From NCBI RefSeq assembly GCF_009914755.1, contig NC_060940.1: a DNA stretch of 64,000 bases, one strand, 5' to 3'. Position numbers and translations under genes: made by a program. The notes under the pieces were generated by a model that did not search any database, had not been told where the DNA came from, and saw nothing but the letters and a program-made list of their open reading frames with translations. Below, piece by piece: positions 1-64,000 of the stretch (positions are counted from its first letter, which is position 1; every line of letters begins with the position of its first letter). This stretch comes from the human T2T-CHM13v2.0 reference genome, Homo sapiens.

Positions 1-99
1 TTGCCAGGAGGAGTTCACAATCCAGTAGAGGAGACAGACATAACAGATGCAACATACTGAGTGAAAAAAAGCTAATGAGTGTAATAGCAAACCAGTTAG

Positions 100-317
100 C
101 ACCTTGGAGTCGGACAGAGAGGAGTTCACTTCCTGGCTCCATCTCTTACTACCTTACTGGCCTAAGCAAATCATTTAACTTTTAGGTCTCAGAGTCTGTC
201 TTCCTTAGTAAATTGGGGACCAAGATAATAGAACATGCCTCACAGGGCTGTTTCTAACTCTTCCTGAAACAAATACACATCAAGTCCTAAGCATTGTGCC
301 TGGCACGTGTAAAGCAC
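100..317 (+). mobile_element. MIR SINE
   Basis: MIR core (CAAATCATTTAACT...CTCAG...AAATTGGGGA) and 3' end GTGCCTGGCAC. Confidence 0.75.
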
Positions 318-992
318 AGTTCTAGAGCTTTTTGGATCTTATGGTATAATGAGGACATTAATCCCCATCCTGCCTGCATATGTCCCATGGATGTTTAAGA
401 ATGAAGTAATACAAGTGAATGGGACTTTTAAGATGTGATATAAAATACCAGTTTTACCATTCTACATTTCTGTACAAGAAGACATGGCACAGAAATTGCT
501 CAGCATTCACTGTTACGCCTAAGCTGGTCATGTAATAAATATTTGATGATGTACAATTATGAAAAGATAGATTCTGTCCTATTCTTCCTCTTGTCTAGTG
601 GAGCTCTGTTTCCAGAGAATTCCGCAGCCAAGAGAGAAGAGAGCAGAAGCAGGGATTGGGAGAGCAGCTTCCAGCAGATGAGATTAGAATGGAAATAGCA
701 GGTGACTGCATGTAATTTATTTTCTAGACAGCTGCTTCAACTTCATGCTTGTCTCCTTATGCCAATTCCACCAGTCACTGTTTGCTGTCCTAAGCACAGG
801 TGTGGGGAATGAGAGTGAAGGCGAGAAGGGAAGTCTGAAGCCATGTGGGGAGGATCTTCAGAGGATGAAGCTCTCCTGCAAAGGCTAGGGGGGTTGGTGA
901 TGGGTAGGAGCAATGCTGGAATCCACCAGGGTAGAGCTGTCATTACTTGCCTTGACTCTGCTTGCAGCTTATATGGATTCCATCTGTTCCTG

Positions 993-1112
993 CATTTCAT
1001 TCATTCAATAAACATCTTTACGGGGATCCATTATGGGCTCAGCACTGTGCTAGGCACTGCATGCACATAAATGGATGAATGAGGCATCATCTCTGTCTTC
1101 CAAGAGCTTGTC
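993..1112 (-). mobile_element. L2 3' end
   Basis: CATTCATTCAATAAACAT...GCACTGTGCTAGGCACTG. Confidence 0.75.
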
Positions 1113-1152
1113 CCAAAAGCAGGGGTCCCAAGTTTAAATGCCTATAGAGACT

Positions 1153-1412
1153 ATGTTAGAGTAAAATTAGTTGCTATAATAAACAAAACCCAACGTTTCA
1201 GTGGTTTTAACACAGTACGAATGTTTTACTTGACAATGAAACGGTCCAATATGTGTGTTCCTGGTTGACAGAGGGCAGGTGGGAGGATCTCTACTCCATG
1301 CAATCATTCAGGAATCCAGGCTCAAGAAGGTTTTTCCATGTTCTAGGGTTGCCCTGGGCATCAATATTCAGCTGACAGACAAAGGAAGAGAGGGAGGACC
1401 TTTCATGGAAGT
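1153..1412 (-). mobile_element. MLT1 (K/L-like) LTR fragment; a further piece lies near 2565-2615
   Basis: TAGTTGCTATAATAAAC...CAGTGGTTTTAACACA...CATTCAGGAATCCAGGCT. Confidence 0.65.
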
Positions 1413-1414
1413 GT

Positions 1415-1729
1415 CTTTTTGTTGTTGTTTTGTTTTGTTTTGTTTTTTGAGATGAAGTCTCACTCTGTCACCCAGGCTGGAGTGCAGTGGAGGGATCTCA
1501 GCTCACTGCAACCTCCGCCTTCCGGGTTAAAGTGATTCTTCTGCTTCAATCTCCCAAGTAGCTGGGACTATAGGTGCGTGCCACCATGCGCAGCTAATTT
1601 TTTGTATTTTTAGTAGAGACGGAGTTTCACCGTATTAGCCAGGATGGTCTCAATCTCCTGACCTCGTGATCCATCCGCCTCGGCCTCCCAAAGTGCTGGG
1701 ATTACAGGCGTGAGCCACCGCACCCAGCC
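1415..1729 (-). mobile_element. AluS (Sc/Y-like)
   Basis: Full antisense dimer, TSD core CATGGAAGT on both sides. Confidence 0.92.
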
Positions 1730-1754
1730 ACATGGAAGTTTTTTTTATGAGACT

Positions 1755-2057
<303 letters not shown>

Positions 2058-2100
2058 CCACACTTCTTCCTTTTTAAAAAATCTGCATACAGCATCATAT

Positions 2101-2563
2101 CTTTATTTATTCTTTTTCAACTTCTATTTAGATTCAGGGGGTACATGGGCAAATGTGTTACCTGGGTATATTGCACGGTGCTGAGGTTTGGGGTATGAAT
2201 GATTCCATCACCCAGGTACTGAGCTTGGTACCCAACAGTTTTTCTAGCCTTGCCCTCCTCTCTGCCTCCTCCCTCTAGTAGTCCCCAGTGTCTACTGTTG
2301 CCATCTTTATGTCCACAAATACCTCATATTTAGCTCTCACTTATAAGTGAGAACACGCAGTGTTTGGTTTTCTGTCCCTGCGTTGATTTGGTTAAGATAA
2401 TGGCCTTGGGCTACGCTGCAAAGGACGTGCTTTCATTTTTGTTTTAATGGCTACATAGCATTCCTTGGTGTATATGTACCATATTTTCTTTAATCAATCC
2501 ACTATGATGGCCTCCTAGGTTGATTCCAATCTTTGCTATTGTGAATAGTGCTGCGATGAACAT
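2101..2563 (-). mobile_element. L1PA15/16-like 3' end, 5'-truncated
   Basis: TTTAGATTCAGGGGGTACATG...GCTGAGGTTTGGGGTATGAATGAT 3' UTR; possible TSD CCACACTTCTT. Confidence 0.85.
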
Positions 2564-3059
2564 GGCCACACTTCTTTTTCAGAGATTGTTGGCTAGACCT
2601 TAGTTGCACGACCTTAGTTGATTGAATATTAGTTACTACTGTGGGAGTCCCACGGCAGTGTGTGATACAGGGTAAATCAGGACTGTGGTGGTTGGGACAA
2701 TCAGCTTATTAAAAGGAGCACACGTGTCTCAGTTTTGGGGATTGTTGTCACATGGGAAGTGTTGCCAACTGTTTGACTTTTTCAAGAGAAATTGCAAATC
2801 TTGATTTTTAAGTGTCATTTCCAAGTTCTTAAATATTGGCAGTTCATTTAAAAAATTTAAAAAACCCCATAAAATTAAAAAAAAATGATATGGGCAATAT
2901 TCTGCTGGCCAAACTAACCAAACTGCAGTCCACAAGTGGCCCATGGGTGCCAGCTTTTGGCCTCTAGCTCCTGGTCCATCTAGAGAGACTCACACAGGTA
3001 ATTACAATTCAGTGTAATCAGAGCTGGCACTCTGAACTCTAGCATTTATGAAGTCACCT

Positions 3060-3420
3060 GGTATTCACTGAGCATCTACTATAAACTTGGTCTGTTCCAG
3101 GTGCTGGAGAAAAACGTGTGAACAAGGCAGACATAGTCCCTGCCTTCAAGGAGATTACAGTCTACTGAGGAAGGGAGATATTGGACAAACACATACAAAA
3201 GAGAAAAACAGGTGCAATGAATGTGCATGATAAGGGGTCCTAACCTGGCCAGGGGAATGAAGGAAGACTTCCTAAAGGATAAGAAGTTCAAGGTAAGATG
3301 TGAGGTATGGGGAGGAGTTATCCAGGTGAAGGATGAAGCAGCATGTGCAAAGGCCCTGGGGTAAGAAAGAGGATGGTGCATTTGAGGAACTCGAGGAATT
3401 TCAACAGGATTGGAAGTGTA
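3060..3420 (-). mobile_element. L2 fragment
   Basis: TATTCACTGAGCATCTACTA...CCCTGCCTTCAAGGAG...AGCATGTGCAAAGGCCCTG. Confidence 0.8.
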
Positions 3421-3659
3421 GAGCTGTCCTAATACCGATATTTCCACAGCCCGAGAGTACAAAGGGAGACCCACATACCTCATGCCTAAATATTTCTGAT
3501 TATCTATTGAATTTAAAAAGCAAAATGCAAATTATAATAAATATCCAAATCCAAATTAAAGAAAACTGAAATTTATTTCAGTTTTAAGGACTTAATTTCA
3601 AACTCATTAAATAATTTTAGCAAAGTTCAGCTAGTTGTCAATGTGAAGAATAGGTAGCA

Positions 3660-4228
3660 GCCAGGCTCAGTGTCTCACATCTTTTTTTTTTAAAGACAGT
3701 CTTGCCCTGTCACCCAGGCTGGAGTGTAGTGGCACAATCTCGGCTCATCGCAATCTCCGCCTCCTGGGCTCAAGTGATTCTTGTGCCTCAGACTTCCAAG
3801 TAGCTGGGATTATAGGTGCACACCACCAGGCCCGGCTAATTTTTGTATTATAGTAGAGATGAGGTTTCACCATGTTGGCTAGGCTGGTCTTGAACTCCTG
3901 ACCTCAAGTGATCCACCCATCTCGGTCTCCCAGAGTGCTGAGATTACAGGTGTGAGCACCATGTCGGGCCTGTGTCTAACATCTTTAATCCCAGCCTTTG
4001 GGAGGCTGAGCCCAGAGAAGATTGCATGAGGTCAGGAGTCGGAGACCATCCTGTGCAACACAGCAAGACCTTGTCTCTACTACTGATAATAACAATTAGC
4101 TCGGCATGGTGGCATGCACTTGTAGTCCCAGCTACTCAGGACACTGAGGTGGGAGGATCACTTGAGCCTAGATCAAGGCTCCAGGAAGCTATGATCACAC
4201 CACTGCACTCCAGCCTGGGTGAAAGAGA

Positions 4229-4236
<8 letters not shown>
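3660..4236 (+). mobile_element. AluJ interrupted after ~22 nt by an antisense AluS
   Basis: GCCAGGCTCAGTGTCTCACATC... resumes as TTTAATCCCAGC at ~3984. Confidence 0.85.
3682..3970 (-). mobile_element. AluS inserted inside AluJ
   Basis: TSD GTGTCTCACATCTTT / GTGTCTAACATCTTT. Confidence 0.9.

Positions 4237-4320
<84 letters not shown>
4234..4320. repeat. Compound (CT)n(CA)n microsatellite replacing the AluJ tail
   Basis: Read directly from the sequence. Confidence 0.97.
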
Positions 4321-4322
<2 letters not shown>

Positions 4323-4774
4323 TATTATGCTTCACATTTGCCGTGAATGGAATCTAGACTTAAACGAATACAAGCTTCAGAGTAATATAAATCATTTAAT
4401 ATTGCAAAGTGTTTCTCAACTGCCATGTCCAACCATTGCAAATACTGTGCTAATTCGTGTGAGCCTCCTGACCTGTGAATTGAAACATGAAGGGAGGCAA
4501 GTAGATGGTTGCCTGGCATTACTAGAAAACAATGCTTCCTTTCATAAGTATATATTGCATTAATATGATCTGAGGGGAAGGATGTGACAAGTTAATTAAT
4601 TTGTACTTTTCTTTATCAAAGTGTTTTCAATGGTGAAATTTTCTCTGCCTTCAGAAGCAGTGTTTGTTTCCAAAATCAGCGGGGCACTGCAGGGGATCCT
4701 TCATGACATTTGAATGCCATTGCCTTTTGCTTTAAAGGCACAGAGCAAAGGAAGCAGAGAATTTCCCTGGAGCT

Positions 4775-5189
<415 letters not shown>

Positions 5190-5339
5190 TCAAGAGTTTT
5201 CCTCACATTCTTTAATACATTGACTTATGTGTGTGTTCATGATATGTGGGGCTGTCTAAATTGTGGTGGACCCAGTATGGGCACTCCTCTTGCCCAGATC
5301 TAAGTGTGGTACTCACTTATAGAGTAAGGAGAGAGACGC

Positions 5340-5575
5340 TTGAGAGAATCTGCAAGATGTAGGCAGGAATCCAATCATGTAGATCATCATAGGCCTTATA
5401 CAAGGGATTGGATTTTATCTTAAGAGCAATGGGAAGGCATCGGAAGGTTTTAAGCAGGACAACGATATAACAAGGTTTGGATTTAAAAAATATCACCCTG
5501 ACAGTTGCATGTAGGATATTGAATGAGGCAATAGTGGATGTGAAGAGAACAATTATTAGACCATCACCGTAACTT
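5340..5575 (-). mobile_element. L2 fragment
   Basis: GGATTTTATCTTAAGAGCAATGGGAAGGCATCGGAAGGTTTTAAGCAGG. Confidence 0.8.
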
Positions 5576-5761
5576 TGTACATCCAAGATTCCTTGTTTCT
5601 GGGGAGGCACAGCCTTAACTGGGGTCTCTTACATGGGAAAAAATGCAGCATTCATTGTGGATTTGTTTTGAGTTGGAGATCAGCTTAACAAACACCTTCA
5701 TGTGCTTGGGGAGAAGCTCTTCTTTAAATATCTTTCTCTGAAACCCTTTGAGATAGGGGTT

Positions 5762-6132
5762 TGTCTTAGTCCATTCAGACTGCTATAACAAGCCACCATA
5801 CCATAGACTGAGTGGCTTATAAACAACAGAAATTTATTTCTCACAGTTCTGGAGGCTGGAAGTTTGAGATCCAGGTACCATTACGGTTGGGTTCTGGTGA
5901 AGACCCTCTTGCAGGTTGTGAATGGCCGACATCTTGTTGTATCCTTACATGGCAGAAAAAGGGTGAGAGAGCTCTCTGGGGAATCTTTTATAAGGGCACT
6001 AATCCCATTCATGAAGCTCCAATCTCATGACCTAATTACCTCCCAAAGTCCTCACCTCCTAGTACTGTCACTCCGGGGGTTAGGATTTCAACAAATAAAT
6101 GTTGGACGAACACACACATTCAGTCTGTAACA
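5762..6132 (-). mobile_element. MLT1A-type MaLR solo LTR
   Basis: TGTCTTAGTCCATTCAGACTGCTATAACA...ACACATTCAGTCTGTAACA with TG...CA ends. Confidence 0.9.
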
Positions 6133-7449
6133 GGATTCTTCAAATTTCCATGGGATAGAAGGATCCACAGAACCACAGTTTGGTCATCAGTTGGAGTGTT
6201 GGAAGGACATGCAAAAATATTTGGGCCAAAGGATTCTCTGACTTTGGAGGGGTTGGGAAGTAAGATGGAAGGAGTTGCCGTCCCTTCCCTTAAGTCCTCA
6301 GATAAATGGGCAGTTCCATGAGAGGGGGTGGACATAGAGAGGTGATAGAGAAAGAGGAAGGTGGGTGCAGATGTCACATGAGTACTGACATCAGCTGGGG
6401 GGCATTCCAGGCCTCTCCAATGGGTAGAGATGTTGCAGGTTCCTATGAATACTCCTTCCTGATAGACAAGGAGTCTTTTATTTGAGAGTCATAAACTCTG
6501 GCTTCACCTCTTTCCCTTCTAGAAATGACTGCAAGCCTTGGGGAGAAGGGCCTGGAGGACTAGGCTGCTATGATTAACAGGTCAAGATCTTTTCCATGGA
6601 TCATTCTTTGAGTAGCAAGGTCTATAAAGAATATGACACATAGACATCCTGTTGATGGAAGGGAGAGAAAGAGAGATGAGATCCAGTCTGTCCTCTTGGC
6701 TCTTTGCTTCCTATTCAGGCTTCTGTGGTGTCTAGTCCTACTGCATGGGGTCTCTGTTGAGCAGCAGAAGTTGTGGTTAGACTCCAAATCTGGGAGGCTT
6801 CACCCGTCAAGGTCACACAATCCAGGCAGAGCAACACAGGAGCCATGGGTTGGGTGATGGCCTAATTCTTCGAGGCCGGTCAGTGCATTTCTGAGTGATG
6901 GCTCCTTATGAGTAGCAAATTGTTCTCCAAATTTGGGTTTCTGCTCAACTGCTTCAGGCAAGCCTAACCTTTCAAACACAAGCAGTGTCTGTCTGGGTGT
7001 GCAGAGGCACTTAGGTTATGGAGAGGAGGTTACTCTGCTTAAGGGAATTGCATTTAAAGTGCAGGTTCTGATTGGTCTCTGCAAATAACATTGCTGCCAA
7101 AATGGATGTGTCTGGAGGATGTGGCTGAAAATTCAATCTTGTGGTGATTCGAGGGAGGTGCATGCCATCTGATGTCCTGGGGTGATGTCATCTAAAGTCA
7201 CCTGGGCTATAAACTCGGGCTTGCTGGAAAATGGCTGGAGGGACTTGAACTGCTGTCTGTTGTCAGGTGGTGGTCCTCCTATTGCTACCTGTCTGGGGGC
7301 TCTTCTCTCCTTCCTCAGTGTCTAGTACATAGTGTGGCAGAGTGGAATTCAAAATTTGTCTGTGCTTTTTGATGTGCTATTTCCCCACATCCCCTGCCCG
7401 ATTTGAGCAATATTCTAGGCTTTGACAGCATTCTTCCCTGTGTTCAGAA

Positions 7450-7850
7450 CCCTCCTCTCCCTTGTCTTCCTCTTCCTTTTTCTCCTCCTCCTTCTCTTTC
7501 TCTTCCACCTCTTCCTCTTCCATTTTATCCTCCTCTCCCTCTTTCTTCTCCTCCTCTTCCTCCACCTCCTCTTCTTCCTCCTCCTCCTTCTCCTCCTCCT
7601 CTTCGTCCTCCTTCTCTTCCTCTACTTCTGCATCCTCTTCCTCCTCCTCTTCTTCCTCCTGCACTTCCTTATCCTCCTCCTCCTCTTCTTCTTGTTCCTC
7701 CACCTCCTTCTCCTCCTCTTCTTGTTCCTCCACCTCCTTATCTTCCTCCTCTTCTTCCTCCTCCTGCTCCTCTTCTTCCTGTTCCTCTACCTTGTTATCC
7801 TCCTCTTCCTCCTCTTCCTTATCTTCCTCCTCTTCCTCCCCCTTCTCCAT
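7450..7850. repeat. ~400-bp (TCC/TTC)n polypyrimidine low-complexity tract
   Basis: Read directly; produces poly-E, poly-S and poly-P ORFs. Confidence 0.95.
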
Positions 7851-7939
7851 CAGTATCATTGCTAGAGCTACCATTTCAGTTATTTTTGTATTTTTATGGT
7901 TGTTGCCATTTATCTCTTTCACCAGGTCCTGAGCACTGA

Positions 7940-8400
7940 GGTAGGAGCAGTATGCCTATTATTTCATTTGATCGTCTCAACTATTTATTATCCTCTTCAT
8001 CTCACTGGGTCTCAGAGTGACTAAGCCTTTTGTCTAAGATCACAGAGTTAAAGAGTGGTGGAGCTGGGATTTTTTAGGTCAAGTTTATCTCACCCCAGAG
8101 CTCATGCTTTTAGCCTTCATGTTAACAGTTTCCCAATCTTAGAAAGCGAAAGGGGGGGCCTTGTTATGTCAATTCCAAAGGTTGCTCCTTCACGCTGTAC
8201 CCTATCTGTACACTGGATAGGACAGTACTTGGAAACTTGGCGTGGGGAGCCAGACATCTTGAGTTTAAATCTTAGCTCTGCTGCTTCCAAGATATGTGAC
8301 TGGAAGCAAACGTCTGAGCCTTTCTGGCCTGGGTTTGCTTATCTGTAAAATGGGAACAAAAATATCTTTTTTCTTAGTGTTGTCATGGGTTAGAATGTTC
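7940..8400. mobile_element. Two MIR fragments (minus ~7940-8115, plus ~8230-8400)
   Basis: GATCACAGAGTTAAAGAGTGGTGGAGCTGGGATT and TTTGCTTATCTGTAAAATGGG cores. Confidence 0.7.
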
Positions 8401-9479
8401 TAGAACAATCTTGGTAAATGTCATCCATTCTTGTCACCCAGTTTTGCTCTTTCAACTGGCTTTCACTAGCAAATTATCTATTTTCTTCATTCAGTCATCA
8501 ATTCAATAAATCTGGATTAAGCGCCTACTCTATGCTAGATACTGTATTTAGTGCTATGAATATTCTTTAATAGTTTCTCACTAACTGTGGCCAAAAACAA
8601 GTTGAGTCACCTTCTCGTCCTCAGTTTACTCCTCTGCCAATGGAATTAATGAGGCTCCCACACAGGATGGTTTGGAGGGTTCAGTGAGAGACGATATGAC
8701 GGGTTCATAGTGGTGCTTGATTCAAGGTTGCTGGCAGAATATAAATGAAAGTCCTTAGCAAGCTCTTACGATCCTGTGAATTTACTCCATGGCATTCAGG
8801 TTCAAAAAATAGATCACTTTTCTTTTTTTCTGAAACAAATTAAATTGATCTCTGAGGCTCACCTGCTTGGTTAACGGGGTTCAATTCTACTCCCCATGGG
8901 CATCTTATAAGAACTCCATGGTCCAGGAAGGGCCCATTCAGGTCCCTTGAGGTCTCCATCCTTGCAGTTGCTTTTGTTGCCTGCCCTGCTGAGCATTGGT
9001 CCTCCGCCGTCTTGGGGGCACCCTAGTCTGCTGGGGAATTAGTGATCCTCTTCCCACCAGGCTTGCCCACAGAAATGCACTCCGGAAGTCATTCCTGCTG
9101 GACGGGGTCTTGACCTTGTGGGTTTGGGTGGTGACAACGTCCAGTGCTGTTTTTGTCTCAGGGCTCTCAGGCTTAGTCTCACTCTGCTCCTGCTTCCCTA
9201 GCCTCTATGAGGTTGCTAGCTGGATTCCTTAATGAGTCTGACTTCTTTCCAGCAAGACTTCTTCCTTCCATGAATGGTGGGAGGCAGGGAAAGAACCTTT
9301 TTTTCTTATGACAGTGCAAACGCGACAGAAGTTGACATACAAATAGAGCACCCCAGTCCATTGTAAACATAACACAAATTATGTTCTGTAGCTTTGGCCT
9401 CTCTGTGTATCTTATGTTCTCTCCCAGAAAATCAGCTCTCACTTGTAGACAGGAGAAGAGTTCTAACATTATTCTAGAC

Positions 9480-9680
9480 TAGATACCAGATATTTTGCAC
9501 GCATCATCTCACTGAATCCTCAAAACAATGTTGTCTCATAGGAATGACTTTCATTTTCCTGATAAGGCAATTGAAGCTCAGGAGAGTTAGGAAAACTGAC
9601 TGTCCTGTCCAGGTTCACCCAGCTAGAAAGGGGCAGAGCTGGGCTTTGCATCCAAGGCTGTCTGCTCCATGTCCACACAC
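9480..9680 (-). mobile_element. MIR
   Basis: CATTTTCCTGATAAGGCAATTGAAGCTCAG...GGCAGAGCTGGG. Confidence 0.7.
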
Positions 9681-10029
9681 TGTTCACTACACTTCCTGCT
9701 CTTCTGTGTCTTTTATTTCGTTTGTAATCCTTACAGCATCTCTAGTGCAGTGGATGATAATAAATGCTGATGAAAAGAAACCCTTCACAAGCTAAGGAAG
9801 TTCAAAACTCACCTGTGTTGAAGTCCTGCATTCCCTAAAGTAAACAGGCTGTGAAACAACCTCCTTTATAGACACCTTAAACACAGTGCATGCATTTCTC
9901 ACCCTTCTCTTTGATGACTTAGCACTTTATGTGCACGATGACATTTTCAACTACGGAGCCATATTGAAGTTTAAACACTGCTAAAGGATTATTCATTTCC
10001 ATTCCAGAGCCTAACAACTGGGAACCCTG

Positions 10030-10230
10030 AACACAGTGTTAAACTTCACATATATCTTCTCATACCATTCTTTTCTGGGAATAGGTACTATTATCATTCT
10101 CAGTGTATAGATTATAATGCAGAGGTTCAGAGAAGCTAAAAAATTTGCTCAGGGTTATCAACTATAAAGTGACAGTGATAGGATGTCAACCCAGGTGTCT
10201 CTCACCTCAAAGACTGAGCTCTGAGTAATT
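10030..10230 (-). mobile_element. MIR
   Basis: AGGTACTATTATC...GAGGTTCAGAGAAGCTAA...TTGCTCAGGGT. Confidence 0.7.
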
Positions 10231-10490
10231 TTGTTATGCCAACCCTCAGGGCTGGGCTGGAAAGAGCTTTAAGATCCCTTCTAGTTTGAAACCATCCACC
10301 TCAACTAAAATTTCTGATATTCAGTGGCATAGGCTGGGAATTCCTTCACTCACTTGGGTATCCTAATATTAAAAAGCCAGGAGTTTTGAGATCACAGGAT
10401 ATTTTTCCATATTCATTTTAAAAGGTGTAATGTAAAGCCTCAGATTACCAGATTATTGTTGGACACTTGGAATATGGGGGAGATGGCTAC

Positions 10491-11246
<756 letters not shown>

Positions 11247-11807
11247 GCTACCACCATGTTTACAATATGCATCTTAGTTCCTGGAATTCCTAGTTGCTAT
11301 GGTGAATCTTCATTTGCTTGTACATTTAAGGAAACATCCCAGTTTATTACAAGTTATTTAGAAGAACTTGGCTATGGTGTCTGTTTGCAGTTAATATTGG
11401 GCAAGATAGAAAATGGCTTCACTCTAAGTGTTCTAATCAGTGACAACAGATGTTCATGGAAGGCAGAATTTTCTGTGAATCAGTGTTTTGATAATATCGT
11501 TAAACACAAATTCTAAGGTAGAAAGAGAAACTTTAGTTTGGGCCATATGTGCTTTTGATGAGAGATTTTGGGTAAATGGATGACAGAGCTTTCTACGGTA
11601 GTTCAAAAATTAGAGCGGGCTACCCTGAGTTCACTCTGGGGTTGTCGCCTGCTTCCCTGCTAGCTCTGGGGATAAGAAGATATCTTAGGAGTTGGGATTA
11701 TAAGGGACTTAGCCTTCCACTTAATAAAATCAAAATATAAAGGGGGAAAATCTATTTCCTCTTGTAAATACCTCCTCTCTGCTATAGTTCTTCTTCCTTT
11801 GGAGGAT

Positions 11808-12005
11808 CCAGTAGTGTGCTGAAGCTAGCTCCCACTGGCCCATGAGAACAGATTGTTACATATTCAGGAATTTTGGAAATGGTTGTTAAACTCTCGGTAG
11901 CTCAAAATTAGCTATAGTGGGATCATTCACATCACTGATGACTTGAAACATTACAAACCAGAGTTTGTTTGCTTTCCTGAGAGCCTGTTTACCTGTTTAC
12001 CATTC
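11808..12005 (+). mobile_element. MER63-like hAT-Blackjack DNA transposon
   Basis: CCAGTAGTGTGCTGAAGC...GATTGTTACATATTCAGGAATTTTG...GGTTGTTAAAC. Confidence 0.7.
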
Positions 12006-12016
12006 ATTATAAGGAT

Positions 12017-12520
12017 TGCAGTTAATGTTTGTGTTTCTGCCTGTCCAACATACATTTCTTAGCCTCTTCTGGTAAGAGCAAATTTCCTTTGGGGAAACAC
12101 TGGTATTTAACTCAGGCCATGGTTTGGGGGGCCATATTCCCTAGATCCAAGAGCCAGCATATAACCTGGGCTTGGCTATTCAGAGCATTCCATCTCCCTG
12201 ATCACAGTGATTGGCTCATAGGTCTCATGTGACACGTATATACCAATCAGAGCTAATTAAGGAGCTTTTGTGGTACTACAGGAAAGATCTTGCCCATGTG
12301 AAGGAGAGAGGTTGTAAGAGCTTAGAAGTGCATTGGACAGCAAACAGTCTGAAGAAATGGACGCATGCCAGGTCCAATGAGGTAGGTTGAGCATCTGCAA
12401 GCTATGCCTGAAGTCAAATATCTCTGAACTTTTGAAATTGCTGAGCAAGTAAGTGTGACCCTGCCCTCATCTCTGATTGGCTTAAGCATGTTTGTGTTGG
12501 GTTTTCTGTCCCTTGTAAGT
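12017..12520 (+). mobile_element. Ancient ERVL/MaLR-type LTR (LTR33-like)
   Basis: CACAGTGATTGGCTCA...CATGTGAC...CCAATCAGAG and end GGGTTTTCTGTCCCTTGTAA. Confidence 0.5.
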
Positions 12521-13434
12521 TACAAGTTACAGCTGAGATAGTCCCAACAGTTACAAGATTCTTCAAGTTTTGTATTATAGATTAAATTCCAAGCAAACCA
12601 TGCAAGAAAATCTAATAGAGAGCTTGGTAGAGTTGAGAGGAAAAAGAGCTTCTGTCTACAATTCGACCTTAGCTTAATGAAACATACCATGGTTTTTTTT
12701 TTTTTTAGCCCCCTTCTCCTCCACACCTACACAAACACCAATATTTGTTCAAATACAAGTTTTAGCATTTTTTTTTTTTTAGCTGTGCCGACTTGGAAAA
12801 TTCCTAAACCTCTCTGAACCTCATCTCCTTCATCTGAAAAGCAAATATATTAATATCTGACTCTTATGGCTGATATGAATATAAAAGGACACAATTCCTA
12901 AAAATGCACAGTTTTTTTTACAGAGTAGATAATATATTACTATAACTACTGGTTAAATAAATGTGTATGGGGTAGTCTAGGACCTTATATTACACATCTT
13001 ATAATGGAGTTTCTATGGAGAAATGCTTGTCAATTTCCAAGACTCTGACTTCCTCAGACTCCAAACCCAGGGGAGCAGAGGAATTCCTAGGTTGAACCAC
13101 TGAAAATTAGGAACTTGAGGTGAGGGGAATGTTTTGGGGATGGAAAAATCATAAATCTCCTCTTGACCCACCCCCGAGGATGTGTCCTATGCCATTTCGT
13201 TCTCCCCTGTATCCTCCATGTCTGTTGCCTACAGGGCTTTGGAACTGCTTATCAAATAAACACCTCCCCCCTCATTTTATTGCTGTGGAAACAGAACTAA
13301 GAGAAGATTAAATTCTGTGCTATAGTGCCTTCATCTTACAGTGTATGAAGAGGAGACAGACAATAAACATCGTCTTAAAACCCAGCACTGGAATTTCTTT
13401 TGAGGAAATAACCACCATTGATGAGCTCAAAGGT

Positions 13435-13716
13435 TTAGACAAATGTCCAATATTCATATAACGTGAGCCACACAGAAATTTTTGAATTTCTAATGGCCAT
13501 ATGAAAAAAAGAAAAAACAAGTGAAATTATTTTAATAATTATTTTAACTCAATAAACCTAAGATACATTAAAATTATTTAGACATCTTACATTATTTTTT
13601 CACACTAAGTCTTCAAGATCCAGTGTGTATTTTACGCTTACAGCTGACCTCAATAAAGACTAACCACATTTCAAGCGCTCAGTAGCTCCATGTGGCTGGC
13701 GGCTGCCATATTAGTC
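13435..13716. mobile_element. MER33-like hAT-Charlie element
   Basis: CAGTGTGTATTTTACGCTTACAG...CCACATTTCAAGCGCTCAGTAGCTCCATGTGGCTGGCGGCT. Confidence 0.75.
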
Positions 13717-14179
13717 TAGCAAAGGAGACTCCGAAGATTGACTAAGGTGCTTTGCAGGAAATAAGAGGGAGAGTGGCGGGAACATCAAAATGGAAACGTT
13801 CCAGCTCTAAGAATCTCCAAGCATTGTAGGAAAGTCAAGCAATTCCCATCCACCTCCCTGACCCCTGCGATGTTTATGAGAGTGACTCCTTAGTTTGAAA
13901 ATAGAAGAAGAGCTTGAATTTCCTGTTGGGCACAATGTGTTCACAGGTGCCTGCAAAGATGTTTCTCTGTTGCCCTGGACTTCACAGAGTCTTTGGGAGG
14001 ACTTTGGACAGGAGTGGAAGTCATCGAAAATGATGGCTCAATGCAGTCTTCTTGTGATCTCACAGCTGATAATGGGATCTCACAAATAACTTGTATTGTG
14101 ACACACACATAACGTGTAATGGGATCTCACAAATAATGTGTAATGGTAAAGGTAAAGGTAAAGGTAAATGTAAACAGGT

Positions 14180-14770
14180 ATTGGAAGAACAAGGGAGAAT
14201 TCCTGAACTGTGATGTTCAGGCCAAGTCTTGATAACAGAAGGGTATGGGAGGTGGGTCTTCCAGAGGAGGGGACAATGTGTGTGAAGGTTCGGAGGCCAG
14301 GGAGAGCAGGGGCACCCCAGAAATTGCAAGGACTTCCCTCTGTGGGAATGTGACTATGAGGGGTTGGTGGCCAGATGGGAAGCCAGAAGGGAAGATGGCA
14401 AAGCAGATCCGAAGGGCTGGGAGGGTCACGATAAATAACTTGAATTCTATCCTAAGGCTATGGAGGAGAATTTATATGTTTCAAACATCACTTGGGCTGT
14501 GGGAATGGTCAGAGGGGCCAGAGGTAGAGGACAAGTAGAGGTCTATCAGGGGTATTGAAGTCATGTAGTTGAGAGGCGATGGCGGTTGGTCTATTGTAAG
14601 AGTAATGAGATAAGAAGGTGCTGGAGATGTTTTAGACGGAAAATGGAGAAAATTTGGCTACTGGTCTGGGCATGTGTGTGTCTGGATGGGCATGAAAGAC
14701 AGGCAGGAACCCAGCATAATTTCCAAATTTCTAGAATGGACAACTGCATAGAGAATGCTGCCATTTAGCG
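14180..14770 (-). mobile_element. L2 fragment
   Basis: TGTGTGAAGG...GAATTCTATCCTAAG...GATGGCGGTTGG...ATGCTGCCATTTA. Confidence 0.65.
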
Positions 14771-15419
14771 AGTTCAGCAAATGTTCAACTTGCAGGGATT
14801 TCTGAGGGATGCTGAAAATGAAGGCATTTTTCCAAACCTCTGTGTCAAGACACCCAGATTCTGAGGAGGGAAAGAATAACTGAAATCAAATTCCTCCTAG
14901 AAATTTTGATGAGCCCCTTGGGTTGCAGAGTTGGGAAAACTGCATTCCTTCTCTTGGCCTCAAAAATTTTTTCCATTTGCAAAATGAAATAGTAATTCTT
15001 ACTTTTATAAGGGTGCTGACAATAAAATGCGATGATAGATGCAAAGGCGTTTTGCAAGTAAGGCATTCAATTATTGTTATTGTGATGCTTATCGGAATGG
15101 GTTTGGAAAGTTCTCATCATTGTTATCGAAAATCAAGCTCGAGGCTCTGGGCTAGTGGGTTATGTAATTATTCCAAAAATCTTTGCAGCAGAAACAAAAA
15201 ATCCTGAGTCCTGGAAGCTTATGACAGTCCTAGATGCATTCAACCCATTCATTCATACATTTGTTCATTCACTCAGTTGTTCAACATTTATTGAGCACCT
15301 ACTACGTGCCAGGCATTGTGTTCAATGCTGGCAGACTACAGAAACAAAATCTATTTTCTGTTAACAAGAAGTAGGAAGGACATGTCCCTGAATAACTCCA
15401 ATCACATATATTTTATTAC

Positions 15420-15736
15420 ATTTAAAATTATTTTTAAAGACAGGGTCTCACTGTGTCACCCAGGCTAGAGTGCCGTGATGCAGTCATGGCTCACTGCAAC
15501 CTAGAACTCCGGTGCTCAAACAATCCTCCCACCTCAGCCTCCCAAGTAGCTGGGTCTACAGGCATGTGCCACCATGCTGGGCTATTTTTTATTAATTTTA
15601 ACTTAATTTTTTTTTTTTTGAGACAGGATGTCACTATGTTGCCCAGGCTGGTCTCAAACTGCTGGCCTCAAGTGATCCTTCCACCTCAGCCTCCTAGTAT
15701 TGGGATTACAGGTGTGCCCAGCCATTGTGCCCAGCC
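15420..15736 (-). mobile_element. AluJ
   Basis: GACAGGGTCTCACTGTGTCACCCAGGCT...GTCATGGCTCACTGC. Confidence 0.88.
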
Positions 15737-16139
15737 ATATATATTTTACAAGTTTATGACCATCTATAGAGTTGTATACACTTTATTCAGTGCTTAGGAA
15801 ACAGCAACCCTCTATAATGAGCACCATTCTCCCTGTGTTGTTGACATAAAGACTGAAGCATAGAAAGATGAACTGCCTTGACCATAGTTTACTAGCCAGG
15901 CAATCCAAGACTCAAATCCTGGACTTCTTAATCCCAGTCCAATGCCAATGGTGGGTGTCTTAAAATAATAACACCCGCTAAGGAACAGGAACACCCACAT
16001 GGGAATGTTTCCTATGTGCAAGGTACTGTGCTGAGTGGGAATATATTATTTTAGTCAATTCTCCTGATACTAAAAAGGTTAATATTATCTCTAGAAGCAG
16101 AGAAACAGAAAATATATGCGTGCACACACACACACAAAC

Positions 16140-16300
16140 AATTGATTGAGCACTTACGACATGCCAAGTACTTTACATGAATTACATCATTTAATCTTCA
16201 TAACAACCCTAGGAAGTTGGCACTGTTATCATCTCTCTACTGTGGATGGGAGCCCTGATGTTCAGAGAGGTTAAGTAACTTGCCTGAGGTCACACAGCGA
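16140..16300 (-). mobile_element. MIR
   Basis: ATTGAGCACTTAC...CATTTAATCTTCATAACAACCCT...AGAGAGGTTAAGTAACTTGCCTGAGGTCACACAGC. Confidence 0.85.
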
Positions 16301-16524
16301 GATATACAAATAAAGTGCACAGAGAATTCAGAAGCCAGCCATTTAATGATTGACCTGGAAGGGTAGGGGAAAGCTTCCAAATCCACAGAAGTGAATATGC
16401 CTCTGGTGGTTGCTAGTAAGAGAAAAATGAAATATCTATATCAAGTGTGTGACACTGGGCAGGACTGAACTGGAGTCAGTTTCAAAGGGTTAGGGTAAAT
16501 GTTGGGGTAAATGTTTCAAAATCC

Positions 16525-17062
16525 TTGTGTCTTCCCATGTTCCTCCCTCTGTACCTAGTCTGTATCTATTTATGTCCTAATTTCCACTTTCAACAAAGAG
16601 CAAATCATATTGGATTAGGGCCCACCCTAATTAACTTATTTTAACTTAATTACTTTTTTTTTCTTTTTTTTTTTTGAGACAGGGTCTCTCTCTATTACCC
16701 AGGCTGGAGTACAGTGGCGCTATCTTGGCTCACTGCAGACTGGACCTCCAGGTTCAAGCTATCCTCCCACCTCAGCCTCCTGAGTTGGGACCACAGGTGC
16801 ACCTCCATGCCTGGCTATTTTTTATTATTATTTGTTGTAGAGATGGGGTTTCCCTATGTTGTCCAGGTTGGTCTTGAACTCCTGGGCTCAAGCGATCTTC
16901 CTGCCTCGGCTTCCCAATATGCTGGGATTACAGGAGTAAGCCACCATGACCAGCTTAATTATCTCTTTAAAGGGCTATCCCTAAATACAGCTGCATTTTG
17001 AGATACTTGGAATTAAGGCTTCAATATATAAATTTTGGGGAGACACAATTCAGTCTGTGACA
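16525..17062 (-). mobile_element. MLT1A/B-type LTR part, split by AluJ
   Basis: CATATTGGATTAGGGCCCACCCTAAT...GGGGAGACACAATTCAGTCTGTGACA. Confidence 0.8.
16654..16954 (-). mobile_element. AluJ
   Basis: Antisense dimer; TSD core CTTAATTA. Confidence 0.88.
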
Positions 17063-17734
17063 GTATTTCTTCATTACATTACACAGCCAAGTTTATGATT
17101 TGTCTCTTTATAAGGGTAGCACTCTATGATTATTTCACTGTTGACTTAATATAGATATGTAGATTTTTTTCTTTAGAATCAATACAGTTGTCAACACACA
17201 TATTTCAAAGTCCAGACTTTGGTCTTTCCCCAGCATCTGAAAATGGCAACATTCTCCTTTCCCCACATCCAGAAACCCAAGAACCCTCCTGTTCCCCGTT
17301 GGCTTCCAGAGTACCTTGGGGCAGCCGTAGTCCTCTCCTGACAAAATGGAACTGTCAGTGTTTCATGCGCAGAGCCAGTTCTCTGTTGTGAAAGTGAGAA
17401 AGTGTTATTTAATTTCATCAACCCTCCGTTCCCTCCGTGGTAAAATGGGCTTAATAATATTTATGACTATTATATTAATCATATAAATATGATTATTATG
17501 AGGAACAGCTGAGATCAAGCCTATGCAGGCCTTATCCCAATGCCTGGCACACACAGCAAGCACTCAGAAATGGTGGATATTATTATGGGCTGGACCTCAT
17601 AGGTTCACACCCCGTGTGATATCCTTTATGGCAGTTTTAAAGCTAAAAGCATTCATGTGGAATATCTGATTTCCAAGTCCCTGGAGCAGCCAAGTCCGTT
17701 TTATGAGTGGGGATGTGGAATTGGATTCCCCAGA

Positions 17735-18750
17735 AGCTGACTGTAATGCTAGCTGTTGTAACAAACACACCCATACATCCATCCAGTAGCTTCACACTAC
17801 AAAAGCTTGCTTCTTGCTTATGTAATGGTTCCATGTGGGTGTTCCTGGTCACTGGGGTAGTTGTTCACAGGATGAGTACAAGACCCAGATTCTTTCCAGT
17901 CTATGGCCTTTCTCTCTTCTCTGGGGCCTTCGAATTTTCTTCATCTATCCAGAGGGAGCAAACATGGAGAAGTAGCGAGGGAGGTCTTTGTGGGCAAGAC
18001 GTAGAAGTGGCTTGTATCAAAATATGGAATGCCTAATTATTAGGCAAATGATAATAATTATTTATAATAATTATAAATTATATTTATATTATTATAATTA
18101 TTTATAATAATAATAATTATTTGCTCAAATGCCTATTAGTCAACAGGTGGATAAAGAAAATGTGATATATATATATATAAAATGGAATACTACTCAGCCA
18201 TATAAAGGAATGAAATAATGGCATTTGCAGCAACCTGGATGGAATTGGAGACCATTATTCTAAGTGAAGTAACTCAGAAATGAAAAAGCAAACATCGTAT
18301 TTTCTCGCTCATAAGTGGGAGCTAACCTAGGAGGATGCAAAGGCATAAGAATGATAGAGTGGACTTTGGGGACCTGGAGGGGTAAGGGTGGGAGGGGCTG
18401 AGGGATAAAGGGATAAAGGACTACACATTGCGTATAGTGTATACTGCTCGGGTGATGGGTGCACCAAAATCTCAGAAATCACCACTAAAGAACTTACTCA
18501 TGTAACCAAACACCATCTGTTCCCCCAAAAACCTATTGAAATAATAATAATAAAAAATAATTAATAAAATCCCAATAATAAGGCAAAAAAAAAAAAAGAA
18601 GTGGCTTGCATCGTGTCTCTCCACATCCATTGCCTGGATTTCGCTTACGTGGCCACATATAACTGCAAGGGAGGCTGGGAAATGTGGTCCAACTATGTGC
18701 CCAACAAGAGGGAACAGGTTGGGTAAGCAACTAGCCAGTATCTGCCTCAT
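17735..18750 (-). mobile_element. MLT1 (J/K/L-like) LTR split by an L1
   Basis: CTAGCTGTTGTAACAAAC... and CATATAACTGCAAGGGAGGCTGGGAAATGTGGTC. Confidence 0.75.
18019..18596 (+). mobile_element. L1PB-like 3' end with poly(A) and 16-bp TSD
   Basis: GGTGATGGGTGCACCAAAATCTCAGAAATCACCACTAAAGAACTT; TSD AGAAGTGGCTTGTATC / AGAAGTGGCTTGCATC. Confidence 0.9.
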
Positions 18751-19009
18751 TGATCACGTCAATGGGTTTTCAAATTTGGTCAGGTAGCCCTGAAAAAATT
18801 TACCATTCCTCTTCTGATTGGTTTGGGAAGAAGATCTGGAGAAAGAGCAATTTTAGAAACTTCTATAAAGAATGGAAATCATCTTGTTGAGAGCCTAAGA
18901 CATGCAGAGGCTGCCCGATTCTCTGCTTCTGTTGTCTTGTTTAATCTTCATAGCAAATACACGACAGCAATTTTATTATTTCCATGGAGCAAACCTTGAG
19001 TATCTAGCT

Positions 19010-19220
19010 ACCATTTATTGAAGGCCTACTGTGTGCTAGAAACCTTGCTTTACATGTGTGATCTCGTTTTGGCCTCACAAAGCCCTGCCAGGTAGGTATC
19101 ACTTTGTACCATTTTGCAGCAAGGAAATTGAGGCCCAGATGTGTAAAGTGACTTACCCAAGGACACACAGTTAGTATGTGGCTGAACGGGGTCTTGGGAT
19201 TGACCTTGGACTGACCCTAA
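19010..19220 (-). mobile_element. MIR
   Basis: CCATTTATTG...GGAAATTGAGGCCCAGA...GTGACTTACCCAAGG. Confidence 0.8.
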
Positions 19221-19829
19221 AGTACTAGCTCTTTCCACTGGGGTTTGGGAAGAAGTCCTAAGCTAGGATTCCTGTAAACACAGGATTAATTTCATCTCAA
19301 ATTCCCCCATCCCCTGTCTGCCCTCTGCTGAAGTCGGGACCTCTCTGTAGCAGACAGGAATTTCCAGTGGCCAGGGAGGGATGGAATGGTTGAGGTCTTT
19401 CTCTACAAGCCTCTGCTTCTCCATTCATGCTTTTTCCTAATCCAACTTCCGCTACATGCCAAGCGGTGACTAAGCCATTGACTCACTTCTTTTATGGGCC
19501 CGAGCAGTCCAGCTCAGATGAAATGTGCCAGCTCTTGGACGTCAGCCACCCCCTGGCATCTAGGCCTGATGCTCAGCGTACACCTTTGAGCGTTTGAGGT
19601 GCAGACATCTAGAAACTCCACTGTGGAGTGATTTTCCATGCCTGACACAATTGGTGCTTGCCGGTGCCTTTTGCAGGCCATTGTATTGGCAAATGTACTC
19701 ATTTCAAACCTCAGTTTAGTCTCTAAACAGATACTTTAGGCAACAGAGATTCTTAGGCTGTTTTGGGGTTTTTTTTTGCAGTTTTTAATTCCGTCTTAAT
19801 ATTACTAATTCTAATAATAATACTAATAT

Positions 19830-20010
19830 AACAATAGCTAATGTTTATTAAGTAGTTACTAGGTGTCAGGCTTGTATATGCTCGTGCTGGTCATTCTTCC
19901 ACTTATCTGCACAGCCGCTCTCTGAGGTGGTACAAATATTATCCACATTTTAAAGAGGAGGAGGCTCAGTGTCAGGGAATTTAAATAATGTGTCCAAGGT
20001 TATTCAGTTC
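19830..20010 (-). mobile_element. MIR
   Basis: AATAGCTAATGTTTATT...CATTTTAAAGAGGAGGAGGCTCAG. Confidence 0.7.
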
Positions 20011-20156
20011 TGCAGCTCACTCTTTACCAAAAGACCCAAACTGAAGGACATTTGGGGTTTTATTATTTTATTGTCTGCTTCTTGAAAGACAATTCATGGG
20101 GAAACACAGTCAGCCTTGGAGATGAGTTTGACTTGAATGTACGAATAGTTACCAGA

Positions 20157-20710
20157 TGTATTAGTTATCGACGCCTGCATAACAAAGTATCCACAAACTT
20201 TGCAGCTTAAAAAAACAAACATGTATTATTTGGCAGTTTCTGTGGGTTGGGAAACTGGAATTCTTTAGCTGGTGATTCTGGCTTAAGGTCTCTTGAGACC
20301 TTAAGACTCCAAAGCTTTCTAGTTGTGTGACTTTGGTGCCTGGGGCTGCAGTCCACTGAAGGCTTGAGTGGGGAAGATCTGCTTCCATGCTCACTTACGT
20401 GCTTGTTGGTGGGCTCAGTTCGGCACTGGCTGGTGATTGGAGGCCCCAGTTCTTTACCATGTGGGCCTCCCCGTAGGGTGCCCAGTTGTCCTAAGGCTGG
20501 GCGCTGGACACCCCCAGAGTGAGTGATCCAAGAGAGGGAGCAAGCCCAAGACCAAAGGCACAAGTGTTTTTTAGAACCTAATCTCGGTGTAACTTGCCAT
20601 CACTTCTGCCACATTCTATTGGTTACCCGGACCAACCCTAGCACAATATGAGAGAGGACTATAGAAGGGTGTGAGTATTAGAAGGCGGAGCTCACTGGGG
20701 GCCACCCGAA
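20157..20710 (-). mobile_element. MLT1F-like solo LTR
   Basis: TGTATTAGTTATC...GGGCTGCAGTC...CATGTGGGCCTC...CCATCACTTCTGCCACATTCTATTGG. Confidence 0.85.
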
Positions 20711-21586
20711 GCAACTCTTATCTGGATCCCATCCCCTTTCCTTAGGGACTTGACTCTATCAATTACTCTTCATCCCCAACCCTCTGGGAATGTCATGGTT
20801 GTTTTGCACCCCAGTGCAGAGGATGTGATAGTGTTTGGGAATGACCTTTATCCTGGACAACACATCCTGAAGCTTCCCTTTGTGGAGGCCCTGAGTTTAG
20901 AGGCAGGGAGATAAAGCATGATAATGGTCTGGGAATGTGGTGATCCCATTTTACAGAATAAAGACATGCCTACTCAGCAGGGTCCCCAGAGTTGGAAGGG
21001 AGGAGAACCCAGAGTTTCAGAGTTTTCCTTTTAAACAAGATGCAAACGAGGGCTTTCATCTCCTCTTTTTGTGCCCCTGGGCAGAAAGTTGTACCTCCAA
21101 TGAGAAATGAGTTCTGCCTGGTGGAGGGAAACACTCCTTGGTTCTTTATTGAATCCAATCATTTACATCTCATTGAACCCAATCAAATTAGCCACTTATC
21201 ACATTAAAATGGCAAAAGAGAGATTGCGTCAAGCAGTGCTAATTCAATAGGAAAGAGGAGCTGACTGGGAGCACTATGTCATAGGATTCTGACACCCATT
21301 TTCAAGAGGTGGAAGTCTGATGTCCTCCTCTGCCCGTGATGGTCACAATGACCTTCCTCAGACAGCTTTGCTGGAAGGCATTGCCAAGGAAGGGAAAATA
21401 GGAGTCCTCGGCCCTGCAGAGGCTTAGGGTGGGAAGGGGAGGACAAAGGGAAGGGTAGTATGGCAGCCTGGGGGAGAGCTGTGATTTCAAGATACAGTGG
21501 TGTTTAAAGGCTTGAGATTTGGAGTCAGGGAGACTCCAGAGCTTTCTAGCTTTGTGACTTTGGGCAAGTTTACTTGACCTATCTGA

Positions 21587-22024
<438 letters not shown>

Positions 22025-22399
22025 TAATCTCATTACATCAAGGAACAAGTTTCCGTTTCATACCAGGCTGTTTGTAACACTTCTTTAATACTGGCAAATG
22101 CTCTCTGATCCTTTTGTGGGTGCCAGGGTGTTAAGGTTGGATGAGTTGGAATTATCCAGGCTTACACTTGAGTCCCTCTTGCCTTTCTTACTATCTGTGT
22201 GATCTTGGATAACATAGCCCCACACTCTGAGTATCAGTTGTAAAATGGGAATAATAATGATAATAATAAATGATACCTTCCCATTGGTTTGTCATCGAGC
22301 ATAAATGAGTTCATGAATCTGAAATGCTTAGTAGAGGGCCTAGCTCATAGCAAACAGTAAATGCTAGTTCATATTATTAGGACTCATTTCAGCCTCTTC

Positions 22400-22790
22400 T
22401 CTGCCATCTTCTCTTCCACACCCTCATGCCCTCCACACTGCAACCATTTAGAACAATGTTCCCATCCTGACTATGACACGCTTTCTCTTGCCTCAGGGCC
22501 TTTGCACACACTTTCCTTCTGACTGGAAGGTTCTCTCAGACTCTTTCCTGACTGATCCTGCTCATCTTCCAGGCCTCAGCTGATGTATTTTTTTCTTCCA
22601 GGAAGTCTGCATTGACTTATATTTCCCTTTCCTGTGGTTCTTCTCTATTAGGATGTTTTGGGATGTGTTTCTCCTCTCTTCTGGAAAGCCTAAGAGCTTC
22701 ATGAGGGGCAGAGTTCCTTCCCTAATCTGCTTTGTTTATTCTTGTCCCCCCAGCACCTAGTACAGACTCTGACACTTGCTGATGGCTGCC
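22400..22790 (+). mobile_element. L2 3' fragment (a MIR lies at ~22130-22370)
   Basis: CCTCAGGGCCTTTGCACAC...CATGAGGGGCAGAG...CCCAGCACCTAGTACAG. Confidence 0.75.
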
Positions 22791-22860
22791 TGGGAGCTCA
22801 GCAGGGGCCTGATATCATTCTATGCATTTTACGTATATGGACTCATTTAATCCTCATAGC

Positions 22861-23386
22861 TGAAGCCGTCCTCACAGGGCTAACAAGAATTCTGGACAGA
22901 AGTATGGTTGTAATTAAGCATTAATCAGGCTGCAATCTGCCTCACTTTCTTGTAACCGAAAGTCACATAGCACTGGAAACTGAGAATTGCATTCCCTTTG
23001 TTCCTACAGATAAGATTTCTGACATTAGAATCATAGGCTTTTGGTTAAGGATTGCTTATGATGTTTTTCACAACTCAAATTCCAGGGAAACAGCCGACAC
23101 TAACCAATTTGAAGACCCCCACAGAGAAACAGAGCAGTTTCTTCATCTCCCAGCCCTGTGACTTCACTGTGCACTCTTTGAACAATTCAGTGATCTCCAC
23201 TCTTTGTCCCACTTCAAAATCCTTAAAAACTCTAACCCCAAACACATCAGGGAGACGGATTTGAGATTTCCTCCCACCTCCTTGTTTGATAGCCCTACCA
23301 TTAAACCTCTTTCTCTGTTGCAACCCGGTGGCTTTGTGAATTGACTTGCCATGCACATTGGATAATGGACCTATTAAGATTCCACA
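22861..23386 (+). mobile_element. ERV1 solo LTR (LTR26-like)
   Basis: TGAAGCCGTCCTCACAGGGCTAACAAGAATTCTGGACAGAA...AATTAAGCATTAATCAGGCTGCA; homologous to the antisense copy at 44355-44854. Confidence 0.8.
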
Positions 23387-23399
23387 ACTTACTGAGATA

Positions 23400-24305
<906 letters not shown>

Positions 24306-24449
24306 TACTGATTTTATTTTTATCCCATTTTACAGAGGAGGAAATTGAGGCAGTGAGTATATCAATTGCTTAAGGCCAAAAAGTTACTAAATGACAGAGC
24401 CCTATGTGGATCAAGATTCCATAGGTTCAGAGTCCAAGCAATTTTTTCC

Positions 24450-25490
24450 TCCTCTCTGTTAAGGAAAGTTTCAAATATAAATGAAATTAGCAAGAATAGA
24501 ATAATACACACTCCCAGATTCATCACTCAGCTCCAGCAATGACCAATATTATTTTATCGTTTTTCTACATTTTAAACATTTGTGATGGAATATTTTAAAG
24601 CAAACCGAAGACATCTTGTCATCTCACTTATCTATACATCAATTTGTATCTCTCACTTATGTGAACATTAAAAAGATTACCACATGAGTTTCAAACTTCA
24701 GCAAAAGTAGAAAAAATAATATAACAATTCCCTCTCATACCTCTCATCAGCTTCAACAGTTATTGGCTCATAGGTTGTCTTATTGCATTAAACCCTCATC
24801 TGTATTCTCCTTCTTCTCCCCTGCCAATCATTGTGAAGCAAATCTCAGGCATTTTGTCATTTTATCTGTAAATATTTCAGCATGTATCAGTAAAAGTTAA
24901 GGAGTCTTGTAAAACAACATAGCCATAACACCATTATTACACTTAAACATTTTATAGTCATTTCCTTTTCTATCATTAAATATTCAGTTGACATTCACAT
25001 TTCCCCAATTGTCTCCTATTGTTTTATAGTTTCTACTTCTCTCTCCCTCTCATTCTTTCTCCCTCTCTCTCTGGCTCTCTCTCCCTCTGTCTGTCTGCCT
25101 TCCTCCCTCTCCCTCCCTCCTCCACCTCTTTCTCTCTCTATCTCTCTCCTCCTCTTTCCCTTTTTTGTTTTACAGTCTGTTTGAATCAGCACACAAATGA
25201 CAACCATATGCTGCAATTGGTTGAGACATCTATAATGTGTTTTAATCCACAGATTCTCTGTCTGTCTCTCTCTTCTTTTCTCTTGCAATTTATCTGTTAG
25301 AGAAACCAAGCCATCAAGGCCGTATTTTACATAATTTCCACGCCATTATCACTCTTACAAAATTAACAGTAATCTTTAGCATCATCTAACACCCGCCTGT
25401 ATTCACATGTCCTTGGTTGTCTTGAGCATGTCTTTGGATTTTTTTTTCAAATCAAGATCCACGTGAGTCCCCCATTGTGTTTAGTGGCTG
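24450..25490 (-). mobile_element. Cluster of ancient L1MC/ME 3' fragments with a CT-rich tract (~25040-25165)
   Basis: Recurrent TTTTAAAGCAAA...ACAT...TCAT motifs typical of old L1 3' UTRs. Confidence 0.6.
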
Positions 25491-25857
25491 TATGATGGTT
25501 CTGAGGTCTCTTCTGCCCCACGTCAGGTCCTCGTCTCCATTTGTCAGGTCATTGCTGTGTCCTGCAGAATGCTCCACAGCCTAGGTCCTAAAGCCCATAT
25601 GGTAAATCGCTGGGCTCTGCTTTGTTTCCTGGCTAGTAATCTATAAATAATTGTTGCAGGAATGAATGAATACATAGAAAGAAGCAGTTGAGAGGGTAAG
25701 GGGTCCTAATGCTCTTGGAACATTGCCTGAAGTCATTTCTTTGCTCTAGACTAGATGAATGATTTGTGTGTGTGTGTGTGCGTGCGTGCACACACAGCAA
25801 AATGGATTCTTACACAGAAACCTGCACAAATAAAGACAATGAAAAACAAATGTTTAA

Positions 25858-26097
25858 GGCTGGGTACAGTGGCTCATGCCTATAATCCCAGCACTTTGGG
25901 AAGCTGACGTGGGAAGACCACTTGAGACCAGGAGTTGGAGACCAGCCTGGCAGCATAGTGAAACCTTGTCTCTACCAAAAAAAAATTGCTGGTCATGGTG
26001 GCATGTGCTCGTAGTCCCAGTTACTTGGGAGGCTGAAGCAAGAGGATTGCTTGAACTCAGGTGTTCGAGGCTGCAGTGAACCATGATCACACCAAAA
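25858..26097 (+). mobile_element. AluJ, 3'-incomplete; followed by a MIR (~26100-26340, +)
   Basis: GGCTGGGTACAGTGGCTCATG...GAGGCTGCAGTGAACCATGATCACACCA. Confidence 0.85.
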
Positions 26098-26635
26098 CAC
26101 CCGAGTGGTTACGACCCCGAGTTCTGACTCCACACTGCCTGGGTTAGAATCCTGGCTTTGCTGCTGACAAGCTGGGTGGCTTTGGACATGTTACCTAACT
26201 TCTCTGTGCCTTGGTTCCCTTTTCTGTAAAGGGGTATTTACAATAGTACCTACCTCTTGGGAGTGTCGTAAGGATGTAATGTGTTGATTCATGCAAAGTG
26301 CTTAGAACTGTGCCTGGCATGATGTAAGTCCTCAACAAACGTTGGCTCCCATGACAATAATTAATGTTATTAAGAGGGAGCATGAGGGACACCTGATAGG
26401 GCCTGTGGATCTTCTTCTAGAGTTCTACAGAGCACAGTTTGATAACCTGTGGCCTAGATGATACCTGAAGACTTGTCCCTTTGCTTTCACTTTATTTTGG
26501 GCTCATTCCAGCTACTAGATCCATCCATTCCCCCATCCTATAGTTATCTGTGTTTAGGAGGTCACTAGGTGGGCAGGAAACCGAGAAGTCCCATTCCTTG
26601 GCCTGGCCTGATTAAGTCAGAAAATACCTGCAACC

Positions 26636-26917
26636 GGCCGGGCGCGGTGGCTCACGCCTGTAATCCCAGCACTTTGGGAGGCCGAGGCGGGCGGATCACG
26701 AGGTCAGGAGATCGAGACCATCCTGGCTAACACGGTGAAACCCCGTCTCTACTAAAAATACAAAAAATTAGCCGGGCGAGGTGGCGGGCGCCTGTAGTCC
26801 CAGCTACTCGGGAGGCTGAGGCAGGAGAATGGCGTGAACCCCAGGGGGCGGAGCCTGCAGTGAGCCGAGATTGCGCCACTGCACTCCAGCCTGGGCGACA
26901 GCGAGACTCCGTCTCAA

Positions 26918-26942
<25 letters not shown>
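26636..26942 (+). mobile_element. Young AluY (AluYe5-like)
   Basis: GGGCGAGGTGG, GAACCCCAGGGGGCGGAGCCTGCAG and GGCGACAGCGAGAC variants; CpGs largely intact; perfect 17-bp TSD AGAAAATACCTGCAACC. Confidence 0.95.
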
Positions 26943-26948
<6 letters not shown>

Positions 26949-27339
26949 TACCTGCAACCTCCTTTCGTGTTGTTCTCTACACCCTAGTCCCACCCCAGCC
27001 TTGCTCATGTTACTCCAGGGACCGTCTCACCAACATGAAATAACCTAGTGCCAATATCGTGTTTTGAAACCCAAACCCTGAAACCGATCGCCTGCAACTT
27101 GGCTGGCAAAACTAAGTACATCTGCTTTAGAGCAATTAAGAAATTGCAGCCCGGCAAAGGAAAACATGCTGTTGAAACAGGCTTCTGTGTGCCATTAAAT
27201 ATTCCCAGCCCACTAATGAAGTGTCACAACAGATCGGGAGGGAATCTTGGTTCATGAATCTGGAGGCTCAAAGCAAAACCAGCCGTTGGATACCCTGAGG
27301 CTTTTTTATTGATAGTGTAGTGGCAATGGTCAATGGCTT

Positions 27340-27560
27340 TTGAAGTCCTACTCTGTGCCAGGTACTGTGCTGCACTCAAATTCATATTTTCTGTTATTTG
27401 ATCTTCACAGCTCCTCTGGGAGACAGGTTGAATCGTTCCCATTTTGCACATGAGGAAAATGAGGCTTAGAGAGGCTAAATCATTTGTGCAAGATTTCTAC
27501 AGGCGCAGAGCTGGGATTGAAACCCATTTCTGTTCAGAGCTCTTAACCCTGCCACTAAGC
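27340..27560 (-). mobile_element. MIR
   Basis: CCCATTTTGCACATGAGGAAAATGAGGCTTAGAGAGG. Confidence 0.8.
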
Positions 27561-28069
27561 ATCCTCTTGGTCAGGAAACATGTCATTTTATAGGATGCCT
27601 TAGACATCAAGCTCAGAGCTCTTGGTCAGCTGTGATTAGAAAGTGTTAGTTCTCTCCCTGTGATAGGACATGCCTGTGTCTTACAAACTGCTTTAGTTCC
27701 AAAGATAAAGTCAATACACTGCAAAACAGCATTGCAGATTTATAGAGGGAAAAATTTATGCCAATTTGATGGTTAATGTCTCAAGATGTTTCTATAGAGA
27801 CAAGTTTTATATATATATGTATATATACATATATATATATATACACACACATACACATACATCCACATTAGCAGCCTTGAAATATATGCTTTTGTTTTAA
27901 ATTCCTTTTTCAGTACCCAGGTTCTTGTTGGTTTGCTATCCTAAATGTATAGGTCTGACCTCTTTCACCCCAGCCATGATTTCTTCTCTGACATCCAATT
28001 TTTTCTCATACCAGAGTTTTCTCCTGATTTCAGCACGTTCTGGAAAGTAGTGTATATTCAACACACTCT

Positions 28070-28096
28070 TTGTCTCTCTCTCTCTGTCTCTCGCTT

Positions 28097-28153
<57 letters not shown>

Positions 28154-28162
28154 TACACATAC
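28070..28162. repeat. (CT)n(CA)n microsatellite
   Basis: Read directly from the sequence. Confidence 0.9.
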
Positions 28163-28433
28163 TTGACCACTCCCAGCCTGTAGTACCAGGGTGAGCTTAC
28201 ACATCTTTGACTAATTAGTTGGCAGAATTTAAGCAGTGTATTGGAATTTTGCCTGGGCTAGTAAGCCAGAATAATACATTTTTGCTTGAACTTGGCTCTT
28301 AGGAAAATAATTTCTCTGTGTGCCTGGGACAGGGGCTGGGCAGGCAATGAGAGATCTGAAAGTGCAGTGGGCATCTGTTAGATAGGAGGTGCAATCTTTT
28401 TACCTGCAGAGATCCTTTGGGGTTTTAAAGTTA

Positions 28434-28899
<466 letters not shown>

Positions 28900-28939
28900 T
28901 TAAAGGTTGGACGACTTGCTCAGCCCAAACTTTGAAGTC

Positions 28940-30105
<1,166 letters not shown>

Positions 30106-31440
30106 TTGTATTTTCTGGATAGTCCATACAAACCCACATTCTCTACACTAATGGGTGCAAGTTTTACAACGAAGCTTTCTTTTTTTGGTTATGATAATTA
30201 GGCTCCCTTTCATGGGGACAACAACAGACAGTGTGGCTTCAGAATTCTATTTTGTGTCTGGTGCATGGGTACCAACTTTAAAAGCAGGTGGCTCCCTGGG
30301 AAATAACTGCAGAAGGAAGACACTTAGATGAAATTAGAAAAATTGGGCGTTACCTTCATGAGACACCATGGTGATAGGGCAGGGCAAGACTTGAGTGCTC
30401 CCAAATGCTGGTGACTCAAAAAGATGGTGTCAAGTTGAAGGACAGAGGCTCTTGATTCAGACTGCCTTGCTTCAAATCCTGGTTCTATCTCTTACCAAGT
30501 AGGATGATGAAATCTGGGCATATTAATGTCTCCAAGTCTTAGTTTCTCCACCAAAAAAAATGAGGATGCTGACAATAGTGCCTACCACAAGGAGGCTTCA
30601 AAGATTCAGAGAAACGAGGCATGTGATCTAATGGATAACAGAGTGACTGGCACACATGAGGGCTCTGGAAAATGTGAGCCATGGTTGTTAGCTGAAGAAA
30701 GAGGGGTCAGTCACTGATGTCACTGAGACAAGAGGCCAGGTATGATTGTAGAGGGCTTAGGGTGGGATGCTGGGAGTTTCATACATTGGGAACTGTAGAA
30801 AGGAGCCTATTAATTTCCTAGTGTGTGAAGCCTTCAAGGTTTGAATCATCCAGTCCTCAACTCTAGCTGTGGGCAGAGGATGTCTTTTGGGGTGTGAGTT
30901 CAGGCAGGTCTCCCTTTCTTTGAGACCTGTTATTTTCTATTTTTGATGGGGAGCCCCTGTGGCAGGTTTGTGTGATCCTGCCCTTAGGGTAAAGCTGATT
31001 ACACTTGATCCAGATTGGAACAACTAGACCATATCTCCTGGGGATTTATAACTGGGACTTGGTTTCCATTGGCACTGGAGCTGCGAGGATGTGTAAATTC
31101 AGGAGCTGTGGGACAGCCACGTTTGGCCATGTGCACTGAGAAAGTCTGTTTTAGAAAGAGAGAGATACAGAAAACATCAGTCATTTGGTGGTGGTGGTGG
31201 TGTGGTGGGTCATCCATTGTCCCACCCTCCTCTTCCTGTTTGGGGAATTTCCCTTTCTGTCATCTTGGTGGAAGCAAAGCTACTTCAGATCACAGAAACC
31301 CAAAAGGCCACATTCTTGTTTTTTAGCTCTTGGGATGCTAACGCAGGGGCAAGTGGTGCAGGCTTGGTCAGAGTTGCAAAGTAGCTGGACCACACTAGAA
31401 GGAACTGGGGATCTTTAGAGAAAAGTCTGGTACCTGGTCT

Positions 31441-32026
31441 TGTTATAGGTCCACCAGGTTTGTGGGCCTGCTGTGCAACAACCAATACACTGAGACAGCA
31501 GGGTTTGCAGAAGAGAAAAAAATTAACAATTGCAGGGCAGTTGAGAGAGGAGACAGGAGGGACACTCAAATCTGCCTCCTTGGGCAGATCTGGGCTGGGA
31601 TTTTTTAGGAGATCATGGAAGGTAAATAGCTGGAAAATTGGGGTTATTTGTCAGGGTATAGGGGATGAAATTGTTGGGATGTAAGAACTGCATTCTTTTG
31701 TGAGTCAGCTTCTCATGGAGTCCTTCAGACCAGCTGGTGTCAGCAGTTTCACTGGTGTGCAGAACCTGAAAGAATATCTCAAATAGAAAACTTAATATTT
31801 CACAATGATTAAGTTGTTATCTACAGAGAAGTTAAGGGGAGCTATACTCTTGTGACAGAGTCTATGTGATTCTGAAGGAATAGGCACCAAAAAACTACGA
31901 GGAAGCAGGTCACAGAGCAAGGTGGCTTCATGATTAATGCTGAATGTGCTGCAGACCTGGTTTATTTTTATTTCTCCCCCTCCTTCTTCCCTGATTAATT
32001 GTATAAAGTTTATAGATACAGTTCCA
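31441..32026 (-). mobile_element. ERV1/MER4-group solo LTR (LTR35-like, subfamily uncertain)
   Basis: TGTTATAGG...CCCTGATTAATTGTATAAAGTTTATAGATACAGTTCCA; 4-bp flanks GTCT / GTCC. Confidence 0.7.
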
Positions 32027-32737
32027 GTCCAGGATAGGAAATATATACCTGGAAATGAGCCTGGCAGATGTTTGTTATGTCAGAAAGCCAAGAAGTTACC
32101 CAAGACCAATGGGGTTCATCAGAAGAACACATGAACCATCTTAAAAGGGATTCCACCAGTCAACAATGGAACAAGTTGAGTATCAGTAGGGACATAACTG
32201 CAGGAGACTGAAAACACTTCTAATGTGTTGAAATGCAGGAGTTCATGAGGATACCACCACCACCATCAACAACAACAAAACTCACAGGTCCCTCTTGGAA
32301 GATGCTAGCATACCATTGCATTATTTTGAAAACTGATAAGGAAAGGGAGAGAATCAAGCATGCATTCTACTTTTCCCTATACAGTTTGTCAGGGAGGCCA
32401 AACAATTGAAGGGCATGTTTATCTTTGTAAGTATTCTAGCTAATAAATGAGGAAGGATTGAAAGAATTTCATCATTTTTAATACCTAATGAAATAAAGGA
32501 TTTAGAAAGTGATTGCCAACTGATATCCAAACAAAAGAGGCAAACAGACATCGTGGCTTCTTGATGGAAGTGTGCTCCCTAATCATGAAGCAGTTAACAA
32601 AGAACCAGAATGAAATCAAACCTCTAGATCTAACTACTTACTTCTAGGAAACACGGGAGAAACAGGAGTATGTTCAATTCAATCATGGAGATAGAATCAG
32701 TAATTCAGACTGTGGGTGAACTCTACAGGAACTGATT

Positions 32738-33035
32738 TCTTTTTTCCACTTTATTTTTTTAAATTGTTTTGTATGTATTTAAGGTGTATAACATGTTGTT
32801 TTCATATACATATAGGTAGTGAAAATGTTACTATAGTCAAACAAATGAACACATCCATCATCTCACATAGTATCTACTCTTTGAGCAAAAAATCACAAGT
32901 ACAACCCGATGTTATTAAGGACGGCTCTCGTGCTATACATTACATCTCCAGACTTGTTCATTCTACATACCTCTTACTTTGTATCCTTTGATCTACATCT
33001 CTCCATTTCCTTCCCCTCTCTCTGGCCCCTGGTAA
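32738..33035 (-). mobile_element. L1MA-like 3' end
   Basis: TATTTAAGGTGTATAACATG...ACATCCATCATCTCACATAGT. Confidence 0.75.
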
Positions 33036-33271
33036 CACACACACACACACACACACGCACACACACACAGAATATTCTCCTTCCTTCCTTCCTTCCTATT
33101 AAAAGAGACATGAGACATACCAACCAATGGCAAGGTATGGTTCTTATTTTCATCTAGAATCTAACAATAAATATGAGAGAAATACCTCAAGATAATCAGG
33201 TAAATTTCAACACCAACTCAGCATTTCATAGTTTTGAGGAATTATTTTTAATTTTTAAAGTGTGATGATAG

Positions 33272-33580
<309 letters not shown>

Positions 33581-33582
<2 letters not shown>

Positions 33583-33798
33583 TTCTTAATCAGGGACAAT
33601 ATTTCTCCCTAGGAGATATTTGTCAACGTCTAGATGTAGTTTTGGTTGTCACAACTGAGAGTGAAGAGGGTGATACTGGCATCTGGTGGGTAGAGACCAG
33701 GAATGCTGCTTAACATCCTACAATGCACAAGACAGCCCCCGACAGCAAAGAATTATCTGGTCCAAGATGTCAGCAGTGCCAAGATTGAGAAACGCCAT
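33581..33798. mobile_element. MER20 hAT-Charlie
   Basis: TTTTGGTTGTCACAACT...GGCATCTGGTGGGTAGAGACCAGG...CATCCTACAATGCACAAGACAGCCCCC. Confidence 0.9.
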
Positions 33799-34404
33799 TC
33801 TAGACATACATGTTGAAATTGTTTTGGATAAAATTATAGGATAAGTGGTATTTGCTTCGAAATATTATGAGGGTGGGGACAAGTGGGTAGGGAGACAAAT
33901 GAAACAAGATTGACTGTGAGCTGAGAATTATTTAAGTTGGCATTATACTGTGCTATTGTGTGTATGTATATATGAAAATATCAATAACAAAAGCTTATAA
34001 ACACGATGCAGGCATAGTGGAGATTGTATTCCAGCAGCAGTGCCTCAGCAGGACTCTGTGCCTGGTGCCAGCAGTGGAGCGGGTGCAAGCTGGGATGTTT
34101 GGTTCTTAGAGGCAGCAGCAGTGGTATCCTCACTAGGCTTGGTCTGTAGTGGGATTTTGGCTGCAGTTCTGGCTGTCTAGCTTTTCCTTGTTCCTGCTTG
34201 TTTTTATCTTGTTCCCTGAGCTTCCTAGAGATTCCGAGGCTTCTGATATCCTTTCAAAAATTCATTTTCTGTTAAAATCAGTCATAGTTAGTTTCTGTGC
34301 AGCTAAGGATTCCGATTGATTGAAGAAAAGAATGAAGCAGATGTATAGGGTGAAGCTGATGTGACAGACAATGGAAAAGAGAGAGAGAGAGTATTCTACT
34401 CCAT

Positions 34405-34657
34405 GGTTTCTTCCTTTGTCTCCTTCCTTCCTTCCTTTTCTCCTTCTCCTTCCTTCCTTCCTTCTTTCCTTCCCTCCTTCCTTCTTTCCTTCCTCTCTTC
34501 CTCCCTTCTTCCCTCCCCATCCCCCCTTCCCTTCTCTTCCATTTCCTTCCCCCTTCCTTTCCCTTTCCTTTCCTTCCTCCTTCCCTTCCCTTTCCTTCTT
34601 CCTTCCCTTCCCTTCCTTTCCCTTCCCTTTCCTTCCCTTCCTTTCTTTTTCTTCTCT
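34405..34657. repeat. (CCTT/CCCTT)n polypyrimidine tract
   Basis: Read directly from the sequence. Confidence 0.95.
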
Positions 34658-35119
34658 CACTATGTTGCACAGGCTGTTCTTAAACTCCTTACCAAACCAC
34701 CATCCTGCTATGTCTGCTTTTGTTCACTCCAGTGCAAATGTTCCATCAATATTTGTTTAATGAATAAATGATTGCAATTTGGCTTCAGACAAAGAATAAG
34801 CGTGGTGTTCATGCCATCAGAGGCATTCTGGTCCTCTTGGCATAATCCTTGTAGATGAACATTATGTATTTATTGTGGTATATACATTTGTCTCTTGTGA
34901 GTTTTGCTGGCATTTGTCATACTCTCTAAATGCCACTGACACTAGGATCCTGAGTCCTTGTGTTTGTGAGACTGGATAGGGAAGCATCCACCAAGGTCAG
35001 GCCCCTTGAGAGGCAGAGCTTGCCTTCTTGTCCTGGGAGATAGCCCTGTATTGATGGACGCAGCCCATCAAATTTCATTAACCAGTGTGGCAAATAGAAA
35101 AAAAAGTTATAAGCAGGTA

Positions 35120-35330
35120 GCCTAGGGTTTAAGAGAACAAACTTTGAGCCAAACAGCCTTGGGTTATGACCCTAACTCTGCCATTTGTTAATGTGTTATC
35201 TCAGGCAAGTATTAATAATTTAACCTCTCTACGCCTCAGTTTTCTCATCTGTAAAATGAACTATTTTAAGGATTAAGTAAATAAAAATATACATGCAAGA
35301 GCTGACACATAGTGAGCATTGTATAAGTGA
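35120..35330 (+). mobile_element. MIR
   Basis: TTAACCTCTCTACGCCTCAGTTTTCTCATCTGTAAAATG. Confidence 0.85.
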
Positions 35331-35628
35331 TATCATGATTACTAAACATTTGGTTTATTACTATCGTTGGGAGGTTCTTCTAGTATAATGACCACCAGCC
35401 AGGAGATGCCCAAAGTAGAAGATGGTCAACCTTAGGCCCACTTAAAGCTCCATGGCTCACATTCTGCCATTTACTCATCACTACAGTGATATCAGACATG
35501 GTTGATTCCTTTCGAGCCACAACATTAATTATGCAGCATCAGTAACTCCCAAGGGCCTCGTCTGGTGGAGGGAATTTGTGTGTGTTGGGCGTGGGGGTTC
35601 CAGGGTCCTGCTGACCTGGGATCTACTA

Positions 35629-35987
35629 CGTATTAGTCTGTTTTCATGCTGCTGATAAAGACATACCCGAGACTGGGTAATTTATAAAGAAAAAAGGTTT
35701 AATGGACTCACAGTTCCACCTGGCTGGGGAGGCCTCAAAATCATGATGGAAGGTGAAAGGCATGTCTTACATGGCAGCAGACAAGAGAATGAGAGCCAAG
35801 TGAAAGGGGAAACCCCTTATAAAACCAACAGATCTTGTGAGACTTATTCACTACCACAAGAACAGTATGGGGGGAAACCCCTCCATGATTCAATTAGGTC
35901 CTACCAGGTCCCTCCCACAACATGTGGGGATTATGGGAGCCACAATTCAAGATGAAATTTGGGTGGGGACACAGCCAAACCATATTA
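35629..35987 (-). mobile_element. THE1(B-like) MaLR solo LTR with 5-bp TSD
   Basis: GTATTAGTCTGTTTTCATGCTGCTGATAAAGACATACCCGAGACTGGG...GGGACACAGCCAAACCATATTA; TACTA on both sides. Confidence 0.92.
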
Positions 35988-36464
35988 TACTACCTTCTAC
36001 CTGTATGATCCAGCAGGGGACCTAATGTAGTTTACTCACCTGTGATAGGAAGGTAATTATCCTATCCCAGGTAGTTGTCAGTGAGAATTGGTGCAATAAT
36101 ACATAAAAAATTCATGGCACATGATGTGGAGGTTAACAAATGTTTCACGTCATTCCATTTACTTTTCCTTCTAGCTCTCAAGATTGGTAGCCACTCATTT
36201 CTGCCAAAGAGATCTTTTGGCTGGTTTGCTTTATTTCCTGTTTTGGGGAAAGGTGCTTAAGTACCTACTTGAAAGTGCCTTCAAGTTCACATGGTCTTGT
36301 ACTCCTGGGTTCAAGCTATTCTCCCACCTCGGCCATCCAAAGTGCTGGGACTACAGGCATGAACCGCTGTGTCTGTCGTCATGCAGCCTGAAGAAACATG
36401 TGGCAGGCCTCTCACTCTGTTACCACAAAGCACTATTACTTCAGATCATTTATCTTAGATGCCA

Positions 36465-36765
36465 ACAATTGGAAACCTGTGGATCTTCAAACCTGTTCTC
36501 TTCAGCTCACATGGAGTCTTTTAAATTGGGAAATTCCACTGACATTTTCACAGCTTCACTTGAAAAATCAAAGGACTTGGCAACCCTGGGCCCACATTTC
36601 CACAGGAAAAAAAAACTGGTGGTTGCTGAGCTATGGATGATGCCTCCAGCCAGGGAAAAATGGCTCAATTTCTCCATATTCCCCACCACTCTGTTCTCTC
36701 ACTCATCCACACGTATTTCACTTACTTCTTATATCTGGCTAGTCCCCAGAGGCATGTGAGATCAT
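36465..36765 (+). mobile_element. MER102-like DNA transposon
   Basis: CTTGAAAAATC...TGGCAACCCTGGGCCCACATTTCCAC...CCCCAGAGGCATGTGAG. Confidence 0.6.
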
Positions 36766-36768
36766 GTC

Positions 36769-37310
36769 TGTGGAGGTTTTAAATCATGACCCCAATTCTT
36801 TAACACTCCTCTCATCAAGAGGTGGGGTCTATGTCCCCTTCCATTGCACCTGACTGGGCTTGTGACAGCTTTGACAAATAGAGTAAGGCAGAAGTGACAC
36901 TATGTGACTTCTGAGGCTAGATCAATAAAAGGCCAAAACATCTGCCTTATTATTTTGGGGCACTTGCTCTGGGGGAGGTCAGGTGTCATGTAAGAAATAC
37001 AACTACTCTGAGACTGCTGTGCTGAAGAGACTACGTGTAGGTGCTCCTGGTGACAGCCCCGACTAAGCTCCCAGGTAACAACCAGCATCAACTGCCATCC
37101 ATGTGGGTGACCCAACTTGAAGCTGGATCCTCCAGCCACAGTTGAGTCTTCAGATGATTGCAGCCCAGCCAACATCTAACTGCAACTGAATGTGAAACCT
37201 GGATTTGTAGCCTGAGTGTCATGCACAAAATCATGAGCAAAGTAGAGTGCTTACTGTTTTATGGCATTAAGCTTGGCATGTTTGTTACACAGCAGAAATA
37301 TCTGGAACAA
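36769..37310 (+). mobile_element. MLT1F/G-like solo LTR
   Basis: TGTGGAGG...GGCAGAAGTGACACTATGTGACTTCTGAGGCTAG...TTTGTTACACAGCAG. Confidence 0.85.
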
Positions 37311-37432
37311 GGATGTTTATTTGGTCTATTTAGTAGGCATCAAACTTCCATAGGGTGCACTGGAAGATGATGTGAGTTCTTCCTTTTTCCAGTGGTTATC
37401 ATGAGAAGTAGGGATCAGAGTATAGTAGTGGG

Positions 37433-37680
37433 TTCATTCGTTCATTCATCCAACAGATATTTATTGGACATATACTATGTGCCAGACATTTAATAAACGC
37501 TGGAATTTTGGCAGTGGAACAAAGCGGACTAAGATCTCTGCCCTCAAGGAGTTAACATTCACTAACAGGAAAACAACTAATTACAAATAAGAAAATATAT
37601 ATTGTATATGAGGAGTTGATAAGGGCTATGGAGAAAAATGATGCAAGGGAGGACAATTAGGAGTCTGGAAGCAGGGAAGG
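37433..37680 (-). mobile_element. L2 3' end
   Basis: TTCATTCATCCAACAGATATTTATTG...CTGCCCTCAAGGAG. Confidence 0.85.
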
Positions 37681-37764
37681 GTGTGCTAGGACTCCTATTG
37701 GTGACCACTGAAGTATCTTAAATATCCTATTCAAGTATAATAATAACAACGATAATAATAACAA

Positions 37765-37970
37765 CAGCCATTTATTGAGTCCCTACTACTTATTGCCTTT
37801 TATATGTGTAATTCCACGTAAATTTCACGGTGACCCTTAGGGTTAGGAATGACTATCTCCATTTTATAGACGAGGAAAAAGTGACTTGGAGAGGTTAAGC
37901 ACATCACGGGAAGACTTAACACTGGCAAGTGACAGAGCAAGAATGAACACCCAAGACCGTCTGATTGTAA
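37765..37970 (-). mobile_element. MIR (donor of the templated insertion at ~40980-41085)
   Basis: CCATTTATTGAG...CCATTTTATAGACGAGGAAA...GAGAGGTTAAG. Confidence 0.8.
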
Positions 37971-39535
37971 CACTTTTTCCTTTTCCCCTAAGCTAGCCCT
38001 TCTTTCCCAGAGCTCCATTGTGTGGTGAATCAGAAACCCAACTGATGATTTCTGACTCCTCTCTGCAACGTCAAAGGAAAAGGAAAAAGAGAAAGAAAAG
38101 AGAAAACAATTCCCTTTGGAGAAGAAACAGTCAGGAAATGAAGGCACACACTTGAAAGATTATGTATTTAATGTTTATGACTCTTCCTCTTATCCCTCAA
38201 GTTTGGTTTAACATCTGACTGGCAAAGCTGACAATTTATGAGGATCTTGGGCAAGTAATCATGTGAAACTTCCCTGTGGCTGTAGCCATGGCAGGCAATT
38301 TATCCTACAGACTGTGGGGCTTTTCGGGTAAAATACTTTTCTAATATTTGTTTCCCTTCTGCTCATGCTTTTCCCGAAGGGCGACAAATGGCAGTAGTTT
38401 GCCAAGAAAACACTGTATATGATCTTGAGTGAGACTGTCCTTCTGCCTCAAGTCACTCTTTAAAAGAAAAGGAAGTGATTAATCCCTCACCTCATCCATA
38501 AGCCTGCATCTAAGTCTTTAAAACTCCAGTGGCCATTCCAAAGCTGTCTCTTTCTTCAGCAATCCAACTCCCTTCCTTTTCTCCCTTGGCCACTGGAGAG
38601 GAAAAAAAAGTACCACTTTTCTTTATTTTCTGTTAATCATCCAGATTTAGGTCTTCTGGGGAAAACAAAACCTTAGATAGGAGTCAAGATAGTGTGGGAA
38701 GCTTCCTTGGAAAAGTGTAAAATTGACTAAGATGATACTGGCAAGGAAGATTCTGGGCCAAGGAATAGACTCCCTCCCCACCATAGCCAGGCGGGACACT
38801 AATAGTGGCCAGGTCCTGTCCCAGGCATTTTGTGCTTCTTGTCTTCCTTAATCCTCCAGTCACCTGTGAGGGAGGCCTAATCATTAGCCTCATTGTAACG
38901 ATGAGCCAGTTGAATCTCAGAGGGGTGAGGTGACTTGCTGGAGGCCATATTACTAGGGTAGTGAGTTGGGGAAAGGACATTCCAGGCATAGAAAACAGCA
39001 GGAGAAAAGTGGGGAAGTGAGAACCAGCTCGTGATGCTAGCTAGAGGTGGCGGGGCATGGCTGGAGGGCTTGGTGTGGGCAAGGAAGTGTCAGGAGATGA
39101 GCTTGGGAAAGACTTTGGATACTCTGACTCTAAAGACAGGGAGAATTCCTGAGGGATTTTTAAGCTGGGGAGTGACATCATTTAACTTGCATTTTCAAAA
39201 ATCATTTCAGAGAATGAGCTGGATGAGGACCCAAGTAGAGAGAGGGTGGCTGCAGAGGAGGATCTTATCTCAGTGACCATGGTGGGAAGTGCAGGGGGTT
39301 TGAAGCAGAAGGCAATATCTGTATCTTTAAGGAAGACACAGTCCAGTGAGGAAGAGAAGGCCTTACGTATGAAGCCAGATGATGTGGTCACCAGGTGGTA
39401 CAGCACCAAGCCTGGTATTTGTGGAGCAGCAGATCCAGATTGGATCAACAGACTCTTCCAGTTTTGCTTTGGTCAAGAGAACCAAATGAGTTGGTTCTTG
39501 AACTCCCACTTTACCCTTAGGGCTCTCCTCTTCCC

Positions 39536-39537
<2 letters not shown>

Positions 39538-39570
<33 letters not shown>

Positions 39571-39601
39571 TTTGTGTGTGCATGTGTGTGTGTATATGTG
39601 T
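39538..39601. repeat. (TG)n microsatellite
   Basis: Read directly from the sequence. Confidence 0.95.
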
Positions 39602-41107
39602 ACAGGGGAACAACACCATGGTCACTGAACTAGGATAGAAACATTTTTAATTGTGAGATGTTGTGAGATGCTACTCCCCTCCCACCCCAGCCAAATTTCA
39701 TCAGCCCTCAAAATCATCTCAGCACAGTCTGATGTTAGCTAGAGCTGAATTCAAGTCTAAGCTTGCCACTTCACTGTGTGACTTCCAGTAGGTCATTTCA
39801 TCTCTGTGTACCTCTGTTTCCTTACCTGAAAAATGGGGATTCTTAAGCTATCTTCTTTGTAGGGTTGTTGTGAGGATGAGACAATGTGTGTTGATACAGT
39901 TATCTCAGATCCTAGCATGGAGTAAGTGCAAAATGAACATGAACCATTGCCTCTTGCCTTGTTGTTTGTAGCCTCATTCCCAGGTATGACAGCTTGACAC
40001 AATCTCAATGTTGGAGACCCTTTTTGGATTCTACACAGATCCCAGTGAATATAAGAAAGCCCAAATAAAAGACTAAACAAACCTGGACTGTCTCCAGTGG
40101 GTCCAGAACATCTGATTGCCAAGGGTGGCCTAAGGATCCTGGCGGGGGCACAGCCCGTGTGGTACTAGATGGGAGTGTCCTGGGACTCAGGGCCTCATAG
40201 CTGCCCTCCATCATCAGAAGCTCACAGCTGCATTTCCCAGCAGGGATCATTAATCATACCGGCCACTGATACCACAAACAATAGGGCTGAGGCTATTTGC
40301 CAGAGATCTAGGACAAATATGGTTCTTGGTTATTATCCTTGGTTCCAACCCAGTAGGGGGAGAAGGAGAAGCCCATTCTCACTTTTCTGTGGTCACAGGA
40401 TGTCATTGTTAGAGGCAAACCATAGGTGAGATTTGAATCTTACTTAACTCAGAAACTCAGTCCTTGTTTCCTTCTACCCTGTCCTTCTGCAAAACATCAG
40501 CAAATGCTGACCTGCTGGGAAATATTTGATGGTGCTGAAGGGGATGAAAAGGAAAGGAAAACCAGTGTGTATCCCATGTCCTGTCAATACCCTCTGCTAA
40601 TTCTAGGTTTTACTGCATGCTCACCACCACCCTGTGAGGTTGCTACTTTCATTCCCATTCTCACTTTAATTTTAAGTGGAGAGACTAAAGCTCAGAGAGA
40701 GGAAGTTAAATGCCCCAAGAAACACAGCTAGTTAGAGACTAAACTAATATTTCCTTGTACTTCTTCCTATGGGTTCTCACAGTTGTTCTATGGTTCCGTT
40801 TTAACAGATGAAGACACTGAGACTAGATAACTTACTCAAAGACTCACAGCAAAAAAAAAAAAAGAAAAGAAATTTCGAAAAGTGATAGAGATAGGTGTTT
40901 TGGACTGAAGTCTTGTGATTCTAAACCCCAGGTGACTTCCATTATCTAATCTACCTCCCTGTTACTCAAAGCATGGTCTGTGCTTTCAAGCCACTGTTTC
41001 CTCATGTGTAAAATGGAGATAATCATTCCTAACCCTCAGGGTCATTGTGAAATTTACATGGAAGTACACATATAAAAGCATAGTGGACTTCCACTATCTA
41101 ATCTACA

Positions 41108-41275
41108 TCCTTGCTACTCAAACCAGTAGCACTGGCATCACCTGAAACTTGTTAAAAATGTGGTTTCTCACCTAGATATACTGAATCAGAGTCTGCATTT
41201 TAATGCATTTAATGTAATCCCCGGGGGACTGTGGGTACACAAGTTTGAGGAGCAGTAGTCTACATGGGTCTATTT
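41108..41275. mobile_element. MER5A-like hAT element
   Basis: GGCATCACCTGAAACTTGTTAAAAATG...TACTGAATCAGAGTCTGCATTTTAA...AAGTTTGAG. Confidence 0.8.
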
Positions 41276-41309
41276 TTGCACTGAAAACATACTCACTGAG
41301 GACAAGGCA

Positions 41310-42110
41310 TTGCAGCAGCACATCTACAGAGGTAACACTAACAATCCATTCCTTCACTCTGTATACATGCCACTCCTCACACGAAGAGGTGGAAGTTGTT
41401 TCCACTCCCTTGAATCTGGGTTGTCATGTAGCTGGCTTTAACCACTAGAATGTACAAGAAGTGATGTTCTAAGATTTCCAAGAAGTTTTTACTTCTTGCC
41501 TTTGGGAACCAGCTGCTGTGCTGTGGGAAGCTTAAACTATGTAGAGCAGACACATGAGTAAGAATTGAGGCACTCTGGGTGGTAGCCCCATCTCAGCATC
41601 CAGCCAACCCTGACTGCCAGTCAGGTGAGTAATCCATCTTGAATGTTTCATCCCAGTTGAGCCCCCTGATCACTGTATCCCCAGGCAACATCACATAGAG
41701 CAGAAGAGTCACCAAGCTGAACCCAGTCAACCCAAAGACTCAGTGATAATAACATGGCTGTTGTTTCAAGGCATTAAGTCGTGGGTGGCTTGCTATGCAG
41801 CAATAAATAGTTAAAAGGGAAGTTGGTATCTAAAAGTAGAATGCTGCCATATCATGTGTCAGTCGCCTTGGAACTGGGCAGTGGATAAAGACCTGAAATG
41901 CCTCAAGAAGGCTGTTAATGGAGGCTGGAAGGTCAATGAGAAAATTGCTGTTGGAGACAGGAGAAAATGAAACTTGAATGATGAACTGCCAGAACAATTA
42001 ACAAAACTGTCCCCTGCAGTAACATGAAGATAAAAATGGTGCCTAATGAACCTGTCAATGGTTAAGGAGATTTCCAGTTAGACTGTTGAAAGTGCCAACT
42101 GACCCTTAGT
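41310..42110 (+). mobile_element. MLT1 (G/H-like) LTR followed by the start of MLT1 internal sequence
   Basis: ACTCCCTTGAATCTGG...AGAAGTGATG...GCTATGCAGCAATAAATA, then AAGTTGGTA...TTGGAACTGGGCAGTGG. Confidence 0.75.
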
Positions 42111-42149
42111 AGCTCAGAGCTAATTATTTTTGTTAATTAAAATTCAATA

Positions 42150-42530
42150 TAATTAAAAACCCAGTACCTTAATTGCACTAGCCACGTTTCAAGTGCTCAG
42201 GAGACACCCGTGGCTCCTCTGTTGGAAAGTATAGAATTTTATAGAGCATTTTCACCACTGCAGAAACTGCCACTGGACTGCCTCATCGAGAATTAGTCAT
42301 GGAACTTCCAGAAAGCAGATGACACACCCAAAGGGTTTCACTCAAGCATTGCTACTCAAAGTATAGTCTCTGGACTAACAACATAAGCATCATCTGAGCG
42401 CTCCTTAGAAATAAAACTTCTCAGGCCCTGCCCAGACTTACTGAAGCAGAATCTCCGGGAATGGGGCAGGAATCTGTGTTTTAATCAGCTCCACTTCCTG
42501 GTGATTCTTATGCACTTTAAGAAATACTAA
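42150..42530. mobile_element. MER3-like (~42150-42280) and MER5A-like (~42345-42525) fragments
   Basis: GCACTAGCCACGTTTCAAGTGCTCA; CTCAGGCCCTGCCCAGACTTACTGAAGCAGAATCTC. Confidence 0.7.
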
Positions 42531-43684
42531 AGAAAAAAAGAGTCGAATAAAGGGACTATTATATAGGTGAGGGCAGGGCTAAGGAAGACAGCAACGGACA
42601 GTGAAACAGGAATTAGCAGAGGGGAACAGTATTCATGGACCCCAAGGAGAACTGGAGCCCTGAAATAGAGGCTCGTGGGCAGCCAAGGGGCACAGCCATT
42701 CTAGAGCTGGGGCAGTGGAGGAAGGGTTGGGGGAAAGAGGTAACTAATATCCTCACACCTCCCTCCTCTGCCCTCTGATATATATATATTTTTTACTGGA
42801 ATTCCTATTGGCCCAAACCAAGCCAGAGGGCAAAGAAGTCTCCTCTGTACAGAGCAGGGCAGAAAAGGATGAAGAATGGATCTGGAAGGGCAATGAAATC
42901 TAACCAGCACACGTGGATTTGATGTGTTAGCCATATTTTTTAAAATTCACGTTTAATATACAAATGCATAACTATTAATATTAAAAAAGATGTTAGAGTG
43001 CTGTTGAAAATAATTTTATTTACAATATTTTGGGGACCTATGCTGTGAGCAATGAGGTCTCACCATACAATTTTAACAAAGGAAATAACCACTATTGGTG
43101 TCTCCTCCCCTCCCCTCCCTTCCCTCTCCCCTTCTTTCCCTTCCCTTCCCATTCTCTCTTCCCCCTTCTCACTCTCCCTCTCTTCCCTCTCCTTATCCAT
43201 CCTCATAATATGTAACAATATTATAGTAAATAGAGTATTGTGTCCTGTCATTTTCATTAAAAGTTATGTTTTGTACATTTCCTTGTGCCATTAAGGATTC
43301 TCTGAAAACATGTTTTTTGGTGGCTGTGCAGATGGTTTAAAGACGATTGTTGTTGTAAGCTGTCTCAAATCCTTTTGGGAAGTAGGTGGTGTATAACGCA
43401 TAAATTATAAATGAAAAGCAAGTTGTTCTTAATTATACCCTCAACCTCTAAAGTGCAGTAGCTCTTTGTGGATCTGTTTGTACAAAGCCACAGAGATGGA
43501 AGGGACAGTCACAATGACCAAAAAGAAGCCACCAGGTGGAAGGGCTTTGAACTGGGAAGGGGATTCAGGCCCAAGCTCTGTCCAGTCTCTGACCATGTGA
43601 CCTTGGAGAAATCTCATTGGTCAGATGAGGGTCCTTGGACCAGCTGAGGGTCAAGGTCTCCTTTAGTTCTGATTTTGATTTCTT

Positions 43685-43967
43685 GTTTTTTTTTTTTTTT
43701 TTTTTTTTTTTGAGATGGAGTCTTGCTCTGTTGCCCAGGCTGGAGTAAAGTGGTATAATTTCAGCTCACTGTAACCTCCACTTCCTGGGTTCAAGCAAAT
43801 TCTTGTGCCTCAGCCTCCCAAGCAGCTGGGATTATAGGCGTGCTCCACCATGCCCAGCTAATTTTTTTATTTTTGTAGAGATGGGGTTCCAGGGTCTAGA
43901 ACTCCTGACCTCAAGCGATCCTCCCACTTCAGCCTCCCAGAGTGCTGAGTTTACACTGCGCCCAGAC
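43685..43967 (-). mobile_element. Alu (S/J) with small internal deletions
   Basis: Antisense dimer; 21-bp TSD TAGTTCTGATT(T/A)TGATTTCTT. Confidence 0.9.
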
Positions 43968-44029
43968 TAGTTCTGATTATGATTTCTTATGCAAATCCAA
44001 TTCCCCTATAGACAGAGAAAAGCCTCATT

Positions 44030-45240
44030 GCAGAGACTACCCATCTCCTCCATTGCTTCCTGGTCCCAGCCACCATCATTGCCCACCTGGACAGCAGCAA
44101 CCTCCTCCCCGCAGTGGTCTCCCTCTTCCACCCTTGCCCTCTACACTCTGTTTTTTCACAGGCAGCTAGTGATCTATTAAAGACTAAGACATGTAATGGT
44201 ATTCTTTTCATTAGCCCTCATCTTGGCCAATAAAGGCCACCTGATCAGGAGCCTGGCTGCTTTCTGATCTCATCTCTTTTTACTTCCCCCTTGCTCACTG
44301 CACTCCAGCCAAAACCACCATGGTGCTGTTCCTTGAATCCACCAAGCACACTCTTGTAATAGCAATAGGTCCATGGCCCAGTGGTTGCAGCAGAGAAAGA
44401 GGCTTAATCATAGGGCTGCTGAAATAGGAGACAGAGGAAACCTCAAATCCATCTCCCAAGGAACTTGGGGTTAGGGTTTTAAGGGTTTTGGAGTGGGCCA
44501 AAGCATGGAGATTGTTGCTCCGTCAAAGAGTGTTAGGATGAAGCCAGGGCACAGGGAGATGAAGAAACTTCATCCTCATGCTGGCTCAGTTCCTCTGTGG
44601 GGGTCTTTAAACTGGTCAGCATCAGGTGTTCCACTGGAATCCAGGATCTGCTTAAGCAATTTGTAAATGAAAACTTTATCATTCTAACATCAGAGATTCT
44701 ATCTATAGGAACAAAGAGGATGTAAGTGGTCAGCATCTAGTGTTATGGATTACTTTCCATTACAAGGAAGTGAGCCAAAGTGCAGCCTGATTAATGCTTA
44801 ATTACAGCTATATTTCTGTCCGGAATTCTCATTAACTCTGTAAGGATGGCTTCACTTCCAGCTGAGGGCCTTTATACCTGCGGTTCCCTCTGCTTAGAAT
44901 GCTGTTCCCTCAGATTTCCTTATGGCTCCTACATCTGCTCCCTTCAGGTTGCTGCTGAAATGGATCTTATCAGAGAAGCCTTCTTGAGTCTCTTCTGTAA
45001 GATAGTCCTGACCTGCACCATTCCCATCCCCTCTGTAACTTTATTTTCCTTCATGACACTTATACCTGTAGTGGCTAATTTACTTATTTCCTTATCTCCA
45101 CTAGGATATAAGTTTCATAAGAGCAGGAACTTGGTCTGGTTTATTCATTGCTATATCCCCTGCACCTCAAAGTGAACTTAGTAAGTGCTCAGTAAAGTGC
45201 GTTTAGTAGGAAATCAATAAATATCGCATGAATGAATGCA
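44030..45240 (+). mobile_element. L2 split by an LTR26-like LTR
   Basis: CCACCATCATTGCCCACCTGGAC...GAGGGCCTTTATACCTGC...GAGCAGGAACTTGGTCTG...ATGAATG. Confidence 0.8.
44355..44854 (-). mobile_element. ERV1 solo LTR (LTR26-like)
   Basis: GCAGCCTGATTAATGCTTAATTACAGCTATATTTCTGTCCGGAATTCT...GGATGGCTTCA is reverse-complement-homologous to the start of the 22861 LTR. Confidence 0.8.
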
Positions 45241-48200
45241 TAAATAAAAGCCTTCTGGGGAAAGTCAGTCCTCAGGAGGAAAACGAGCATAAACGTCTCA
45301 ATCTTAGGGTTGGCACAGGTGGACTGACCCTTAGCCCATGCTCAGGGCCTGGATATTTTATGTAAAAGCAGTGGTGTCATTCTCTTCAGCACTATCTTTC
45401 ATTCCCTCAGGCCACCCTCTAACTGTTCCTCCCCACAACTTCTCCAGCCCTTCCCATAATCGAATTCTCTTTCTCTTCCCTGCCATGAATGCCCTTCCTT
45501 CTGCCCCACCCACTGGCCTGTCAGGCCTTCTGCACCTCACAAACGATGCAATAACCATCTTTCCTGTTCTCGCGGCATTTAATGGCCTGTAATGCACTCA
45601 ACTGCACACAATCTCCTTTACTTCCGCAGGAGATCCTGGAGACAGGTGCTAATGTCTTCATTTTAGTCATTCGCTGAAGCCACACAATTCATTGCGTATC
45701 TTGTCTGGTGGGGACTTGGAGACAGGGATGAAACATGCAGAGATGGTTCCTTCTCTCTTTGAGTCCAAAATCTGGCAGGGGAGATAGATGTGGAACATAT
45801 AATAGGATGAATATTTTCTAACATATTAATGATTCCGAGGGTTGTAGAGGGGAAACAGGCATCTCTTATCCAGCGTCTGTGTATCTTCCATAGTTAATTT
45901 CATTTAATCCTCATGTCAGTCCTCTGATGTAAACCTAATATGAGTCCTGTTTTACAGACTAGGAGATAGGGTCTCAGACAAGACTTTTCCCAAGGTCACA
46001 TGAGTCAGTGACTGTCAGGTTCAGATTTGAACCCAGGTGTGCCAACTGCAGTTCCAGTGTTCCAACCACCAGGCTCTGTGGCCTTCAGGTTGCTCAATTG
46101 AGGCCCTGTCAGGAGCAAGAGGCAGTCCAGATAGGTTCTTGGGAGAAGTGCTATTTAAGGTGAGACATGGAGTTGGTCAGAGAAAGAGGGTGGGAAAGTA
46201 TTGCAGGCAGAAGGAAGAAAAGGTGTAAAGAGAGTGGAGGTGGGAGTGAGCTTGGTCCTTTGAGAGATGCAAGAGGATGCGAGGCTGGAGCCAACTGGAC
46301 TTAGGGTGGAGGATGATGGGAACAGAGGGTGAAAGATGGGCAGGGACTGGAACATGCAGACCCTTGCCCAGGTTAGGAGTTTGTGCTTTTACATATGCGT
46401 ACGTATATAGATAGTATATTTATATTATTGGTAGACTGACATAATTTATATGCAGGTCAGGATGGGAAATCTGTGCTCCGGGAAAATGAGGTGATTTGTC
46501 CCAGGTCCTGCAGCTCAAGGGATGGTGTGTTTCTCCCCATCTGTATATAAACAAAACTGGAATCAGAGTCCAGGTTTCCAAGTCCAAAGCTGGTGTTTTT
46601 TTTCCTCTACTGGAACTGCCTCTAGCTCTGGCTCCCACAAGCTCTTGCCACCATGACGAGAAGATTAGAAAATCCTTTCCAGGATTAATGGCAAAAGAGC
46701 GCTGCCCTGCTCTCTCATCAGGCACTGGGGCACATGTGCTGAACCTGTGTTACAAGCATTAAGTCATTAATTGAGAAGATTTCGACCCCAGAGCACCTGG
46801 TGGTCCAGGCGGCATCACTTCACTCATTCCTGAACACCCACTCAACACCCACCTCCTCCCAGACCCCTGCTTGAAAGCTAGGCAGGAGGAGCGAGCTCCA
46901 GCTGCCCGGTCTAGTGCAAACCACAGTTACCATCTGTGTCAGTCGGGTCTGCATCCAACTCTGTTGCCTTCTGTCCACACCCTGGGTGTTGCACGCGTCT
47001 TTTTGTCATGCCTACCTGATTGGAACTGCCGGCACAGTCTATTATCCTCAACTCCACAGAGCCTTCGTCCAGAGACTGTGCTGTGTGGAGGGGGAAATTC
47101 TGCTCTAATGAGAACATAGCTCAGAGCCTGACTGCCAGACTGAGGAAGGAGAGAGAATGCAGAGCTGGTGTTTTGAGAGTCTACTGTGAATTAGGAAGGA
47201 GGGAAGCGGCTCTGAGTCCAATAAGTCTAAGTGGTAGATAACATGATTTGATTTTCACATATTCCTCCAAGCAACTAGACATTGGATGGGGGAATTATAT
47301 AATTTTATTTTATATTGTATGCATGTTGTATATTTTCTTTTGCATATTGCATATCTTATTTTACTATACACATATGCATATATGTATTTAATACATATTT
47401 ATATATATATACACACACACACAATTTTTTGTGGAGTGATTCAGGTATTAAAAGAGTGAGTAACGAATGTGGATAAGAAGCAGTGGGTGAACTGGGAAGA
47501 TGATTTAGAACATGAAGGCCAGTCATAGAATCCGGGCTGTGCCACCTACTTTCTATAGTACTTTCTATAGCATAGCTCCTTTAATTCTCTCTGGGCCTCT
47601 GTTTTCTCATCTGCAAAATGGGAGTCATAGCCTGCTGTTGTTTGGGCAGGTGTATACAGTTAGATGCAAAGGAATCTGAGAGTCTGGATCCTGACCTCTG
47701 CTTTCGTATATGCACAAAGGATTTCATACATGCAATGGACAAGGACACAAGAACACCTGGGAGGGAGCGAGGGAGGTGGAGAGGAATAGGTCATGCCGTG
47801 CTCCTGGGTGGGAATTGTGGGGAGGTCTGGCACATGGGTTCAGGCAGAGCTAAGACAAGCTTGGAGGCTGGCTTTTACTTTTGCCTGCTGCCACTGGGAC
47901 AAAGGGAAATGAAAAAAGGAATAAGAGATGTCCGTGCTTCTTTCCACCTTCCCTGAGAATTAAGACCCTTTATACCCATTCCAGAGGGAGTGGGGGAAAG
48001 TGGAAGGAAGGCACTGCGAGGGCCAGTCTTGTGGAGCCTATCACACATGGCAGAAGGAAGCAAGTTTGCCTTTCAATATAGTAACCTTCAGTAAAGCTGG
48101 GCCCAGTGAATGTTAGATGATCAATTTCTCCCCCTCTAGGATTGGGTGGCACAGTGATGATGAAGATACAGAAGGGCAGAAATTCTCTCTTCTCTTGAGG

Positions 48201-48784
48201 AAGAGGCCAGAAATGTGCACAGAGGGGGAAAAACACACCATCCCTTGAAACGTCATCTAGGTTTTCTCCTCTCCATCAACTGGGTTAAATGTCTAAGCCA
48301 AGGGTCAGGTGGATTGTGGCTCTTCTCCCTGGGGGAAGAGCAGAAGCATAACTAGGCATTTCTGCTTCTTCTTTTGGAAGAAGTCTCTCCTAGCACATCC
48401 TTGGGTGTTTTCCTGGAACCAGTAGGATGGATGGTTCAGATCTTCCCCACCAGAATTCTCTGAAATGGATCATGACAACTCATTCATTAAGTGAAGGCTC
48501 TCTGCACTCCAGCGGGTGAAAATTACTGTATTTCAATGCCCATCTTGCATTATATCCAAAGACGTCATCCAACATAGCTTTCTGGTGATCATACACCGTG
48601 TCCTAAATGGAAACCATATAACCCCTCTCTGGTTGACTTCTTATAAATTAGAGTTCAAAGAAGTTAAAGGCTGAAATTCTTCTCTTTCCAAGTTTTTACT
48701 ATGTTTTGCCTTAGTCTAAGTATTTTCATTCAACTGAGTGAATAATAGTATTAGTAGGAGTAGCAGTAGCAGTACTAATAGTAA

Positions 48785-49000
48785 CAATTGCTATGATGCA
48801 TTGATCACTTACAATGAGCCAAGGACTATTCTAAGAACTTTACTGTATTAATTTATTTAACCCTTATAACTACCTTATAAAGCTGGTACTCTTATTACCT
48901 TCATTTCCATTTTGCAGATGAGGAAACTGAGGCACAGGTAAGTGGAAGTGATTTGCCCAAGGTCACGTGGTGGGTTGTTCCCCAAGTCCACATTGCTAAC
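48785..49000 (-). mobile_element. MIR
   Basis: CATTTTGCAGATGAGGAAACTGAGGCACAG...TTGCCCAAGGTCAC. Confidence 0.88.
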
Positions 49001-49180
49001 CATTAAGCTACGTGTCTCTGTGTGGGGTTGGGAGAATCAACAAACAGACTTAATATTATCTGGGGAAGGTGGAGACATAGAAAATAGGAGAGGAAAAAAA
49101 AGACAATCTCCCTACTTTATGCCTCACCAGGATGCTAATCACTTTGTGCAGGTTGTGTGGAATTTAAGAACTCTGAACTT

Positions 49181-50519
49181 TTTTTTTTTTATTATTATAC
49201 TTTAAGTTCTAGGGTACATGTGCACAATGTGCAGTTTCGTTACATAGGTATACATGTGCCATGTTGGTTTGCTGCACCCATTAACTCGTCATTTACATTA
49301 GGTATTTCTCTTAATGCTATCCCTCCCCCATCCCCCCACCCCATGACAGGCCCCAGTGTGTGATGTTCCCCACCCTGTGTCCAAGTGTTCTCATTGTTCA
49401 ATTCCCACCTATGAGTGAGAACATGTGGTGTTTGGTTTTCTGTCCTTGCGATAGTTTGCTCAGAATGATGGTTTCCAGCTTCATACATGTCCCTACAAAG
49501 GACAGGAACTCATCCTTTTTATGGCTGCATAGTATTCCACGGTGTATATGTGCCACATTTTCTTAATCCAGTCTATCACTGATGGACATTTGGGTTGGTT
49601 CCAAGTCTTTGCTATTGTGAATAGTGCTGCAATAAACATACATGTGCATGTGTCTTTATAGTAGCATGATTTATAATCCTTTGGGTATATACCCAGTAAT
49701 GGGATCGCTGGGTCAAATGGTATTTCTAGTTCTAGATCCTTGAGAAATCGCCACACTATCTTCCACAATGGTTGAACTAGTTTACACTCCCACCAACAGT
49801 GTAAAAGTGTTCCTATTTCTCCACATCCTCTCCAGCACCTGTTGTTTCCTGACTTTTTAATGATTGCCATTCTAACTGGTGTGAGATGGTATCTCACTGT
49901 GGTTTTGATTTGCATTTCTCTGATGGCCAGTGATGATGAGCATTTTTTCATGTGTCTGTCGGCTGCATAAATGTCTTCTTTTGCAAAGTGTCTGTTCATA
50001 TCCTTCACCCACTGTTTGATGGGGTTGTTTGATTTTTTTATTGTAAATTTGTTTAAGTTCTTTGTAGATTCTGGATATTAGCCCTTTGTGAGATGGGTAG
50101 ATTGCAAAAATTTTCCCCCATTCTATAGGTTGCCTGTTCACTCTGATGGTAGTTTCTTTTGCTGTGCAGAAGCTCTTTAGTTTAATTAGATCCCATTTGT
50201 CAATTTTGGCTTTTGTTGCCATTGCTTTTGGTGTTTTAGACATGAAGTCCTTGCCCATGCCTATGTCCTGAATGGTATTGCCTAGGTTTTCTTCTAGGGT
50301 TTTTATGGTTTTAGGTCTAACATTTAAGTCTTTAATCCATCTAGAATTAATTTTTGTATAAGGTGTAAGGAAGGGATGCAGTTTCAGCTTTCTACATATA
50401 GCTAGCCAGTTCCCAGCACCATTTATTAAATAGGGAATCCTTTCCCCATTTCTCGTTTTTGTCAGGTTTGTCAAAGATCAGATGGTTGTAGATGTGTGGT
50501 GTTATTTCTGAGGCCTCTG
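49181..50519 (-). mobile_element. 5'-truncated L1PA (PA5/6-like), ~1.3 kb of 3' UTR plus ORF2 end
   Basis: ORFs 49493-50008 and 49872-50474 are L1 ORF2p C-terminus (…[26 protein letters not shown]…) broken by frameshifts; TSD AAGAACTCTGA(A/G)CTT. Confidence 0.97.
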
Positions 50520-50621
50520 AAGAACTCTGAGCTTAAGCTCACTGTGCCCGGCCTCCACCTTTATTATTGCAGCCTGCCTCCTCTGTCACAAAGTGGAATT
50601 TGCTCTAAGAAATTCATGCTG

Positions 50622-50925
<304 letters not shown>

Positions 50926-53146
50926 AGAAATTCATGCTGGTCTTCCTCCTTCATCTGGATGTTTTCTGAGGAGGCATCCAGTCTCCAGGTCTTGCTCGAG
51001 GCATTCTTCTTTCTGTGAGAGTCCTTCCTAAGTGCTTACAGCCTCCATTGTCCATTTCCCCTATGAGCCCAGTGCTTCTGGTCGCTTAAAGCTGAATTGA
51101 GTATGGATTCTGTTGAGGACAAATCTTCCACCTCCCTTTGGGAACAGGTGCCCTAGGATGGGCAGCTCTCCAAGCAGGGCTCAGTGTGGTGTGCTCTCCA
51201 AGAGCCCCATTTCCTGCTCTTGTCTCTGTCTTTCCATCTTCAGTGATATCCCAGGAACTTAGGTCAATTCAAGGAAAGTCAATTGCTGAATGGCATTCTT
51301 AGCAAACAGGCTTTTTAGGGAATTGGCTTTTGTTGTACTGGTTTGTCCATATATTGGCCTGATCCATATGTCATAGTTCGTGAACCCCTGAGCTTTTCTT
51401 CTTGGGAAGAAGGAAAGAAGGTATGGAAGGGGAGGAAGGAGGGAGAAGGGAAGGGCCATCTGTCCCAAGTTAAAACTAAGTAACTCATTGACTAAGTAAC
51501 TAATGCCTAGCTCCAATTAAACACACACACACACACACGCACACACACACACACAGAATATGGGCAATCGTATGGGCATATCTAGTTCCCTGAAACATCT
51601 AAGATCTCAGCTCTTGTCCTCAGGAAAACCTTTTCTCCTTGTTCATTTTTCCTTTCTCCTTTGTTTTGTCATATCTATCTGCAAGACCGAAGTCTGCTTC
51701 TAAAAGTGATCCCTGAGTTTCTGAGCAAAATTGGTGCCTGACATATGTCCTTAGATTTTTGAGTTTTTCCTATATCCCAATGTAAGACACTCAAGTGTCT
51801 AAATGGCTTTGCAAAGAGCTGGCCACTGTGAGAGCTCAATAACTATGATAATGATCATGATGACATCAAATTATATTAAGCAGCCCTTTATTGAACTCCC
51901 AACATGTGGTGAGCTGTACACTCAGCTCTGTCGATGTAGAGTTAGATAATAATAATTACAGTTAATTTTTATTAGTACTGAGTGCATACCAAACACTGTC
52001 TCCATGCTTTAGAGCAATTAACTCACTTCATTTCACAATCGCCCTATGAGGAGCCACTATGATCATCACTATAGGTCATGAGGCACAGAGCAGCCCAGGA
52101 GCTTGCCCACAGTCACATAGTTAGTAGGTGGGAGAGCAGCTTCTCAAACTCAGCAGGCTGCAGAGCAAATTCCCTAACTGTTGGTTTCCACTGCCTCTCC
52201 CTTGCTCCTCCACAGCCTGTACTATAGCCTGGGGCAACAGTTTGGGCGGCTGGGCTGAGTAATGTGGGAAGCCCATGGGGAAGGGGACTGTCTAATTTCT
52301 CTTCTGAGAACCACCTTGTCTAAGTGAGTTTTTGAGACATCACCAGACCGAATTTTTCCTCCACGGACTCCACTTGCCCAGCCTCCGTCAATAATTTTAC
52401 AACTCAAACAGCTGAGCCATGAAGGAGGTGGCTTGTTTTTGTTGCTGCACCATCTGTTTTTCTCCATCCGGCTTAATGTGTCTGCCTGGGATACTCGGCA
52501 GACACACTCTGCTCTGACCACCCCTGTGCCTATGCTCTGGGCAGTGCGGAAAACGGAGCCCTGGATACCTTGTCCAGTGGTCGTTGAGGACACTGACAGT
52601 CCAAGCCACATGTCAAGCTTGTGCCTCCCTCTGAACCTTTGCTTGCATGGTTGACAGGACATTATCTCCCCTGCATCCTTGTGTCTTCCCCATCTTTCAA
52701 TGCTGAATTCAAAGCCCACCAGGACCCTGGTCTCTTTAGATGACCCCAGGCACAAGGATCCCCTGCAGGCATGGGCATTTTGGCTCCAGGATTTCCATAG
52801 ACCACCCCTGCTTATCCTCTCTGACCTTGTTCTTCATCTAGCCTGATTTCCAACCTTGACATAGGACTCCACTCGATTTATGTGCCTCCGATGAGTGAAG
52901 GGACCTGTTCATTTTCTTTCCTCTACCCTACCAGGTGAGACTCTGCCCTCCTGCAGTCTTCTTCATTGCAGTTAAAGGCAGCTCCCTCTTGGCTGATGCT
53001 CAGGCCAAACACCTTGGGGCTCTCTTTCTCTCACAGCTGCACCATCGTGAATCCCTGGATTGTTGCAACAGCCTCCTAAAGGGTCTGCCTGCTTCTACCC
53101 TCACTCCCTAAAGGCAGTGTGAGCCTTTTAAAAAATGGTGTATCCT

Positions 53147-53448
53147 GGCCAGGCGTGGTAGCTCATGCCTGTAATCCGAGCACTTTGGGAGGCCCAGGTG
53201 GGAGGATCGTTTGAGGACAGGAATTCGAGACCAGCGTGACCGACATGGTGAAACCCTGTCTCTACTAAAAATACAAAAATTAGCCTGGCATGGTTGCACA
53301 TGCCTGTAATCCCAGTTATTTGGAAGGCTGAGACACAAAAACCGCTTGAACCCAGGAGGCAGAAGTTGCAGTGGACTGAGATCATGCTGCTGCACTCCAG
53401 TCTGGGTGACAGAGCAAGACTCTGTCTAAAAAAAAAGAAAAGAAAAAG
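53147..53448 (+). mobile_element. AluS inside an L2 (~52980-53845, +)
   Basis: Full dimer; TSD core GGTGTATCCT; L2 motifs on both sides. Confidence 0.9.
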
Positions 53449-53879
53449 AGGTGTATCCTATCTCCTCAGCTCATGACCCTGAGGGTTCCTGATCTATTCA
53501 CAGTGGAATCTGAAGTTCCTAAATTGAACTTCAAGGCTGTATGTGCATCATCTGATTTCTGACATCACTTCCTAACATGCCCACCTCACTCCTCCAATCT
53601 CAGTGCCTTCTTGGAGAGTCCTTGAACTTACAAGAACTTCATGCTGTTGCCATCTGAGACCCTCTGTCATTTTCTATTTTTTCCATTGATTATTGTCCTA
53701 CATGACACTTATAGCCTTCTGGCATATTATATATTTAGATGTTTCTAATTGTCCCTCTCCCCCAAAAAGCTCCATGAGAGCAGGGACTTTATTATCTGCT
53801 TTATCCCAGGGCTGAGAATAGAGCTTGGCATATGGTAGATACTCCAAAAATATGTAATAGTGGCCTTGATTTGAGAGGC

Positions 53880-54085
53880 TGGACAGCAGAGTGGTTAGGA
53901 GGTGAGGCTCTGCAGCAAATCTGGGGTTCTAATCATGGCTCCACTGGTTAATAACTGATAATCTTGAACAAGTTACTTATCCTCTCTGTGCCTCAGTTTC
54001 TTTACCTGTAGAAGGCGTATGAGTTGTTGGAAGGATTAAATGAGTGACTACTTGTGGAACATTTATACCAATGTCCAGCACATCC
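53880..54085 (+). mobile_element. MIR
   Basis: CAAGTTACTTATCCTCTCTGTGCCTCAGTTTCTTTACCTGTA. Confidence 0.85.
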
Positions 54086-54112
54086 TTACTGTGGTCTATA
54101 AAAGTTCCTACA

Positions 54113-54406
<294 letters not shown>

Positions 54407-54486
54407 TTAATTGCTTTAATATGTGCTTATATGTTGAGGATGCCTGTGTTTCCAGCTAGACCGTAAGTCTCATGAAAGTAATCCTC

Positions 54487-54783
54487 AGCCAGGCACGGTG
54501 GCTCATGCCTGTAATCTCAGCACTTTTGGGAGGCTGAGGCGGGTGGATCACGTGGTCAGGAGTTCAAGACCAGCCTGGCTAAGATGGTGAAACCCTGTCT
54601 CTACTAAAAATACAAAAATTAGCCGGGTGTGGTGACAGATGCCTGTAATCCCAGCTACTTGGGAGGCTGAGGCAGGAGAATCACTTGAACCTGAGGGGGG
54701 CAGAGCTTGCAGTGAGCCAAGATTGCGCCACTGCACTCCAGCCTGGGTGACAGAGTGAGACTCCACCTCAAAAAAAAAAAAAA
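54487..54783 (+). mobile_element. AluSx-like
   Basis: Full dimer; TSD-like AAAGTAATCCTC / AAAGCAATGCTC. Confidence 0.92.
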
Positions 54784-56344
54784 GCAATGCTCTTCTCTAG
54801 GTTGTCTACTACCATATAGCCCTTAGGCCTGGCACAGTGCCAGTGATAGAGTAGATACTGAACAAATATGTAGTGACTGGATGTTGAAGGCATTTATAAG
54901 TCTGGGTTCAATTATTTTAAAATTCCTCTGCATTACAAAATGCTCTGTTTGGGAACAGTTGGGAAGGAATTCAAATAACCTTCTCAGATGGTGGAAGATT
55001 GTTGAGAGCAGTGATTTTTAGAGAGCATTGCCCTTTACGTGGGAACTCTGCATCCTTTCATCTAAGTCGCTGGTCACACTTGAAATCACTCAATACCACT
55101 TGAAGCTCACTGTCACCTCTTCCTCCACTCTGGCCGTAGCAATCATTTCTCTAGGCTCAGGCAACAGTTAATTTAAGGTAGCAATTAAATGGAACCAAAT
55201 TGCTCTTTAAATATCATAAATCATTTAACAGAATGACTTTCGTCTGCCAAAAAGAATTAATCCCTAAAGCTGGAAAAATGCTCCAAGTGTATATATGTGT
55301 GCTTATGTGTATTTTTTCCCTTCTGAAAATAAATGGGAAAATCATAACTTTTTACTATGAAAATTTTCCAGCACACTCAGTAGTGGAGAGAAGTATCTAA
55401 TGAACTCTTGTGCACCCAACACAACTCCAACAATCATAAAAATGTTGCCAAGCTTGTTTCATCAAAACCCCCGACTTTCTTTCTTTTATTTTTCTGGCTG
55501 GAGTTTGCCAAAGTAAATCCCAGACATCATATTATTCTACTGCAGACATAAAGGAGAAAGACTTTTTTTTTTTTCTTTCTCTCTCTCTCTACAGTGCTGC
55601 ATTGCCATTATCACACCCAGAAGACCAACGATAATTCTCCAATAGCTTTCAGTACTCAATCCACACTGAATTATCTGAAATGAGAAATGATGAAGGACGG
55701 GCCACTGGTCTTACTGAAATAAAACTTGACACCTTCTGACATCCATCTCCTTGTTGAATACATTCTCTCTTCATCTCTCTGGTGTCTAGTTTCTATCTCT
55801 TGGGACTGTTCGCTTCTCCTGCTACAGAGACTTTCCCTTGGCATCATCTCTACCCTCTGCTTGAAAGAGCCTATTGATTTTTTGGAAGATTTGGAGAAGA
55901 GGCCTGGCACAGATTTACATAGGTCCTCTCCTAAGGGAAGACCAGGTCTTCCAACTCACCTTCAAAGATGGAGAGGATTTTGCAAGGATGCCTGTAGTCC
56001 AGTGAGGGAGACACTAATGCCTATCTTGCTAGCCAGATGTGCAAGATCAAAAGTCAGTCATTCTAGCAGCAGATGCTGTTGTCAGGGCACCTTGAGATAC
56101 CATTTGTGTCAATCTACTTAGGTCTGTCTGCTTGACTCTCTAATTCATCCATCTGTTGCTCTGTTTGTCTATCACTAATCTATTCAAGCATGTGCCTATC
56201 TAGCTAGTGATGATTCTCTTAAATCTATTTAAGTGATTGCTCTAAGCTGCTCATTGGTACAAGTAATTCATCCCATTACCAATAATTACTCAAAGCCCAT
56301 TGGTTTTTGCCCTACCAACTCATGCCGAATTTCAGTCTCCTGAA

Positions 56345-56680
56345 AATTCAGCTCATCTTCAAACGCACTGTATATTTTACTTACTTGATGTTTTGCATGT
56401 CATTCTCTCTGGATTGTAAACTCCATGAGGGCAGGCCTTTTGGTCTATTTTGCTCATTGTTGTGTCCCATAGCCCATTTCCAGGCCTGGCGTATGGTAGG
56501 TGTTCAATACATATTTAATAGGTGAATGAATGAATGAACAATTATCATCCCCATTTTACAGATGAGCAATAGGGGCTCAGGGAGGTGAAAGAACTTGCTC
56601 AAGGTCATGTCTAAAAAAGAGAAAAACTGACCTTTGAACACAGGACCATCCAATTTATAGGCATCATGCTCCTAACAGAT
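56345..56680. mobile_element. L2 3' end (+) joined tail-to-tail with a MIR (-)
   Basis: GATTGTAAACTCCATGAGGGCAGG...TGAATGAATGAATGAA, then CCCATTTTACAGATGAG. Confidence 0.8.
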
Positions 56681-57435
56681 TGCCATATTGCTTCCAGCAA
56701 ATTAAATATTCCATGGCAGGAGTTATATTCTCGTTGCATTCTACTGTCTCTTCTGGAAGTTTCTGTTATTGTCAAACCTGAAATCCTCTATGTTGTTTTT
56801 TATTCTAGTCACATAGAAGACATGATTTAGAAAAATTTGGATTTTTGATATACCTTTTCTCTTTGATTTGGGCACTGTATGTCTTAGAAACAAGAAAGTT
56901 GATTTGGCTGTAATGTGAACATGGGAAAAATGCAATGAAAATTATCTTGGGGCTTCCTTTATAGGCAAAAGATGTTGGGATATATGTTTTGGGGTTGTAA
57001 TCGTTCATCTGACAAAAAGTCCTTCTTATTTCTTCATTTTAGCAGATATTTCTTGAGCATCTGCTGTATTTCAGGCACTCTGCTGGGTGCTAAGAATGTA
57101 ACAATGAATGAGACACAGAGGTTAATCTCTGTTGTTGCAAGATGACCTCCAGCAAAATATTGGGTCACCATGAGCATATATATATAAACAATATTTAGTT
57201 AATATCTTTTACATACTTGACTAATCTTTTAAAACAATTATTTAATTATTATCTTTAAATTTAATTAACTTAATTATCTAACTACTTATATGACAGCTCT
57301 TTTTAAAATCATTCAACTAATCATTTGTGCTTATTTATTAAATTTTTCTAATTTTAAAAGAAATAGTCATCTTACGTTGGATTACCTGTTAAGGATGTTG
57401 AGAAAAATGTGAGATTATGCAATTTTTAAAACTTT

Positions 57436-57750
<315 letters not shown>

Positions 57751-58259
57751 CTTTACCGTTTGAGGCATATGTAATTGTCATATGTAACTGTTGAAAATAA
57801 GGGAAACATTGGCAATTTCATATAGTTCAACTTAAACATGTTATCTGACTGTAAACTAAAATATTGGACCATCTTGTTTAGTTCTAGGGCTCATCTACTG
57901 AAAGTAATGTCATATTTTAGCGTTGGAGCTATCGTGAAGTATATGCTAAAAACTTGATCATTATAGTAGGGTTGGCTTTGGGAGGTTATGTGAAGAAGTC
58001 ATACAACCTCATAAAGAGTCAGGAAGGTGACGTGAAAAATCACCTTAAGAAGACTGAATATGTATCAAGCCTGTAAAATGTTAATGTAACCTGATTTAAT
58101 ATATTAGCAGAGTCAAATAAGGAAAGTGTCAGTCAAAAAGAGACAGGCAGGAGATTGTGCAGCCATGGAGATGAGAGAAAGGAGAAGGACCATTGGGATA
58201 CTCAAGTCAGTACTGTCCATCTAGAAAGAAATTTTGACCAATAGAAATTTTCTGTATCT

Positions 58260-58630
58260 CTGAGATAATTTACATATGATAAAACCTTCAGTGTTAAATT
58301 AAATGAATTTTGGCAATTATGTACAACTATGAAACCCAAAATATAGTACATTTTCTTCACCTCAGAAAATTCCAGGCCCTTTCCAATCAAAACCAACCCC
58401 CTTCCAGGCAACCACTTTGTGATATTTTTCACTTTGAATAATGTAACCTATTCTAGAACTTGGTATAAGTGGAATCATCTGTATATATCCCTTTGTGTAA
58501 GGCTTCTCTTGCTAAATATAATGTTTTTGAGATTCAGCCATGTTTTTGGGCATATAAGTAGCTTTAAAAAATATTGCTGAGTAGTATTTTATTGTATGAA
58601 TATACTACAATTTGTTTATCCATTCTCCTG
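58260..58630 (-). mobile_element. Ancient L1M (MC/ME-like) 3' fragment
   Basis: Antisense L1 3' UTR motifs (GGAATCATCTGTATATATCC...GAGATTCAGCCATG). Confidence 0.65.
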
Positions 58631-58649
58631 CTTAGGATTGACCAGCGTG

Positions 58650-60247
58650 TATCTTTTATTGTGATAAAACATATATATAACATAAAAGTTACCATTTTAA
58701 CCACTTTTAAGTATGTGTCATTTTCATTGGCACTAGGCACATTTATAATTTGTGCACCTATCACCACTACTTATCCAGAACTTTTGATCATTCCAAACAG
58801 AAGCTCTGTAGTTATAAAACAAAAATTCCCCATTCTTTCCCCAGACCCTACCCCCCTGGTAACCCCCATACAACTTTATGTCTCTATGAATTTGGCAATT
58901 CTAGACACCTCATATAAATGAAATCATACAGTATTTGTCTTTTAAAGGCTGGCTTATTTCAGTTAGCATAATGTTCTCAAAGTTCATTGGTGTTGTAGCA
59001 TGTGGCAGAATTTCATTCCTTTTTAGGGCTGAATAATATTCCATTATATGTATATACCATATTTTATGTATTTGTTCATTTAATAATAGACACTTGTGCT
59101 GTTTTCACCTTTTGGCTACTGTGAATGCTGCTGCTATGAACAATGGTGCGCAAATATATGTTTGAGTCCCTGCTTTCAATTCTCTTGGGTATATACCCAG
59201 AAATGGAATTGTTGAATCATGTGGTAATTCTATGTTTAATTTTTTGAGGAACTGCCATACTGCGTTCTATAGTGGCTGCACCTTTTACATCCTCACTAGC
59301 AATGCACAAGGGTTCCAATTTCTCCACATCTTTGCCAACACTTGTTATTTTCAGGTTTCAATTTTTTAAAATAACAGCCATCCTAATGGATGTGAAGTGG
59401 TATCTCATTGTGGGTTTGATTTGCATTTTGCCTAATAGCTAATGATGTTGAACATCTTTTCATGTGCTTCTTGGGCATTTCTATATATTTGGAGAACTAT
59501 CTATTCAAGTATTTTGCCTGTTTTTGAATTGGGCTACTTTTGTTGTTGTTGTTGAGTTGCAGGAGGTCTTTACACATTCCAGATATTAATCCCTTACCAG
59601 ATATATGTTTTACTAATATTATCTCCCATCCCATGGGTTCTCTTTTCACTCTCTTGATAATGTCCTTTGATGCACAAAAGTTTTTACTTTTAATGAATTC
59701 CAATTTATCATTTTTTTTTCTTTTGTTGCCTGCACTATTGGCATCATATCCAAGAAACTATTACCCAATCTAATGTCATAAAGATTTTCCCCTATGTTTT
59801 CTTCTAGGAGTTTTATAGTTTTAGCTCTTCCATTTAGGTCTTTGATTCATTATGAGGTTTTATATCCTTTTGGTATATGATCTGGTATAAGGGTCCACCT
59901 TCATTCTTTTACATGTAGATATCCAGTTTTCCCAGCACCATTTGTTGAAGGCATCATCATTTTTCCATTGAATAATCTAAGCAATCTTTTTAAAAGTTAA
60001 CTGACCATATATATGATGATTTATTTCTGGACTCTTCTATCCATTGGTCTGTATGTCAGTTCTCATTCTAGTACCAAACTGTTTTGATTACTGTAGCTTT
60101 GTAGTAAGTTTTGAAATCAGGAACTGAGCATCCTCCAAATTTTGTTCCTTTTTCTTTTTCAAAATTGTTTTCGTTATTCAGAGTCCTTTGAGAGTCCATA
60201 AGAGTTTAAAGATGGGTTTTTCTATGTCTTCAAAAAAGCACTATTAG
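58650..60247 (-). mobile_element. Old L1 (L1MB-like) 3' UTR and ORF2 end, abutting the SALL4 retrocopy
   Basis: Antisense L1 3' sequence; minus ORF 59497-59703 (FIKSKNFCASKDIIKRVKREP) is ORF2 C-terminal-like. Confidence 0.88.
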
Positions 60248-60425
60248 GGACAGGGCAAATAACTGTGGCTCTCTGGGAACACTGAGGCTCACACCACATC
60301 GAGGCACAAGCTGGTAAAACCCCAGCACATCAACTTGAACGAGGACCAGGGTGAGCAGCAGCCACAGCAGCTGACCCTAGCATTTGCAGATGCGGGCCCA
60401 GTGGTGCTGGTGGCCTGGGAGCTGG

Positions 60426-60516
60426 GGCTGCTGTAACAAACAACCACAAACTGGATGGCTTAAAACAACAGAAATTTATTCTCTCACCGTTCTGAGGCCA
60501 GACGTCCAAACTTTAG
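60426..60516 (-). mobile_element. 91-bp MLT1 (MaLR) LTR fragment at the SALL4 exon 1/2 junction of the retrocopy
   Basis: GGCTGCTGTAACAAACAACCACAAACTGGATGGCTTAAAACAACAGAAATTTATTCTCTCACCGTTCTGAGGCCAGACGTCCAAA is the antisense MLT1 LTR end. It aligns with the MLT1A copy at 5779-5874 in this window. Confidence 0.9.
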
Positions 60517-63500
60517 GTGCTCCAGTGAACCACCCAGGGAATCACGATGATAAAGCGGCTTCATTGGGAGGAAACACACAAATGTGAGAAATGTTGTGTG
60601 GAGTTCTTTAGCATTTGTGAGTTCTTAGAACATAAGAAAAATTGCACTAAAAATCCACCTGTTGTGTTGTCATCATGAATGACAGCGAGGGGTCAGTGTC
60701 TTCAGGAGACTTCTCCGGAGCTGTGCTGAGCCACCAGCCACTTAGTTCAAGCAGTAAGGATGGTCACAGGGAGAATGGTGGCAGCCTAGGGAGCATGAAG
60801 GAGGAGCTGGGTGTGGAGTGTGTGGTGCACTCAAAAACAGAGATGGCCTTGCCACCCACACCCCAGAAGATAAGCTATTTACTTAAAGGCAAAGTGGCCA
60901 ACACTATGTGAGCCTGCAGGCAATACAGGGCACCAAAGTGGCAATGAATCAGTGGAGCTTAGATGCATTGCCAGCCTCCGTGCCCCGTAACAACAGCATC
61001 CCATGGGTCCTTGAGTAGATCCTGTGTCTGCAGCAGCAACAGCTACGGTAGATTCAGCTCACCAAGCAGGTCCTCATCCAGGTGGACATGTGGGCCTTAC
61101 AGCCTTACACGCCTTCTACTCAGGTGGGGAAGGGGCCAACACCCTGAAGGCCTTGTGCAGCCACCTGCTCCAGCAGGCTTCTGCGGCTGTGGCTTTGCTC
61201 AGCCCAAAGGCTGGAAGCCAAGGTCTGTCTCTGGACACCTTGAAACAAGCCATACTACCTCACACCAACATCCTTTTCACCACCAGTTCTCCATCCCCAG
61301 GGCTGACGCCCTTTGCTGTGAAGCTGGATGGGACCAGGGTGAGCCAAATGTAATGTCCCACCTCTTGAGTGCTTTGCTTTCTCAGGCCCCGGGATTGGTG
61401 TGCTTCCAAAGTCCTTTCTCCACTGTAGCACTAGACCCATCCAAGAAAGGGAAGGGGAAGCCACTGAACATCTCCTCAGTGGATGTTAAACCCAAAGACG
61501 AGGTGATCCTCTACAAGGACAAGTGTAAGTACTGTAACAAGGTTGTTTGAGACTGATAGCTCCTTGCAGATCCACCTCCACTTCCACATGGGAAGAGAGA
61601 CCCTTTGTGTGCTTTGTCTGTGATAACTGCTTCACCACCAAGGGCAACCTCAAGGTGCACATTCACCAACATCCCCAGGTGAAGGCAAACCCTCACTCTT
61701 TGCTGAGCTCTAGGACAAAATGGTGGTAGGCAGTGACATCCCCTATGCACTCTTTGTACATCAATAGATGAACTGAGTCTCTCTTTAGACAGAAAACCTG
61801 TTCTTGTAATCCCCTCTGTTGGACTACCTCAAAAGCTGTTTGGGGCCTAACCCCAAGGACCTCACAGGTGGCCCATTGCCCAGTGACCTGTAGCCCACAC
61901 TTCCTGGCATGGGGCCAAACCATAATTCCCCAAGGGTTGGTGGCTTCCAAGAAAGTGGGACCCCTGAACCAGGGTCAGAGACCCTGAAATTGCAGCAGCT
62001 GGTGGAGTACATCGACATGACCACCACTGACCCCAACAAATGCCTCATTTGCCACCGAGTATTAAGCTGCTAAAGCACCCTTTAAATGCATTGCTGCATC
62101 CATACTCCAGAGACACCATTCCAATGTAAGATCTGTGGCTGAGCTTTTTCTACCAAAGGCAACCCTTAAGACACACTGGGGTTCACCAACCCAACACGTC
62201 CATAAAGGTGCAGCATCTGTGCCTTTTCTATCAGAAGAAGTTCACCGGTGCTGTGATGTTGTGGCAGCATATTCAGATGGACCTGGCCAGTCAGATTCCC
62301 AACCTTCCCCTGCCAGAGAATTCCTGTGACTTTATGGGTCCTGAGCCAATGACGGTGGATGAGAATGGCAGCACCAGTGCCATGTGCCATGATGATGTTT
62401 TTGAAAGCACCAGTGTAGATGAAGTCAGCTCCCAGAGGCCTCCAGTAGCTCCTCAAAGGTCCCTGTGCCTCTTCCCAGCATGTAGTAGGCATCATCCACA
62501 CTAGAGTTCACCAAGATGGGTTCCTTAGATGCCCTGGGAAAAGTGGGTCCTGCCCCTTTTGGCCTGCAGCACTAGAGCAGCAGAGAAAACAGTTCCATGA
62601 AGAGCAATAGCTTTGACCAACGACTGGTCCTCACTAATGGGAGACCAGGAGTATCAGAGCTGAAGTCCAGACATCATGGAAGCCACATCCTTCCAGGTAC
62701 TCTGCTCGGTCAATGGCCAAGCAGAAAGGATCAGTCAAAGTCTCCTGATGCTGGGGACAAAGCAGAAAGCTCTGAAAACAGCTCTACTAAGATAGAAGGT
62801 TGGAGCCATCTCCCTTCAACGTTTATCTGAGCTCAGTCAATCTATGTCACAGTTGAAGTCGCTGGCACATTTGTTGAACCCTCCACATTGTCCCTGGGGA
62901 TGACCCCTTTGTCAGTGGCCTAGCCATGCCAACAGGCCAAGCAACACAGCTGCACGTGGTGTGGGAAGAACTTCTTACCCATTAGCTTTCTTCAGATTCA
63001 TGAGCACACTCACACTGGAGAGAAGCCTTTTGCATGCAACATTTGTGGGTAAGCTTTTACCACCAAAGGCAACTGGAAGGTCCACTATGTGACTCAGCAC
63101 GCCATGGTAGGAAGCTGGCTATCGAAAACACCATGGCTCTCTTAGGTGCAGATGGAAAGAGTCTCAAATATTTCCCAGGGAAATTCTGGCCACTTTAGTG
63201 AACATGGGCCCTGTTTTGTGGAACCAGGACACCAGCATGCTCAATGGTGGTCTGGCCAAGAAGACCAATGAGATCTCTGTGATCCAGAGTGGCGGTGTTC
63301 CTACCCTCCTGGTTTCCTTGGGAGTCAGCTTCAATATAAATAACGCCACTGTCTCCAACGCGGATGGCTTCCAATTAGGTATCAGTGCAGATATGGAAAA
63401 AGCAGGTGCTACTGGGAGCATTCCCAAATACCAGTTTTCTCACTTCCTGGAAGAAGATGAGCTTGTGGTCAGCCAAACTCAAGGAGAACTTGCATGGAAG

Positions 63501-63561
63501 GAGAAATGCAAACAGAGTGAAATCTCTAGAATCTGCTCTTTTTAATAAGAACTCATATCCT

Positions 63562-63942
<381 letters not shown>

Positions 63943-64000
63943 TCAGGCAAGTCCTACAATCATGATTGTTGCTATGCTGCTTTGCAAAAAATGAGAAAAA

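What the first reader, a model, noticed from the sequence alone, without database searches (positions are those of the whole stretch)
60420..60530. Fossil of a SALL4 isoform with an LTR-derived poison exon, frozen in the retrocopy
Seen: the retrocopy reads ...GAG CTG G (ends 60425), then 91 bp of antisense MLT1 LTR (60426-60516), then GTGCTCCAGTGAACCAC (from 60517). There is no TSD or poly(A) around the insert. In frame it gives GGG CTG CTG TAA, an immediate stop, and 91 nt also shifts the frame. Its 3' end aligns base for base with the AG|GT in the MLT1A copy at 5874/5875. Recalled knowledge: this break is the SALL4 exon 1/2 boundary (c.130). Antisense MLT1B/C begins ...TTCCTAG|GGCTGC, an acceptor exactly where the insert starts. 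MLT1 elements were extinct long before primate retrocopies formed. Inference: the reverse-transcribed mRNA contained an exonised MLT1 from SALL4 intron 1. That would be an NMD-coupled poison exon (or an upstream alternative acceptor, since the insert ends in CTTTAG) expressed in ancestral germline or early embryo, and possibly an unannotated dosage control on a pluripotency factor.
Basis: partly seen in the sequence, partly recalled or inferred. Interest (0 to 1): 0.9.

Follow-up and report, generated by a model that had tools for sequence, protein, structure and literature searches.

The report
Extra LTR exon in SALL4 retrocopy
An old processed copy of the SALL4 gene carries a 91-base piece of an ancient LTR exactly where exons 1 and 2 meet, most likely a fossil of a long-gone mis-spliced transcript, since today's human SALL4 intron 1 no longer holds that LTR.

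Summary
Window 60248-60425 is SALL4 exon 1. 60426-60516 is a 91-bp piece of a high-copy MLT1-type LTR. 60517 onward is exon 2, with no parental base lost or gained. The copy is a full processed retrocopy: exons 1-4, 3'UTR, and a target-site duplication.

In 27 natural copies of the LTR, AG lies just before the insert's first base in 17 and GT just after its last base in 13. The piece therefore has the outline of a spliced cassette exon. It would place TAA three codons after exon 1 and shift the frame.

The 9,927-bp SALL4 intron 1, and 30.3 kb around the gene, hold nothing like the insert in gene orientation. Five other SALL4 retrocopies cross the junction without it.

Best reading (about 0.7): a fossil of an ancestral minor or aberrant transcript whose source LTR has since been lost. 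A working poison exon in human SALL4 today is not supported. Other species could not be checked. This is a new example of a known kind, of modest interest.

The parts
60232..60250 (+). 5' copy of the retrocopy's target-site duplication (about 17-19 nt, A-rich start). The 3' copy lies outside the window at about window-coordinate 65952-65968.
   Evidence: The two copies differ by 3 mismatches/1 indel. L1-like sequence continues on both sides (the L1 label is recalled).
60248..60425 (+). SALL4 exon 1-derived part of the retrocopy: 48 nt of 5'UTR and the 130 coding nt. The start codon has decayed.
   Evidence: 81 % identity to C20:53573913-53573736. The exon end GAGCTGG matches the parent's exon end before GTGAGT. 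130 coding nt counted.
60426..60516 (+). 91-bp piece of an MLT1-type (MaLR) LTR, starting about 17 nt inside one LTR end and lying antisense to the LTR's AATAAA. The presumed extra (cassette) exon.
   Evidence: Absent from the parent mRNA junction and from 5 other retrocopies.
60434..60436 (+). TAA in the SALL4 reading frame, three codons after exon 1.
   Evidence: Phase taken from the 130 coding nt of exon 1 and the sequence. GGGCTGCTGTAACA is also what the closest natural copies read (L002, L003, L006, L007, L008).
60517..62798 (+). SALL4 exon 2-derived part. The whole exon is present, i.e. the long SALL4A-type form, with a 23-nt deletion just after 60546.
   Evidence: 81.8 % identity to C20:53563810-53561476. 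Junction with exon 3 read. Deletion seen.
62799..63079 (+). SALL4 exon 3-derived part.
   Evidence: 83.5 % identity to C20:53560599-53560315. Junctions read.
63080..63561 (+). SALL4 exon 4-derived part (end of the CDS and start of the 3'UTR), up to a later Alu insertion.
   Evidence: 84.2 % identity to C20:53556113-53555645.
63562..63871 (+). Alu inserted into the retrocopy after it formed. It is not part of the SALL4 transcript.
   Evidence: The parent sequence is continuous across this point.
63872..64000 (+). SALL4 3'UTR-derived part. It continues beyond the window to about window-coordinate 65951, where it ends about 25 nt after AATAAA in a run of 6 A.

Best explanation
SALL4P3 is an L1-made processed retrocopy of a full-length SALL4A-type mRNA that carried one extra 91-nt exon between exons 1 and 2.

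That exon was a piece of an old MLT1-type LTR lying antisense in SALL4 intron 1 of an ancestor. I place this roughly 50-90 million years ago, by my own rate estimate. The spliceosome used the pyrimidine-rich ...TTTCCTAG| near the LTR end as an acceptor, and ...AAG|GTG 91 nt further on as a donor.

The transcript would have stopped at a TAA three codons after exon 1. It was therefore a non-productive, probably minor or aberrant, isoform that happened to be reverse-transcribed in the germ line. The source LTR has since been lost from the human intron.

Shown: the anatomy of the retrocopy, the exact junction, the family-wide AG/GT at the two ends, and the absence of a source in human.

Inferred: that splicing made the insert, that the source lay in intron 1, and that it was later deleted.
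For: (1) Exact junction. The parent reads GAGCTGG|GTGAGT...TTACAG|GTGCTCC. The retrocopy reads GAGCTGG + 91 nt + GTGCTCC, with no base lost or gained.

(2) The host is a true processed copy. Exons 1-4 and the 3'UTR are colinear with the parent. The exon 2/3 and 3/4 joins are canonical. It ends about 25 nt after AATAAA and has a 17-19 nt target-site duplication inside an L1. The LTR piece is therefore not from the target site. nhmmer finds no LTR of this kind flanking the retrocopy.

(3) Splice-like ends. In 27 natural copies, AG directly precedes the position of the insert's first base in 17, mostly in the context TTTCCTAG|GGCTGCTG. GT directly follows its last base in 13, of which 11 read AG|GT.

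(4) No stand-out donor elsewhere. The insert's best genome hits, 82-92 % over 39 scored of 984 candidates, are no better than those of a natural copy used as a control (85-90 %). This argues against a recent copy-in.

(5) MLT1 is given as older than 100 My (PMC1794541, Table 1, passages seen), whereas the retrocopy differs from the parent by non-CpG K2P 0.11-0.14. The LTR could not have transposed in afterwards.
Against: (1) Human SALL4 intron 1 (9,927 bp) and the 30.3-kb locus hold no homologue of the insert in gene orientation. If the source had survived I would expect about 80 % identity (inference), which would be easy to see. The explanation therefore needs a later deletion, which I could not test.

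(2) Only 1 of 6 junction-spanning SALL4 retrocopies has the insert.

(3) Some family members share short strings with the flanks. CTGG lies before the insert position in 4 of 27 copies, and GTGCT after it in 2 of 27. A microhomology-guided, non-splicing insertion is therefore not excluded.

(4) No RNA evidence and no other species were available. The actual source's splice sites are unknown.
Confidence: 0.7

Rival explanations
1. Later DNA-level event. After the retrocopy had integrated, a break at what happens to be the exon 1/2 join was repaired with a stretch copied from an MLT1 elsewhere (templated or microhomology-mediated insertion).
For: - There is no source in human intron 1.
- Short homologies exist between the flanks and some family members: CTGG in 4 of 27 copies and GTGCT in 2 of 27.
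- An insertion at a single break leaves the flanks intact.
Against: - The break would have to fall by chance within a few bases of one particular point in a retrocopy of about 5.7 kb, on the order of 1 in 1,000 by inference.
- No genomic copy stands out as a donor. The best hits, 82-92 %, equal the family background.
- The ends fall on the family's AG and GT positions.
Confidence: 0.07
2. Reverse-transcriptase template switching while the retrocopy was made. L1 RT left the SALL4 mRNA at the start of exon 2, copied 91 nt of another LTR-bearing RNA, and returned to the end of exon 1.
For: The same microhomologies as above. Chimeric retrocopies are a known class (recalled).
Against: - It needs two jumps that leave and re-enter the SALL4 RNA at adjacent bases, exactly at an exon boundary.
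- By recall, known chimeras join at 5' ends rather than internally.
Confidence: 0.04
3. The exon is, or was, a conserved and regulated NMD-coupled poison exon that sets SALL4 dosage in germ line or embryo, and is still unannotated in human.
For: - An in-frame TAA lies 80 nt before the next junction, and the frame shifts.
- SALL4 is dosage-sensitive (recalled).
- TE-initiated SALL4 transcripts from intron 1 that splice into exon 2 are in print (AluJb at hg38 chr20:51793216-51793470, supplement of PMC10696462; MLT1J-SALL4 in passages of PMC8450112 and PMC11359688).
Against: - The sequence is absent from human intron 1, so it cannot act in human now.
- Five of 6 junction-spanning retrocopies lack it.
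- The stop lies 141 nt from the start codon, a zone where NMD is recalled to be weak.
- Searches for 'SALL4' with 'poison exon' (2 papers) and with 'cryptic exon' (7 papers) showed, by their listings, none about a SALL4 exon.
Confidence: 0.04
4. Retention of the last 91 nt of intron 1 through an upstream alternative acceptor.
For: The insert ends in ...CTTTAG, directly before exon 2.
Against: The last 91 nt of human intron 1 are unrelated to the insert and are not LTR-like. An Alu begins 66 bp upstream of exon 2.
Confidence: 0.01

Closest known systems
Processed pseudogenes as records of splice variants (Shemesh, Novik, Edelheit and Sorek 2006, PNAS 103:1364). I saw the reference listing only, the paper itself is not held, and its content is recalled.
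   Same: A retrocopy freezes the exon structure of the mRNA it was made from, including variants that are not annotated.
   Different: Here the extra exon has no counterpart left in the parent gene of the same genome. The retrocopy is the only record, and the variant cannot be confirmed against the intron.
Exonisation of intronic transposable elements, including old MaLR/MLT1 LTRs spliced at cryptic sites (PMC1794541, passages seen).
   Same: An antisense LTR piece bounded by AG and GT and used as an internal exon. That paper reports that old elements such as MLT1 splice at cryptic sites.
   Different: No transcript and no source element can be shown. The evidence is indirect, coming from the junction position and from family-wide dinucleotides.
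TE-initiated SALL4 transcripts in cancers and hESC: MLT1J-SALL4 and AluJb-SALL4 (passages of PMC8450112, PMC10696462 and its supplement, PMC11359688 and PMC10363060). The primary paper, Jang et al. 2019, is not held.
   Same: A repeat in SALL4 intron 1 contributes an exon that splices into exon 2.
   Different: Those repeats are alternative first exons or promoters that replace exon 1. Here exon 1 is kept and the LTR piece is internal. The AluJb is a different family. I could not locate the MLT1J in intron 1, and nothing there matches the insert.
NMD-coupled poison exons of splicing regulators (for example RBM39, PMC10477243, listing and start of abstract seen).
   Same: A cassette exon that brings in a premature stop.
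   Different: Poison exons are defined by conservation and regulated inclusion. Here the exon is missing from the human gene and neither property can be shown.

Membership tests
L1-mediated processed retrocopy | All introns removed; colinear with the mature mRNA | tested here: met
   Exons 1-4 and the 3'UTR align in order to the parent. The exon 2/3 and 3/4 joins are canonical.
L1-mediated processed retrocopy | Ends at the mRNA's poly(A) site with an A-tail | tested here: inconclusive
   Homology ends about 25 nt after AATAAA, followed by only 6 A. These cannot be told apart from the A-rich start of the target-site duplication.
L1-mediated processed retrocopy | Target-site duplication flanking the insertion | tested here: met
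   Copies of about 17-19 nt at 60232-60250 and about 65952-65968, differing by 3 mismatches/1 indel. L1-like flanks continue on both sides.
TE-derived cassette exon (exonisation) | Extra sequence lies exactly between two constitutive exons | tested here: met
TE-derived cassette exon (exonisation) | AG before and GT after the exon in the source element | tested here: inconclusive
   The source is not available. In 27 natural family copies, AG is present before the position in 17 and GT after it in 13. These copies were chosen as the best hits to a query that included 46 and 44 nt of exon flanks.
TE-derived cassette exon (exonisation) | Source element present in the intervening intron, in the same orientation | tested here: not met
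   Tested in human T2T intron 1 (9,927 bp, no N). The Smith-Waterman score of 13 equals the shuffles. nhmmer gives 0 hits at E <= 10. The only other match is 24 A-rich nt on the wrong strand. Other species were not testable.
TE-derived cassette exon (exonisation) | Transcripts containing the exon | not testable with these tools
   No RNA data were available.
NMD-coupled poison exon | In-frame premature stop more than about 50-55 nt upstream of a downstream exon junction (rule recalled) | tested here: met
   TAA at insert bases 9-11, 80 nt before the next junction. The phase comes from the 130 coding nt of exon 1.
NMD-coupled poison exon | Exon and its flanks conserved in the gene | tested here: not met
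   Absent from human SALL4 intron 1.
NMD-coupled poison exon | Regulated inclusion, and transcript stabilised when NMD is blocked | not testable with these tools
   No expression data were available.
MLT1 (MaLR) LTR | Match to the family's reference sequence | not testable with these tools
   No repeat library is held. Shown instead: 984-1187 genomic candidates, homology to the window's copy at 5780-5863 (E 2.5e-7), and a common element edge about 17 nt before the insert start. The family name is recalled.

The most novel reading that the evidence does not exclude
The retrocopy is the only surviving record, in human, of a real SALL4 exon made from an antisense MLT1 in intron 1. On this reading the LTR and its splice sites still exist in other mammals, and there the exon is included in germ line or early embryo. 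Because the stop lies only 141 nt from the start codon, such transcripts could escape NMD and re-initiate in exon 2. The product would be a SALL4 lacking its N-terminal repressor-recruiting end. The NMD rule and the N-terminal motif are recalled, and the re-initiation is speculation.
Probability: 0.08. Interest if true: 0.6.

Novelty: new member of a known kind. Interest (0 to 1): 0.3.

Why it matters
It is a clean example of a retrocopy preserving an exon that its parent gene no longer has. For a dosage-sensitive pluripotency gene, it shows that intron 1 once produced an LTR-containing, prematurely terminated transcript in the germ line.

It does not reveal a control mechanism acting in human today. 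Its value is mainly as a pointer. A look at SALL4 intron 1 in other mammals would show whether this was splicing noise at a since-deleted LTR or a lineage-restricted regulated exon.

It also shows that the RefSeq span of SALL4P3 leaves out exon 1 and most of the 3'UTR.

Tried and rejected
- BLAST, nhmmer and Smith-Waterman of the insert and of 8 natural LTR copies against intron 1 and 30.3 kb of the SALL4 locus found no source. The shuffles were scored on the sense strand only and used for both strands.
- The 24-nt match in intron 1 (insert 9-32, 87.5 %) is A-rich and on the strand antisense to SALL4, so I rejected it as a source.
- I tried to locate the MLT1J reported in print. Genome self-search of two stretches next to the presumed AluJb gave only Alu-like repeats or nothing. 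500-nt tiles of intron 1 run against the window gave Alu hits and one weak unrelated repeat. The MLT1J was not located. Which Alu in T2T corresponds to the published hg38 AluJb is my guess.
- The target-site origin of the LTR piece is rejected. The flanks are L1-like with a target-site duplication, and no LTR adjoins the retrocopy.
- Origin from the window's own LTR copies (5732-5901, 20160-20297, 35848-36030) is rejected, because the similarity is only at family level.
- Earlier findings were not open.
- Jang et al. 2019 and Shemesh et al. 2006 are not held. The supplement of PMC10363060 held no SALL4 row.
- My own translation of the retrocopy started one base off. I do not use it.
Full report
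**What is there**

The window reads ...GGGAGCTGG, then 91 bases beginning GGCTGCTGTAACAAAC and ending CCAAACTTTAG, then GTGCTCCAGTGAACCACCC. Searching the window's own genome placed the parent gene on contig C20, minus strand.
- Exon 1 matches C20:53573913-53573736 at 81 %.
- Exon 2 starts at C20:53563808.
- In gene orientation the parent reads ...GGGGAGCTGG|GTGAGTGG at the end of exon 1, and ...TTGTTACAG|GTGCTCCAGTG at the start of exon 2.

The 91 bases at 60426-60516 therefore lie exactly at the exon 1/2 join, with no parental base lost or repeated (alignments). Exon 1 carries 130 coding bases. The break is thus c.130/131, the frame runs G|GG CTG CTG TAA (TAA at 60434-60436), and 91 bases also shift the frame.

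**The host is a genuine, nearly full-length processed retrocopy**

BLAST of the region, extended beyond the window with a fetched stretch, maps these parts against the parent locus:
- exon 1: 60248-60425
- exon 2: 60517 to about 62798
- exon 3: to about 63079
- exon 4 and the 3'UTR: up to about window-coordinate 65942

Two Alus interrupt it (63562-63871 and about 65233-65531). One Alu in the parent's 3'UTR is missing from the copy.

The exon 2/3 and 3/4 joins are canonical. Homology ends about 25 nt after AATAAA, followed by six A. A duplication of 17-19 nt flanks the whole insertion (60232-60250 and about 65952-65968), inside what I recognise by recall as the 3' part of an L1.

RefSeq's SALL4P3 span (60517-63561) therefore leaves out exon 1 and most of the 3'UTR. 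Because the flanks are L1-like and contiguous, the LTR piece did not come from the target site.

**What the 91 bases are**

They belong to a high-copy interspersed repeat. There are 984-1187 first-look candidates, and the 39 scored non-self hits show 82-92 % identity. Natural copies share an element edge (TGTAT...) about 17 nt before the point where the insert begins. The insert also matches the window's own copy at 5780-5863.

The name MLT1 and the antisense orientation are recalled, since no repeat library is held. The orientation rests on TTTATT in the insert, which is AATAAA on the other strand.

**The ends of the insert look like splice sites**

I compared 27 natural copies: the 7 loci plus the next 20 of its top 40 hits, fetched.
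- The dinucleotide directly before the insert's first base is AG in 17 of 27, typically as TTTCCTAG|GGCTGCTG.
- The dinucleotide directly after its last base is GT in 13 of 27, of which 11 read AG|GT.
- Ten copies lack the AG and fourteen lack the GT. Several of the misses had local alignments that stopped short of the insert's end, so their ends were extrapolated without gaps.
- The last base of the insert falls on 5874 of the window's copy, where AG|GT is read.

Intron 1 is 9,927 bp with no N.
- BLAST with word size 7 gave only a 24-nt, A-rich match on the strand antisense to SALL4.
- nhmmer with 9 queries (8 natural copies of about 480 nt, and the insert) gave 0 hits at E <= 10 over 30,300 bp spanning the gene and 10 kb upstream.
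- As a control, the same queries gave 20 hits at E <= 1e-3 in the 64-kb window. These fall at four places, including the insert itself.
- Smith-Waterman of the insert against intron 1 in gene orientation scored 13. Shuffled inserts gave 12.2 +/- 1.1, and 22 of 100 reached 13.

Had the source survived, I would expect it to be about 80 % identical to the insert. This is an inference from the non-CpG K2P of 0.11-0.14 between retrocopy and parent. At that level it would not have been missed.

The last 91 bases of intron 1 are likewise unrelated, which removes the alternative-acceptor variant.

**Other SALL4 retrocopies**

One search found the parent plus six long retrocopies (C5, chrX, two on C14, two on C3) and some short pieces.
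- Five of the six cross the junction with exon 1 joined directly to exon 2.
- The chrX copy is truncated about 8 nt before the junction.
- The X/Y fragments do not reach it.

So 1 of 6 junction-spanning copies has the insert, and it is the youngest: 81 % identity to the parent against 70-76 % for the others.

**Weighing the explanations**

A spliced origin explains three things at once: the exact junction, the AG/GT positions, and the processed host. Its cost is a later loss of the source LTR from the human intron. That loss is untested. Six Alus lie within 3.9 kb upstream of exon 2, and these could have mediated a deletion, but that is speculation.

A DNA-level templated insertion, or reverse-transcriptase template jumps, would need the event to hit this one position in a copy of about 5.7 kb. 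They do gain some room from short homologies. CTGG precedes the insert position in 4 of 27 copies, and GTGCT follows it in 2 of 27. No genomic copy stands out as a donor. A natural copy used as a control finds non-self hits at 85-90 %, the same range as the insert's.

I put the spliced-exon origin at about 0.7.

**Function**

Nothing supports a regulated poison exon. The sequence is not in the human gene, and most retrocopies lack it. By a recalled rule, the stop at 141 nt from the start codon lies where NMD is weak.

MLT1 is listed as older than 100 My (PMC1794541, Table 1, passages seen). The retrocopy, by my rate-based guess of 50-90 My using recalled rates, came later. The LTR would therefore have been an old resident of the intron, spliced at cryptic sites, as that paper describes for old elements.

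**Print**

- 'SALL4P3' occurs in 0 held papers.
- 'SALL4' with 'poison exon' gives 2 papers and with 'cryptic exon' gives 7. By their listings, none concerns a SALL4 exon.
- Kwon et al. (PMC10938534, passages seen) state that SALL4 has eight pseudogenes and that these had not been studied before.
- Repeat-initiated SALL4 transcripts from intron 1 into exon 2 are known. AluJb at hg38 chr20:51793216-51793470 appears in the supplement of PMC10696462. MLT1J-SALL4 appears in passages of PMC8450112, PMC10696462 and PMC11359688. Both the repeat and SALL4 are reported as hESC-enriched in PMC10363060.
- These are first exons, not internal ones. I could not locate the MLT1J, and the primary paper is not held, so its supplement may bear on where that LTR lies and how it is oriented.
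- The idea that processed pseudogenes record splice variants is Shemesh et al. 2006. I saw the reference listing only, and the content is recalled.

**Verdict**

This is a new member of a known kind, of modest interest. It becomes more interesting only if other mammals still carry and splice the LTR.

Noticed in passing
window 60248-64000 and beyond (to about window-coordinate 65951): RefSeq's SALL4P3 span (60517-63561) under-calls the retrocopy. Exon-1-derived DNA lies upstream at 60248-60425, and about 2 kb of 3'UTR-derived DNA follows the Alu and runs past the window end.
   Followed up: yes
window 60000-60250; about 65969 onward (outside the window): The retrocopy sits inside the 3' part of an L1-like element, which continues on the far side after a target-site duplication of 17-19 nt. 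The L1 label is recalled.
   Followed up: partly
parent locus C20:53555194-53555489 (locus L028): The SALL4 3'UTR carries an Alu that the retrocopy lacks, so it entered the parent after the retrocopy was made. Conversely, two Alus entered the retrocopy (63562-63871 and about 65233-65531).
   Followed up: partly
window, just after 60546: A 23-nt deletion in the retrocopy relative to parent exon 2, shortly after the junction. The other retrocopies keep this stretch or have deletions of their own.
   Followed up: no
L012 (C23:128.19 Mb, chrX): This SALL4 retrocopy is 5'-truncated about 8 nt upstream of the exon 1/2 junction. Upstream of that point it is unrelated sequence.
   Followed up: partly
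parent intron 1, C20:53563874-53567680 (L024): Six Alu copies crowd the 3.9 kb of intron 1 nearest exon 2, and the closest starts 66 bp from the acceptor. Four or five of them lie on the same strand, a setting in which Alu-Alu deletions are possible.
   Followed up: no
window 5732-6180, 20160-20297, 35848-36030: Other MaLR-type LTR pieces in the window were found by the positive-control nhmmer run. The first is a nearly whole LTR in the same orientation as the insert.
   Followed up: no
parent intron 1, about 3.45 kb upstream of exon 2 (L024:3558-3581): A 24-nt A-rich match to insert bases 9-32 (87.5 %) on the strand antisense to SALL4. It scores above all 100 shuffles, but it is short, of low complexity, and in the wrong orientation to be the source.
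   Followed up: partly
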